From an uncultured virus (IMG/VR IMGVR_UViG_2061766007_000803) (taxonomy: Duplodnaviria; Heunggongvirae; Uroviricota; Caudoviricetes), in the IMG/VR virus record IMGVR_UViG_2061766007_000803: a stretch of 64,000 nt of DNA; one strand, 5' to 3'. A program made the translations under genes and the position numbers. The notes beneath the pieces are model-generated. The model had not been told where the DNA came from and ran no database searches. It saw nothing but the letters and a program-made list of their open reading frames with translations. Positions 1 to 64,000 of this stretch are shown here, piece after piece. Every line of letters begins with the position of its first letter. Position 1 is the stretch's first letter.

Positions 1-1287
1 CTATATCTATTTTTGATTGTATATCTGTAGAATAAAAATAATTATAATCTCCAGTAGTATCTTTTGCTTTCCATGTTAAATCTCCCAAATCTACTGACGC
101 CCATTCTTCTACAACTTCTCCAGCGATTATATCAACATAACCACCATATACCGTATTATTTGAAGAATATGATTCGTATGTTGTCGCCGCACTTCCTAAT
201 TCTAACTAAATATCTACAGTACTCATAAAACTATTTACAATTGCCTTACTACCTCCACTATCTAGATAACCAAAACTTATAATTCCACTAGGTCCTGTTG
301 TAAATGTATAACTTTGTCCGTAAGAATTATTATATGCACCATTTAAAATATAAAAAATATCTGAACTACCAGCAGTTGATGTAGTAATTGAAGTATCATT
401 GGTCGTAAATACTCTAACAATCCAATAAGCAACGGATTCCGATTCAATATTTCCATTGGAATTTGGTTTTATTGTATAAACTGTATTAGGTATTAATTGT
501 ATTGAATCTGTATATTTATATGAATATGGTCCCAGAACTGTGTAATTATCTAAATTTTTATAAATTGGATCAAATTTATTTTTACCTATTATTGGAAATG
601 TTATTGTATCCATTTTTCCATCATATGGTACCCATGTATAATCCTCATTTAATTCTGTTATCATAAGTTCAGATATAGTGAAACTCATACCTACATTATA
701 AATTGTAATACATTGCGAATGCGGATTACTAGCATTCTATCTATTCTCATATTCAAAAATTAATTTATCGCCATCAATAATTTTTGGAGCCATTCTGTTT
801 CCANNNNNNNNNNAGAAAATGTTTTATTTAAAGGATTTGTAATAATATTAGTAATTCTAAAGGATATCATATATGTATGGCTAAATTTTAAATTATCAGT
901 TTCTACTTCAAAATACCCATTTTTATAAATAGAGCCAGCAGTATAATCCGTACTCTAAACTTCCTGTGTAATAACTAAGGAGGTATCTGGAGGTGTAAAA
1001 TTAATAGTACTTATAGAAGTACCATAACTGTTTGGACCAGCACTCCTTGGATAACCTGGATATTTAGTTGTATATACGCCATAACCTACTATATGAACTA
1101 AATTTTTTATTCCGGAACAAATAGTAATACTATTTGAACCATTAATTGGTCTTACATTTTCGGAACTTGGATTACCGCTTCCTTCTTGAATTGGTAAAAA
1201 GCGATGTTTTAAACTTTCAATGGGAACTATGGAAGCGCTTTTGAAACTAGCAACATCATTACTATTAGTATACATTAAGTTGCCCAT
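1..1287 (-). CDS. Tail/virion-associated protein, TAG read-through, runs off window start
   Basis: ORF pieces 955-1287 and 206-688 both end in TAG and continue as open reading when TAG=Gln; N gap at ~804-813; Ser/Thr/Asn-rich, downstream of fibre-like genes. Confidence 0.55.
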
Positions 1288-3277
1288 GTAATCACGCTCC
1301 CATATTCTCCATCTGTAATTAATATTTCATATACTGTATCTGAATTAAGTGACTCCGGATCAAACCAAACAGGCCATTTAACCGTATTTGGAACGGTTAA
1401 TACTGTTGCAGTAGAACCGCTTTCAAATATAACATCCATAGTTCCAACAGAAGGTGGAGTAATTGAAATAGTAGAAATTTCACCGCATACATAACGGACA
1501 TTAGGTTGGCCAGTAATTGAAACAGTAGTACCTGAGACTATCTCAGTTAATGGAATATCTACTTGAGATGCAATTGAAGCTAAATCAATTCCAAGCATAG
1601 TTTGAATAGCTGCTTTTGCATTATCTGTATAAGTACCTAGTTCAATAGAAGGATCTATCTAAGTCGCGGCCTAAGTTGTATCTCCTGCAGCACGGGCTAG
1701 TCCATAAAAAACTGCATACTACTAATAAGTAGGAACAATCGGCTAATAATTTTGACTTCCTGATTTAATCGTATCTGCAGTGGCTTTTGATAGCATAATA
1801 GTATTTTCATTGGGAGAAGATCTCATTGCAGTACCAAATGTTGGATTAACTTTAACTACTCCAACAGTTGAAGCAGTTGCAAAAGGAATATTTGCTATTC
1901 CACTATTTAAGATAGATGTATTATTTATCTATATATCAGATACAGTTGGATCGATAACTCCAAGCATTGTTTTAATCGCTGTTTTTGCATCATTTGTATA
2001 TGTTCCTACAGTGTTAGAAGAAGATACTTGTGATGTATCACCCGCAGCTTTAGCTAATCCGTAGAATGTAGCCATATGCTAACGAGAAGGAGTAAGATAA
2101 GCAGTTCCAGATGTTCCTTCTTTAACATTGTTATCTGAAGCATNNNNNNNNNNNNNNNNNATCCATATTAAAATTCCCACTGATCATAATAACACCAGGA
2201 ATTGTAGTTGTTGCATATGGAATATTAGCAACTCCATCTGTAGTAATACTATTATTATTTATACGAACATCATATGGCATTAAGTTACCATATTTATTTA
2301 TAAAATAACCAGTGGTTTTTACATTATTAGGAAATGTTGCATTTTTCTAATAATCAAAAGAATATAAATGATCTGAAGCAGCATAATTAGTACCTTTAGT
2401 CCACCAAGTTGGTCCATATGCCCTTATTTCATATATACTCTAAGCTCCGGTTTGCGTAAAAGCACTAGCATTTTTATTATATGCCGACATAAAAATAACT
2501 CTATAATTCCAATAATTAGTTGGTTGAGTAGAATTACCACCAAAAGTATAAGTGCCATCAAACTAAATATAATTATTACCAGACCAACCAAAAAATAATG
2601 CATTNNNNNNNNNNNNNNNNNNCCATGTATCGGGACTATTCCCCTTCGCGCGCTATACCCGAATATTCATTCTATCTCCATTACTTCCTATCCAAAAATA
2701 CATTTCACGAAGACTATTATATCTTTCAGTTGAAAGAAAATAAGTGGGATTCCAATAATTATATTTTTCAGTTTCTAGTGTATTTTCTGGCACATCATAT
2801 TTCATTGCAGTAAAAGTAACACGCAATCCACATAATGTACTTCTTTCATTATTGATTCGTGGTAATGATATAGAAGGTCTTTGTTCTGAAAATAATTTAG
2901 CTTTATCTATATCTGCAACTCCAGCATCTTCCCAAGTAATTCCGCCGTCTGTTGTTTTTTCAATAATAATCTATTCTGGTGATAAAAATGCTAAGCGATT
3001 TGCTCGCAAATCATTTATCTATGGCATTATTGTAATGTCTTTTACTGTTTCTGCTATATAACTTGGTCTAGACATGTAACTGGTAAGAAGTGACATTTTA
3101 GTCCAACTACCATTTGATACGCCTAAGACTTTATAATTATCAGAAGAATTCGCAGTAGGTAAAATAATNNNNNNNNNNCTCATTAGCATAAATATTCCAT
3201 TTATAATTACTATTACCCAATGTATATGTATTATTTTCTTTGGGGAGAATATTCAATCCGAAATTTATATTTGCCAC
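1275..3277 (-). CDS. Tail fibre/receptor-binding-like protein with internal duplicated repeat (TAG read-through)
   Basis: GTG start after RBS; two copies of FYGLA(K/R)AAGDT..GTYT..AK.AI.TMLG; in-frame TAGs; N gaps make single-gene status partly inferred. Confidence 0.55.
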
Positions 3278-3302
3278 TTTTCTCACCCCTTATATATTAA
3301 TA

Positions 3303-3616
3303 TTATCCTTGTGGTTCTTCCTCCGGAATTTCTGGTTCTTCTGGTGTCTCTGGTTCAGGGTCCACAAGTTCTCCTAAACTCTTGCGGTCAATTAATTTAC
3401 CATTTGCCTAAGCTAAAATAACAGTCTGTAACTGACGGTCATCACGCTTACAAAATGCACCAAATACCTCAGAGAAATCACCCATTGCACGCTTAAGTGC
3501 NNNNNNNNNNNNNNNNNNNTATTACTATCGAAGTTCTTTGGGTATCCGGTTAGTACATTAAATGTACCATTCGCGTCTACAACCCATGCTTCAACTCTAA
3601 AAATACTTCTTGCCAT
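3303..3616 (-). CDS. Hypothetical protein with acidic Pro/Glu tail
   Basis: GGAGG RBS, MARSIFRVEAW..., ends PETPEEPEIPEEEPQG-TAA; TAGs and N gap inside. Confidence 0.5.
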
Positions 3617-3633
3617 AATTATTACCTCCAATA

Positions 3634-4026
3634 TTATGCCGTAACAGTACTGTTACCATTCTAATCTACTTCTATTTCTAATGGAATAAAATCATTAGCA
3701 CTTCCATTAGGAATATATACTGTAAATTTATGAGAACTTGTATCAGGTATATCCATATATACTTCTGAAATCCATGCTCCAAAATTACTAGGATAATATC
3801 CAGCACTTCCTGTAATTCCTACTAACTAATATCCATCATAACTATCATTTAATGTTTGTATATCATTATAACTTCTTACAGGAATATTACCAGTAATACT
3901 CGCGCCAGATTTATCATGTGCGGTGGTACCACTCAACATTTTATTTGCTGCGACAGTATCACCGCTTATATCAATTAATGTTTCGTCTCCAAATTGAACT
4001 TTATTTACATATGGGTTATTTGCCAT
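3634..4026 (-). CDS. Tail-fibre-associated protein (paralog of 4041-4658 N-terminus)
   Basis: MANNPYVNKVQFGDETLIDISGDTVAANKMLSG; extends through TAG to TAA at 3634. Confidence 0.6.
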
Positions 4027-4040
4027 AAGGAATCACCGCC

Positions 4041-4658
4041 TTATGCCTAAGCTACTGGCGCCACTGTTCCTATAGTAACGGTTTTTCCGCCCGCGAGATT
4101 ATCAGTTTCAGTTTTAGCAATAGCAGAAACACTAATCTAAGTAATACTATTAAAATTACCTAAATCAGTTGGAACTATTGTCTATGCAGTAGTATAAGGA
4201 GTAATACTTGCACTTGTGGCTTTAACACCTTCCATATTACTCATAGTACCTTCTATACCTAAAACAGTTATGCCCTAACGTACATTTGCTGCTACTAAAG
4301 CAGATTTATCTGCTGAACTTAATCCGATACCGCCGCTACCATCATGATATCCTTGTGGGATATTTACTTCGGAATCACGTGCGCTTAAAGTATAATGAAC
4401 CTCACCACGATTTGTCATTGTACCTTGTAACTTTGATTTATTAACATATGCATACTTGCCAGAAAGAATTTCATCTGTAGTGGCATCAGCATCTGTAGTA
4501 TCACTATCAAAAGTACATTCACCCGTGATTGGTGCGCCTGTATGGTCATGTGCAGTGAATCCACTTAACAATTTATTCGCGGCAACAGTATCACTACTAA
4601 TATCCATAATAACATCGCTACCGAAAATAACCTTATTAACATATTGATTACTTGCCAT
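4041..4658 (-). CDS. Tail-fibre-associated protein
   Basis: MASNQYVNKVIFGSDVIMDISSDTV..., IPQGYHDGSG motif typical of phage fibre repeats; extends through TAGs to TAA. Confidence 0.6.
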
Positions 4659-4670
4659 AGTAATTCCTCC

Positions 4671-5158
4671 TTATCCTATTGTAAAGGTGTATCCACCTGC
4701 ATCATTGCTTGTCTTATGACATGGGATTTTTTCAACAACTAAGTTATTTTCCATTATTCTATCTTCAGTTTTTAGGACCTAATCAACTAAAGGTAATGGA
4801 GTAACTTGATAATTTCCTTTATAAGTTCTTTTCTATATTAGAATATTTTCTGGTATTGGGTCTATTNNNNNNNNNNNNTATTTTTTGTTTTTAATGTCTA
4901 TTCAACATTTAATAATGGTGTAATATGATACGGCCCATAATAATTTTCTATTAAATCGTGTACGTCCTATGGGTCTGTTGCTTCAATATATGCACCATAT
5001 CTTAATTTAAAATCCTCAATAGTACCGATAAATCCGGTATTCTTCGCCTATTCATATAGCTATGTCATTTCTAAAGTTTTATCATATTTCTCCCAAGGAT
5101 AAATATGCTTTAGTACCGTGTGCTATGGATTAGGCGGTAATTGATAATTTTGACTCAT
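4671..5158 (-). CDS. Hypothetical virion protein (multiple TAG read-throughs)
   Basis: AGGAG RBS + ATG 5158; open only if TAG=Gln; ends ..NDAGGYTFTIG-TAA. Confidence 0.5.
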
Positions 5159-5176
5159 AAATATTTCAACTCCTTA

Positions 5177-5944
5177 TTAGAATTGTAAATATTTTGCCAT
5201 CATATAGCCTGTTCTATTTTTATATTTAACTTTAACCCACTCAGTGTCCTCGAGAAGTTCAACTTTTTCTCCTGTGTTTACACGCATTAATATCGATCCA
5301 TTTGTAGATGGAGCCGCGCGCAAAGCTAAGCGAGTTCCAGTTACGATAGCATATTTTGCATTGTCCGGCACTTTAATTTCCTCCTCTTTCTTAGTATCAT
5401 AAGTAACTCCTTTGAGTTCTCCCCAATAAGTCCACTTACCACCAGAAATTGTAGTCATAATGACACCAGCCTAAGTTCCGCTAGCTTCAATTACTTTATC
5501 ATTACCAATATAAAGGCCAACGTGTCCATGATTTGAATCATTACCCGTAAAGACGGCGGTACCGGGCTTTAATTCCTGCCCGTCTGTGCGGCCTTTCTTT
5601 GTTAATTTACCTTTACTAGTACAATATTTATTATACATGGTATTAGAGCCATGATACATATAGCCGCCAAGTTCTTTAAATGCCCAATAGAACAATCCAG
5701 AACAATCGGTTACAATATGTCCAATCCATTTTGCGCCATATACTGCGCCATAATATTTATCTTGTTCTTTTGCACTTGGATTACTTTTCCAGTTCGCGCC
5801 ATAATTAGATACAAACTTATTTACTAGACTATTTTGTTTTGCTTGAGTCCAAGTCTCATGCCATGCTCCATAAATATATCCCCATTTATTATCATAGGCA
5901 TACTGGAACTTAGCAATTAAATCAACCGCATAAATCGTCGCCAT
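5177..5944 (-). CDS. Endolysin: NlpC/P60 catalytic domain + C-terminal SH3b
   Basis: DCSGL and HVGLYIG motifs; one in-frame TAG (5471-5473) joins ORF 5471-5980 to SH3b ORF 5177-5458 (LALRAAPS...WVKVKY..TGYM). Confidence 0.85.
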
Positions 5945-6293
5945 CTTCCTCGCCTCCTTCTTCATCATCAATAGATTCATTATCAGTAGATTTATCAGTT
6001 ATTCCTTTAAAAATTGTTTTAAACCATCCCTTATTAAATGCGCTGATAACAAATCGGTCACTATAAATATATTTTTCTCCTAAAGAGTTAACTAAATATG
6101 TGCCTTCATTAATAATCATAATTGTATCTAATGTACCAATAGTAGATACTATTGCAGTTGCAGAGTCAGGCGAAACTACTGACGCGAATAAAGCTGCAAA
6201 ACGATATATTGCCCATACATAACAGATAAACTTACTAAGCCACTTACTGTATTGTAATGCTGCTGCAGCAACAGCTGCCTTTTTCTGACCCAT
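5922..6293 (-). CDS. Putative holin / membrane protein
   Basis: Hydrophobic segments, acidic C-terminus, overlaps endolysin start. Confidence 0.5.
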   Translation of the reverse strand: MGQKKAAVAAAALQYSKWLSKFICYVWAIYRFAALFASVVSPDSATAIVSTIGTLDTIMIINEGTYLVNSLGEKYIYSDRFVISAFNKGWFKTIFKGITDKSTDNESIDDEEGGEEDGDDLCG

Positions 6294-6310
6294 AGTATCA
6301 CTCCTTATAA

Positions 6311-6732
6311 TTATTCTTCTTCTTTAACCCAGGTTTCATTTTTATGTACTAGTCCACTTCCACTAGTAATTTTATTAGAAACAAGAGTTATATTAGGGAA
6401 TTTGCTATTATTATAACCATACTCTAAATAAGTANNNNNNNNNNNNNNNNNNNNNNNNNNNNNNNNNNNNNNNNNNNNNNNNNNNNNNNNNNNNNNNNNN
6501 NNNNNNNNNNNNNNNNNNTTTGCTCCATGTTTCATTATATCCTGGTACCACATTATCATTTTCATCAGTTACCATACATGAAACAAATGTCATATTTGGA
6601 TAAGTAGGATTATTATATGCCATTTTCATTTGGCCATGAAATCCTCTAATTGCTGAATCTAAGGTATCATGAACTTCGATACCAACGGTATAATTATCTC
6701 CATCTTTACGAATACGATGAAGGAAGAATTTA
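6311..6732 (-). CDS. Hypothetical protein (partly in N gaps)
   Basis: Duplicated motif Y.N..(Y/F)PN(M/I)T.VS...NETW.K across the gap. Confidence 0.4.
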
Positions 6733-6791
6733 NNNNNNNNNNNNNNNNNNNNNNNNNNNNNCCTTCTATAAAATATAGAAGGGCATATTTT

Positions 6792-7507
6792 TTATTCTAA
6801 TACCTTTAAAGCTTCAGATTTATATTCTTCTGGGATAGGAGTGCCATAAACAACTGCACTAATTTCTTCAATTGTTTCTAGGCTATTTATATATCCCTTT
6901 AACGAATTATAATATGTAGTATTATAAATCTTTAATTCTGTTGCAGTTTGTACAATAGTATTAATTTCATCACTAGTATNNNNNNNNNNNNNNNNNNNNN
7001 NNNNNNNNNNNNNNNNNNNNNNNNNNNNNNNNNNNNNTGGTCTTGTGCGGTGAGTGAAAAGTGTTTGGTTTCGCCGCGAAGTACTAAATCAAATCCTTCT
7101 GTAATTGTTCTATTACATGCCATGCTCATTTGATTTATTTTTGCCGTGCGAACAAATTCACGAGTATTTTCATCCGCGGGAGAAAGCTATTCTGGTAGTA
7201 GTTCTTCCTCTACTTCTGTAATAGGCTCTAATTCACTAATTTCAGTATTAGTCTAAATAGCTTCCATAAAGATATTATATTGTTCTTCAGTAATAGCAAC
7301 TAAGGATGCTTCTTCATAAGGAACATCTTGTGTTTTAATTGATTTCATCCAAGTGCTATGGTATAAAATACCATTGTATGATACGAATTCACCATATTCC
7401 TCATTCGTACCAATATAGCACTGATGCTTTTGCTAATACCGAACAAAATCATTAGAGCAAACTGCACCAATGAATTCATTATTCTGCATTATTTTATAGT
7501 ATTTCAT
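6792..7507 (-). CDS. Tail fibre assembly-like protein (TAG read-through)
   Basis: GGAGG RBS, MKYYKIMQ...; C-terminal HFSLTAQDQ...YNSLKGYI..I..V.YG pattern; follows giant fibre gene. Confidence 0.55.
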
Positions 7508-7557
7508 ATGCTACCTCCAAAAGGAAGGAGGCGGAAAAATCCGCCTCCTTTATGATA

Positions 7558-10500
7558 TTAAATTGAGAATGAGTAGTTAAATCCGTATCCCTTATCAGTA
7601 TAGCTATTAGTAGCAGTATTGATAAGTGTACCTGCTTCATTTACATACATAAATGTTACAGTAAAGTTATTTGAATCATATACAGTTCTTGTCCACCAAG
7701 GTTCTGCTTTAACCCAACCGCCGCCAGGGCNNNNNNNNNNNNNNNGCGCCATTTATTACATCATCCGCAGTTACATAAATGTAAGCCGTATCAGTCTAAT
7801 CTATAAATATATCTCCACGTTGTACTCCACCAGAAACGGAGGAATTAATGGAAGTATAAATAGAAGTAGAAGGCGTATAACCAATATAAACATGATTACT
7901 GCGAGTACCGACTTTTAATGGATAAATTGGGAATCTTAGATTCATATAATTAGCATTATCAGTATTAGAAACTTCTGGCCAAGTGACACTACCAGTAGAG
8001 TATTGTCTTACAATCAATTGTGCAGGATTAATCCACTTCATCATACCTAATGCTTCTGAGCCATATGTAGCAGAACTTACATTACTGCTAAGTTCAACGG
8101 CAGAAGGAACAAAGATATAATCATTAGTAGTAACGGCATCACCGCTAACAATATAAGAATCAGTATAATCAATCTTTACATAAGTTNNNNNNNNNNNNNN
8201 NNNNNNNNNNNAATAATTGCCTGTAGTTTTGTAGGAAGACCTAACATAATTCTATTATTTGCAACATCACGCATTTTAGATGTAGACCATCCAATGGTTT
8301 CTCCAAGGATTCTATTACCTTTCATTGCAACATGTCCATATTGAGAAGCATTCATAGAAGTGAATACTAAGTTAGGACGATTTGTAAGTTGTGGGAATAC
8401 AAATCTAGATTCTTGCATACCAGAGAATTCTTCCAATGCAAATGTCATTGGCTCATGGCACCAAGAAGCTAACTGTTTACATTCGCCCGCGCCCAAGTCT
8501 TTGTTCCAATATTTAGCCCAATAAATTGTACCCTATGCACCAACCATTTCAGTTGATGTGGAGTTTAAGAATAGATTACCAAAGGTAAGTTTAGCATTAG
8601 TACTAAGATTACTCCATTCAATTTCTTGTACGAAGTGCTCATCATCTGTGCTAGTTAAAATACCATTGTCACTATATGCTCCAGAGTAAATATAAAGTTT
8701 AGTACTATTCTTTGGATGACGTAATACAATCATATTACGATAAGATGGAGGCGGAGCAGTAGGAGTACCACAAGGTCCTACTGGTTTAGAATAACTTGCG
8801 AGGTTACCAATAGTGCGTGTATCACCAAAACCTACACGAGGTCCAATTGGAATACTACCATTCTAACTAGAATAATCTAAATTATAGAATAGCTTAAATC
8901 CAGCAACGCTACCACCAGAATTGGAATAACAAGATACTAATACCGCTTCTTTTACACTTGCTCCATATGTAACATTATCAGCAAATGCATAATCAATTGC
9001 TAGTGTAAATGCATCATTTCCAGCCGCGAGAGGAGCAATATTGGCTTCAAATGGAACTGTCTGTGTTGCATCGTCAAAACGAGCAATATAGTAGTTACCA
9101 GTTTCATTTAATTCAGAAGTCATTGTTTCAGTCGCGCCTGTACCGATAAGTAATCTACCGGGTTCTTGGCTATCATAACCCATTGTAACAGACATTCTGT
9201 CATTTACGGCTAAATCCCAAGCAACACGGTCTTCATCATCTAATGCCGCGAGTACTGCTAATTGTTCTGGAGTAGGATTATCTAGATTATTTAATAATGT
9301 TGTTATAGGAACATTAGTTCCTTCAGAGTATGTTGCATAAATATTATATGCTGTATCAGTAGCCAATGGAGTGATATTAATTGGAAGTTTATCCCAACCG
9401 GTGAAAATCTTATAAGAAACTGTCTTAGGTGAAGTATTATGTGGTGTTATCGTAGATGTTACAAAGCCAGCATCTTGAATATCTTTAACGGTTGGAGCTT
9501 CAAGATTATATCCACCGCCATAAGGAACTGTTTCACTTGTNNNNNNNNNNNNNNNNNNNNNNGCTATTCATCCACCATTTTACAGGATATACACGGTCAG
9601 TGCTTGTATAAACCGCAATTAATGTTAAATCACCTGTTACTGTTGCGGCGATACCATTCTAGTATTCCTATTGTACAGAAATAGACCTATTAGAGCGGCG
9701 CCATCCAGACCAACGAATATATTGTAATGTTTGATTTCGAGAACCAAATGTATACTCATATTGCGCGGTAGGAGCTTTGGCAACATCTTCTTCAGTTACT
9801 AGATGGTTATATAGAATATCAATGATTGTAGAACCATCACTTACATACATTGTATAAAGTGCATCATCATCAGAATCATTTGCATTTAGTTTATACATTA
9901 CTTTATGTTTAGTCTGTTGATTTGCTGGATTAGTAACTAAAGTTAATTGAGGCTGTGACCATGTATTTTCATAAAGAGTTTTTTCAATTGTACTCCATTC
10001 ACCAGTTACGGTTAAGTTACCAGAAAGTACAATTCTCTTAATTAAGTTACCATCGTCATCATATTGTGTTTCGAGTTCGTGTTTTCTCTGTAAGAAAGGC
10101 TCTAATTCAGCAATATTGATAATAGAAGAAGTATTTAGATTCTGTAAGTATAGCGAATCAACATTGTTTAATGCTTCCGCCGCGATGGTTAACCAATTGA
10201 TATTAGATGAATAGTCACTGTCATTGATATTTAAATTAATTAAGTGACTATAATCTATTTCACTTGTAGCTTTATTCTTGATATAGAAATCAGTTAATAA
10301 TCGTGCAGACTTTAATGCTACAGAAGTTACTGTACTTGGTAGATGTAATGTTCTAATACTAGAATAATCTGGGAGTGAAACACCTGTAATTTTAGTACCT
10401 TCAGCTTCAACAACACGTAAATTATAACTCTAACTTAAATCAATAGAGCCTGTTAAGTTATTACAATTCTTAACATTTAATGTTTCAAGAATTGGCATAT

Positions 10501-13500
10501 CCTTATCAATATTTAATGTTGTGAAAGAAGGATTATTATAATTAGCATTATCAGTACCAATATCAAGTATCTTTAAGCGTTTTGCACGACCGAATTCATT
10601 ATCATAGAAGTACATTGCTGCAAGGTTACCTAATCCTTGAATATGTTCAGCACCACGAATATAAATACGAGTTTCATGCTTTTCGCCGCTGCAATCAACA
10701 GAAACTTCCTAACCCGCAACTGCCCGAATTGGACCATCGCCACCGCCAACAGGGCCGCGAACATTACCATTACCAACTTCAACGTTAATATACATATCTT
10801 GGTATGGTGTAATTTTTAAGGTATAATCAAGCGGTACCGCTAGGTTAGATGTATCACCAGGTGTTGTACATACAATTTCAATAGAGTGTGCATCTGTAAT
10901 AACATTGTTTAGACGATATTTACTACCAAAGTAGATTGCCTAATTACGAATCCATTGACGACGTTGATACTTTTTACGGCCTTGCATCATAGAACGTAAG
11001 AAACGAATATTACGTTTGCCCGCGGTTAGTGAATTATCATAAGATAATCCAGTAAATGTACGGATATATTTACGTTGAATATCAAGACGCCAAATTTCTT
11101 CTGGATAACAGGCTTGGAATTTATCAAATTCATTGATAAGGTCTTCTGCATCACTGAAGCACTTGCCATCAACTTGAGTCATAATAGTCGCAATTTCATC
11201 TGGGAATGTATCGCTTAAACGACGCCAGAAGATTGAACCAGCACCATTAAAGGCATAACCAGAGTCAATATCACCAGTTACACGATAATCTCTATCTTCT
11301 TTACCATATGGGAATATTAAAGCACCATTATTATCAATACCAGCCGCAGTATCAGTATCATAAGTCCAAAGGTCAAATGCATACTGAGTATAATACTGCT
11401 GTGTATTATCAAATGTTCCAGTTGCTGGCTCATAGCCACCATTACCATCAGATACTTCATAAATATGGAATAAGGCAGGAACTGCACGGCCAACAGGAAC
11501 TGCGCGATGAACACCTGTTTTAGCAAAGTGCCAGAATGTATTCTTTGCGCGGTTATCCATCATTGTATAATAGTGAGTGAAAGCATAGAAGAATTCAACA
11601 GCACTTGGTACTACCCATAAAGCAATTTCATTTTCATATTGTGCCTATGTAGAAGTAATTACCCACTCATAGAAAGCTTCCCAAACCGCGCGGTTAATGT
11701 TAAACTGTGCATCATCATCTTGACCAGCAGTTTGATTAATTAAATCGCCATCACGATAGTCGCCGCGACAAGCATAACGGAATTCAAAAGAGTGTTTACC
11801 ATCAAATGCTTCACTAGAAAGCATTTTATGACGATAGTTAATATATTGATTATTACCATCTTTTGCGTTCCACTCTTCAGGGGTAATTGGGAAGATATAT
11901 TCCATAGAGTTAATTGTTGTAGATTCAGCAATTGCTGAAGTTTCTACTGTTCTTGTATTACCATCCATAAATACGCCAGACTGGAATTGTGAATTAGCAG
12001 TATTGTTATCAGAAATTTCAATAGTAAATTCATTCATATCTGTTGGGTCATACGCACGAGTATAGTCGGTTTTCTTAGAGTCACCGATATTACCTAATGC
12101 GTAGAAGTGCCAATTACAATCATTAAATTCAGTATGGCCTANNNNNNNNNNNNNNNGCGCGTTTTCACGAATAAATAAGATTGCAGGAACAAATTCCATA
12201 TCATTCTTAATACGGCTATCGCGCTGTTTTGCAGGAGAAGCGTATGGTAAGAAGTCATTATAGCGCTTCTGAAATAGAGCATTATTAACATTTTCAGAAG
12301 ATGCTATATTAACTTTTAAGTTAAAGTAGTTATTTGGTACAGATGTATTTGCACCCGTATCTTTATTATGTGTTAAGGATACCTTACATTGGTCTCCCTT
12401 CCAGTTTTGGCATACTTCTGGAGTTTGTCCATCTGCAACTTGCCATGTCTGTGTTAGAGAGTCCCAAACAGAGGCATTCGCGCCACGTACTACATAGGAT
12501 TGATAGTCTTGATAACCGCTAACATTCTTTTTCTTTGCTGGTGCATTAACACCGTCACATTCAAATAAGAAGTCAACATTACGGCCTGCTTGACCATAGT
12601 TATCAGACGTAGTACCTTGGCCAGCATGATAACCATTTCCAAAGAACCAGTTATCTGCATCTAGATTTGCAGGATAAACTTTTCCGCCAACGGCTTGTAA
12701 GCATCTTAATGTAGAATTCTTTACATAATCGTTTTTACTAGTAGTAAATGTAGGAGTATCTAGCATTAAAATCTTAACATCTGGTACACGTTCGGATAAT
12801 TTAATTGGGTCTAGTACAGCATTGCCACCAGCATATGGAGTAAAGCCGCCCTGATTATTATTTAATGTAGAATCATAATAAATACTATTACGATTATAAC
12901 GGTCAATACGTTCATTTACTGTTGCGCCATCTGCAATGAAGTTCTTTAAAATCTTATTAGTTTCTAACCCTTTATTATAAACACGAAGTCTATAAATATG
13001 TACATCGCAATCAGGAGAACCAATTTGAATAATTGATTCAGAACCAGGAATCTGATATAAGATATCGCCATCGGCCGCAGCACTATAAGGATAAGCTTTA
13101 CTTGGAACACCATCTTCATAAGACATTATGAAATCTTCATTATTACCAGACCTATTAATATTAATATCTAATTCAATCTTATCGTCTTCAGAATATGGGA
13201 AATATAAGTAACTATTAGTAGATACAACAGAAGCTTCTTGAGAGCCTTGTTTTTCCCAATTTCCAGAAGTCCATTCGGCATCACTATTTGCAGTTGTACA
13301 TTTATATACTGCATCATTGTAAATTACTAAGTCATCTACTACATATGTTGTATTAGCTGTCCATGTATCATATTGCGCAGTATCTTCATCAGTAGCTTTA
13401 CTAGTCTTTAACCAACCTTCATGCGCGCGTAATTGAATACCAACTTGCTTATTATCATTTTGTGCATATTTACCCATATTAGTAAACCAAGTTGCGCCCG

Positions 13501-16500
13501 CATCGCGCACAGCAGTAACTTTAAAGATAAGCTTCATTTCCGCACCATCATCAAATACTGCGCTAGTTGTTACTGTGCCATCACTGGTTGATACATTATG
13601 TTGTTTAAACATCTTATAGTCTAGATATGCATAAGAACCGGCTTTAATTACAAAGCATTTTCCATCTTCATCTTCTTTANNNNNNNNNNNNNNNNNNNNN
13701 NNNNNNNNNNNNNNNNATAAGTAGTGCCATTCTTTGTCCAAGTTGGTAAACGATTTTGAGAATTATTAGTTAAAACAGATGGGTCAAAATCAATAAGTTC
13801 ACCTGGAACAGGAGCAATATCAATATTTAATGGAGTTACTACTAATGGGATTATAATATAAGTTTCTCCAACTTTAATAGCTAGATTATGATTGCCACTA
13901 GTATTTGCTACATATCGTAATATTCCTGTATTTGTATTTGTTAAAGTAATTGTATCAAATGCAGTATTAGTGCCATTTGGATTATAATTATAATAATAAG
14001 ATACATCATAACTATTAGATGTACTATTATAAATAGTATATGGAATTTCTACTGTACTATATTGTTGTGCGGTAACTCCAGTTAAACGCATAGAAGAAGC
14101 AATAATAATAGGAGTTGCTTCATTTTCGCTATCATACCAGATATAATCACGAACAATATGCTCTGGAGATGATTCTTCATGTCCATTAATCATGGCTTTT
14201 AAATACATATCAACAGTATGTGCGCCATGAGCTAAAGAAGAAGCAGAGATTACATATTCTTGTGCCACACCTGTAACTGCTTGTCCAAGAGGAACAGTTT
14301 GTATAGTAGCATCGTTGTTATCAAATTTGACATACAATGTTTTATCCATTGCGCCATAAGGAGTATATGTAATACTAAAATCTTCTCCAACAGGAATTAA
14401 CGCAGTTTCTGGAGCAGTACTTTCAATACGAAGTTCAAGCATTGTTACTGTCCATTTTCTATATAATGTTTCACCATTATTTGTAGTAACGGTAAGGTTA
14501 AATTCATTATTACCTAATGTGCAATAATCTGCAACATTAATAGAAACATAGCCATCATCATATACTACACCATCTGGTTTATTATTTGGCCAAGCAGAAA
14601 CCGTTTCATCTGCAGCACCACTATTGATAGTATCGGTAGCAACAGTCATTCCATTTTTATCCTTTAATACAAATGTTGCTTCATGAGCTTCTTGAGTAAT
14701 ATCTATGCAAGAATAGAAGAAACGTAAGTAAACTGCTTCATTACCAACAATAGTAGTAATAGAAGTAGGTGGAATACGTACTAAACGAGTTGTACTAGTT
14801 ACTGCAGAACCGCCGCCACCCTGTGGTAATAGAATATGAGCTATTCGTTGACTTACTGGAGGAAGTGCATCAGAATAAATTGTAGAATCTTCTCCATAAG
14901 CGAATTCATATAAATCTAAATAATTTGTATCATTATCACCGGTAGACTTAGTTATGTTATAACGTTTAATATTATCTTTATCAATGAAGTTACTGATTTC
15001 AATTTCAGTTAAAACATCATCAATTGTTACCCAACGATAATGGTGGACGCCATCGGCTTTAGTTACATAATAATCTGTATTTTCTGCCTTTGTTGCATTT
15101 AAATAAGCATCATTAGTAGCATAATCATAACCAGAATTATTTCCGCCCTCGCCGCCTGCGCCACTAATAAGTTCCCAACTAAATACATTTGGATTAGTGG
15201 AGATTTTAATATACTTCCAATAATAGTATTTGGTATCAGGACTTGCGCCCTTGATTAAATAATCAACATCTTCAGATGGGTTATTAATTTGTGGTTTACC
15301 ATTAGCATCGTAAGTCGCATTATGTATTATTTCTGTATAGCTAGTCTGCTTATTCTTTAAATTATTTACATCAGTATTTAACTAAGAAATATCTGCAGGC
15401 TATAAAGCCGTATCTGCTTTAGCTTTTGCCGCATCAGCAATAGCCTTAGTTGCGGCTAAACCAGTAGTTTCATGATTTACAGCGCCTTCTAAAGTATCAA
15501 TTGCACTTTCTGCATCATCAAGACGGCCATCTAAACCCGCGATTACGGTATTAGAACCATCATCAATTGCATCTAAACGACCTTCAATTGTACCAAATCT
15601 ATCATTAAGAGTACCACTACCATTTGCAGCATCAATTTCTGTTTCTAACGTGCTAACACGAGCTGCAAGAGTATTTCCTGTTAAAGCAGTTCCACCATCG
15701 ATTGCATCTAAACGAGCATCTAATCCTGCGATTGAACCTGTTGAAACATTATCAATAGCATCAATACGTGCTGCTACTGTATTAGTAGTAGTAAAACCAC
15801 TGCCAAGTAAACCATCAGTATGGGTATTTGCATTATTAGTTGCATTAGTTTGCGCTGTAGAGATAAGTTCTGCAACAGTTGTCCCTGCTGTAGTCCCTAT
15901 ACCAGTACCAAACATTTGCTTAATAACATTGCCTTGTTTTGCACTTAATGGCTTATTGGTGTCTGTTTGATTTAGATTATCTACTATATCAGATACATTT
16001 ACTTTATCCGTTTGTAAATTACCAATTGCTGTTTCATTTGCGCTAATACGTGTTTCATCTTGTGTAAAACGCTGAGATAATGTTGTATTATTACCGCCCT
16101 ATGTGTTCTATCCACGAGCATTACTAATTTCAGTAATAATTTGTGGAACATTCATAGATGGGATAGTATTAGCATCTAAGTTAGTTAATCTTTCACCAAA
16201 ACTAAGATTACCGTTCTGTGGATTAATTGTGGTAGATACACCATTTGCAGTAGATTCTACATTACTAATCTTTCTATCAATGTCAGCAATTTTTTCCGCG
16301 AGAGAACCCGCAACAACTTGTACACCATCTTTTAAAACAGTGCCAATAACTTTAGCATCATTAATCCAAGTTTGTGCTGTGGTTGCTTCACGTGCAGCGC
16401 CAATTGCTTTATTATCAATTTCTTGAAGACAGTCAGCTAAATGTTTTGTTACTTCGCCTGCTTGATTGNNNNNNNNNNNNNNNNNNNNNNNNNNNNNNNN

Positions 16501-16714
16501 NNNNNNNNNNNNNNNNNNNNNNNNNNNNNNNNNNNNNNNNNNNNNNNNNNNNNNNNNNNNNNNNNNNNNNNNNNNNNCGGCTATCTAATGAAGTAATTTC
16601 AGATTGCTACTCTAATGCTGTAGCAACGCCGCCCTCAAGACTATTCATTTTTTCTTGAGTAATTGGTTCGCCTACAACCCAATTGTGTTCTCCATTCCAC
16701 GCATGTTGAGCCAT
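7558..16714 (-). CDS. Giant (~3000 aa) virion/tail protein with coiled-coil repeats, CBM-like module, CotH-kinase-like region and LRR-like region
   Basis: AGGAGG RBS + ATG 16714; ORF-track fragments end at TAG (15400, 11645, 10940, 10430, 9668, 8863, 8533, 7796) or N gaps; motifs WTANTTYVVDDLVIYNDAVYKC, DNRAKNTFW, YDTDTAAGIDNNG, LETLNVKNCNNL. Confidence 0.7.
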
Positions 16715-16845
16715 GTTCTTTACCTCCTTTCTCTCAAAATTCAATTAAAGAAGCATAAACTTCTTTCTAATAATTTTGTATGGGAGAAAGGTAAGTATAA
16801 TGCTTTTAATTTTTTGTAATAAAAAAAATCGTGGTTAAACCACGA

Positions 16846-17135
16846 TTATTTAAAAGTCTCTTCTGCATAACCATGTTCTGTGGTATATGCTATTTTTTTA
16901 ATACCAAGCTCTTTTATTAGTGCCATGCAAGAGGGGCATGGCCGCGAAGGTGCCAGTGCGCCATCCTTATATTCTCTATATAAGNNNNNNNNNNNNNNNN
17001 NNNNNNNNNGATGGAGTCTCCAAATTTCCAACGCAATTTTTGAATTAGTGATACTTCTGCATGAGTTTTATCTAATGTATTAGAATCTTTAAATCTATAT
17101 ATATTGTATTTAGCTTGAAGAGGCGAAGTTTTATT
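16846..17135 (-). CDS. Cytidine/dCMP deaminase family protein (5' end in N gap)
   Basis: THAEV and SRPCPSCM zinc motifs plus GIKKIAY. Confidence 0.8.
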
Positions 17136-17240
17136 NNNNNNNNNNNNNNNNNNNNNNNNNNNNNNNNNNNNNNNNNNNNNNNNNNNNNNNNNNNNNNNNN
17201 NNNNNNNNNNNNNNNNNNNNNNNNNNNNNNNNNNNNNNNN

Positions 17241-17489
17241 TTTAAAATACTGAGTACCAGCATTTTGAAAATATATTGATTCATTATGAGTTGCGGCATA
17301 TTCTATTGCTTCTTTTAAAATCAATCGCTGGTCTTCTTCTGATACGTCGATTCCAGTAGAAATTACATGTAAATTGTCCTCAATTTCATCTACGCCTTCT
17401 TCAAAATAAATATTAAAGATACCGTAATCTTCTTCAATATAATACCATTTCTTAATTTTACAGATATTAACTAATTCATCTACTTTCAT
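17241..17489 (-). CDS. Hypothetical protein, tandem paralog 3 of 3
   Basis: WY.....G.FNI.F...AIEYA motif shared with the two upstream ORFs; 3' end in gap. Confidence 0.55.
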
Positions 17490-17779
17490 TATGGTGTCTC
17501 CAATACATCTACTTTTATTTCATACATTCCCCAGCCTGGTTTATAGAAATATACTATTTCCTCATTAGCTACTGCATATTTAATTGCGCCTTCAAGTACT
17601 TCTTTATTTCTTTCAGAATTATTAGTACCAGAAAATACTTGTAATGAGGCATCTATACAACCTACAGCATCTGGTAACGCGGTAAAAAGAACGTTGAATT
17701 TACCAAATCTTTTATCATTTACATGATACCATTGATTAACTCTACCATCATCAATAACTTCTTTTACACTTGATGTCAT
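17489..17779 (-). CDS. Hypothetical protein, tandem paralog 2 of 3
   Basis: WYHV..RFGKFNVLF...AIKYA..VDVLET. Confidence 0.65.
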   Translation of the reverse strand: MTSSVKEVIDDGRVNQWYHVNDKRFGKFNVLFTALPDAVGCIDASLQVFSGTNNSERNKEVLEGAIKYAVANEEIVYFYKPGWGMYEIKVDVLETP

Positions 17780-18063
17780 TGTTTCGTCTCCAATACATCC
17801 ACATAAACTCTACGAATGCCGCGTCCATCTTTATAATTACTATACTCTATATTTGCTTTAATAGCATAATTAATCATATCTTCAATAATCTGTGATTTCT
17901 TATCTTTATCAATTACATTGGTAGCATCAAAATATAGTACTGTATTATCAGTATCTATTTTATCATCAAACTTTACTTTAACTATTCCTAAAGTAGTTTC
18001 GACTTCATACCATGTTCCACAAAAACGGCCTCCAGCGAGCAAATCTTTGCAACAAAGAATCAT
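17776..18063 (-). CDS. Hypothetical protein, tandem paralog 1 of 3
   Basis: WYEV..LGIVKVKF...MINYA..VDVLET. Confidence 0.65.
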   Translation of the reverse strand: MILCCKDLLAGGRFCGTWYEVETTLGIVKVKFDDKIDTDNTVLYFDATNVIDKDKKSQIIEDMINYAIKANIEYSNYKDGRGIRRVYVDVLETKQ

Positions 18064-18328
18064 ATAAATTACCCCTTTCTTTAAATTTATTNNNNNNNNN
18101 NNNNNNNNNNNNNNNNNNNNNNNNNNNNNNNNNNNNNNNNNNNNNNNNNNNNNNNNNNNNNNNNNNNNNNNNNNNNNNNNNNNNNNNNNNNNNNNNNNNN
18201 NNNNNNNNNNNNNNNNNNNNNNNNNNNNNNNNNNNNNNNNNNNNNNNNNNNNNNNNNNNNNNNNNNNNNNNNNNNNNNNNNNNNNNNNNNNNNNNNNNNN
18301 NNNNNNNNNNNNNNNNNNNNNNNNNNNG

Positions 18329-18803
18329 CTAGCGTGGTGTACTTGATGGAAAAGTAATTAGTGATAGTGCTAGTGAAGCATAGGCTTTTCGCGCAGACCG
18401 TAATAATTATAGTAACTGTAAAGCCGCGGTTGAAGCAACTAAAGGATAGGTATTAACGTATGGTGGCAAGTATATTGGCGCATATTATTCTCATTCTAAT
18501 GGCGGCCGCACTTATTCATGTGAAGAAGTTTGGGGTAGTAAACGTCCATATTTAATCGCGCGAAAAGATGAATGGACAATAGCTTCGGGCGCAAAGAAAA
18601 ATGGTCACGGTATTGGTTTAAGTTAGGCTGGCTGCAAATATGCAGGCGCACATGGAGTTGGATATCGGGAAATACTTAGTTTTTATTATCCATATACAAC
18701 TCTTAAACAAATAGAAATCAAATAGGAAGATTATAGAAGTGTGGCAATAAAAGTAAGAGATAAAGTAAAAGAGGCTCTTAAAAAAATTGGGGAGATGCTT
18801 TAA
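18329..18803 (+). CDS. SpoIID/LytB-family lytic transglycosylase (5' end in N gap; TAG=Gln)
   Basis: Missed by ORF track; reads AVEATKG*VLTYGG..IGAYYSHSNGGRT..EVWG..PYL..D..GHGIGLS*AG..YREILSFYYP with *=TAG at conserved Gln sites. Confidence 0.85.
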
Positions 18804-19254
18804 GCATCTCCCTCTTTTATTTTTTCTTCAATTTTGGCTTCTAGTGCTTCGCGCTTAATTTCTAACTTNNNNNNNNNNNNNNNNNNNNATCAATAGCTTC
18901 TTGTAGACGTCTATCTACTGTTTGAACAAATACGTTCGCGCGCCGGAAGAAGCTCTTATAACACTTATCCTTTGCGCGACTAAAGGCAATCATGCGGCCT
19001 ACTTCTTCATCCCAAGTATCTTCATCAGAACATACTGCCTTTCCCATAAAAGAATTTGGTAGCTTAAGTTGGTCTATAAATTTTCCAGATGACCATAGTC
19101 CATTAATAGCATCTGATAGATTTACATCCTTACTACTCATATGGTCATCAATAAATCTAAGTAGTATACGTTTTGTATCTGGAATTACACATACAACTGT
19201 TTTCTTTTCTTCATTTACATAAAACCGGCAATCAGACATTTTAATACCATTCAT
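18800..19254 (-). CDS. Hypothetical phage protein
   Basis: GKAVCSDEDTWDEEVGRMIAFSRA motif common in phage proteins; 3' end across N gap. Confidence 0.6.
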
Positions 19255-19256
19255 AA

Positions 19257-19439
19257 TTATTTAACTCCTTTTAATATAAAAATTACAGCTAATATAGCTA
19301 AAATCAATCCTATTCCCAATAGAATTAGAATAGGGGTAAGTAGTGTTAACCACGAACAGGTAATAACTCCTGTAAGTTTTAATACTATTACTCCAATAAA
19401 AAGTAATATTATTATTATATCTACTATTCTATCTTCCAT
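19257..19439 (-). CDS. Small membrane protein
   Basis: Two hydrophobic helices, LKLTGVITCSW motif (similar to 42286-42486). Confidence 0.6.
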   Translation of the reverse strand: MEDRIVDIIIILLFIGVIVLKLTGVITCSWLTLLTPILILLGIGLILAILAVIFILKGVK

Positions 19440-19522
19440 AATATTACCTCATCCAACGTTGTTCTTTACAGATTTGACACTCAAATAATCGCTCATATCG
19501 TCCTACATAGACTAATTTCCAT

Positions 19523-19750
19523 TTATGTTTGCACCGGTGTCTTCGAAATATCGCCCAAAACATCATCATCAGGTCCTTTCCTATAAGCAAAATCCGCGCC
19601 ACAATTTAAACAATGACACTGGGTTGTTGTATAATTGGGGTCTTTACTGATTAATTTTCCATCTTTAAATACCGCGGGCGAATACATACAAGTAGTCACA
19701 GAATACTTTTCTTGATAATAGCTTTCGCCGCAATTAGGACATTTTATCAT
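19523..19750 (-). CDS. Zinc-ribbon protein
   Basis: CPNCG ... CLNCG. Confidence 0.6.
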   Translation of the reverse strand: MIKCPNCGESYYQEKYSVTTCMYSPAVFKDGKLISKDPNYTTTQCHCLNCGADFAYRKGPDDDVLGDISKTPVQT

Positions 19751-20222
19751 GTTCTTCTGCTTTCCTCTCGTAGAAGTCGTTTAGCATCATTAGAATGTTG
19801 TTCTCATGTCTTTGTAAAAGCTCTTCCATTTTATCTATTTTATCAGATTTACTTTGAATTAAAATTTTTAATCTAGTGTTTTCATTTTCCAAATCATGAA
19901 TTTGTTTAGTTTGACCAATAATTACACTATTGAATGTTTGTACTTGTTTTGCAAGATATTCAATATCTTCTTCTAATTCATCTATATGTTTATCTACTTT
20001 TTCTATTTCTTCTTTTGTTTCTTTGCCATCGTTGGTTACTGAAGTTGTAGCCATAGATAAATCTGACCAATTTATATATGGTAGCGTAGTAATACCGCGA
20101 CAATCCATAGTTGTTGTAGTACCAGTGCCATCCTTATTTATTGTAAGTTTTGTCACGGTGGTGGGCATTACATAAGTCCCATCTGGTTGAAATACTCTGA
20201 ATTCATTCTCTTCCTCATTCAT
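19734..20222 (-). CDS. Coiled-coil hypothetical protein
   Basis: Heptad-rich C-terminal half, coupled to neighbours. Confidence 0.55.
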   Translation of the reverse strand: MNEEENEFRVFQPDGTYVMPTTVTKLTINKDGTGTTTTMDCRGITTLPYINWSDLSMATTSVTNDGKETKEEIEKVDKHIDELEEDIEYLAKQVQTFNSVIIGQTKQIHDLENENTRLKILIQSKSDKIDKMEELLQRHENNILMMLNDFYERKAEEHDKMS

Positions 20223-20538
20223 CTTTATTAGTTTCCTTTTCTTCCAAATTCTGAAAATATGTACATGACAAATCTCTTTGTGGGCACATAATTTTTTCCC
20301 ACGAAATTCTTACCATTACGTTTTTCTCCTTCAATCGCATAATGGTTACATTATATCCTAAAACTTTAAAAGCGTTCATTACAGCTTGACTTATTTCTCC
20401 AGCATACATAATAGAAGTTCCTCCATATTGAACGCTATCTGCAATTCTCACTTCTAGATGCTTAAATAAAGAATAATCTTCTGGAGTTACAAGATAAGCA
20501 ATTGCACGCGCTTCAAGCGCAGTTAACATTGACAACAT
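20215..20538 (-). CDS. Hypothetical protein
   Basis: Overlapping operon-like arrangement. Confidence 0.5.
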   Translation of the reverse strand: MLSMLTALEARAIAYLVTPEDYSLFKHLEVRIADSVQYGGTSIMYAGEISQAVMNAFKVLGYNVTIMRLKEKNVMVRISWEKIMCPQRDLSCTYFQNLEEKETNKDE

Positions 20539-20856
20539 TTAATTACTCTCTAAGATACAAAAATTTGTATCATAAATAGCTATTTCGGGGCTACCGAATT
20601 TATTATAATAGAATGGAGTAAGGGAAAAACGTGAACCATCAAAGATAAGATAGTATACTATATAGGTATCTTTATCATATACTAGTTTAGTATGCCCATA
20701 ATCTTCAATTAAGACAAATCTATCATAGTAAACTGTAAGTCTCTGTCCTGTATCTTTATCATTTGTATAATACATACCAGGCTTACAAGAACTTAGAAGA
20801 AAAAGTGAAGCAATAAGTAGAATTACTGCAATTACTCTACGCATGGCTGTTTCCAC
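20539..20856 (-). CDS. Putative lipoprotein
   Basis: Signal peptide with LSSC lipobox. Confidence 0.55.
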   Translation of the reverse strand: METAMRRVIAVILLIASLFLLSSCKPGMYYTNDKDTGQRLTVYYDRFVLIEDYGHTKLVYDKDTYIVYYLIFDGSRFSLTPFYYNKFGSPEIAIYDTNFCILESN

Positions 20857-21053
20857 CTCGCAATAGCAACATCTCGTGCGGGTGATTCATAGCTCTCATG
20901 GCCGCACTGTTCACAACGTACAAGCCACGGAGTAGAGGTTTCTGGCTCCAGCTGTTCTACAATTTCATAGCCATGGCCGCCGCATTTAGGGCAGTACATG
21001 TTTCGGGAAAGTGCAGTCCGGCTTTCAATACGTTCTAAATAAACTACTTTCAT
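20832..21053 (-). CDS. Lar (restriction alleviation)-like zinc-finger protein
   Basis: CPKCGG...VRCEQCG...AIARW pattern. Confidence 0.55.
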   Translation of the reverse strand: MKVVYLERIESRTALSRNMYCPKCGGHGYEIVEQLEPETSTPWLVRCEQCGHESYESPARDVAIARWKQPCVE

Positions 21054-21057
21054 TTTA

Positions 21058-21645
21058 TCATTTCTCCTTTTTTCCAAACAGTTCTACTTTATAACGTGCA
21101 AGTTTTTGTTCTTCTGTTTCTTCAGGATTATCACTAGGAATATGAATAGAATCCCAATACTTAAGACGTTCGCGGTCAACTAGAATTGCATCTTNNNNNN
21201 NNNNAGGTTTTTCTAGAAGATCCTTATAATCTCTTTTATATTCAGCAATCTTTTCATTAACCTCATCTTGCGTAGGAGCTCTACCGTTCCAAGCGGTATA
21301 GGCAATCTCTTTATCTACTCTTTTCCCGCACATTACACATACATAGGTTTCTATCATTTTAATAGAATATTTATCAGAAAAATAACCCCATTTTAATGTA
21401 GGAGGAAAATCTCTATATAAATGATGACCAAGCTCACAAGGNNNNNNNNNNNNNNNNNNNNNNNNNNNNNNNNNNNNNNNNNNNNNNNNCCCATTTTCTT
21501 TTTCTTCCGTTTCTTCAATTAATAGAGATTCAAAATTGCTAAACCAATTGCCGCAAAAGAAGCAATTCACACGAAAGTGAGGTTGCCGCATCTTACAGTT
21601 GGAGCAAATATACGCGTCACCATTTTTAATAAGTTTACTTACCAT
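21058..21645 (-). CDS. Two small hypothetical/zinc-ribbon proteins joined across an N gap
   Basis: CSNC..CFFC N-terminal unit, then CVMCG unit. Confidence 0.45.
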   Translation of the reverse strand: MVSKLIKNGDAYICSNCKMRQPHFRVNCFFCGNWFSNFESLLIEETEEKENGXXXXXXXXXXXXXXXXPCELGHHLYRDFPPTLKWGYFSDKYSIKMIETYVCVMCGKRVDKEIAYTAWNGRAPTQDEVNEKIAEYKRDYKDLLEKPXXXXDAILVDRERLKYWDSIHIPSDNPEETEEQKLARYKVELFGKKEK

Positions 21646-21654
21646 ATTACCACC

Positions 21655-21855
21655 TTAGTCTACACTATTTATAATATCCATTACAGCGGCAATACGATAT
21701 AGTTCATCATTGTCCTCTTCTTCTTTAAGTTCCTTATAATTAGAAAAGGTATCGCCGCACCAACTACATTCGGGTTTAAAATTTGTAGGATGCCCGCATT
21801 TACTGCATCTATATCCATATCCATCTCTAACTATCATAAGCCACCTCAATCCCAA
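21655..21855 (-). CDS. Zinc-ribbon protein
   Basis: CSKCG..CSWCG, similar to the adjacent CSNC..CFFC ORF. Confidence 0.55.
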   Translation of the reverse strand: MGLRWLMIVRDGYGYRCSKCGHPTNFKPECSWCGDTFSNYKELKEEEDNDELYRIAAVMDIINSVD

Positions 21856-22319
21856 ATATTATAAAAATGTTCTGCTATGCGGCCGAGCGCAATACGAATG
21901 TTTCTTTCGCCTTGTGCTCTAAGTTCTTCCGCACGTGCAAAATATTTTTCACCAAGTTCTTTATTCCAAGTATTGGTATATTCTTCACAATATTCATTAT
22001 GTTCATCTTGCCAATCTTCTGTACCGGTTTCAATAAGGTCGGCAGTTTCTAAGAGCCATTCGCGCCATTTCTCAGGTGTTTCAAATGGTTCATAACCAGG
22101 ATAAGCGCATCCATGTTCAGCGAGATAACGTAACATTTCAGGGACTACATTCATAAACCAATAGTCCCAATTCCATACATCAGAATAACACCAACCATAT
22201 TTCGCGCGCATATAAGTTGCGCGAATATTGCGTCCAATTTGAGTGAACCATTTCCAAGGATGGGTTAAATAATACCGCGTACGATATGGGAAAATCCATA
22301 CATTACTCACTTCACTCAC
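21846..22319 (-). CDS. Hypothetical phage protein
   Basis: Trp-rich 157 aa ORF, sigmaA promoter upstream (22340-22368). Confidence 0.65.
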   Translation of the reverse strand: MSEVSNVWIFPYRTRYYLTHPWKWFTQIGRNIRATYMRAKYGWCYSDVWNWDYWFMNVVPEMLRYLAEHGCAYPGYEPFETPEKWREWLLETADLIETGTEDWQDEHNEYCEEYTNTWNKELGEKYFARAEELRAQGERNIRIALGRIAEHFYNIWD

Positions 22320-22479
22320 CTTCTTCTTTCTTACTTATATAATACTACAATTTTGAAAAAAAGTCAAATAATAAGGGAGCGTATTCACGCTCCCATATCT
22401 GTCATTAAGCTGATGGCGCGAAGCAAGCATCCTATAATGACTATTTATTATATATGATTTTCGCGCAAAAGTCAAATAT

Positions 22480-22713
22480 TTAATCATAAATAATAGTTAT
22501 AGTATATATATCATTATTTTTTCTAACATGAAAACCATTACCATCAATTAGTTCAATAAATTCTAGTTCATGAGGATTTGGATGGCAATAGGCAAAGTCG
22601 CAACTGCCGCGAAAAATTAGTTCACCAACTATTATTATATCATTTTTAAATCCAGAAAACCTGTCTTTATCATATTTAATATGTTTAAAAAAATAATATG
22701 CATAATCAATCAT
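22480..22713 (-). CDS. Hypothetical protein, DGNG-paralog 3
   Basis: EFIELIDGNGF motif. Confidence 0.6.
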   Translation of the reverse strand: MIDYAYYFFKHIKYDKDRFSGFKNDIIIVGELIFRGSCDFAYCHPNPHELEFIELIDGNGFHVRKNNDIYTITIIYD

Positions 22714-22987
22714 TGTCCAAATCTTCCCTTTTTATACTTACAGAAGTCATTGCGCTATTCCGTCGTGTATTATAACTTACTATATACCCATTACCATCAA
22801 TTAAATCATAAAACTCATAATGAAATGGACTAGGTTCATTTCTATATATATACTCGATTGACTGTATAGTCTCATTATCAATTTGGTTTATATGCGCAAT
22901 AAGTGATTTCAGTGTATTATCCTTTTTTACTATCATCTCAATAGCCGCTTTATCCGCGGTTATTGTATCATAAAAATCTTTACACAT
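22706..22987 (-). CDS. Hypothetical protein, DGNG-paralog 2
   Basis: YRNEP..EFYDLIDGNGYIV. Confidence 0.65.
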   Translation of the reverse strand: MCKDFYDTITADKAAIEMIVKKDNTLKSLIAHINQIDNETIQSIEYIYRNEPSPFHYEFYDLIDGNGYIVSYNTRRNSAMTSVSIKREDLDND

Positions 22988-23264
22988 CTTTTTTCGCTTC
23001 TCTTTCTATTGCTATCTCATAATACGTACTTATCTTATGTATACGAACTATATACCCATTACCGTCTAATACTTCAAAAAATTCTTTATGAGTACCCCAA
23101 GGTTCATTTCTATAGTTTACAGTATACTCTCCATATTTCGTTAATTTATACGCGTATGTTTGTAGCGCAGTATCTTCCTCCATTAACCCCTTTATAGGCC
23201 CTTTATCATAGGGTACGGTTTTGAGAAAGTCTTCAAGTACATTTTGTGGAACATTATAACTCAT
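22980..23264 (-). CDS. Hypothetical protein, DGNG-paralog 1
   Basis: YRNEP..EFFEVLDGNGYIV; promoter upstream. Confidence 0.65.
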   Translation of the reverse strand: MSYNVPQNVLEDFLKTVPYDKGPIKGLMEEDTALQTYAYKLTKYGEYTVNYRNEPWGTHKEFFEVLDGNGYIVRIHKISTYYEIAIEREAKKDV

Positions 23265-24277
23265 ACTTATGTCTCCTCTACTATTTAAATTATAGTATAA
23301 TTTAAGAAAATAGTCAAGTTTTAGGATTCAATGCGGGCTTGCGCAAGTATCCAGGTACAGCTCAAATTGAATATGAAATTTCATATTGCAGCGAGTTCAT
23401 ACAGAGGTTCGGCCGCATCCAAANNNNNNNNNNNNNNNNNNNNNNNNNNNNNNNNNNNNNNNNNNNNNNNNNNNNNNNNNNNNNNNNNNNNNNNNNNNNN
23501 NNNNNNNNNNNNNNNNNNNTAATCATAAACACAAATGCCATTGCATCTTCCAACCTATCATAAATCTTATAAGTTTCAGGATTCCTATTCTCCTCCAACC
23601 TCTCCGGCAATTGCGGCAAGCCCCAAAATAAAATTACCTCCTTNNNNNNNNNNNNNNNNNNNNNNNNNNNNNNNNNNNNNNNNNNNNNNNNNNNNNNNNN
23701 NNNNNNNNNNNNNNNNNNNNNNNNNNNNNNNNNNTCTCCAAGAAAAAAAATAGCGGTATTGGGATGTCCAACAAGGAACATCTATGTACGAAAAAAGAAA
23801 GGAAATGAAAATAAAATTGGAAATGTATTGGTCTCGACGCGAATGGTACCTACCGGNNNNNNNNNNNNNNNNNNNNNNNNNNNNNNNNNNNNNNNNNNNN
23901 NNNNNNNNNNNNNNNNNNNNNNNNNNNNNNNNNNNNNNNNNTTGTGAAAATGAAAATGAAATTGCAAAAAATCGAGATTTTTTCAAATATTTATCTTTTT
24001 TTCTATTATACTACAAGGAAAATAAGTTTGTCAAGTATTTGACAACAAGTTGGACTTCCTGTTGACTTATAGTTGGACTATTAGTTATATATNNNNNNNN
24101 NNNNNNNNNNNNNNNNNNNNATAAAATGTATACACATTTTTTTTCTTATATATAGGGAGGGGGGGGTTAGTAAAAAAAGTGCGTCTTTTTATAGTCACCT
24201 TTATTTGTAATAAAATGAGAAAAATGTTACATTTATATGTAACAAAAATACATTTTTATTAGACAAAAATATGTATT

Positions 24278-24305
24278 TGACATTTTATTATTTTTGTGGT
24301 ATAAT
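24278..24305 (+). promoter_or_regulatory. SigmaA-type promoter of the helicase gene
   Basis: TTGACA-17-TATAAT with extended TG, then GAGGTG RBS. Confidence 0.75.
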
Positions 24306-24323
24306 ATAATTGAGGTGAAGTAT

Positions 24324-25679
24324 ATGACCACAGTCACGGATTTAGCCATTACTTAGCAGTTGAATTTTCGCCGCGGTGTTTATAATATAATCGATTGCGG
24401 CATTAGAACAGGGAAAACTTATTGGGCAGTAAATAATTTATAGGAATTTACGCGCGATGGCCAGCTTAATCGCGTTCTTTATTTAGTAGATACTAATTCA
24501 TTAAAAGATTAGATACTTACTGATTATGGAGATACATGCGCGGATGCGGATATTTATTGGTAGAATCCTAGTAAATGGGGAGAAACAATAAATAAAATAG
24601 GTATTATGTGTTATTAGGGTTTGGGCATGCGGCTTATTAATGGTGAGGGCAGCTTTTTAGATAGTATAGATGTTATTTGCTGGGATGAATGCGATTCTAT
24701 TTTTGATTTCGCTACGCAAGCATTTAGATTTGCGCGCACCAAAGATTTTAGTCGTAAAGATATAGATGTGTCCAATGCGGAAATCCTATCTGTTATATAG
24801 ACATTCATGAGTACGAAAGAATATATGCCGTTGATTTTATTGGGGCAGTGGGAACGCATTATTAATTAGGGTAGAATATTATGTATTGGTTTAAGCGCGA
24901 CTCCAGAACGTGCGCGAACATATTATTCCAGCTTAGTTAGCGCGAGTAATACAGGTAAGTTAGAGGCCGGATATAGAATTGCGGCAGATATATATTTTAC
25001 AAATATATTAGAGCATGTAAAGGAATTATTGCCGGAGCCTGGACATGGATACTGGTGTTATTCACCTTATATTACACCTAATTAGGGTATTGTTAATGCG
25101 GCTTTAGAAAGAGGCTTCAACGCAATTGAGCTACATTCTTTAGATAACAAGGACAAACCAATGACAGCTGAATAGAAGAGAGTGTATGATACAATTGTAA
25201 CTACGGGTATGGTGCCGATGGAGTATGATTTTGTTGTAGTTAATAAGGCACTGGCTCGTGGTATTAATATAAGAGATAAACGATTCGATAATGTAATTAT
25301 TGATAGTTTTGACGCTGCCGATCGTATATAGGCAGCTCGTTAGACATTTGAGTATCAGCGGCATTTGAAAACATTTTGCGGCGAAATACCAGATGCTTAT
25401 TTAAATCGGTGGCTTACAATAGATGAGTGTAGGGAATTGGCGGAATATATGGCGGTTCCCAGCTTAGATAGTGCGGGACATAATAGCTCAAAGACAATGA
25501 CATGGAACAGCTTAAAGGCATATTTACCAGCTGTTGGGTATAGTGTGGATTAGAAGTAGAAGACAATAAATAAAAAACGTATGCAAATGTGCTATATCAG
25601 TGGTGAATGGCACGATGCGGAATTAGTTAATAATGATTTCCTTGCACTCGTAGATGCGAAAGAGTGTAGCGTGAAATAA
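24324..25679 (+). CDS. Superfamily 2 (DExD-like) helicase, 451 aa, 13 in-frame TAG codons
   Basis: Motif I GIRTGKT, motif II CWDECD, motif III GLSATPE, motif V RGINI, motif VI RI*AAR; continuous only with TAG=Gln. Confidence 0.85.
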
Positions 25680-26325
25680 GAAAATGGGAGTTGCTTCGCG
25701 GCAGCTCCCTTTATTTTTATGCGGCCGGATGCTTATAATTTCTAGCTCCGGTGATATGTTGGCCCAGCTTTTTGGTATAAGGCTGCGAGTAATGAACGGA
25801 GTTCGTTGAACCCTGCGCCCGGAGCCTTATTCTGAAAGGATTAGAGAAAAATTTTTTACAGCTTTTGTATACAAGGCAGCATACGAGCAAATAAAAAAAC
25901 CCAGCAGTTTGTAGCTGCTGGGCGGTCCCAAGTAATGCGAAGGAGGTACTAACACGGTTAAGGTATAGAGGTGGGTGAGGTGGTTAGCCTTTGGTCCTCT
26001 TCTTCCCTCCTTGCAGCTTTATTATAACAGAATTTCAGCTTTTTGTCAAATATTTGACAGCTTATATGCCCAGCTTTTCCAGCTTTTATTATCCAGCTTT
26101 TTTAGTAAAATTTATTTGTCAAGTATTTGACAAGAATAGGGGAGCTTGTAGAATAAGGCTCAGGAGGTATGTCAAATATGTACTTTGGATACAGTATACT
26201 GTATACAGCAAGTAAGCACATTTATGCCGATTTGTCAAGTGTTTGACTTAGGTGAACCCCACCTAAGATTATTGCTTGACTTTTATTAAGTTTGGAGTAT
26301 AATATAGAGGAAAGGAAGAGATAGT

Positions 26326-26505
26326 ATGAAGGCATTGAAAGTAAAAATAGACCATGTTGCTGAACCTAATCGGTTTGGGTATCGCATTAAGAGCGGATAT
26401 TGCCCTCATTGTGGGGAATATTTACAGAGCCACTTGTATCCTAAATGTTGTGGATACTGTGGACAGAAAATAATATGGGAAAATAAAGAGGGGATGATGG
26501 TATGA
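26326..26505 (+). CDS. Small zinc-ribbon protein
   Basis: CPHCG...CGYCGQKI, downstream of TTGACT-TATAAT promoter. Confidence 0.6.
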   Translation: MKALKVKIDHVAEPNRFGYRIKSGYCPHCGEYLQSHLYPKCCGYCGQKIIWENKEGMMV

Positions 26506-26771
26506 AAGTATATACTCTTAAAGCAAGGATTATGAATCCTGACTTTAATAATGATGAAACTCTTGCTGGAGTCTTTTCCTCGCTTGATAAGGCGCTGGAA
26601 GCTGTTCGTGGTCTGAAAGGTAAGGATGGGTATGAAGGAGAATATTCTGAGGACCTTGAGGACGAAGATTGGGTTACGTGTAAATATGAAGATACAGAGG
26701 ATATGTATGGAACATATTTCACGATTGACCCGTGGGAAATCGATGAGTTTGATGAGAATATCATCATTTAA
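26502..26771 (+). CDS. Small highly acidic protein
   Basis: D/E-rich 89 aa ORF coupled to upstream gene. Confidence 0.7.
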   Translation: MKVYTLKARIMNPDFNNDETLAGVFSSLDKALEAVRGLKGKDGYEGEYSEDLEDEDWVTCKYEDTEDMYGTYFTIDPWEIDEFDENIII

Positions 26772-26774
26772 GGA

Positions 26775-26969
26775 GTGAGTAATATGCGAAATCCTAATCG
26801 TATTCCTTCCTGTTGTAATAAAATCGCAGAACTCTGGGCGCGTGTACCGGATATGCGGTTGGGGCAACTGCTTGACAATGCCGGAGTAGGTTTCTATACC
26901 GAAGACGAAGATGCAATTCATAAGGTAGAAGAATTTGTCAATAAGTTTGCACCGGAAGAGATGGAGTAA
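26775..26969 (+). CDS. Hypothetical phage protein
   Basis: MRNPNRI...LW..VPDMRLGQL motif widespread in phages. Confidence 0.7.
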   Translation: MSNMRNPNRIPSCCNKIAELWARVPDMRLGQLLDNAGVGFYTEDEDAIHKVEEFVNKFAPEEME

Positions 26970-27065
26970 TCCATCTTTTTTTATATGCTTAGGTGTAAGT
27001 CACCTAAGGAGAAACTTGACAAATAGTGTGAGTATGATATAATGCTTATGAAAGGAATGAAGTGT

Positions 27066-27380
27066 ATGGATTGTATCGGTTGGCTTTCTCCCCAAGGTGA
27101 GTTAATTACTTGTAAGGGTCATGCTCACATGGATATGGCACGAAAGATTGCCACGGATATGGGGATTGATGGGTATGCTTCACGAATGGATGATGTATTA
27201 CTCAACCGAAATTGGATTCGTATTTCTCTTATTACTTATGGAGATTGCGGATTACACTTTTGGATTAATACAAATCCCACCGAAATCCAACGCAGTTTCC
27301 TTTTAAGTATATATAATGAGAGATATGACCAAATCTCTCATAAAGGCATGGAAACTCTTATTAGACTAAACATTATTTGA
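27066..27380 (+). CDS. Hypothetical protein
   Basis: GWLSPQGE..C..H...A motif, RBS. Confidence 0.65.
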   Translation: MDCIGWLSPQGELITCKGHAHMDMARKIATDMGIDGYASRMDDVLLNRNWIRISLITYGDCGLHFWINTNPTEIQRSFLLSIYNERYDQISHKGMETLIRLNII

Positions 27381-27384
27381 AGGA

Positions 27385-27828
27385 GTGATGGGTATGACTA
27401 AGTTACAGGCAATCCGTAAGTTTGCGGAAGAAGTAATCGGAGAACATGTTACAATTCTGAACCATGATGACAACAATTGGAGTATGGTTACCAACTCCAT
27501 GCGCCCTCGTATGTATATTCCTGCTGACCGTGGTGTTACGAAGGATGAGGGAGATAAACTGTTCCGTGCGAATATTGTAGAGCATTGCTCTATGGCACGG
27601 GGTTTCAGTGATGCCACTTTGTCCATTCTGCATGAGTGCGGACATTGGGCAAATCGTGAAGTTCACGATGGTATTGCCTATGAAAAGATGATGAAGGAAG
27701 TAACGGAAGAAGAATATTTCCGTACACCTTTTGAAATGCTTGCGACCATGTGGACAATCTGTTGGTTGCAGAGCAAAGAAAACCGCAGACTTGCAAAGCG
27801 GTTTGAAAGAGAATATTTCGGCTACTAA
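27385..27828 (+). CDS. HExxH zinc-metallopeptidase-like protein
   Basis: ILHECGH plus downstream E..A. Confidence 0.6.
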   Translation: MMGMTKLQAIRKFAEEVIGEHVTILNHDDNNWSMVTNSMRPRMYIPADRGVTKDEGDKLFRANIVEHCSMARGFSDATLSILHECGHWANREVHDGIAYEKMMKEVTEEEYFRTPFEMLATMWTICWLQSKENRRLAKRFEREYFGY

Positions 27829-27958
27829 TAGCCGAAATTTTTTATAGGATTAGGTGGAAATCACCTAAGTAATGGTTTGACATTTTTTAAAAATTGAGTA
27901 TAATAATAATTGTCAAAAGGAGAAGGAAACTCCCTAAAACCAGAAAGGAGAGATTGCT

Positions 27959-28294
27959 ATGAAGAAAGCAACTCTGGAAGCCATTGAACGGATTCTGACC
28001 AATCTGGAAGGCAAGGGTGAAGTGGAAAACGAAGCCCTCGAGGATGTTCGTGCTGAACTGAACAAGGGCGCGGAACAGAAGGCGGCTAAGAAGGCTGTCT
28101 ATGATGAAGCGCGCGAAGTGGTTCTGGCGAATCTGGATGCCACTCCGGTCACTGCGGCTGAACTGTACGAAGCCATCAAGGAAGACCTGCCGGATGACTT
28201 CGGTGTGCGGAAGCTGATTCGCGGTCTGACCAAGGAATGGGCAGATGCCGTGGTTACCATTGCCGGTGCTACCAATCAGTACCGCAAGGCGTAA
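27959..28294 (+). CDS. Coiled-coil + winged-HTH protein (paralog of 31397-31717)
   Basis: MKKAT start, PVTAAELYEAI..RGLTKEWADAV..NQYR. Confidence 0.7.
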   Translation: MKKATLEAIERILTNLEGKGEVENEALEDVRAELNKGAEQKAAKKAVYDEAREVVLANLDATPVTAAELYEAIKEDLPDDFGVRKLIRGLTKEWADAVVTIAGATNQYRKA

Positions 28295-28381
28295 TCATTC
28301 CGGAATTGAGCGGTAGAAATACCGCTCTTTTTCTAGTTACATACCTTAGGTGATTTCCACCTAATATAATAAAAGGTTAAC

Positions 28382-28633
28382 TCAATGTGAGTTAACCTTT
28401 TTATAGAAGAATCTTTTTGCTTCTCTAAAAGCACGAGTAAGTTTATATCGTGCTATCGTGATTTTATCTGCATAGGGGAAAATAGTGTTACCACATTTTC
28501 TACAAGTAAAATAATGAAGCCTATCTTCTTTTGTATATTTGATAAGATACATCGCTTTACACTTATCACACATACAAGTATGATATTTTACTTTGGTTCT
28601 TGTTGGATTAGGAATTACTGTATATTCTACCAT
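28382..28633 (-). CDS. Zinc-ribbon protein
   Basis: CDKC..CRKCG. Confidence 0.55.
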   Translation of the reverse strand: MVEYTVIPNPTRTKVKYHTCMCDKCKAMYLIKYTKEDRLHYFTCRKCGNTIFPYADKITIARYKLTRAFREAKRFFYKKVNSH

Positions 28634-28634
28634 T

Positions 28635-28895
28635 TTATTTACCCCCATATAGTAGAGTAAGAAAATATACATTCAATATAACACCGGAAAGATGCATCAC
28701 AATATCATTAATGTGCCGATTTTGTGAGAAGTCTTTAACAAGACCAAAAAGAGCAACGGCAAGTCCAAACCATGATACTTGCAATCCAAAAAGCATAATG
28801 AGGATTACATTAAGTAGTTGGATACCCGCACGAAGGTCATTCCATTCAAATCGGTATGGACATTCAATTTTGAAAAAATTTTTTATATGCTCCAT
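28635..28895 (-). CDS. Small membrane protein
   Basis: Three hydrophobic segments. Confidence 0.6.
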   Translation of the reverse strand: MEHIKNFFKIECPYRFEWNDLRAGIQLLNVILIMLFGLQVSWFGLAVALFGLVKDFSQNRHINDIVMHLSGVILNVYFLTLLYGGK

Positions 28896-29149
28896 TATTC
28901 CACCTCAAATGCTTCAATGTCATAAGAATCAGCATAAATATAGGTAATATATTTAAAGAAGGTAAGCCCTTCGTTTGCTTTTAATGTTCCATTTTTTTTG
29001 AGTAATCTTTCCTGTTTCTTGAGATTCTCAAAATTGTGCATGATAGAGTTATCCTCTTTGCAAAGCTGAAGTAGTTTGAAGATAGCCTTAGAATGGGTCT
29101 TATATACTCCAATATATTCACCCTTATACATCAGTACATAACCAATCAT
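28895..29149 (-). CDS. Hypothetical protein
   Basis: First gene after promoter/palindrome at 29210. Confidence 0.55.
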   Translation of the reverse strand: MIGYVLMYKGEYIGVYKTHSKAIFKLLQLCKEDNSIMHNFENLKKQERLLKKNGTLKANEGLTFFKYITYIYADSYDIEAFEVE

Positions 29150-29256
29150 ACCAATCCCTCACTTTCGATATAAGTATAACAGTTATATTATAGAAAGTCA
29201 ATAGAAAACCTTAGGTGTTTAACACCTAAGGACAGTTGGTAGGGCAAATGCCCTAC

Positions 29257-29514
29257 TTAGGTAATGACTATCAAAGTTCTAAGCCAAGGATTGAATAAAC
29301 ATATCACGCAAATACCGACAAAAAGTATCAGTAAACCACCAAGAATAAAGGCAATACCTTCGGCGTAGGTATTTACATAATAATAACCTTTATAACGGTT
29401 AATAATTTCTTCGATTCCTTCATGAATCAGCACCACCGTTCCGAGTAGTGCAAATCCGAAAGCAAGGAGTGAAAAAATCCATAGAAAAATATTTACAAGA
29501 ATAGGATTAACCAT
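29257..29514 (-). CDS. Membrane protein (paralog of 29536-29811)
   Basis: 2 TM, EGIEEIINRYKG. Confidence 0.65.
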   Translation of the reverse strand: MVNPILVNIFLWIFSLLAFGFALLGTVVLIHEGIEEIINRYKGYYYVNTYAEGIAFILGGLLILFVGICVICLFNPWLRTLIVIT

Positions 29515-29535
29515 TTTCTTTACTTCCTTTCTATG

Positions 29536-29811
29536 TTATACCGTAGGGGGTGTGGGTACAATGATATAATTGCACAGAACGGGATTTATAATACCAGTGA
29601 GCAATGCTCCTACAATAAGGATAATTACTCCGAAAGCTATTGATACAATCCCCATAAGATAAGAGGAATGTAAATAGTCACCCTGGAATCTGTCAACAAT
29701 TTCATGGAAACCCTCATAGAAAAAGTAACCGCTTCCACACAGGACAATGATAGCAAAGGCACAAGATAGTACCCACCGGAGAATCGTTTCAGCAAGACCA
29801 ATCAAAATCAT
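29536..29811 (-). CDS. Membrane protein
   Basis: 2 TM, EGFHEIVDRFQG. Confidence 0.65.
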   Translation of the reverse strand: MILIGLAETILRWVLSCAFAIIVLCGSGYFFYEGFHEIVDRFQGDYLHSSYLMGIVSIAFGVIILIVGALLTGIINPVLCNYIIVPTPPTV

Positions 29812-30140
29812 TATTCTTCCTCTCCTTTCGCTTCACGCTTTTCAGTATCAGAAGTAATTTTCTTTGCTTTCTTCTGTGCCTTTTCTGCCTTTGCTTCTTG
29901 TTTAGCATTATAGGCATCAATTTCAGACTGCATGAGTTCTTCTGCGGTCATATCTTCACGCACTTCCGCAACGATTGCACCAATACGGATATATCGGTCA
30001 ACGTTGTTGAGGTCGGTCAGAATAATACCTTGCTGACGGTCATTCACTTTATGGAACGCTTCGGTTTCACCATTGGCAATCATGGCAAATACACGGTCAC
30101 GAAGGTCTTTGTCTACGATAGCATTACTAATCTTCGGCAT
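29811..30140 (-). CDS. Hypothetical protein with charged helical tail
   Basis: AAAGGA RBS, promoter upstream. Confidence 0.7.
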   Translation of the reverse strand: MPKISNAIVDKDLRDRVFAMIANGETEAFHKVNDRQQGIILTDLNNVDRYIRIGAIVAEVREDMTAEELMQSEIDAYNAKQEAKAEKAQKKAKKITSDTEKREAKGEEE

Positions 30141-30250
30141 AACTTAATCATCCTTTCTTTTGGTTCATACACATTATATATGATAAAGTAGGAAAAGTCA
30201 AGACATACCTTAGGTGTAAGTCACCTAAGGATGGGAAAGAGGGGTGACGC

Positions 30251-30691
30251 TTAAGCGTCACCCAGGGAAGCGATTGCGGCGAGAGCGCACAGGATTGCAC
30301 GAACCGGAGCAGGAATTTCGGATTCCTCGTCCTCGGATTCTTCATCCTCGTCCTCATCTTCATCCTCTTCTTCGTCCTCTTCGTCTTCGTCTTCGTCCTC
30401 TTCGTACTCGTCCTCATCGTCCTCGTACTCGTCTTCGTCCTCATCGTCTTCGTAATCGTCATCGTCATCATCCATGACGGTGGCGTTCACACCAATGTTC
30501 TGCAGTTCGTACTGCATAGCATTGATGACTTCGGACGGAGTATTGCAAGCCTTGCGGTTCACATCCGTCCGGTCAACCACAACCGGAGTGATGGTGGCGG
30601 TCAGAGAAGCAACCTTCTCCGCATCTTCGTACTCATCGTACACACCGACTACGATTCCCTTGTCCACAACAACATAAACCATCTGCTTCAT
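30251..30691 (-). CDS. Protein with ~50-residue almost pure Asp/Glu tract
   Basis: MDDDDDDYEDDEDEDEYEDD...; own promoter and palindrome. Confidence 0.75.
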   Translation of the reverse strand: MKQMVYVVVDKGIVVGVYDEYEDAEKVASLTATITPVVVDRTDVNRKACNTPSEVINAMQYELQNIGVNATVMDDDDDDYEDDEDEDEYEDDEDEYEEDEDEDEEDEEEDEDEDEDEESEDEESEIPAPVRAILCALAAIASLGDA

Positions 30692-30849
30692 AATAAAATG
30701 TCCTTTCTGGTTTGTTTTTGCGGTTTTCCTTCCGCTTTCTTTATTGTGGGATTTGTTATCCCTTTGACAATTATTATTATACTCATAATTACGGAAAAGT
30801 CAACCGTGCCCTTAGGTGATATCCACCTAAGTAAGATAAGGGATGAGGA

Positions 30850-31224
30850 TTACTCATCTTCATCCTCATCTTTATCCTCATCATCGGTGTTCCGTTTTCC
30901 TTTTTCGGCATCACGCATTGCTTTACGCACCGCACGTTCCTGTGCTTTGCTTTCCTGTTCTGCTTTGTACGCTTCGGCGGCATCATGCCCATCATAGGGA
31001 ATGTAACCACCTTCACCATTGCGAGTACCACGAGGAATGGAAATCTTAACCTTGGGATACTTTTCATTGCCTTCGGCATCGACAAGAGGAAGGGTAAATT
31101 CTCCTGTACCCACTTGTTCAATCTGCGTATCTTTGTCAAGGTCAAAATGTTCTGCGAGAGCATCCACGATTACTTGGATAATCTCATTACGAAGTGCCGT
31201 TTCAAGACTTGCCTTACTCGCCAT
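30850..31224 (-). CDS. Hypothetical protein with acidic tail
   Basis: AAAGGAG RBS; ends DDEDKDEDEDE. Confidence 0.7.
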   Translation of the reverse strand: MASKASLETALRNEIIQVIVDALAEHFDLDKDTQIEQVGTGEFTLPLVDAEGNEKYPKVKISIPRGTRNGEGGYIPYDGHDAAEAYKAEQESKAQERAVRKAMRDAEKGKRNTDDEDKDEDEDE

Positions 31225-31396
31225 ACAAACATCTCCTTTCAACTAAACGGTTCTTCTCCGTTCTGATAAAATTATATCATAAATTTTGAAAAATGTCAAG
31301 AAAAAATTTTGTATACAATTTTAGGTGACCTTCACCTAAGCCTCCGGCCTAATAGATAGTACCGCCTACTGAACTGGTAGGCGGTACTGTACTCCA

Positions 31397-31717
31397 TTAC
31401 CGCAGAGAGTACTCGCTCGGCTTCCTGGAGTTGTCAACCTTCACGGCATCTGCCCACTCATGGTTCAGACCACGTACCACCTTGCCGAGAGCGATTCCGG
31501 TCTCGTTGGCGATATCCTTTGCGGACAGAGGACGGTTCTCACGCTTCATGACGGCGAGAACAGGGGCACGGTAGCCTTCATAGGTGGCACGGTTGGCATC
31601 GGCTTTCGCCTTGCCCTTGGCCAGTTCGGCTACGAGTTCAGCCTTGATTTCCTCAAGGTTTTCAACGGTTTCGCCGTTGAGGTGACGAACAAGAGATTCC
31701 ATAGTCGCTTTCTTCAT
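31397..31717 (-). CDS. Coiled-coil + winged-HTH protein
   Basis: PLSAKDIANETGIALGKVVRGL..W...PSEYSL. Confidence 0.75.
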   Translation of the reverse strand: MKKATMESLVRHLNGETVENLEEIKAELVAELAKGKAKADANRATYEGYRAPVLAVMKRENRPLSAKDIANETGIALGKVVRGLNHEWADAVKVDNSRKPSEYSLR

Positions 31718-32024
31718 AGCGCACTATCCTTTCCGGTTTGTAGGGTGTCCTTCCCTTTTGCTTTCGTGATGATTATATCACAGTTTTGGGTAAATGTCAA
31801 GAGGAAGAAGGAGAAAATCTGCAACTTTTCTTCTTCACGTTTGTGTTCGATTCATCACCTTTGCAGTAGGCTTCATCTACTAACTTATCTCCGAGGAGAC
31901 CCGCCCATAGGTGCGGTGGGTGTTTTCCCTCTGACAATTATTATTATACTCAAATTCGATAAAAAGTCAACTACCTGCTTAGGTGAACGTCACCTAAGGA
32001 GGGTTGAAGGGTAAGCCTTTCGGC

Positions 32025-33113
32025 TTACCGTCCTTCCTCATGTGCGGTCACAATTGCCTGTCTAAGATGTTTCTGATATGCATCATGGAAATCGGCTTCG
32101 GGTGTATCACGGCGTACATGATTGTTGAACTGATACAGATACTGACAGATTTGACCATTATTGCTGACTTCGCAAGTAATGAAGGGTTTATCTTTATCAG
32201 ACTTCCTACGAACCGCAACCACATGAGTAAGTCCATCATGTACCCTTGACATATACATACTCTCTACGCAATTGCGTTGCGCTTCGGCTTCGGTGTGGAA
32301 ATCTTCACGAGAAAGAAGAGGAATTACAACGAATGTTTCATCTTCAAAGTAAAGCCAAGGCTTGTCATTATTCAGTGTAAGAGCATCATTATAATGTGCA
32401 TCTTCATACTGTTTATATACCCATGAAAGGATACTATAATTGGTCAGAATATTGTGCTTGACTTCAAGAGTATCGTGCATTTTGGTAATCATCTGATACC
32501 AATTATACAGAAGATTAAAGAAGTCATAGGTGCTTTTGGTTGCCTGTACTTTTTCGTGAAGTCCACGAATAATCATACCCTTAATAAAATCGAGGGGCAT
32601 TTCCGAGGTTACTCCCCTATGGAGAATTTGTTCTGCCCATTCTCTATCCTGTTCATCAATGCGAGAAAGGAATGTTTTATTCTCGACTTGAAAAATGTAT
32701 TCAGAGATTGCTCGTTCACCATACCGACCATGAAAATCACTCTTGATAAAATCCACCACTTCTTTGGTCAGAGGAGTTTTATCGTTGGTGATAAACCGAT
32801 AAGAGCAATCATAGCAATTAAGGGTCAGACCAAGGCTTACAATTTCTTCAAGCCTTGCTCCAAATTCCGGAACAAATGCATGATAATCGCTAATAACATC
32901 ATGCACATATTCCAGAGCAGAAATGAACGGTTTATTCGATTCCAGATTGTAGGTTTCATACATGGTCATGGTGGACATAGTAAAAGCCTTCGGCTTGCCC
33001 TTAACTACTGCACCCTTGATACCAATAAATTCATTGGTCAGAATGTTCCACTTGCCACGGCAGTTTTCACCATCATACGCCACAATAAAGTTTCTTTCCT
33101 TACGATAATTCAT
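32025..33113 (-). CDS. PcfJ-like domain protein
   Basis: C-terminal EAEAQRNCV..Y..VVAVRR....PFITCEV...QICQ..FN. Confidence 0.7.
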   Translation of the reverse strand: MNYRKERNFIVAYDGENCRGKWNILTNEFIGIKGAVVKGKPKAFTMSTMTMYETYNLESNKPFISALEYVHDVISDYHAFVPEFGARLEEIVSLGLTLNCYDCSYRFITNDKTPLTKEVVDFIKSDFHGRYGERAISEYIFQVENKTFLSRIDEQDREWAEQILHRGVTSEMPLDFIKGMIIRGLHEKVQATKSTYDFFNLLYNWYQMITKMHDTLEVKHNILTNYSILSWVYKQYEDAHYNDALTLNNDKPWLYFEDETFVVIPLLSREDFHTEAEAQRNCVESMYMSRVHDGLTHVVAVRRKSDKDKPFITCEVSNNGQICQYLYQFNNHVRRDTPEADFHDAYQKHLRQAIVTAHEEGR

Positions 33114-33255
33114 AATCTTTCCTTCCTTTCATAGCAACTATCTATTGCTTGCATGGTTAATATATCACTATTAGGGCTGAAAGTCAAGAATATGCTTAGG
33201 TGGAAACCACCTAAGTATTCGGAAAGGAGGGGTGGGACATTTCTGTCCCACCCTC

Positions 33256-34011
33256 TTATGGAGTGGTTTTGAAATTGTACACATCATTACGGACATTTTT
33301 CTTAATGTATGTTCCGCAGTAAATTTCTGTACCATCAACTTTAATCGTGAACGGACGGTCTATTGTTCGAGGAAGAATTTTGTTTACTTTGTAACTCGTT
33401 GCATAATTTGCACCTTTGTTAATACAAGCAAACAAAATTGCAGTTTCAATTTCAGAATCGAACAAACCCATGTGTTCTTCAATGAAGTCCGGATTATTGG
33501 TTAAAAATTGATGTACTACTTCGGCACTACCTTTATAGTTTCCTGTTTCTGTAAATCGTGCATTATCTTCGCAAAATTGACGATATTCAGCAAGGCAAGT
33601 TACAAATTCGCTTGCATATCCCCATATATCATAGACAGGAACATCCTCTATTGGATTGATACACTTAAACCAATCACAGTTATAGGCAATTACTTTATCG
33701 TCAAAATCGGAGTTGTAGGCATAAATAGCGGTTACATTATACTTGCGTATATCGTTGCGGAGTTTCCGCATAATGTAACCCCATTTATCCATAGTCGCTT
33801 CACCTTTCCGCAACATTTCAACGTAACGTTGCCGTTTTTCCTTGTAATATGCGGATTCAAACAGGGGCAAGTTGTGCCATATTTGCTCGACAACATTTGA
33901 TTTGAAATCGACTATTTCCTCTGCTTCACTATCGAAAATCGTCCATGATATGTCATAGCAAAATGGCTTTTCAAGTCCGGTTGTTTCAGTATCTAACACG
34001 ATACCATACAT
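33256..34011 (-). CDS. DEDDh 3'-5' exonuclease
   Basis: VLDTETTG, AYNSDFD, EEHMGLFD motifs. Confidence 0.85.
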   Translation of the reverse strand: MYGIVLDTETTGLEKPFCYDISWTIFDSEAEEIVDFKSNVVEQIWHNLPLFESAYYKEKRQRYVEMLRKGEATMDKWGYIMRKLRNDIRKYNVTAIYAYNSDFDDKVIAYNCDWFKCINPIEDVPVYDIWGYASEFVTCLAEYRQFCEDNARFTETGNYKGSAEVVHQFLTNNPDFIEEHMGLFDSEIETAILFACINKGANYATSYKVNKILPRTIDRPFTIKVDGTEIYCGTYIKKNVRNDVYNFKTTP

Positions 34012-34158
34012 TTACTATCTCCTTCGGTTTGTGGAGTATCCTTCTCCTATTTCATACATATTGTACCATTCAAACAATACAAAGTCAAATGCTTGCTTAG
34101 GTGGACGTCACCTAAGTATACCTTCAAAAAAAATTAGAGGGGACTAACCCCTCTAATT

Positions 34159-35766
34159 TTAGGCAAAGGCAATGGTCATTGCCTGTGTGATATGGGAAAT
34201 CAATTCAGAGGTATAATTGTCTGTTACAACAACTTTTGCCGTTCTGAAACCATCGCCCAAATAGGATTCATTCGCTCGATTAGTAATCAAGGTGGTCTGT
34301 TTATAATCAAACGCACCAAACCGTCTTTTTTCTTCATCGAATGAACGAGCATCAGTATCGGTGAAAGCATCACCATCAAACAGGACAATGTTATAATTGC
34401 AAGTGTTCGGCAACTGCCGTTTGAGTAAACGTTCTTTCATATCTGTCGGCACATCATTACCACCATGTGCGCTGAAATTGCGTTCTTCAACTGTCTTGCA
34501 ATCATAGTAGTCTTCATTCAAGAATGAAACATCCATAGAGAAGTTTCTATGTTTACGTTCAATCTCGGACAATGACATTAAGATAGCATTGACAATCTTC
34601 TCGTTACTGCTCATACTACCGGAGCAATCAATAAACAGATTCAGATGACAAGTACCGAAACGATTGTTTCCCTGTAAGGTGCTTGACCGTTCAAAGTACC
34701 GATAATCTTCTCTTGTAACCGCTCTCGGATTGAATACACCGGAGTATGTATTGATACCGTTACCACCGGAGTTCTTCTTATTGAAGTTGGAGATAATGGT
34801 ATCAACTGTGCGAGTAAACTCATCCAACTGCTTCATCTGTATCGAGTTCAATCTCGGTTTCCTATCAAGCGCAACACGGCAAATCTCACGGATGCGTTCA
34901 TTGGACAGAGGACTTTTTCCACTTCTCGGCACAAATGCTTCTTTAGTTTCTTTTTCTTCGGAATCATTCTGCCCATTAGCAACACCCGTTCCCATCATCT
35001 GCCCACCATCGTTTGCCTGTTCAGCATTATTCTGCTGACCATTCTGCTGACCATTCTGAAGGGAATCAAGTTGCGGAGATTGCTGATTCTCACCATTCTG
35101 ATTGCCCTGTCCACTATTACCCTGTTGTCCTTGCGGAGTAAAGGCTTGAGGGTCTTCTTTGAATTTACGAGCAACAGTTTCATACAACTTTGCAATATCT
35201 TCAGTATAACTATTCCATGTAGCGGAATAATTATCTTTAGAATGTTCATACCAATCCATGTTCCTATGCAAACCGCCATAGGTTTTAATCATGGATTCAA
35301 CTTTCTGCAAGATATAATTCGGAGCGCAACGATAGCGAACGGCATTGGTGAAGGCTTGAAGCGCATTGGTAGGAGTAGGTACTTTACCATCGTGCAAATC
35401 CATCCACTGCTTCTTAAAGTCTACATTCATATAATAATCTTTGAGAACAGTTTCAATCCGTTCATCTTCAAAGATATTATTCTTATCCCCACCAAAATAG
35501 GAATTTTTTGTAGTCAGAATTGCATGAGATACTTCGTGATAGAGCATAGACCGGACAGCGTTTTCCTTATCTGAACCTTCCGGCATATTCCGCATGCGTC
35601 TTGCAATAATGGGATAAGATACAATAATCTTATCTTCCATAGGGGAGTATGCAGAAGTTGGTGCTTTTTCACTCAATTCTACCGGAATTTTCCGTCCGGT
35701 ATAATACCCTGTGGGCAGAGTATCCAAAATGGTTTTACATTCCGGAAATTTAAGTTCCATTACCAT
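34159..35766 (-). CDS. VWA-domain protein with N-terminal HExxH region (MoxR partner)
   Basis: YHEVSH, NIFEDERIE, Q/N-rich linker, MIDAS DCSGSM, FDGD. Confidence 0.8.
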   Translation of the reverse strand: MVMELKFPECKTILDTLPTGYYTGRKIPVELSEKAPTSAYSPMEDKIIVSYPIIARRMRNMPEGSDKENAVRSMLYHEVSHAILTTKNSYFGGDKNNIFEDERIETVLKDYYMNVDFKKQWMDLHDGKVPTPTNALQAFTNAVRYRCAPNYILQKVESMIKTYGGLHRNMDWYEHSKDNYSATWNSYTEDIAKLYETVARKFKEDPQAFTPQGQQGNSGQGNQNGENQQSPQLDSLQNGQQNGQQNNAEQANDGGQMMGTGVANGQNDSEEKETKEAFVPRSGKSPLSNERIREICRVALDRKPRLNSIQMKQLDEFTRTVDTIISNFNKKNSGGNGINTYSGVFNPRAVTREDYRYFERSSTLQGNNRFGTCHLNLFIDCSGSMSSNEKIVNAILMSLSEIERKHRNFSMDVSFLNEDYYDCKTVEERNFSAHGGNDVPTDMKERLLKRQLPNTCNYNIVLFDGDAFTDTDARSFDEEKRRFGAFDYKQTTLITNRANESYLGDGFRTAKVVVTDNYTSELISHITQAMTIAFA

Positions 35767-35881
35767 TCCTCACTTTCGATATTCTTAGGACAGTATGATT
35801 ATATCATCTATATATGTAAATGTCAAAGGTATGCTTAGGTGGAATACACCTAAGCACCCCTTGAAAAAAAGGGGATGCGGA

Positions 35882-36865
35882 TTACTCCGCATCCATGCCC
35901 ATGATAGATTTTGCCAACTGCTCCGCAGTAAGGACAAATTCACGAGCATCGGCACAACGGTCAACCAACGGCTCCGGTAAGCCGTAGACCATGCCACCGA
36001 GAGAAAGGTTCATCGTTCCGATGATTTGGAATCCATCACGGATATGTACAAGACGATTCTTGTAATAGAACTCCGGCTTGCCATCCGTAATGCCCTGTAA
36101 AAAGCGTAGGGAATCGAAGGGGAGCAGATTGATTTCATCGAGAACGAAGGGTTCGCCCTTCTCCATGCTTTCCCACAGAAGGGAAGGCTTGAAGTCCGGT
36201 TTACCATCTTTGAAAACAAAGTCTTCCATCAAGTCACAGGGGAGCATGGAACTGTTACATACCATACACCGACCACTTGCTTCTTTATGAGCAATCGTGG
36301 TTTTGCCTGTACCGGCACTACCATAGTAAACCTTCAACCGAGTATTGATAGTAGCAGAAGGCTTGCCATACTGTGCGATATTCCGGATAATATGGGTAAA
36401 CTCCGCAGACTTCATCTTCTCGTCAATTTCCTTGACATAAGAAGAATCCATCAGAGCAAAGTAATTATGAACGTAGGCTTTCGCACGCTCATCATTTTCA
36501 CATGCCATGAACGCAAAAGTGTTCGTGAAGCGGAAGGAAGGAGTGAATGAGAACTCCGAGAAGAAGTCCATCATCTTGCTGATACCTTCAATCAGCAATT
36601 CCTTTGCGGTTTTGTCACCATTCAGCATAGAAGCCGAAGTGGTAGCATCACCAAAGATTGCGGGATATTCATTGTTCAGAATCATCCGACCAACTGTGCT
36701 TTCACGGTCAGAATAATCTGTATCACGAAGAATCTGATAGAATCCTTCGTAAGTATGGTAGTCCGCATTGCTTGTTTCAATTACATACGGAACACCATTT
36801 TTTTCACCATAAAAAGCACCGTCAGATTGCCTTTTGGTGATTGTCAACGAGGGGTGTACTTTCAT
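35882..36865 (-). CDS. MoxR-like AAA+ ATPase
   Basis: Walker A GSAGTGKT, Walker B VLDEIN, GTMN, L.DR. Confidence 0.85.
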   Translation of the reverse strand: MKVHPSLTITKRQSDGAFYGEKNGVPYVIETSNADYHTYEGFYQILRDTDYSDRESTVGRMILNNEYPAIFGDATTSASMLNGDKTAKELLIEGISKMMDFFSEFSFTPSFRFTNTFAFMACENDERAKAYVHNYFALMDSSYVKEIDEKMKSAEFTHIIRNIAQYGKPSATINTRLKVYYGSAGTGKTTIAHKEASGRCMVCNSSMLPCDLMEDFVFKDGKPDFKPSLLWESMEKGEPFVLDEINLLPFDSLRFLQGITDGKPEFYYKNRLVHIRDGFQIIGTMNLSLGGMVYGLPEPLVDRCADAREFVLTAEQLAKSIMGMDAE

Positions 36866-37003
36866 TTTTCATTCTTCCTTTCTCTCAATAAATAGATAAT
36901 GTTCTTCCCCTTTAGAACAATTATATTATAACATAATTTTGGAAAATTTCAAATATTAAATTAGGTGGCTTTCACCTAAGGACATAGACGAAATGATGGG
37001 ATG

Positions 37004-37453
37004 TTAAGTCCCATCAATCAGTTCTTTCAGAACTGACAAGATATCACATGGCTCATAGGAACGCCCTGTCCATGCATCACGGATAGTTTTATTATCATCG
37101 AAAAGAATATCATCTTCCGAAGTCATAAAACTCTGCTTGGGAATACCGTATGCTGTGATGTAAACATGGTCAAAATGGACGGAAGGAAGGTGGGAGTTGA
37201 GCCATGCATGTTTTGCTTCGGCAACTGCGGCATCATATTCCGGAGTGGATACCATAGATACCCAGCTGATGATGCCAATCTGATATCCAGCTTGCTGTAC
37301 CTGATTCAGCCGCCGAGCCAGTAAACTCATATTGTGCATAACACTAGCTTCTGCGTATGGAGAAGCATCATAGGCACGTAATTTCGGAAGCCAATCCTGT
37401 ACATCATACAGATTAGCAATTGTGCCATCCATGTCAAACCAAATCGTTTTCAT
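37004..37453 (-). CDS. HAD-family 5'(3')-nucleotidase-like phosphatase
   Basis: FDMDGT motif I, K..WL, LFDD motif IV. Confidence 0.8.
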   Translation of the reverse strand: MKTIWFDMDGTIANLYDVQDWLPKLRAYDASPYAEASVMHNMSLLARRLNQVQQAGYQIGIISWVSMVSTPEYDAAVAEAKHAWLNSHLPSVHFDHVYITAYGIPKQSFMTSEDDILFDDNKTIRDAWTGRSYEPCDILSVLKELIDGT

Positions 37454-37597
37454 ACTTCAAACTCCTTTCTTAGGACAAGTATAGTATATATCATTAATGG
37501 GATTTTGTCAATAACGGGACTTAGGTGGTCTTCACCTAAGATTATAGTTGATTTTATATATAAAATATAATATACTATATTCGAAGGGGGAATACGA

Positions 37598-37945
37598 ATG
37601 AGTACATATAAGGAAACGGATGCATATCCGGAGATTAATGCAATTTTTAGAAAGTATAAAATTTCATCCTATATCTGTGCGCGTTTTGAAACTTTGGTAG
37701 AAACTTTGAGTGATTCTAATCAAGGTTTTTTTGCTCATCATTTTCTTAGAGCAATAAGAGATGGTGTATCAGATTGGGTGATTTATAAAGAAGAAGATAA
37801 AAAAGAATATGATATTACTGTGGAGATATTGGATTTGCTGGAAGGAGTAATAATTACTTCTGAAGAAAAAAGATGTGATGAAAGTAGTTATATGTTTGCA
37901 GAATGGCAACTGTTTAACATATTTTCTAATTCAAAAGAGCCTTAA
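37598..37945 (+). CDS. Hypothetical protein, E/DLLDG paralog family
   Basis: EILDLLEGV; own promoter. Confidence 0.65.
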   Translation: MSTYKETDAYPEINAIFRKYKISSYICARFETLVETLSDSNQGFFAHHFLRAIRDGVSDWVIYKEEDKKEYDITVEILDLLEGVIITSEEKRCDESSYMFAEWQLFNIFSNSKEP

Positions 37946-38024
37946 TAGGCTTTTGTTTGATTTAGGTGACATTCACCTAAGGATATTCTTGACTTTTCCC
38001 TATAATGTGATATAATACAATTGT

Positions 38025-38600
38025 TCCAAGGGAAACGGAAACACACCGGACAAGGGCTTAAGACCTCTACGGTGGAATAGTAGATCAAATGATTGAAGCT
38101 TCGTTCCTAAGGAAAAGTGGTATTGACGAGTGCCCATTTTTAAGACATCGTAAGGTCTATCCTTTCATGGTGAGCAACCGCCGCAGTTTCCAGAAGGCAA
38201 ACTGAAAAGCAACCGTGGCGAAGCAGTACTTAATTTGCCACGTATCGCAGATGCCATTCGGCGCTTTTGCACTGCGTTATCAAAGAGAGAAGTCGCACAA
38301 CCTTGCGAGGCGAGGAAGTAGGTAGAGGTTGGTAGGTAAGCTACCGTGTAGCAAGGTATGACTCCCGGTGCAGTCAGAGTGTGTATACGCACTTCAAGCA
38401 CCGTGTATCGCAGATAGGACAAGCGGTTAAGTTCCAAGGCTCATAACCTTTGGGGAGCAGGTTCGACTCCTGCATCTGCGCCTGGCCGGAGTCCCTGGGC
38501 TCAACGGATTGGCACGAAGGATTGTGCACATCGCTTCTTGCAATCGATGAGCAGGCACTCGGTGTTGCGGTTTCAGTAAGACCTTCCGTAACGAAAAGAA
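38025..38600 (+). ncRNA. Large structured non-coding RNA candidate containing a tRNA
   Basis: TTGACT-TATAAT promoter 37989-38016, no RBS-led ORF, many hairpins and long-range pairings, terminator-like hairpin with U-tract at ~38594-38625. Confidence 0.7.
38409..38481 (+). tRNA. tRNA with CAT anticodon (Met or Ile2), atypical
   Basis: Acceptor CGCAGAT/ATCTGCG, anticodon arm AAGG-CTCATAA-CCTT, T arm GCAGG-TTCGACT-CCTGC; no encoded CCA. Confidence 0.8.
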
Positions 38601-38691
38601 GAAAAAGTTAGTCTTTTTTCTTTTTACTCTATATGATTAGGTGAAGGTCACCTAAGCATATCTTCCAAAAAAAAGAGTAAGGGCATTGCCC

Positions 38692-39420
38692 TTACTCGTT
38701 TGCGGTATTCTTACGCTGAAGCATAATCCAATTGTACAGACCGATAACTGCCATAATCAGATAAATGCTTTTCTTCGTAAGATACACAGGGTCAAAGTGC
38801 TGAATATACATTGCAACCGCAACCACATCCGTAATCAACCACCATGCATACTGTTCACGATACCGAAGCATCTGGAGTGCAGTAGCAACAAGACCGATTG
38901 CAACGGTTGCCGCATCCAACCATGCAACGTTACCACCGATACGCACAAGGATTGCATGGTACAGAATGGTCATTCCACCGACAAGACCTACGCAAAGAAC
39001 GTTCTGTTTCCAATTCAGTTTCTTTGCCATAGTCAGTTTCTTATCGTCATTATCACGGTGCTTTACCCAACAATACCATCCCATGATATTCGTGGGCAGA
39101 TAGAAAAGCATTTCAAGTGCGAATGTACCATAAATCTTCCAATACCACAGATATACGGCATATACAAGGGTATTGACAATGCCGAACACATAGTTGGCAA
39201 TGTTTGCCTTGGCACAGAAGAAGATACATACCACACCGCAAATGGCAGAGAAGAAGTTAATCACAGTCAACCATCCGGGGTTACCATTGGGGTTGGGATT
39301 CACAAATGCGGTTACCATCGCATAAGCGGCGATAGCAATCATAATGATTGCCATAATCCACTCATACCACTTGAGGGACTTAAAACTTTCTTTCAGATAC
39401 AGTTTCATCAAATCATCCAT
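38692..39420 (-). CDS. pnuC: Nicotinamide riboside transporter PnuC
   Basis: Multi-TM; NY.FGI.N, GWY.W, WLDA, RYREQYAWW..D, G.YNW. Confidence 0.88.
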   Translation of the reverse strand: MDDLMKLYLKESFKSLKWYEWIMAIIMIAIAAYAMVTAFVNPNPNGNPGWLTVINFFSAICGVVCIFFCAKANIANYVFGIVNTLVYAVYLWYWKIYGTFALEMLFYLPTNIMGWYCWVKHRDNDDKKLTMAKKLNWKQNVLCVGLVGGMTILYHAILVRIGGNVAWLDAATVAIGLVATALQMLRYREQYAWWLITDVVAVAMYIQHFDPVYLTKKSIYLIMAVIGLYNWIMLQRKNTANE

Positions 39421-39932
39421 CCTTTCGCTTCATCTTCGGTCATGTTGCGCACCATTGTTGCGCTGATAGGGACTTCGTTTCTTTTGGGGTCAATGATGCA
39501 GTAGGTTGCAAAGGGATATGCCCTTTCAAAATAGGGGCGATATTCTTCTTCACTTCCGAATACTGCATCAAATCGCCCTTCTTTGCAAGCGTTCAGAATA
39601 ATGGGAGTTTCCATATCCCAATCTTCTTTACCGTTTGCATCACGGCAAGTTGCCATATCAGCGTATACCGGAATTACTCGTCCGTTATACTGCGAAGCAA
39701 CTCGCTGAACCGTTTCCCAACGGTATTCCGGTTTCAGCTTAAGCCAATCATATCCACCACCACTTCCACGCTGGGCGAACGATTGCATGATAGCATCTTC
39801 CTGTTCTCCATTCACGCACAGTATCAGATATACCCGTTCACAGAGTTCAAGTGCTTTTTCAAGGCAATACAGATGCCCTTTGTGGAAAGGCATGAACTTT
39901 CCACCATACATTCCGAGTTTGTACTCGTACAT
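39408..39932 (-). CDS. nadR: NadR-type NMN adenylyltransferase domain (no kinase domain)
   Basis: GGKFMPFHKGH (HxGH), FGSEEEY, PISATMVR; overlaps pnuC. Confidence 0.82.
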   Translation of the reverse strand: MYEYKLGMYGGKFMPFHKGHLYCLEKALELCERVYLILCVNGEQEDAIMQSFAQRGSGGGYDWLKLKPEYRWETVQRVASQYNGRVIPVYADMATCRDANGKEDWDMETPIILNACKEGRFDAVFGSEEEYRPYFERAYPFATYCIIDPKRNEVPISATMVRNMTEDEAKGWMI

Positions 39933-40068
39933 CGAACCACTCTCCTTTCGACATTGCTATTCTACTACATTCTATATAGAATGTCAACTATTACCTTAGG
40001 TGGCATTCACCTAATTATGGGATTGATTTATTATATAAATTATGTTATTATACTTGCGAAGGAGGAAT

Positions 40069-40434
40069 ATGAAAATGTGGGAAAAGATTGCCGAATATCT
40101 TAGACAGAGTGATATGCCCGAAATAGATATTGCTAATTTTCTTATGTTAGCTACAAAAGTACATTCTAGTATACCATTAAACCTTTGGTCTAGTTTAATG
40201 GATAAAGACAGAGAATATCTGCGGCTTTGGGTTAGTGATGATGACTATGACCGTATTGATGAAGCAAATCTTATGAAAGAAATGTGTGAATTAATTGATG
40301 GTTTTGGTTTTTACACATTTGAAGATAGAAGACCTTGTTCTGATGAATTTTATGCCTATTACATTTGTTGCAGACCGGAACGATTAAACAAAGAACTAAT
40401 TCGAGTTCTTCGTGCGGAAGGTGGATATCGGTAA
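40069..40434 (+). CDS. Hypothetical protein, E/DLLDG paralog family
   Basis: KEMCELIDGF. Confidence 0.65.
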   Translation: MKMWEKIAEYLRQSDMPEIDIANFLMLATKVHSSIPLNLWSSLMDKDREYLRLWVSDDDYDRIDEANLMKEMCELIDGFGFYTFEDRRPCSDEFYAYYICCRPERLNKELIRVLRAEGGYR

Positions 40435-40730
40435 TGTTAGACAAGGTAAAAGCATACTTGACGGGGTGTAAAGAAGACGCGGTTTTAAATAGATTATTAT
40501 ATCTTGTTGATAATCTGAGGGCAAACCGCAGTTATATGGAACGGAAGTTAGAGGCCATTTTTCTTCTGAGTCATGTAAATTATATTCTTACTCATAATGA
40601 AGGAGATTATGAAATCGTTATAGAAATCATTGATTTACTTGATGGTTTTTTATGGCACTCTAAACCAGTCAATATGGAATCTGATGGTGAAGTCCTCTGT
40701 CTGATGAGTTTGGTACATACGGGAAGTTAA
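40434..40730 (+). CDS. Hypothetical protein, E/DLLDG paralog family
   Basis: EIIDLLDGFLW; TAATG coupling. Confidence 0.65.
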   Translation: MLDKVKAYLTGCKEDAVLNRLLYLVDNLRANRSYMERKLEAIFLLSHVNYILTHNEGDYEIVIEIIDLLDGFLWHSKPVNMESDGEVLCLMSLVHTGS

Positions 40731-40827
40731 CTTCCCTTCTCATATAGTTTTAGGTGATGGTCACCTAAAGATATAATTGTATTATTATATAATTTATGAT
40801 ATACTATGCGTGAAGGGGGATATATAT

Positions 40828-41127
40828 ATGAGAACTGAGCAGATGCTTGCGTTTATTCAAGATGTATTACCGGTTTCTGAATTTGAAAAATTTCAAGAAC
40901 TTTATGAATCTCTTAGTGTTAATTTCGATTACATGACAGATAAAATTGCGGAAATGCTGGAAGCTGATCCCGGCGAAACCTATGGATGTACCGTATATAA
41001 AGACGAAGAGGATAAAGAAACTGTACAAGAGATTATAGAATTACTTGACGGCTATATGTGGATGGTAACAGAACGATATGTTGAAGATATAGATATATAT
41101 TATTCAGCGGAATTACATTGCATATAA
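40828..41127 (+). CDS. Hypothetical protein, E/DLLDG paralog family
   Basis: EIIELLDGYMW. Confidence 0.7.
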   Translation: MRTEQMLAFIQDVLPVSEFEKFQELYESLSVNFDYMTDKIAEMLEADPGETYGCTVYKDEEDKETVQEIIELLDGYMWMVTERYVEDIDIYYSAELHCI

Positions 41128-41139
41128 GGAGAGGATAAT

Positions 41140-41466
41140 ATGGAATTTCGTGAAATTTGTGCAAGGTTAGAAGAACTTCTGCCGCCGACTGATTATTATC
41201 AGTTTATGGAACTCTTCCATTGTCTTCATGAAAATGAAGGTTATTTTACCGTTAAAATTTCTCGTATGTTGGAAGGAAGAGGAAGCCACCTCGGTGAGAG
41301 ATGCTATACAACTACACAAGAAGATGATAAATTATATATAAAAGAAATGATTGAATTGCTGGATGGTTTTATCTGGTATACTGAAATTGACCATGAAAGA
41401 GAACAGAAACCAAACGTATTTTGTGCCTATATTTTACATTCAGTTACAGTATGTGAAGAGGGGTAA
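41140..41466 (+). CDS. Hypothetical protein, E/DLLDG paralog family
   Basis: EMIELLDGFIW. Confidence 0.7.
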   Translation: MEFREICARLEELLPPTDYYQFMELFHCLHENEGYFTVKISRMLEGRGSHLGERCYTTTQEDDKLYIKEMIELLDGFIWYTEIDHEREQKPNVFCAYILHSVTVCEEG

Positions 41467-41552
41467 TACACCCCTTAAAAGTATACTTAGGTGGAAGTCA
41501 CCTAAGTATAGTATAAAAAAAAGACCGCCATTGGCGGTCTGTACCTCGGCAA

Positions 41553-42040
41553 TTAAGCCTTGGTGTAGTAGGACTTCTTATCGCCGTCCTTGTTGGTCAG
41601 AGTCAGAATACCCTGCTCGACCAGACGCTTGGCGCTGGAGCCAACCGCCATAACGGTTACGTTCTCGGCAACCTGACCCTTGAGGGCGCCCAGGATGTCG
41701 GTGGCGGTAAACTCGGTAAAGGCAGGCAGAGCGCACACCTTGGCATCGAGTTCGTCACGGCGAGCCTGTGCTTCGGGGTTGGCACCCTTCACCTTGGCAG
41801 GCTTGTTTGCCTTCTCCGCTTCACGCAGAGCGACCTTGGCTTCATATGCCTTGTACGCTTCAATCGCCGCCTCGGCGTTGAAAGCCTTGTGGTTCTTGGT
41901 GTCCTTGGCGAGAGCCACACCAACCGCAATCTTGGCATAGCCGTCCTCGGTGGGGACGATGACAAAATTGGTGTTGTTNNNNNNNNNNNNNNNNNNNNNN
42001 NNNNNNNNNGGACAGTGTTGAGGATTTCGTTTACATTCAT
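41553..42040 (-). CDS. Protein with C-terminal winged-HTH
   Basis: FTATDIL..VTVMAVGSSAKRLVEQGIL..KKSYY; start before N gap. Confidence 0.65.
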
Positions 42041-42285
42041 ATGTACTCCTTTTACTCGTGGTTTAGTTACGGCTGACCACCCAGCACAAATTATCTCTTG
42101 TCTTTCGACATTTATATTATAACAGAATTTATACTCGTTGTCAAGTATTAAATTCTGATATTTTTGTGTTCATTAGGATTTTTTTCTTTTCCTTCGGAAC
42201 AATTATATTATACTCGAATTTCAGGAAAAGTCAAGTAATAAACTTAGGTGATTTTCACCTAAGGAATGAAAAGGGAGTGGCTCCC

Positions 42286-42486
42286 TTATTTACTAAAGAA
42301 GCCACAGAACCACAGGATGAACAGGAAAACTGCGAGTCCGATGAGAAAAGAAATCCACATCGGCGCGAATACCCATACCCAGGACCATTCGATAACGTGG
42401 CACAGTTTCAGTACCACAAGAGCGATGGTCAGCAGAGTAGAAAAACCACAGGTGCGAACAGTTACATTTTTGTTTCTTTCATTCAT
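42286..42486 (-). CDS. Small membrane protein
   Basis: VLKLCHVIEWSWVWVFAPMW common phage TM motif. Confidence 0.7.
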   Translation of the reverse strand: MNERNKNVTVRTCGFSTLLTIALVVLKLCHVIEWSWVWVFAPMWISFLIGLAVFLFILWFCGFFSK

Positions 42487-42688
42487 TTTCTTTCTCTCCA
42501 ATCATTCCATAGGTTGTAAGAATACTTTCAATGCGCTTAATGTCCTTGTCATTGCAAGTAAAGGGAATCCTAATTGCATTAGCAACAGGGACAATATCAC
42601 CGATACTGCATCCTACTTTTCTGGCAATTTGATTAGCCAGCTGAAGAGAAAAAGGACTCTTCGGCAAGTAGTATGTACGAGTAATCAT
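42479..42688 (-). CDS. Hypothetical protein
   Basis: Coupled ORF in cassette. Confidence 0.55.
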   Translation of the reverse strand: MITRTYYLPKSPFSLQLANQIARKVGCSIGDIVPVANAIRIPFTCNDKDIKRIESILTTYGMIGEKENE

Positions 42689-42971
42689 GTTCAGCTCACC
42701 TTCCCAAAGCGAGATTCGTAGGTCTGAACGAACTTCTGTTCCCATACCGGCAGGCTTTCAATGAACGTTTTACGTTCTTCTTCCGTCTTAAAGAAGCGAT
42801 ACCGACCGAAAGATTTTACCACATACAGAATACCCATTTCAAACTCTCCTTTCTCTGTTCCCTTGGAACAATTATATAATACTATAGTGTAAGTTACTTG
42901 TCAACCATATGATTAGGTGGCTTCCACCTAAGATATGTTCAAGCGGCAAAAGCCGCTTAAATGCTTTCTTT

Positions 42972-43319
42972 TTACGGTAGCCAATCAATAATGGGACCGG
43001 AAACTTGATAAAGTTTCTGTCCAAGTCCGGGATATACTTCACGTAAAAGATATCCACGAGTGGCAAGTTCTTTGAATATGTTATCATCGGTAATCAGTAC
43101 TTCATAGGTATAACATGAAGTTGATGAAATGATGATAAACAACAGAAAGAATACAAACGTAATAAGCATACAAAATCCCACGCCTTCCATATATTGCTTA
43201 CGGAGAGGCTTATAGACGTATGAACAAATGAATAAGGCAACGGTGAGAACAAATGCTCCGATTGCCATCACTAAAACGGGATACGGGTTATTGGGCAAAG
43301 TTTCTTTCAGAATTTCCAT
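42972..43319 (-). CDS. Membrane protein (paralog of 44862-45230)
   Basis: MEIL.E, 2 TM, Y.V.I.D...Y.V.GP. Confidence 0.65.
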   Translation of the reverse strand: MEILKETLPNNPYPVLVMAIGAFVLTVALFICSYVYKPLRKQYMEGVGFCMLITFVFFLLFIIISSTSCYTYEVLITDDNIFKELATRGYLLREVYPGLGQKLYQVSGPIIDWLP

Positions 43320-43571
43320 TATTCATCATCCACCTTTCTATATTTCGGCTTTTTTCTTCTCTTATCTTCACGAATACGAGTTACGCAGTAGCCTTGCGGA
43401 AATTCTCTACGTTCAGATTGGAATACTTCAACCCATGTTTTGGGTTTCCGGTTCTTTTTCTTACTCATGTTTACTCCTCCTTACGATAAGATTATATAAT
43501 GAAATTGTGTCTATGTCAATAGATGGTATTAGGTGAACTCCACCTAAGCATACACGAAAGGGCAATTACCC

Positions 43572-43772
43572 TTAGTCTCTTTCAATGATTGCATCGGTGG
43601 CTGTGACACTCGTTCTACGATTACATACTGGGCAACATACTGTAGCACACCCCAAACTCATGGGAAAATCGAAATCTTCTTCGGTACATTCAAGAACAGA
43701 ATGGCAGTGGTTACATGAGAAATGGAATCGTAAAGCCTTGCGCTCTTTTCTTTCAATAACTTTAATCATCAA
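43572..43772 (-). CDS. Zinc-ribbon protein
   Basis: CNHC..CPVC. Confidence 0.6.
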   Translation of the reverse strand: MMIKVIERKERKALRFHFSCNHCHSVLECTEEDFDFPMSLGCATVCCPVCNRRTSVTATDAIIERD

Positions 43773-44064
43773 TCATTTCCCCTTTCAAACGTTCAATAAG
43801 GTCTTTTGCCGAAATCATACTTACATCACCATTATCCCATGGCATACCGTATGTTTCAAAATATCCCTGTTTATTTCCATATGAAAAGCTATGGATAATT
43901 GCATCACCACGAAATTCCGGGAAAAGCCATTGATAACCATCAAAGGAATGTATCCAATGGAAATCAATTCCAGCTTTCTTCAACTTACGGTTCAGCTTAC
44001 GCCTGTCGTTGGCATAGCTTTTTTTACCGAGATGCATATTTTTTAACAACTTCAGTTCGTCCAT
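43762..44064 (-). CDS. Hypothetical phage protein
   Basis: GDAIIHSFSYG..QGYFE motif. Confidence 0.65.
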   Translation of the reverse strand: MDELKLLKNMHLGKKSYANDRRKLNRKLKKAGIDFHWIHSFDGYQWLFPEFRGDAIIHSFSYGNKQGYFETYGMPWDNGDVSMISAKDLIERLKGEMIDD

Positions 44065-44387
44065 ACTGTTTTACCATCCTTGGTAAATAATGATTGATTG
44101 TGGTCTACCTTTCGTTTAAGGAACGGAGGAATTTTTTTCTGACCACCATAAACCATTACCAGCTCTCTTTGAGTGGTAACGTACATAGTGATAATTTTCT
44201 GCTTGTCCTCGGTTTTGATGATAGTCACCCCTGTATCTGTGATACACAGATAGCGCCCAGGTTGACCGCCGATTCCGTAGCCAATATACTTTTCTTTGAT
44301 GATTTGACCCATACCAATTTCATTGACAATGTGTTGTACTCGTTCTGCTCTGTCAACTCTTACATGGTAACTCATTTGCTCGTTCAT
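44052..44387 (-). CDS. Hypothetical protein
   Basis: AGGAG RBS, promoter upstream. Confidence 0.65.
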   Translation of the reverse strand: MNEQMSYHVRVDRAERVQHIVNEIGMGQIIKEKYIGYGIGGQPGRYLCITDTGVTIIKTEDKQKIITMYVTTQRELVMVYGGQKKIPPFLKRKVDHNQSLFTKDGKTVWTN

Positions 44388-44498
44388 AACTGTACTCTCC
44401 TTTCATGGTTAAAGTATAGCATACAGTTATAGGATTGTCAAATCATATGTTAGGTGGATGCCACCTAATCAGAGTTAAGATTGACATTGCGTCAATCT

Positions 44499-44705
44499 TT
44501 ATTCATGAACGGCATAAGTGCCGTACATGTTATTATAAATTTGTGCGATTTTAAGAAAGTCTCCGTTCATAGAACTTTGAGTACCATCTTTCCAATAGAT
44601 TGTGAAATGGTTTTCTTCGTCCGGTTTATGGACAATCATGAGGATTTCTGCCATATTGATGATATATTGCTTACCTGCACTATTGGTATAAATGAGGGTG
44701 TGCAT
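44499..44705 (-). CDS. Hypothetical protein
   Basis: GAGGA RBS. Confidence 0.5.
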   Translation of the reverse strand: MHTLIYTNSAGKQYIINMAEILMIVHKPDEENHFTIYWKDGTQSSMNGDFLKIAQIYNNMYGTYAVHE

Positions 44706-44861
44706 ATTATTCTTCCTCTTCTTCTACAAATTCGTCCTCTGCTTTAATAAACCGTAAATATTCAATGGCGCTATCTACAGAACTGAAAAAATCTTCATCG
44801 CCACAATCTTCTGGGCTGTTTTCAGTGGCTTTGGTAATAACTCGAATAGCAATACAACTTA

Positions 44862-45230
44862 TCATTCTTCTTTACTCCATTCGGTATACCATTCATCTGG
44901 AAGAGGGTCGCCTGTAATTACATAGATGTTCTTTGAATCATAGGGGCGTTCTTCGATAGAATAGTTATTTTCAATGAGATACTGATATGCATGATGGTCA
45001 TTGATTTCAATGGTATACTTCTTATATGAAGGAATACCATGTATACCGAAAGTAACCCCGAAAATAAGGGTAACTAAACCGATGAAAACCATGATGTAGC
45101 CGGCAGTTTCTTTTGTATTACTTTCGTTGCAAACCAAGAAAGCGCCAAGTCCTCCAAGAGTAATACCGATACCAATGCCAAGAATAACCATCCAAACCTG
45201 TGGGGCATTACATTCTGTCAGAATTTCCAT
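44862..45230 (-). CDS. Membrane protein
   Basis: 2 TM, paralog of 42972-43319. Confidence 0.65.
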   Translation of the reverse strand: MEILTECNAPQVWMVILGIGIGITLGGLGAFLVCNESNTKETAGYIMVFIGLVTLIFGVTFGIHGIPSYKKYTIEINDHHAYQYLIENNYSIEERPYDSKNIYVITGDPLPDEWYTEWSKEE

Positions 45231-45493
45231 TTTTTTTACTCCTTTTATTCTTCAATCACGGTCATCTTAATACTTGCAGTACAGCCGATATAATCCTCTA
45301 AGGCTTCGGCAAGCCAATCGGCTAACTGCTGTTTTGTACAACTATCATCGTCATCATCAAAATGCCCTTGAATCCTTACTACCATGTCGAACTCCATAAG
45401 AACATCCCCTTTCTTGATTATATTATATCACAAATTTAGAATAAATCAAACAATAAATTAGGTGGTCTTCACCTAATATATATAAAGGGGACT

Positions 45494-45835
45494 TCAATCC
45501 CCCATATCCTGATAGAGTTGACCTTCAGAATTCAGCCACATGCGACAGATGTCCTCATATTCTTCATCGTACCTGCCATCATTTTCAGCTTTTTCTTCCT
45601 CTTCATCATTGAACCGTTTCTTGTTTTTTGCCAGCCCATTATGATTGTTATATGTGAAGAGATCATAGATATTGCCGTTGCTTCTCCAATAAATTTCGCA
45701 CATAATCACACTGGGATCATTGCCAACGATATTGAAAAATAATTTTTTGGCTTCCGGCAGAGTGAGATGAAGATCTTTGGTATATGTTGTGGTTTCTGCT
45801 CTGCATACACGGAGTTCAAATTCATATTTCTTCAT
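45494..45835 (-). CDS. Hypothetical protein
   Basis: GGAGG RBS, single-gene cassette. Confidence 0.6.
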   Translation of the reverse strand: MKKYEFELRVCRAETTTYTKDLHLTLPEAKKLFFNIVGNDPSVIMCEIYWRSNGNIYDLFTYNNHNGLAKNKKRFNDEEEEKAENDGRYDEEYEDICRMWLNSEGQLYQDMGD

Positions 45836-46195
45836 AATCAATTTCCTCCCTTTCATGTCTATATTATACCACATTATAAAAATTAGTCAACTCTATAAGT
45901 TAGGTGACCTCCACCTAAGTATGTTAGATAGAAAAAATCGCCGGCTACACTCTTAGCCGGCGATATCTTCTAGCATTTCATCAGTAAATTGGATGCCTAC
46001 GTGGGAGAACGATTCTTGGTCATATAGAGCAACTCCTTAACCTCTTCCCAGACTTTTGCTGGGTCTCTTACTCGTCTCTTCATGGGGCGGCGCTTATGGG
46101 AAATGCGCCGCAAGGGCGGCTTTTTGCCGCAATCATCAGCTTGTGTGTGAAATTAGACCCTTACGGGCGGAGGTCTTGTTACATTCATACAGGAC

Positions 46196-46450
46196 TCACT
46201 CTTCTTTCTTTCTTCTCTGCTCAACTTCCGTGGGGTCAAGGCCCAGTGTTGGCAGAACATACTCTTCGAACTCGAACCACATGATATCATTGATATCTGT
46301 TTCAGTGAAAACATGGTCGCAGTTCTCAGCTTCTTCGGACAGTGCATCTTCGAGCCGGTCAAGCTCTTCTCCCGTCAGCAGTTCGGCGTTCTGTGTCGCA
46401 CCGCACCACCACTCGAAATCTCTGAGGGCAACTTCTTTCTGTACTGTCAT
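46196..46450 (-). CDS. Small acidic protein (paralog of 46653-46877)
   Basis: LR.F....A..NA..LT.EELD.LE..L...T.IND.M.F.FE. Confidence 0.7.
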   Translation of the reverse strand: MTVQKEVALRDFEWWCGATQNAELLTGEELDRLEDALSEEAENCDHVFTETDINDIMWFEFEEYVLPTLGLDPTEVEQRRKKEE

Positions 46451-46652
46451 CTGTAACAACTCCTTTTATTCTTTTTGCGGTCTTTCCTTTCCGCATCATT
46501 ATATTATCACATTATGGGAGAAAAAGCAATGGTTACCTTAGGTGGTAATCACCTAAAATATACGATAAAATAAAAAATGCCCATTTGGGCATTTATCCGA
46601 TGCGCTTCTTCATTTTTATTCCTCCCATCGCGGCTTCCGCGCCATGACTTTT

Positions 46653-46877
46653 TCATAGTCCAGGNNNNNNNNNNNNNNNNNNNNNNNCTTCAAAGTCAAA
46701 CTCCATCAGGTCGTTGATTTCCGTTACGCTCCAAAGTTCACTGTCCACTTCGTGACTTGATTCCTCCAGCTTCTGCTCAAGCTGGTCAAGTTCTTCAAGT
46801 GTCAGCTTTGCGGCATTGGTAGCGGCCTGTCCTACGAATGTGAAATTCCGCAGTTTCTTTTCAATTGTCATTGTCAT
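46653..46877 (-). CDS. Small acidic protein
   Basis: Same motif as 46196-46450; N gap near end. Confidence 0.65.
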   Translation of the reverse strand: MTMTIEKKLRNFTFVGQAATNAAKLTLEELDQLEQKLEESSHEVDSELWSVTEINDLMEFDFEXXXXXXXXPGL

Positions 46878-47042
46878 TGCAACTCTCTCCTTTATTTTTT
46901 TAGGTATGGCATGGGTGATAGGCGCCATCACCCATGCCCGGGAGAAGCATCTGTTCTCCTTACAATGGTATAATATCATACTCTATCTTTATTGTCAACA
47001 TAATACTTAGGTGGATGCCACCTAAGCCATATACAAGGGCGA

Positions 47043-47285
47043 TTACTCGCCCGGAAAGTATCCCATCCACAGGGTGGTACGAACGGAATGAAGACTGTGA
47101 TCGTAGCTATTCGCCCTGTACTCACGTGTGCCACCAGCTTTGACCAGCTCCCACATCAGCCGATATGCTTTCTCAACCGGAATGTCTGAAGCTTCGTACC
47201 ACTCACCATCAACCAACTGATGGATGTAGCACTGAGGACCATCAACGAAGTGGGTGATACCAACAACGAGATAAATGCTCTTCAT
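47043..47285 (-). CDS. Hypothetical protein (family with 48967-49209, 52333-52584)
   Basis: Single-gene cassette, RBS. Confidence 0.6.
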   Translation of the reverse strand: MKSIYLVVGITHFVDGPQCYIHQLVDGEWYEASDIPVEKAYRLMWELVKAGGTREYRANSYDHSLHSVRTTLWMGYFPGE

Positions 47286-47399
47286 GTTTCTTACCTTCCT
47301 TTCTATCTCCCCTTGGGACACTTAGAGTATATCACTTTATATATTTTTCGTCAAGCATGTGCTTAGGTGGTCCTCACCTAAGATGCCTTTGACTGCCCA

Positions 47400-47609
47400 T
47401 TAGGGGCAGTAGGTCAAGCAGTAGGGGTGTTCGGTATCATTCGGATAATCTCCGAGCATTGCGGTGACTACCATTCCACCACAAAGACCACTTTTGACAG
47501 TATCATAGAAAAACTGTAATACTGTACCCCAATCATCATAGTCAATGGTACTGGTTTCATAATCTTCTATTTCCTGTGACCACATACTGTATTCAATTAA
47601 CCACCACAT
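47400..47609 (-). CDS. Small acidic protein
   Basis: GGAGG RBS; ends YCP like neighbour. Confidence 0.55.
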   Translation of the reverse strand: MWWLIEYSMWSQEIEDYETSTIDYDDWGTVLQFFYDTVKSGLCGGMVVTAMLGDYPNDTEHPYCLTYCP

Positions 47610-47707
47610 TGTACATACCTCCTTTTCTTGATTGTATTGTATCATAATATTTGAATCCCGTCAAGAATATCTTAGGTGACCACCACCTAAGGTATATAAC
47701 TGCCCGT

Positions 47708-47944
47708 TTATGAGTGCGGGCAGTAAGAAAGAATAGGTTCACTATCATATTGAACATTACCATCATCATCCAGCTCACTAAGAAATAATGCATGGACATT
47801 CTCGTCGCTTTTGATTTTGTCGCAGCTAAACGCCAGCGCGTCAACGTAGCTGCGGAATCGAGCTTCATGAGGAATATCCTCTCCAATATATTCCTCAGTG
47901 CTTTGCAGGGGGTCAAAGATGAACCATTCTACAATATACCGCAT
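47708..47944 (-). CDS. Small acidic protein
   Basis: AAAGGAG RBS, single-gene cassette. Confidence 0.6.
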   Translation of the reverse strand: MRYIVEWFIFDPLQSTEEYIGEDIPHEARFRSYVDALAFSCDKIKSDENVHALFLSELDDDGNVQYDSEPILSYCPHS

Positions 47945-48058
47945 TGTTTTATCTCCTTTCCAATATCTATCCTACAAGTATATAATACTATACTGATGAT
48001 ATGATGTCAACATATACCTTAGGTGGATACCACCTAAGATATGGGAAAGGGGACCGGG

Positions 48059-48358
48059 TCAATATAAGACCCGGTCGCGAACTTCACCAGTTTTGATATT
48101 GTATTCTTTGTCGTCCTGGTACATCTGTTTCGCCAGGTAGTAGCTCATGCCACGCTCACGCATGAACCAGCCGATGTGCTTGATTGTGGTCATGCTGTAC
48201 AGCCCAAAGCAGGTGAGCCAGCCGTCCGGGGCGATAGAGATAATGCGGGTTGCGTAGCTCTGTAGCTCAACCGTGCCGTCCGAAAAGTAGTTTTCCTGCG
48301 CCTGCGCATAGTTGTGACCTGCAACCGCCGTGCTGTAAAGATACCGTGCCATGTTCAT
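48059..48358 (-). CDS. Hypothetical phage protein
   Basis: LQSYATRI...YSMTT.KHI..F motif. Confidence 0.65.
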   Translation of the reverse strand: MNMARYLYSTAVAGHNYAQAQENYFSDGTVELQSYATRIISIAPDGWLTCFGLYSMTTIKHIGWFMRERGMSYYLAKQMYQDDKEYNIKTGEVRDRVLY

Positions 48359-48475
48359 TTCCTTCTTTCTTTTATTTCTTGTCCCTTAGGACAATTATAT
48401 ATTAGCATACCCTTTGCTATATGTCAATATTATATCTTAGGTGGGAACCACCTAAGTTAATAAAAAGACAGTTTA

Positions 48476-48847
48476 TTAAACTGTCTTTTCAGATTTGATT
48501 CCATATAGCCATTCAACCGCTTCGATGAATCGCATATGTCCATCATAATAAGTTTCAATAATTTCATGCTGTGTGATATCATCACTATTGTTCCACATTT
48601 TCAACAGGCAAATATCACCTTCATCCCAGAAGTTTTCATACTCATAAAACTCCCATTGATTGCCTTCTTTATCTTGGCAAAGGACAATCAAATGGTCATC
48701 TTCGATCTTCCAATCAATTACGATGGTAGACCGAAAATAGAATTCGTCATCCTGAACTTCAGCTTCTCCCACAATAGGCAGGAAAAACATACTCATAAGA
48801 GCGATAGCGATAACGATTACGATAATTTTTGTAGTACTTTTCATCAT
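48476..48847 (-). CDS. Exported/membrane-anchored protein
   Basis: N-terminal signal, D.EGN.WEF motif. Confidence 0.65.
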   Translation of the reverse strand: MMKSTTKIIVIVIAIALMSMFFLPIVGEAEVQDDEFYFRSTIVIDWKIEDDHLIVLCQDKEGNQWEFYEYENFWDEGDICLLKMWNNSDDITQHEIIETYYDGHMRFIEAVEWLYGIKSEKTV

Positions 48848-48966
48848 AGTAACTCTCCTTTTATTTTATTTAGTCCCTTAGGACAATTATATATTAACAC
48901 AATTATAATATGCCGTCAAGTGGAATCTTAGGTGGACACCACCTAAGGTCATAAAAAGCGTTGGGA

Positions 48967-49209
48967 TTACTCCCAACGAATGTATCCGTGCAATTCCTTG
49001 TAGGAAATGTCCCGGTCTCGAGAGTTGACACTCATCGTGGCGGTTTTGCCCAATGCCCTTTCCAGCTGGCGCAGAGCTTTCATACCATCTTCATAGGAAG
49101 TCCTGAAGGACAGGTCCAGGCCAGCTTCTTCATCCTCATAGTAGATGATTGCGCCGTGGATGCAAGAACCGGGGCAGCAGGTGATGTAGACAGCCATGTA
49201 CTTCTTCAT
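48967..49209 (-). CDS. Hypothetical protein
   Basis: SYEDGMKALRQLERALGK..LHGY. Confidence 0.65.
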   Translation of the reverse strand: MKKYMAVYITCCPGSCIHGAIIYYEDEEAGLDLSFRTSYEDGMKALRQLERALGKTATMSVNSRDRDISYKELHGYIRWE

Positions 49210-49344
49210 TGTTCGAAACCTTCCTTTCTTTTATAGTCCCTTTGGACAATTCTATTATACGCCTACGGAAACATCCTGTCAAACACAATCTTAGGTGGTC
49301 CTCACCTAAGGTGGTTATGGGAAAAGAAAAAAGGCCCGAAGGCC

Positions 49345-49578
49345 TTAGGTGGTATACTCAAAGAGGGCGCAAGTTTTTTTCTTGAAATCATCATCATCGA
49401 TGAAGGTGTGGCAATCAATCATATTGCCGACAACCTTGATTTTCTCGATGAAATCCGCGGCAGCGTGACCGGTCCTGACTTCCTTTTCCAGCCTGAAGCA
49501 ACGGCCGTCATCATACAGGCGCTGAATGGTAACGTAGCAATCTTCAACAATAACGGTAGCTCTCACGGTGGTCTTCAT
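49345..49578 (-). CDS. Hypothetical protein
   Basis: GAGGA RBS, terminator AAGGCCCGAAGGCCTT. Confidence 0.6.
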   Translation of the reverse strand: MKTTVRATVIVEDCYVTIQRLYDDGRCFRLEKEVRTGHAAADFIEKIKVVGNMIDCHTFIDDDDFKKKTCALFEYTT

Positions 49579-49687
49579 GTTCTTTTCCTCTCTTTCGTTG
49601 CTTTTGTTTGGGTTCCTTGGGTACACCCAAATTATACAAAAATTTTTCGAAAAAGTCAAGTTTTGCTTAGGTGGTCTCCACCTAAGG

Positions 49688-49833
49688 TTCCGGGAACCGC
49701 TTGCACGGCGACCTTGGCGACCTATTCCACGGCATCCTTTCTTGAAGGGCTGGTTCCCTTCGGGCCCGCCGACTACGCCCCCAATCCGACCCAAGGTCAA
49801 TGTGCAGTGGTGAGAGGGACTCCCGCGCTGCAA
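49688..49833 (-). ncRNA. Rod-shaped small RNA candidate
   Basis: Promoter TTGCAA..TAATAT, GC-rich, TGCAC..GACCTTGG pairs with CCAAGGTC..GTGCA, no RBS. Confidence 0.55.
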
Positions 49834-49934
49834 TAGTATATTAACATATTATGATATAAATTGCAACTAATATCTTAGGTGGATATCACCTAACATTATT
49901 GTTGACGTATATGTACATTTATGTTATATTATCA

Positions 49935-50170
49935 GTGTCGGAAGCGCAAGCGCACAGGAGGCGCGGAGGCGGTACCGGCTCNNNNNNNNNNNNNNNNNNN
50001 NNNNNNNNNNNNNNNNNNNNCATTACTGCACACCGTGGTTGAGGGCTGTGTTAAAGTTACCCTCGCGGTCACTGCGACTTAGAGGTGGTGAGCGGCTAGT
50101 CGTTGACGTCCCGGGCGACGGCATACCCGTGGAACGATGCACTCTGAGGAGTGGACGAATGGCGTGAGTA
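49935..50170 (+). ncRNA. GC-rich RNA cassette candidate (partly in N gap)
   Basis: TTGACG-17-TATATT promoter, hairpins CCG(TG)..GAGGG/CCCTCGCGG and GTCGTT/GGCGAC, no clear ORF. Confidence 0.4.
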
Positions 50171-50510
50171 CGTCAATATACTATCTTAGGTGGTGTTCAC
50201 CTAAGCATATCGCAAGGGATGGCTTACGCCTTCCCCTGCCACTCCTTTTTCAGAGCGGTGGCGGCTTTCTTGGTCTTGCGGAATTCACGAGTACAGTTCG
50301 GACCCCGGCGCTTTTCGACATAGTAGCCGTTGGACAGGTTAATGATGTTGACGGTGGTGATGTTTTCCATGTTAAATCTCCTTCTGGTTTTGGGTTTTCC
50401 TTCCCTTTTCTTGATTATATTATAAGCGATGCATTGGAAAATGTCAATGTCCTATCTTAGGTGGTCCCCACCTAAGCATCATTTTGCAAAAAATAAGCGC
50501 CGGTGGGCGC

Positions 50511-50819
50511 TTAACAATAAACAAGTTTCATTCCTTTCCACCGGAGAATGGAAATCTGATGCCATTGTGCGGCGGCTGTCATGGCTTCATGCTTTGTACT
50601 GATGCGGATACTCTTGTCAATATAGTAGATACCGCCGCTAAACCATACGCCACAATTTCCCTGGAATTCACGAATTGCCGCCATTGCAGCTTCCGGAGTC
50701 GTACACTCAACACCAGCGATGCCCACCTGCCAGCCAGATTTATACATGATGGGCTTGCCGCGTTTCAGAGTCAGGCCATCATTTTCCTGGAGTTTACGAA
50801 TTGTGCGGATGTTAATCAT
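50511..50819 (-). CDS. Hypothetical phage protein
   Basis: GGGAG RBS; G.W..GG.YYID.S...Q.SI..W. Confidence 0.65.
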   Translation of the reverse strand: MINIRTIRKLQENDGLTLKRGKPIMYKSGWQVGIAGVECTTPEAAMAAIREFQGNCGVWFSGGIYYIDKSIRISTKHEAMTAAAQWHQISILRWKGMKLVYC

Positions 50820-51116
50820 TGTTTTAATCTCCCTTCATTTGATGCCTAATTATAACATGAAAAATATTTACCGTCAACTGTTTTCTTAGGTGGATGCCAC
50901 CTAAGAAACGGGATGGGCGCGGATTATATCAATCCGCGTTCAACTCCGAGTTTTCGGATTATTATTCCATATGTGGCACGGTCTCCCCACGCGGGGCAAG
51001 GAAATGAAATTAGGTCGATAGGATTATCCGGTTCAATGTTGGTAAGATAAACGGTGTTATCTCTACCATAGGAAACGGTTGTGTGCATCGGATTGATTTC
51101 CATTGTTTTGTCCTCC

Positions 51117-51305
51117 TTAATATTTATAACTTGGATAGTTTTTCCGCCAACTTTCGGCGCGGATTTCTTCTTTCTTTTCCTGTACCAATCCCCAGCTCCC
51201 AATAGAAAGACCAATAAGGAGAAGAATAAAACCAGGAGTAAAGCCAAAGAGTGCCATAGCTGTCAAGCCACCGAATGAGAAACCGCCTGCAATTCCAACC
51301 TTCAT
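51117..51305 (-). CDS. Small membrane protein
   Basis: Hydrophobic N-half, GGGAG RBS. Confidence 0.5.
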   Translation of the reverse strand: MKVGIAGGFSFGGLTAMALFGFTPGFILLLIGLSIGSWGLVQEKKEEIRAESWRKNYPSYKY

Positions 51306-51406
51306 GTTTTTGCTCCCTTCTTTGGTTTCAACTAATTCTAACACAACATACACAAGGCGTCAACTATTTTCTTAGGTGGTTACCACCTAAGATACATAAA
51401 GAGGAC

Positions 51407-51616
51407 TTACGTCCTCTGGATGATATACCATTTTCCGGAATATCCGCTCCACGGGCCACGCAGCTTGCGTTCCAGCCGGCGCAGCTTGCGCGCTTTGCGC
51501 CAGCGATGCGGCGCACTCAGCTGCACCCCACACGCCCAGCTGTCACACCCATCCCAGACCATACGACCACGAGAAAGAAGGCGAGCCGCCTCGCGAAAGG
51601 TAACCTCAATATACAT
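51407..51616 (-). CDS. Small basic protein
   Basis: Arg-rich, GGAGG RBS. Confidence 0.55.
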   Translation of the reverse strand: MYIEVTFREAARLLSRGRMVWDGCDSWACGVQLSAPHRWRKARKLRRLERKLRGPWSGYSGKWYIIQRT

Positions 51617-51781
51617 ACTGGAATCCCTCCACTATTTATTGTCCCTTCGGACAACTATACTATACCACACCCGTGGCATCCCGTCAACCATTTTCTTAGG
51701 TGGATTCCACCTAAGACAAATTTGACCCCCAAAATGCCTATATGCTATAATTAGGTATATTGAGAGAGGGGGTTCACCACT

Positions 51782-51967
51782 ATGACTAAAATCAATTGGA
51801 GTTTCACCGTTACACGTGCGGGCGAGGTCCTCGCCACTGGCGCTCTGTCTACCTTCGACCTGTCTTTCCCGGCTCGTATGCTTGAACAAATAGCCTCCGA
51901 GTATGGCGCTTGCCATATGACCGTTCGGGATGGTCATGGTCAAATATGGGAAAAAGATTGGGAGTAA
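51782..51967 (+). CDS. Hypothetical protein
   Basis: TTGACC-TATAAT promoter, GAGGGG RBS, terminator. Confidence 0.6.
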   Translation: MTKINWSFTVTRAGEVLATGALSTFDLSFPARMLEQIASEYGACHMTVRDGHGQIWEKDWE

Positions 51968-52030
51968 TCCCAATCTTTTTTTATTAATACATCTTAGGTG
52001 GTTCCCACCTAAGAATATAACGGATGAGGA

Positions 52031-52219
52031 TTAATCCTCATCCACGTCAAATTCTTGAGGAACGAACGGGTTGAACCGGATGCGGTCAATCCGGGAGATG
52101 AATTCATCCATTTCTCTATCCGTCAAACCTTCGGCGTCCTGTTTCTGAGCGAGTTCCTTCAACCGCTTATCCTGTTCGGCTGCGTGTGCGAATTCTACCG
52201 CCTGCTGATGCATTGTCAT
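52031..52219 (-). CDS. Hypothetical protein
   Basis: AAGGAGG RBS. Confidence 0.6.
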   Translation of the reverse strand: MTMHQQAVEFAHAAEQDKRLKELAQKQDAEGLTDREMDEFISRIDRIRFNPFVPQEFDVDED

Positions 52220-52332
52220 TGTAAAACCCTCCTTTTCTAAGTTCATCTAATTATAACATATAATAATTACAGGTTCAACTTTTCCTTAGGTGGTTGCCAC
52301 CTAAGCATGGTAGTAAGGGTCATCGCTGACCC

Positions 52333-52584
52333 TTACTCATAGAAACCATGAATATCATAGACAGTCCACAGTACGTGGTCACGTACCTCAGGCATCTTAC
52401 CCATGCGGAGCATGAAGTGCGCCATCACGCGCTTGCCCTCCTCATAGCTTACACGGGTGAAGGTGCCCTCTTCGTCTTCCTCTTCACTCAGGTAGATGGT
52501 AGCCTCATCGAGGTCATGGTCATACGGATGGACGCGGAGCAGCACGCAGGCGTAGCGCGCGGGTCTGGTGGTGGTGGTCTTCAT
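52333..52584 (-). CDS. Hypothetical protein (paralog of 48967-49209)
   Basis: SYEEGKRVMAHFMLRMGK..IHGF. Confidence 0.65.
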   Translation of the reverse strand: MKTTTTRPARYACVLLRVHPYDHDLDEATIYLSEEEDEEGTFTRVSYEEGKRVMAHFMLRMGKMPEVRDHVLWTVYDIHGFYE

Positions 52585-52714
52585 GATGATTGCCTCACTT
52601 TCGCGTATTCTCTGGGTTCAACTAATTATACCATACGGTGGGCACCGTGTCCAATAAACCTTAGGTGGTCTCCACCTAAGAATATGCTTGACAAAAAAAA
52701 GAGGGTTTCCCCTC

Positions 52715-53071
52715 TTAGAAAACCTCTCCACCACGGTCAACATCTCGAATGATTGCGACCTGTTCACCCGTGACGAGATTTTCGAGAATCTCAAAGGTGA
52801 AGGAAAGCTGATACCAACCACGATGTTCGCCGCCACGATAGTTAGCACGGCGGAGGAACCGGAAGCACTTGCCCATACGGCGGTATTCCTGGCGGTTGTA
52901 CGGGAAGGTCTTGGCGGTGGCAATGTTGCCGGTGGCGGCGAGCACGAACGGGAAAGACCGATGCTCACGAGACCAATAGCAATCGAGTTCCGGCAGAACA
53001 TGACGGGAAGAGGAGGACTTGACATAATAGGGAAGGTCTGCGATGCGGATGTTGTTGGCGATAGCGTTCAT
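52715..53071 (-). CDS. Hypothetical protein
   Basis: AAAGGAG RBS, terminator AAGAGGGTTTCCCCTCTT. Confidence 0.6.
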   Translation of the reverse strand: MNAIANNIRIADLPYYVKSSSSRHVLPELDCYWSREHRSFPFVLAATGNIATAKTFPYNRQEYRRMGKCFRFLRRANYRGGEHRGWYQLSFTFEILENLVTGEQVAIIRDVDRGGEVF

Positions 53072-53393
53072 GAGTGTAGCTCCTTTCAAATTCAGCTTAT
53101 TAGTCCAGCTCCCAGCTCCAGCTCCTATATATACATATATACCAGGGCATGGGCATACGCACGCACGTGCACGCGGGCGCGGGTGGGCGCGCCTGTCCGA
53201 GAAACCGCTTTGTAACAATTTCGTAACATTCTTCCCACCTCCTACCCAAATTATACATCAGACCGCCCCAGTTAGTCACGACTAATGCTTAGGTGCTGAC
53301 CACCTAAACCATAGGAAAATCAAGGCTTCCAGGGTTTTTCCCTTTGATAAAACCTATTACAAAAGTGTTAAATGATGTATAATCTGGTCATTC

Positions 53394-53508
53394 TGTGGAA
53401 AACTCGGCTGAGCCTGTGGAAAACTTGTGGAAAACTTCCTGTGGATAATTTTGCCTGTGGAAAACGTTTTCCACATTTTATCCACAGGAGCAAGGCAAGT
53501 TATCCACA
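53394..53508. promoter_or_regulatory. Cluster of 8 DnaA boxes
   Basis: TTWTNCACA matches at 53394,53415,53426,53440,53456 (reverse) and 53467,53478,53500 (forward); three are perfect TTATCCACA. Confidence 0.85.
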
Positions 53509-53655
53509 GAAATGGAAATGTTACGAAATTCTAAACAATTTGTTACAGAATTATTAAATCGTCAGAATTAGGTGGAAAAAGACGGTTTTTTCCTATATAA
53601 TGAAACCATGAAAAGCCCACCGGCTAAGGGCAAAACCGGAGAAAGGTTTTCCAAT

Positions 53656-54453
53656 ATGGGTAAAATGATTAACGAATCCGCTGTCCTGTCCTTTGTAAAT
53701 GACTATCGGAAACAGATTGCAACGGCGAAGAAAAACGGCAGTCCCTACAATGAACGGTTGTCACTGTTCCGGCATATCTTCTTTTCCTATTTCCGTCTGT
53801 CCGATACCGTACCGGCTGAAATGGTTGAAACGTTCAACGCTTTTGCGGAAAAATTCTATGATAAAACCGCTCTTGGTTATGACGGAATCATTGCCGAAAT
53901 CAAAGATCGTACAGAGTTATATGCTATGATTGACGGTTATGTTGCAATCCGTGAATTTTTGAAAAAACCGGAAGGAAAAACGGATATTTATGACAAGGAA
54001 AACCGCACTTGTTATGAGAAAAAAACCGGTTGCGGTGATTGGTTGCGCTCGGAACGTTCAACAACTTTGGAAGAAGTAATAGAAGAATACAAGCGCAAAA
54101 GAACGCTTATTCGATGGGATTATGAATACACGGCAAAACCGGACGGCATGACAGGAAAGAAAAGTGTGAAGAACGGAGAACCGGAACAGGAACGGACGAA
54201 AAAAAACCCGTCAAAAGAATATTCAATCAGTATTCACATTGAAACAACCTACCGCAAACTGTTTGAATATATGGAAACATACCCGACCGGAATCAAAACA
54301 TTTTTCAAAGAATCAAGCCGTTCGGGAGTCGCTGGGGTTTATCATTGGGAACTGCAAACGATAAAGAACAGCAAGAAAAAAATAGCTTTCCTGCAGGGTT
54401 TCAATGCATGGGCAAACGGAGAAGAAACCGAAGAAGAAACCGAAGAAGAATAA
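53656..54453 (+). CDS. Hypothetical protein, possible PD-(D/E)xK-like fold
   Basis: GAAAGG RBS; KTDIY...CYEKKTG; strong terminator 54465-54497. Confidence 0.65.
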   Translation: MGKMINESAVLSFVNDYRKQIATAKKNGSPYNERLSLFRHIFFSYFRLSDTVPAEMVETFNAFAEKFYDKTALGYDGIIAEIKDRTELYAMIDGYVAIREFLKKPEGKTDIYDKENRTCYEKKTGCGDWLRSERSTTLEEVIEEYKRKRTLIRWDYEYTAKPDGMTGKKSVKNGEPEQERTKKNPSKEYSISIHIETTYRKLFEYMETYPTGIKTFFKESSRSGVAGVYHWELQTIKNSKKKIAFLQGFNAWANGEETEEETEEE

Positions 54454-54464
54454 ACCGAAACAGG

Positions 54465-54497
54465 AAAACCGGAAGGGTAAAACCTTCCGGTTTTCTT
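54465..54497 (+). terminator. Rho-independent terminator
   Basis: AAAACCGGAAGG-GTAAAA-CCTTCCGGTTTT-CTTT. Confidence 0.8.
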
Positions 54498-54642
54498 TAT
54501 GGGGGGATACTTTCGTGATTTAGCGTGCTAAAGTGCCGCCGCCTTCGGCGGACCTCCCCNNNNNNNNNNNNNNNNNNNNNNNNNNNNNNNNNNNNNNNNN
54601 NNNNNNNNNNNNNNNNNNNNNNNNNNNNNNNNNNNNGTTGCT

Positions 54643-55944
54643 TTGAAAAAAAAGTATTCACTAGATTTTTCAATTTAGCGCGATTCGGAGCGCCTTCGCG
54701 CTGTTCAAGATATTTTGGATAAATTAGATGTAGACCCCAGTCCAACCGAACTTGAATAGATGGCCTCCTATATCCTTTATGGTAAGGATGAAAATGGGCA
54801 AAATTCCATTCAACGAAACGAAACAATAGATAAAGATAAGAGATATAAGAGTTATAAGACAAAAGATGATAAGGTTCAGTCGCTAGATGAAATTATGGAG
54901 GCACCAGGTTTTGATGAGTAGCAATTGCGCTCAGCCTATAAACGCGATGCCTACACTGTGCCAAAGCCATTTATCGCCAAACCCAAATATGATAAGAAGA
55001 CGGGGGAGATGATTGAGGCTGGAGATAGCGACGTACCCGGTATGGTGGAACAATGGGAAATTATTGAGAGATGGCAACGCATGCTTGATGTCGCACAAGG
55101 AAAAGTTGCACCTAATGAGAATGATACGTTGGTATCGGACCCATATCGCGTATACCAACTAAAACATAATTTGATTGATATTCGTAAGCATCAATACTAC
55201 CTAAAAGATTCATATAAGCCAACATTGCATTTCCAAAATTTGGACCACCCAAAGCCGCAATTCTACGATTGGTCTGCGGATGCCTTCTATTGGATTACAC
55301 CAGAACAATGGTAGAAAAAGCTTGACAATGCATACTCATCGCGGGTTTCCAAGAACCTCGCTGACTATGAGACAAGAGGGGAGGGGGATAATTTAGAGAT
55401 TAAATGGATGGTATGTGAGCATACCTTTGATTGGGAGAACCCTAAACATGTTCGTGCATTACTCAATCATTATTGTACGTTAAGTGAAGCTATGCGCGAT
55501 AAGCTGGATACATATGGGTGTACCCTACTATGGGACTTTGACCGCTATCTCAAATTATGCGATTTTTCTGAATTGCGCCTTTTCCTAGTTAGTTTAAGAT
55601 AGTAGGGAATGGCATATGAAGATATTCTTGATGAAATGCGCGCGAAGTACGCTATGGAATATTCGCCCAATTATCTTGTGTCGGTTGTAAGCACAGAAGT
55701 TCCCAATAAGATTGCAAAAGTTGCACGTATGCTTCGATTAGAGTGTGAAACACCGCAAGAAGAACGCAAAGAATGTATTCACTGCGGCCGCAAGCTACCT
55801 GCAGACCCGCTATTCTTTAGCCGCAATAATTCCCACAAAGATGGTCTATCGAATACGTGTAAAGAGTGTGATAGAGCATCGCGCATTAAAAGAGGGGTGA
55901 TTAGTGGTGGAGACCTCAGAAAGAAAGACCCGACGCTGCATTAA
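54643..55944 (+). CDS. Conserved phage protein with C-terminal HTH-like region and CxxC..CxxC zinc finger (6 TAG)
   Basis: TTG start, E*MASYILYGKD; ORF fragments 54925, 55408, 55609 are in one frame separated only by TAG. Confidence 0.75.
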
Positions 55945-56854
55945 GTGTAAGCGTGAGCAACCTGTTGAATTCTTCCAACCAACACCTTCCAAATTTTTCC
56001 CTAATGGAGTGTGTTATATTTGTACACCATGTCTTGAAGCTATGACACCGCAAGACAATTTAGGTGAAGTTGACCGTTTAATGCGCTGGCTTGACTTGCC
56101 ATTTGACCTCAATAAGTGGACATAGTTATATGCATAGCATAAAGACCATACACTTACAGCCTACTTCAATTTGTTATATGATGACCATTATGAGCCTCTA
56201 AGATGGGCAGATGAAAATGAAAGATGGAGAATGGCGCGAGAAGAGGGTACAATTGATGAGGAAATTAAAGCACTTGGTGACGCAAAATTAAAACATTTAC
56301 GTAAAACTTGGTCTGCGGCTTATAAGCCAGAATAGCTTTTATGGCTAGATAATTTCTATAATTAGATTGTTGCAACTCAGAATGTATCAACACCTATTCT
56401 TTAGGAAGCCGCGCGTGACTTTTGTGAAATAGAGTTACATATTAAAGAAGGGATGCGTAAGGGCGATGATGTTTCGAAGCTAATGAAGCAGAGAGATGAT
56501 ATGATTAAGGTTTATCATTTTGAAGCATCTAATGCTAAAAGTGCGGCCGACTTTGAATCCGTTGGCGAACTTATGGTTTATTATGGAAAGAAAGGATGGC
56601 ATCCAAATTGGCATACTGAACCGCAAGATTCCATTGATTTTATGATGGAAAATATTCAGAATTACTTGAAGCGTTTGGTTATTAATGAAGGTAATTTTGC
56701 AGAACAAGTAGAAGATATGCGCGAACGCTATAATATGACAGAACGACTCGAAGAAGTTGAGAATGAGAAGGTTGACTTTGACGAGACTGCCGATATTGAT
56801 TATGAAGGCGATGCTGACCTTGCCGCCGAATTAGGAGGGGGTACAGATGAGTGA
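55904..56854 (+). CDS. Zinc-finger protein upstream of terminase (terminase small subunit candidate)
   Basis: CIKC..CTPC; fragments 55904 and 56453 in frame via TAGs. Confidence 0.65.
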
Positions 56855-58625
56855 TTTTGGTGAAATAGTTATGCGTGATGGTATACCTATTGAGAAAGGT
56901 GTAGTTCTTACACGACAGTATCTTGATGATAATTAGGAACTATTTACAAAATACTTAAATTATTGGATTAAATATCCAGACCTTTTCCTTGATGCAATTC
57001 AAGACTCATAGGATGCAGTAAACTTTCATTTATTGCCCTTTCAGCGCATTGCGCTTAGAGCAGGTATGCGTTATAGATATCATTTTTGGACCGCAACGCG
57101 TGCTACATCTAAATCATTTACAGCATATTTAAATGCGCTTGTGCGGGCGGTCTTGCTACCAAATTCAACCATTATGATTGTTTCTGATACAAAAGGTACG
57201 GTTATTAAGATTGCTGAAGCTAAGTTTGAAGAAATATTTAGACATTGGCCGCTTCTTCGTAAAGAATTAGCAACCCGTGTTGAAGATGGCAGAACAGGTG
57301 TTAAATCCAGTAATAACTATTATGAGATTTTCTTAAAAAATGGTAGCTTAATTAGTGTTATTTCTAAAGATACGTCTCGTGGTCTTCGTGCAACAGGTGC
57401 AGTACTAGAAGAGTGTGCTTTACTTGAAGAAAAACCATTTAACGAAGTTATTGTTCCTTAGATGAATATTCCTCGTAAAGAAGTTGATGGTACTGTAAAT
57501 CCAGATGAACCTGCGGCTGCCNNNNNNNNNNNNNNNNNNNNNGAACGTACTGTATTTATGTATTCTAAACTTATTGAGATTACAAAAAATGCGGTATTGC
57601 GGCCGAAAGAATATTTTTCATGGGGATTATCTTATGAAGTACCATTGCATTATGGACTTTTAAGTAAATAGGCATTAATGGACCAGCGCTATTCTAACAC
57701 AGTTAGTGAAGACTCATTCGCGCGTGAATCTCTTTCAATATGGAGCGGTAATAGTGATGATGCATGGTTAGATTCACGCAGACTAAATAAGCATCGTTCT
57801 TTATTAAAATGTGAAAGAAAAGCAATGGATTTACCTGATGGCGGATTTTATTTAATTGGATGTGACGTTGGTAGATATAATGCAAATACAGCTATTATGG
57901 TTGTAAAAGTATTACCTGGTGCGCAGCGTTTTAAGAAAAATATAGTTTATACTGAAGTAATTAATGGCGCAAACTTTATTACAGAACAAGCGCCACGTCT
58001 TAAAAAATTAATCTCTTTATATAACCCACGAGAGATTATTATTGACGGTAACGGTCCTGGTATTGGTTTAATGGATGCTATGGTACTTCCTTCGTTTGAT
58101 AGACATACAGGTGAATAGTTCCCCGCATATTTTACTTTCAACGATGAAAACCATTTACCTCCACAATTACATGAAGAAGAGGAGGAACCTGTACCAAAGC
58201 ATAATGCAATTATTTATGATGTTAAGGCATCTGCCTCTAACGAAGATGAAATTCATGCGGCTTTCCTAGCTTCAATTAATAATGGCTCTACTTCATTTTT
58301 AGCACATGAGCGTGTAGTAAAAGAGAAATTATTAAAGACAAAGAAAGGTCAAAAAATGAATTCTTATGATAGACGAGTTTTCTTAATGCCATATGAAATG
58401 ACATCTCGTTTAATGGATGAACTTAATAATTTGCGCTTAAAACCTACCGGGGTAGAGAATAAGTATAAAGTTGAGCGTATATCCCGGTCTATTGAGAAAG
58501 ACCGTTTTAGTGCGCTTGAGTATGCACTTTATCGCATTAAATACTATGAAGATAAAGAAATTTTTAGAAAAAGAAAAAAGAATCTTGGTTAGTTTGGTTT
58601 CTTTACTCCTAATAATAGGAGGTGA
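56847..58625 (+). CDS. terL: Terminase large subunit (6 in-frame TAG)
   Basis: Walker A-like ATRATSKS, RGLRA, Walker B VLEEC, nuclease IGCDVGR, IDGNGPG, KDRFSA; TAG at 56934,57009,57459,57669,58116,58590. Confidence 0.92.
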
Positions 58626-58630
58626 TTTTT

Positions 58631-60169
58631 GTGGGTTAGGANNNNNNNNNNNNNNNNNNNNNNNNNNNNNNNNATGTTCCAATGGATTCCCGTGAACGCA
58701 CCTCTCGCTGGGGCGGTTACAGACATGGCGGCGTACGTAGAGATTTCACGATAGAAGAAATTGAAGAAATAATCCGTTCTGGCGAGATTTCTGCTATTCG
58801 TGAATTATCTCGTTATTATTATAGAACAAACGGACGTTATAGAAATAATATTGACTTTCTCGCAAGTTTGCCCTTATATGATACACTTGTTACACCGCTT
58901 TATGAGACTGGTAAAGGCTCAAAGGCGCAGATAATTAAAGCTTTTTATAATGCTTGCTCTTTTGTAGAAGCTTTAGATGTTAAGAATACTTTAACCCGTA
59001 TTACTCGTGAATGGTTAAAGACGGGGGTATATTATGGTATTTTACAGGAGTACGGTAATAAAGTAGTTGTATAGGATTTACCGGTACAGTACTGTCGTAC
59101 ACGTTATAAGGACTTTAACAACTTACATATACTTGAATTTAATGTAGAATATTTCATTAATACTTATACGGATGAAGCAATCCGCGAAGCAGCAGTATTA
59201 AATTATCCAGAAGTTGTACAAAGAGCTTGGCGCGCATGGAGAAGCGATAGTTCCAAAAAGGTTAACCCTTGGGTTATGATTCCTGCAAGTATGGGCGGGG
59301 TTACTTTCTGTTTTGCAGAAGACTAGACTCCACTTCTTATTGCGGCGATACCTGAATTAGCCAAAATGAAAGACGCAGTTGGACGTGAAGAAAAACGTGA
59401 TGAAAATGAATTATATAAATTATTAATTCATAAGATGCCAGTAGATAGCAATGGTCATTTAGTATTTGAACTTGATGAAATTGAGCAATTACATGCTGGT
59501 ATTGCGAGTATGCTACAAGATTTGGATACTGTTGATGTATTAACTACTGTAGGTGATGCTACATTAGAGAATTTACAAGATTCTTCCGCGGCATCGCAAG
59601 CTAATAATAGAATTGAAAAATATAGCGATAATGCATGGGATGCTTTAGGTAGCAGTAAATTATTTTTCAATGCTGATAATAGTTCTTCTTTAGCATATGT
59701 TATTAAACGTTTAACAAGCATTATGCGTACATATTTAAATATGTATGATACTTGGATTCGTTTTCTAATAAATAGCCGTTTTAGTCGCACTGGTTTAACA
59801 TTTGATTTTGAAATTTTACCTACAACTGAATTTAATTTGAAAGATTACGTTGGGTTCTGTCTACAATAGGCGCAATTTGGTTATCCTCGTATGCGCGCGG
59901 GTGTAGCAATGGGTGTAAAACAACGTAATTTAGTAAGCGCACTTGATTTTGAAAATGAATTCTTAAATCTAGATGAAAATATGGTGCCATTAATGTCATC
60001 TTATACACAATCTGGTAATGAAAATTCTAACAAAAAAACTTCAACTTCAGAAAAAAATAGTAGTAGTTCAGTGTAGATAAAAGACATAACTAATAAGGGC
60101 GGAAGACCAGCGTTAGCTGATGAAGACCGTTCTCAGAAAACATAGGCAAACATTGACGCTATGGGTTAA
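58631..60169 (+). CDS. Portal protein (6 in-frame TAG)
   Basis: ~510 aa directly after terL, before protease; C-terminal GGRP; single frame via TAG. Confidence 0.78.
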
Positions 60170-60181
60170 GGAGGAAAAATT

Positions 60182-61487
60182 ATGAAAAGGAATATTCCAA
60201 TTTATTTTGATAATGCCGTCATAATGTCACCTGCTGAACCCATCGGCAATGGGTCCTCAGGTCTTAATAGATTAAGAGTTGGCGTATTTACTAAATATAG
60301 TAACCGCAATGGTTCTTATATTACTGATGCAGTTGCCAATATGATGATTGATGGGACAATGAGCCGCCCAACTCCAGTAGTTGGATTCTTTGACCCAGAA
60401 TCAAAAACATGGGCAAGTCATACCGGACCAGACCTTGCAAATGCATATGGTTATGTAGAAGGTTTCGAAGGATGGAAGCCATTCGTAGATACCGATGGCG
60501 TTGAGCGCGAATACGCTGTTTTCTCTGTGGCTTTATTTACAAATTATTTTAATGAAGCCAATTTTGTAGTTGGACAAAATCAATCAATGGAACTTGATAT
60601 TCACTCAATTGAAGGTAATTGGGCGAATATCGGTGACAAAGAATATTTTGTCTATACCAAAGCCGAAATCATGGGATTGTGTATCATTGGAGACCACGAA
60701 CCATGTTTCTCAGTATCTTCATTCTTTAGTAAGAATGATGATGCATATAAATCTCAATATGATAAGTTCTCTTCTCTATTGGCTGATTTGAAAGCTAAAG
60801 TGGAAGAGGCAGAAAATCAACCAATCGAAGGAGGGGAACATCAAATGGAAAATGAAATGAATCCCGANNNNNNNNNNTGAAGCTCCGGCTGAAGAACCTG
60901 TAAACCAGGAGCCAGAAGCTCCAGTTGCAGATGAGCCTGCCGCTGAAGAACCAGCTGCAGAACCAGAACAGGAACCGGCTGCAGAAGAACCTGCAGAGGA
61001 ACCTGCGGCTGAAGAGCCTGCTGCTGAGCCTGAAGGTGAAAAGGGTGAAGAACCCGCAGCGGAAGAACCTGCTGCAGATTTTGAAGCACAGATTACTGAA
61101 CTTCAGAATCAATTAAATGAAATGACTACTAACTACGAAAATGCTCAAACTCGTATCGCAGAACTCGAAGCCCAGATAACATCCGCGTCTGAGACTGAGA
61201 CCAATCTACGTAATGAGATTGCTACTTATGAAGCCGAGCGTGCTCGTTTAGAGGTAGAAAAGAAAAATGCTTTAATTGAACGTTATGAGAATAATCTAAA
61301 TGATGACGAACTTGAAGATGTACGTAATCATGTAGCTGAATATTCTTATAATGAAATTGAAAGCAAGTTAGCAATTACATTTGCTAATAAACAAATGGCT
61401 GGCAGTGCTGACAACAAAGTAGTTCCACTACCAGAACCTGTTGTTGACGACTTCGCGGAATTTATGAAGAATTACCGCAAGAATTAA
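60182..61487 (+). CDS. Prohead protease/scaffold protein with EEPAA repeat linker
   Basis: NRNGS, QSMEL, GLCIIG..EPCF motifs, then Glu/Pro/Ala repeats and coiled coil; frame broken only by N gap. Confidence 0.75.
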
Positions 61488-61500
61488 GGAGGAATAAATC

Positions 61501-62102
61501 ATGGGTAATTATGTAAGATTTCCGATTACCAATGTTGAAGGCGATTTAGTTGCTCAGTATCGCAATCCTAGAGAAAAGCTATATGCCAGCCTCGAACTAA
61601 ACCAAGTAGCATTCCCAAAGACNNNNNNNNNNNNNNNNNNNNNNNNNNNNNNNNNNNNNNNNNNNNNNNNNNNNNNNNNNNNNNNNNNNNNNNNNNNNNN
61701 NNNNNNNNNNNNNNNNNTGGTATCGTATATACCACAGAAAAAGAATATGATATGATGCATTATGGTCTACAGCGCTTTGGCCGCAAGATTGCTGGGGATT
61801 ATCCTCGTGTTGGTCTATTTGGCATTGGCGATACTGTAACCACCAACTGCTTACAGTATAGTAAGACTAATTTCGCTACTGAAGCGGCTTTACTAGAAGC
61901 ATTAAAGAAGGACTTATCCGTTGCTGATAACGCCCTATATGTTGTTCCTGGTGTAAACTCTGACTTAGCTGATGATTCTGCTAAGGCTGTTCCAGAAATT
62001 GTTAAGGCTGCTCCTCAATCCGGCATTTATGGCCGTATTACTAAGTTCTACACGATTCCTAACGGCGGTATCGGCGTTAAGTATCAGATTATTAAACTAT
62101 AA
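61501..62102 (+). CDS. Capsid decoration/minor head protein
   Basis: LELNQVAF..GDTVTTNC; between scaffold and major capsid; N gap. Confidence 0.6.
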
Positions 62103-62116
62103 TGGAGGTGCGACTT

Positions 62117-63225
62117 ATGGATAGACTACATATGTTAATGAACGGTGTATTTGGTCGCGCCNNNNNNNNNNNNNNNNNNNNNNNNNNNNNNNNNNAAATT
62201 ATGATTATGAAGCCGCTCTCCGTGATGAATTAGCAAAGCTAATGACCAAGGATGGCGTACACTTCAATCGTCACGTCTTCAATCGTAACAAGGAAGACGT
62301 ATTTGAACTCCTAGAAGAAAATCTACAGGAAATGCTTCCACAGAACATTAAGAGTGCTCTCGATATGTTCGTAGAAGTAAAGCATTATGCTCAGGGCCAG
62401 CGCCCAGAGTTCCGCGTTGTTCGCGGCAAGATTCGTGGCAAGCAGTTTGTAACTCGTGCTACCGAATCTGGTAACTATGAGACCTTCCGTCTAGACCGTG
62501 ATCGCTTTGATTTATACATCCAGGCAATCGGCGGCGCTGGATATGTTGACTTCGAACGTTATCTTGATGGTCTTGAAAACATGACCGATATCTATGAAGT
62601 AATCCAGGAAGGTATTGTTGACCGTCTATTCGAAATGGTACAGGAATGCTTACTAGCTTCTTGGAACGCTGCTGGCCGTCCAGTACGTAACAAGGTAGCT
62701 GCTAATACCTTCAATCCTGCTGCTATGAAGAAACTTTGCAACACCGTTGCTCCTTATGGCTCCCCAATTATCTATTGCACTCCTGAGTTCGCCGCAGAAA
62801 TGGTAAATGCTATTATTTATAATGCAACCACCAAGATTTCTGATGTTGACATGCAGGAAGTTCGCGACCGTGGATACATTGGTAAGTTCCAGGGTGTACC
62901 AGTTGTTGTTATGCCTCAGTCCTTCACTGATGAGAAGAACGAGAAACTAATGTTCAACCCATCTTTCGCTTATGTCCTACCAGCTGGCAAGGAAAAGATT
63001 ATTAAGATGGCATTTGAAGGTTCTCCTTACTTCCGTGAGTGGGATGACCACGAAGGCGACAACCAGTTCACTCTACAGGGCTATGTAAAGGTTGGTGTTG
63101 GCCTATTTACTACTCCTAACTACTGGGGCATCTATTACAATAGTGCTCTAGACGATGGTTCTGGTTGGGAAACCTATAATCAGGCTCTAGTTCCTACTTT
63201 TGATGACGGTACCGCTAATTCCTAA
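62117..63225 (+). CDS. Major capsid protein
   Basis: ~370 aa, strongly biased codons, position after scaffold/decoration, GYIGKFQGVPVV; no TAG. Confidence 0.8.
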
Positions 63226-63304
63226 TAGATGATATAAAGTTGGGAGGGAGAGATTCTCTCTCCCTCCCGGTTCTTTTTTTGGAGATAAAAGGAGGATTTA
63301 AATT

Positions 63305-63742
63305 ATGATTAGAATTAAAAACGTAAGTACTTCGCTCGTATCTTTATATGTGCCAAGTATTAGATTAAATCGTGAATTGACGCCAGGGCGCGCAATTCCA
63401 GTATCCCAGGAAGAATATGAAGAACTAACTTTCGATCCTGGTTTTATGGCTCTTGTTAATGGACATTATGTTGTAATTGAGGGCATTGAAGAAGAACGCC
63501 AGGTAACAGAAGTTGGCCCTGTATTTGAAGCAAGCAAAATTGAAAAGATGCTTCTTGAAAATGATGTAGCTGCTTTTATTAAGTTTATTCCAAATGCAAC
63601 TGAAGCAGAAAAGGAAAGCGCAGTTACATTAGCAGTCGAGCATAAGATTACCAATTCTGGTATCGTAGCTTTAATTAAGAAATACTGCGACGTTGATGTT
63701 ATACAGGCTATTGCAGCTAAGCACGACGCAGAAGAGAAGTGA
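63305..63742 (+). CDS. Hypothetical virion-assembly protein
   Basis: AGGAGG RBS, follows capsid terminator. Confidence 0.65.
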   Translation: MIRIKNVSTSLVSLYVPSIRLNRELTPGRAIPVSQEEYEELTFDPGFMALVNGHYVVIEGIEEERQVTEVGPVFEASKIEKMLLENDVAAFIKFIPNATEAEKESAVTLAVEHKITNSGIVALIKKYCDVDVIQAIAAKHDAEEK

Positions 63743-63748
63743 TGAAAA

Positions 63749-64000
63749 ATGGCAACACCCTTCTTAAAGGTTTATGATGCTTTTCTCGCGCGAATAACCG
63801 CCGATGAATGGACATTAGAAGAAGAGTTAGCTATCGTTGAACGAGATTGGCAAGAGCTTCTCAAAATGGCTATTGCTCGGTTTAAATATCCTCGTGTGAG
63901 TTTAGATTTTGAGGAGGTTAACGCCGCTGAAGATGAAGAAAACGCTCCTCAACTTAAAATATATTAGTTTACTAGTGATTTAACCAATGATGAAATTCAG
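63749..64000 (+). CDS. Head-tail adaptor-like protein (partial, TAG read-through)
   Basis: MATPFLKVYDAFL..ITAD; continues past TAG 63965 to F..DLTNDEI. Confidence 0.55.

Follow-up and report, generated by a model that had tools for sequence, protein, structure and literature searches.

A tRNA-bearing RNA cassette of an uncultured cattle-gut phage as a candidate member of a modular RNA family outside Rfam

The large structured RNAs GOLLD and ROOL are abundant, are encoded by phages near tRNAs and form cages; to our knowledge neither of them has been assigned a function. Phage T4 makes two stable, untranslated RNAs, species 1 and 2, which share a transcript with a tRNA cluster and are freed from it by tRNA-processing enzymes, and we know of no function for these two either. 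According to passages in PMC5737381, ROOL is about 580 nt long, was first found in cow rumen metagenomes and occurs in phages and prophages near tRNAs. Passages in PMC12286853 describe a universally conserved 3' region in GOLLD and a linker which sometimes contains tRNAs. A different kind of arrangement is found in the PeSL cassettes of T4-type phages, in which, as parts of PMC2839356 and PMC4122927 describe it, a repeated stem-loop joined to an early promoter frames small interchangeable units within a hyperplastic region.

The DNA analysed here, referred to as the window, is a stretch of 64,000 nt from an uncultured member of the Caudoviricetes (IMG/VR record IMGVR_UViG_2061766007_000803), and its phage setting is supported by PHROG and Pfam matches. 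The cassette under study begins at 38023 and all of its features lie on the + strand. On the evidence of alignments it is part of a new modular phage RNA family, absent from Rfam 15. Searches of INPHARED by blastn with the cassette RNA and by tblastn with a neighbouring 535-amino acid protein revealed no relative, and relatives of the PnuC of the window were found there at no more than 35% identity. The upstream 115-amino acid ORF has no relative in IMG/VR.

Rfam 15 includes both ROOL (RF03087; threshold 99.1 bits, 574-position model) and GOLLD (RF02032; 150 bits). Neither matched the window at its gathering score, the region 37900-38750 at E values up to 10, or 20 related loci at E values up to 1, where Rfam matched only tRNA. 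Five related phage records were also without a match to either family, and no control genome matched in these searches either. A hammerhead ribozyme, the core of which consists of a conserved heptamer and a GAAA element in a three-stem arrangement, was considered and rejected: no Rfam ribozyme matched the window or the 20 related loci, and the look-alike heptamer lies in the loop of a covarying hairpin and has in the window a U where the core requires a C.

The cassette nevertheless shares features with each of the systems described above. It resembles GOLLD in specifying a large untranslated phage RNA beside tRNAs with a variable and a conserved part, and, so far as the passages on ROOL go, it resembles that RNA in its size (about 600 nt here), tRNA vicinity and phage setting; like both it lies in a phage near tRNA genes. 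By comparison with the passages on GOLLD, where the conserved part is at the 3' end, here the 5' head is conserved and the 3' trailer is not, and modules of the present RNA are exchanged singly. It differs from ROOL in being a chain of optional modules, with relatives that differ by insertion or replacement of whole modules. The arrangement recalls the PeSL cassettes as portrayed in those excerpts, in that a repeated stem-loop stands next to an early promoter (24 of the 44 hairpins are promoter-adjacent), the likeness being one of arrangement; the repeat sequence is a different one, and one framed unit here is an RNA which is shuffled also internally, at its module borders. The T4 species 1 and 2 RNAs offer an analogy as untranslated phage RNAs from a tRNA-bearing transcript, which the present RNA would also be, but each of them is one small unit, with no conserved head and no string of modules.

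Immediately 5' of the cassette is an early-type promoter (37989..38016) with TTGACT, a 16-nt spacer and a TG-extended TATAAT, giving 11 of 12 matches. It is preceded by an intergenic, terminator-like hairpin, TTTAGGTG-N5-CACCTAAG (37961..37981), which occurs 44 times in the window against 0.11 copies expected; 24 of the 44 copies have a sigma-70-like promoter at most 70 nt away on one side. At the other end an A/U-rich hairpin with a U run behind it (38596..38626; a 12-bp A/U stem in the fold) is the probable 3' end of the transcript and would constitute a weak terminator. The terminator scan missed it because it has fewer than three G-C pairs. The next TAGGTG hairpin (38636-38656) is downstream of this probable end. 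The cassette contains a single + strand ORF of at least 40 amino acids (38450-38611), which has a TTG start and overlaps the tRNA, and a further 38-codon ATG frame starting at 38090 without a Shine-Dalgarno match; neither is conserved among the relatives. An earlier, sequence-only reading of this DNA had ascribed to the cassette its own promoter, an embedded tRNA and the lack of any ORF led by a ribosome-binding site, and on all three points we agree with it.

The G+C content of the cassette, 0.47-0.555, stands out against 0.30-0.36 in the neighbouring + strand genes. A second GC-rich region, at 41500-41900, was considered as another RNA and rejected since it is a protein gene. The thermodynamic signal of the whole cassette is unremarkable, with a folding z-score of -1.83 for the + strand, no better than the -2.37 obtained when the reverse complement is folded. 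Two RNA libraries from one study yielded contigs of 285 nt (38036-38319) and 301 nt (38036-38334). Cover by the RNA libraries is confined to 38036-38334, and for the tRNA, the trailer and the region 37505-38009, which lie outside it, the libraries give no evidence either way. The word depths of the two contigs are 60.2 and 19.7 as against 2-4.5 on the flanking genes, which is only a weak hint since contig depth cannot rank genes. Their ends, at 38036 and at 38319 and 38334, are near strain branch points and are thus uninformative on the ends of the RNA.

The first 113 nt of the cassette (38023-38135) constitute the conserved head of the family, as judged from alignments of the relatives and the predicted fold. 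Every member of the head family has a near-consensus promoter and a leader in common. In the head domain proper (38023..38118) the conserved 5' leader, GUUCCAAGGGAA, is predicted to pair with 38107-38114 (P1) around a variable interior; in one DNA run (X3) the interior from 38035 to 38109 is swapped for 99 other letters. The 5' strand of P1 is invariant, so that two-sided covariation is absent for this helix. Next to it stands the hairpin GGUAUU-GACG-AGUGCC with GAAAAG before it (38119..38134), which no other element of the family surpasses in conservation. All of its cells are paired (100%, 31 sequences), double changes occur only in locus L015 (2 pairs), and the GACG loop and the preceding GAAAAG are invariant. 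The pattern by which the family was retrieved fixed most letters of this hairpin, thereby biasing its conservation, and the support for the structure of the head is mostly sequence conservation of this retrieval-biased kind.

Directly behind its early promoter the window has the leader GUUCCAAGG, P1, GAAAAG and then the GACG hairpin. Its score of 73.6 bits with the head model, R1, follows by construction from its presence in the seed alignment. Among metagenome loci with the hairpin pattern, 36/36 have the head directly behind the same promoter and leader, and the head pattern in IMG/VR is accompanied by them in 8 of 34 loci; R1 matches nine of 16 related phage records. No match to the head pattern was found in 185,579 species genomes, in which the promoter-plus-leader pattern retrieved one 6,956-bp contig (L117) where the leader is followed by a gene, with neither head nor tRNA. 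This contig is labelled a ruminal Fibrobacter MAG, which is too weak a basis for naming Fibrobacter as the host. The shared 5' end, AATTGTTCCAAGGGA, was rejected as an RNA-specific element because it also precedes protein genes and therefore belongs to the promoter and leader. Two tertiary contacts were likewise discarded: kissing of the GACG loop with a head loop, where the latter varies and the former is constant and there is hence no covariation, and an 8-nt complement (38067-38074 with 38320-38327), which is at chance level and absent from other members. Members of the family range in length from about 160 to more than 600 nt, the minimal ones being the head and a terminator alone. A literature search revealed no publication describing such a head and module RNA family, and six contig numbers of the family are absent from the supplements of PMC10690425 that were searched (8,495 IMG/VR candidate RNAs), where the family may still be listed.

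Behind the head the window has an insert of 113 nt (38136..38248), with predicted hairpins at 38186-38206 and 38214-38242, which is absent from the closest relative, L076. A 63-nt block of this insert (38156-38217) recurs with 98% identity and a 1-nt indel in a different, unrelated cassette (L015, 1501-1563). The insert is followed by a short hairpin and a UAUCAAAGA motif (38249..38298; 96% identical to L076), which in a by-eye comparison of sequences resembles the beginning of a larger module, E, found in L059, L067, L087 and L115. The window-specific insert, and also the trailer, could be non-functional filler.

Module B (38299..38358) consists in the window of a closing helix (38300-38306 with 38351-38357), a G-rich unpaired strand which includes GAGG and has four GG runs (38307-38330), an inner hairpin (38331-38335 with 38341-38345) and GUGUA (38346-38350), its GUA standing before the 3' strand of the closing helix. 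There are 20 distinct copies in the family, that of the window included. The closing stem is 94.3% paired with double changes in five of its seven pairs, a result as high being obtained in 0/500 shuffles. Of the 20 copies, 17 have the inner hairpin, as against a mean of 2 and a maximum of 8 after shuffling. The regular expression used in retrieval demanded the inner four closing pairs but neither the outer three nor the inner hairpin. Module B occurs once or twice in 20 of the 36 cassettes, and other cassettes terminate right behind the head. In IMG/VR the module B pattern retrieved eight loci, four of which are family members and four chance matches in coding sequence.

The module adjoining the tRNA (38359..38408) is a predicted pseudoknot, known from two sequences only, the window and L076; an exact 20-nt piece of it had no match in IMG/VR. 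Stem S1 (38360-38363 with 38372-38375) reads GACU/AGUC in the window and UCUG/CAGA in L076, all four pairs being compensated. S2 (38366-38371 with 38398-38403) is identical on both strands in the two sequences, and the inner hairpin (38378-38393) is replaced by a different one in L076. The tRNA itself (38409..38482) is a tRNA-Met with anticodon CAU, identified by ARAGORN and by Rfam (45 bits; threshold of RF00005, 29). The CCA is not encoded and the discriminator is C. In L076 the tRNA is 85% identical and its anticodon-stem changes are compensatory. tRNAs are located within or near several relatives, and inside 2/36 cassettes. Downstream, the trailer (38483..38593) is predicted to form two local hairpins (about 38485-38563 and 38564-38592); the candidate hairpin CATCG/CGATG of the sequence-only reading sits in it. 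The region 3' of the tRNA (38483-38626) has 0 matches in 117 loci and cannot be aligned with L076, and the trailer is retained in DNA runs X3 and X5.

These comparisons also bear on the smaller structures which the sequence-only reading had put forward. The hairpin TGACT/AGTCA is upheld by the four compensatory pairs in L076. Both strands of the pseudoknot CGGTGC/GCACCG are invariant there, in the same geometry. In place of AGTGTG/CGCACT, L076 has a different hairpin, so that the position is kept and the sequence is not. The hairpins CAGTTT/AAACTG and CGTGGCGAA/TTTGCCACG exist and appear in the minimum free energy fold, but their block is missing from L076; three substitutions in run contigs keep the latter paired, which lends it weak support. 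TCGCA/TGCGA and GCTAC/GTAGC are incompatible with the covarying module B stems and probably do not form.

The manner in which close relatives differ is most clearly seen in three comparisons. With respect to L076 the window has an extra insertion of 107 nt and lacks another of about 130 nt, the flanking blocks being 96-100% identical. In runs X3 and X5 the stretch from 38297 or 38300 to 38396 is swapped for 102-105 other letters in contigs which, outside the swapped blocks, are 95-99% like the window. As read from these alignments, the differences are insertions and replacements of whole modules between flanks of 95-100% identity.

We lean, if only slightly, towards the view that the region from 38023 to about 38626 is one early unit making an untranslated composite, modular RNA of which the tRNA is one module. 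The cattle-gut phage would transcribe it as an early "RNA operon", presumably in a single transcript, in the order head (leader, P1 and GACG hairpin), insert, module B, pseudoknot module, tRNA-Met(CAU), trailer and weak terminator. Each module of the chain would fold independently, closed by its own helix, and related phages would keep the same promoter and leader in front of the chain and swap the modules by recombination at their borders. The tRNA would be an optional module and not the centre of a giant fold. The RNase P and RNase Z of the host would excise it, which would free a 5' RNA of about 385 nt that is stable and structured, and the non-tRNA modules would act in trans early in infection, possibly by binding host or phage factors, by serving as decoys for them or by providing them with a scaffold.

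A more far-reaching form of this modular scheme is a tentative one, and we regard it as rather doubtful. It supposes a combinatorial kit of self-closed RNA domains behind a common promoter, leader and head, exchanged between phages in the manner of gene cassettes or protein domains. The tRNA with its upstream pseudoknot would be one plug-in; module B, the commonest plug-in, with four conserved GG runs beside a GUA/GA junction, could be a natural aptamer of the two-tier G-quadruplex kind or a place where a host factor docks. The motif G2+ N1-7 repeated four times is present in 14 of the 20 module B copies, including that of the window, and of the 20 only two are predicted to form a quadruplex by ViennaRNA run with the G-quadruplex option. 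If true, the module chain would be a store of RNA decoys or aptamers expressed early rather than a single ribozyme-like machine.

It is unlikely, in our judgement, that the locus is a plain phage tRNA gene whose leader and trailer are long and whose flanks are functionless recombination debris or decayed modules. The unconserved trailer, the tolerance of large insertions and deletions and the unremarkable folding z-scores would all suit such a gene. So would the presence of the tRNA in only two of 36 cassettes, which makes the link between tRNA and family a loose one. Yet cassettes free of any tRNA also show conservation and covariation of the head and of module B, the minimal members consist of the head and a terminator, the RNA-library contigs cover part of the leader, and the geometry of the pseudoknot is kept through four compensated pairs.

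To a similar degree we think it improbable that the head is a cis-acting leader, that is, a nut- or put-like antitermination signal, a protein-binding site for read-through or a stabiliser of the transcript, with everything behind it as cargo. For rRNA operons it is established that an untranslated structured transcript needs protection from termination. The head always stands right behind the early promoter start, its hairpin loop and the preceding GAAAAG are invariant, and the RNA of L060 and L089 continues into an ORF that has a ribosome-binding site. In L050, L053 and L088, however, a terminator hairpin follows immediately behind the head, leaving nothing to read through. L115 has modules, among them module B, without the head hairpin, and no candidate binding protein was found.

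A single large, ornate RNA of the GOLLD or ROOL type, with a global fold closed around the tRNA by long-range pairs, is what the sequence-only reading had proposed, and this we consider very unlikely. The length of about 600 nt, the phage setting and the internal tRNA do resemble GOLLD as the passages in PMC12286853 present it, complements of 7 and 6 nt do occur in the window, and some long-range pairs appear in the minimum free energy fold of the whole cassette. Membership in either family found no support in the Rfam 15 search, where the tRNA was the only match, and the pairs said to span the tRNA lack conservation and compete with supported local hairpins. Both GGCACTC and GCGGTT are absent from L076. 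Of the supposed 5' partners, GAGTGCC (38128) is the 3' side of the conserved head hairpin and AACCGC (38176) is within the insert that L076 lacks; the 3' partners are in the trailer, where the fold pairs them locally, and the trailer is without a match in 117 loci and is predicted to fold on itself. Close relatives, moreover, replace modules one at a time. What survives of the proposed new class of non-coding RNA is an uncatalogued conserved family; because the long-range pairs are unconserved and none of the 117 loci has a homologue of the region 3' of the tRNA, it is not one ornate fold of about 570 nt wrapped around the tRNA. Finally, a small protein translated from the 38-codon frame at ATG 38090 through the head hairpin can be set aside as extremely improbable: 36/36 cassettes have one open frame through the hairpin, but its length varies from 8 to 93 codons with unconserved starts, it stops just behind the hairpin in L054, the distance between two conserved blocks changes by 4 nt between L016 and L019, the 63-nt block in L015 has its 1-nt indel, no Shine-Dalgarno sequence precedes 38090 and the 24 conserved bases are invariant at every codon position.

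Under the modular reading that we prefer, this locus would add to the phage RNAs a family outside Rfam 15, made up of a constant head and exchangeable, separately closed modules with a tRNA among them. The whole-module swaps which occur naturally between relatives mark off single modules in which binding, folding and G-quadruplex formation could be tested. The tRNA-adjacent "ornate RNAs" of phages may form a class with more breadth and modularity than the few named families suggest, and the shuffling of domains at the level of RNA may be routine in gut phages.

The RNA cassette (ca. 38023-38626, + strand) is a promoter-led, ORF-free unit, in which the sole plus-strand ORF of at least 40 amino acids overlaps the tRNA. 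Its G+C content is 0.47-0.555, compared with 0.30-0.36 in the neighbouring genes on the same strand. The cassette forms one hairpin-framed unit, with copies of the hairpin TAGGTG-N5-CACCTA at 37961-37981 and 38636-38656. This hairpin is present 44 times in the intergenic gaps of 26249-53306 (expected 0.11), and 24 of these copies have a sigma-70-like promoter on one side, at most 70 nt away. The arrangement recalls the PeSL (promoter-stem-loop) cassettes of T4-type phages (PMC2839356; PMC4122927), and the hairpin resembles a border of PeSL-type promoter/terminator cassettes within a hyperplastic stretch of small genes. A promoter with a TG extension, matching the consensus at 11 of 12 positions, was placed by the promoter scan at 37989-38016 (+). 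The leader AATTGTTCCAAGGGA is not RNA-specific, since it is also found 3' of the -10 box in protein-coding units, such as that at 42873 (-), which leads to an ATG near 42836. Some early promoters, those of protein-coding units included, have a conserved leader, AATTGTYCNAAGGGA, after the -10 box; copies lie at 38019 and, on the minus strand, at 42859, 42190, 48382, 48874, 49237, 51642, 47309 and 36908. At the 3' end folding predicts a 12-bp A/U hairpin and U run (ca. 38596-38626), which is absent from the list of the terminator scan. The folding energy of the cassette is undistinctive, with z = -1.83 versus -2.37 for the reverse complement.

Small ORFs, many of them without a match, fill this piece of an uncultured phage densely. 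Neighbouring families recognized by PHROG/Pfam matches include a deoxyribonucleotidase, a PcfJ-like protein and an AAA ATPase. Convergent with the cassette is a phage NAD-salvage pair (38692-39932, -), likewise assigned by PHROG/Pfam matches: a PnuC-type nicotinamide mononucleotide transporter (38692-39420) and a nicotinamide-nucleotide adenylyltransferase (39408-39932). The protein gene at 41553-42040 (-) has a G+C content of 0.53-0.615 versus 0.30-0.38 in its neighbours and was perhaps acquired recently; it lies behind two tandem promoters and is broken by an N run of 31 masked bases (41979-42009). No close phage was found in INPHARED. Runs labelled bovine gut metagenome contain DNA near-identical to the window, and a run from a separate study yields a relative with 95-99% identity across long pieces. 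The same -10 box and leader, followed by ca. 125 nt and then a gene, occur at 1471-1625 of a 6,956-bp contig (L117) labelled as a ruminal Fibrobacter MAG, a weak hint at the host, or else a mis-binned phage contig.

Retrieval of the surroundings of PnuC relatives yielded 13 IMG/VR loci, none of which has the cassette beside PnuC. The closest records carry ORF-free cassettes at other sites, with the same promoter and leader start and the common motif GAAAAG-GGNNNU-GACG-ANNNCC. The hairpin pattern retrieved 34 IMG/VR loci (8 true members and 26 chance matches in unrelated sequence); a stricter one retrieved 36 metagenome loci, all with promoter and leader. The collected loci represent 36 distinct cassettes and 30 distinct heads, and define a conserved head family. 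R1, the covariance model of the head, has one copy in the window (38023-38135), a match by construction because the window was part of the seed alignment; the model also detects the head in 9 of 16 related phage records, and in none of the PnuC relatives that are more distant. Every subtype allows a helix, P1, in which the invariant 5' leader can pair with the bases directly before GAAAAG. The 3' strand of P1 is variable, giving unbroken pairs in some members and a tandem mismatch (A-A or A-G) in others, and since the 5' strand is invariant, two-sided covariation is absent. All 31 sequences examined keep the hairpin GGNNNU-GACG-ANNNCC fully (100%) paired, with double changes at two pairs in locus L015 alone; because most of its letters were fixed by the retrieval pattern, what supports it is chiefly conservation of sequence. 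Head interiors vary among subtypes, 38035-38109 being swapped for 99 other letters in sequencing run X3. It is unlikely that the head acts in cis as an antitermination or stability leader. We found no literature describing this family, the supplements of PMC10690425 being only partly searchable.

Covariation is found in module B (38299-38358), which occurs in one or two copies in 20 of the 36 cassettes. The 20 distinct copies were collected by a regular expression that required the inner four closing pairs and left the outer three free. The closing helix is 94.3% paired with double changes in 5 of 7 pairs, a covariation score equalled in none of 500 shuffles, and pairing falls to 36-45% when the partner strand is slid by one column; one free outer pair is C-G in 11 copies, U-A in 8 and mismatched in 1. 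Seventeen copies have a second hairpin (at least 5 bp, loop of 3-8 nt; shuffled mean 2, maximum 8), with many pair types per position, which stops 2-3 nt 5' of an invariant GUA. This GUA and the GA flanking the closing helix resemble, we presume, a bulged-G/S-turn junction. The G-rich strand of 16-37 nt between the two helices is unpaired in MFE folds; four GG runs separated by loops of no more than 7 nt can be matched in 14 of the 20 copies, and the quadruplex option of ViennaRNA did not favour a quadruplex in the module. One locus (L115) lacks the head hairpin and has module B after the leader.

The embedded tRNA proposed by the sequence-only reading was recovered by ARAGORN and Rfam as tRNA-Met(CAT) at 38409-38482 (+). 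It has no initiator hallmarks: initiator tRNAs lack a 1-72 pair and have three consecutive G-C pairs in the anticodon stem, whereas the Rfam alignment shows this pair formed and two such G-C pairs. An elongator Met and a lysidine-Ile tRNA fit equally. The tRNA is found in only one other cassette, that of the closest relative (L076), where it is 85% identical with compensated anticodon-stem pairs; it looks functional. That the remainder is a plain tRNA leader is also improbable. An 11-nt direct repeat, GTATCGCAGAT, lies at 38242-38252 and 38405-38415. The tRNA begins within the second copy, which supplies its 5' end; the first copy, which borders a window-specific insert on the 3' side and has only 5 nt in common with L076, could compete for the 3' acceptor strand of the tRNA.

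Close relatives differ by whole modules with sharp borders. The head of L076 is 97% identical to that of the window, which then has a 107-nt insertion (within 38136-38248) missing from L076; the following 110 nt are 96-100% identical, and ca. 130 nt before the pseudoknot in L076 are missing from the window. Pseudoknot, tRNA and trailer follow, the two trailers being unalignable. A 63-nt block of the insertion (38156-38217) is found with 98% identity in two other phages, within a different cassette (L015 1501-1563). The DNA contigs of X3 and X5, 95-99% like the window, have 38297/38300-38396 swapped for 102-105 other letters and keep tRNA and trailer. Additional ORF-free units and recurring modules, with neither a counterpart in the window nor an Rfam match, occur in related phages (L019 1320-1505; L015 1700-1800; L058, L063, L077, L082, L087, L059); examples are a ca. 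110-nt unit starting UUUACUGGGAUGG and a ca. 230-nt unit starting with a hairpin and UAUCAAAGAUACG. At L088 ca. 1330-1400 (cassette ca. 420-490) a stretch with a T-arm-like GGGTTCAAATCCC hairpin, preceded by a second small promoter, is possibly a tRNA-like element, on which ARAGORN made no call.

The pseudoknot, also foreseen, gains support from comparing the window with L076. Its first stem (38360-38363 with 38372-38375) is GACU/AGUC in the window and UCUG/CAGA in L076, all four pairs being compensated at the same spacing, and six bases of its loop (38366-38371) are conserved together with their complement (38398-38403); a different hairpin separates these two strands in L076. No further copy of the module was found in the 117 loci. 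The long-range pairs proposed across the tRNA fared badly. GAGTGCC (38128) forms the 3' arm of the head hairpin and AACCGC (38176) lies in the insert missing from L076; their supposed partners, GGCACTC (38554) and GCGGTT (ca. 38567), are predicted to pair locally in the trailer, are both lacking in L076, and the trailer has no match in the 117 loci. The suggested local hairpins TCGCA/TGCGA and GCTAC/GTAGC are incompatible with the supported helices of module B. One giant fold is quite improbable. Nor did membership of GOLLD or ROOL, for which an Rfam check had been advised, hold: in Rfam 15 (ROOL, RF03087; GOLLD, RF02032; RF01998, a group II intron piece) the tRNA was the only match in the whole window (gathering score), in 37900-38750 (E<=10) and in 20 related loci (E<=1). 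The ROOL and GOLLD models had no match in five related phage records, and likewise none in the control genomes. A small protein is the least credible alternative of all; no reading frame explains the conservation of the head.

Contigs of 285 and 301 nt from two metatranscriptome runs of one study cover 38036-38319 and 38036-38334. A 206-nt contig from one of these runs (X20, record 8, on 38107-38138), with the highest word depth among all placed pieces, has the head hairpin with other flanks and is another head-family member present in that sample. As such contigs reveal no ends, strand or level, and RNA libraries can contain DNA, they are taken as a hint that the RNA part of the cassette is present in RNA samples. 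We envisage one primary transcript from ca. 38023 to ca. 38626, from which RNase P and RNase Z would free the tRNA, leaving a structured 5' RNA of ca. 385 nt whose modules, covarying and replaced one by one among relatives, may have trans-acting roles.
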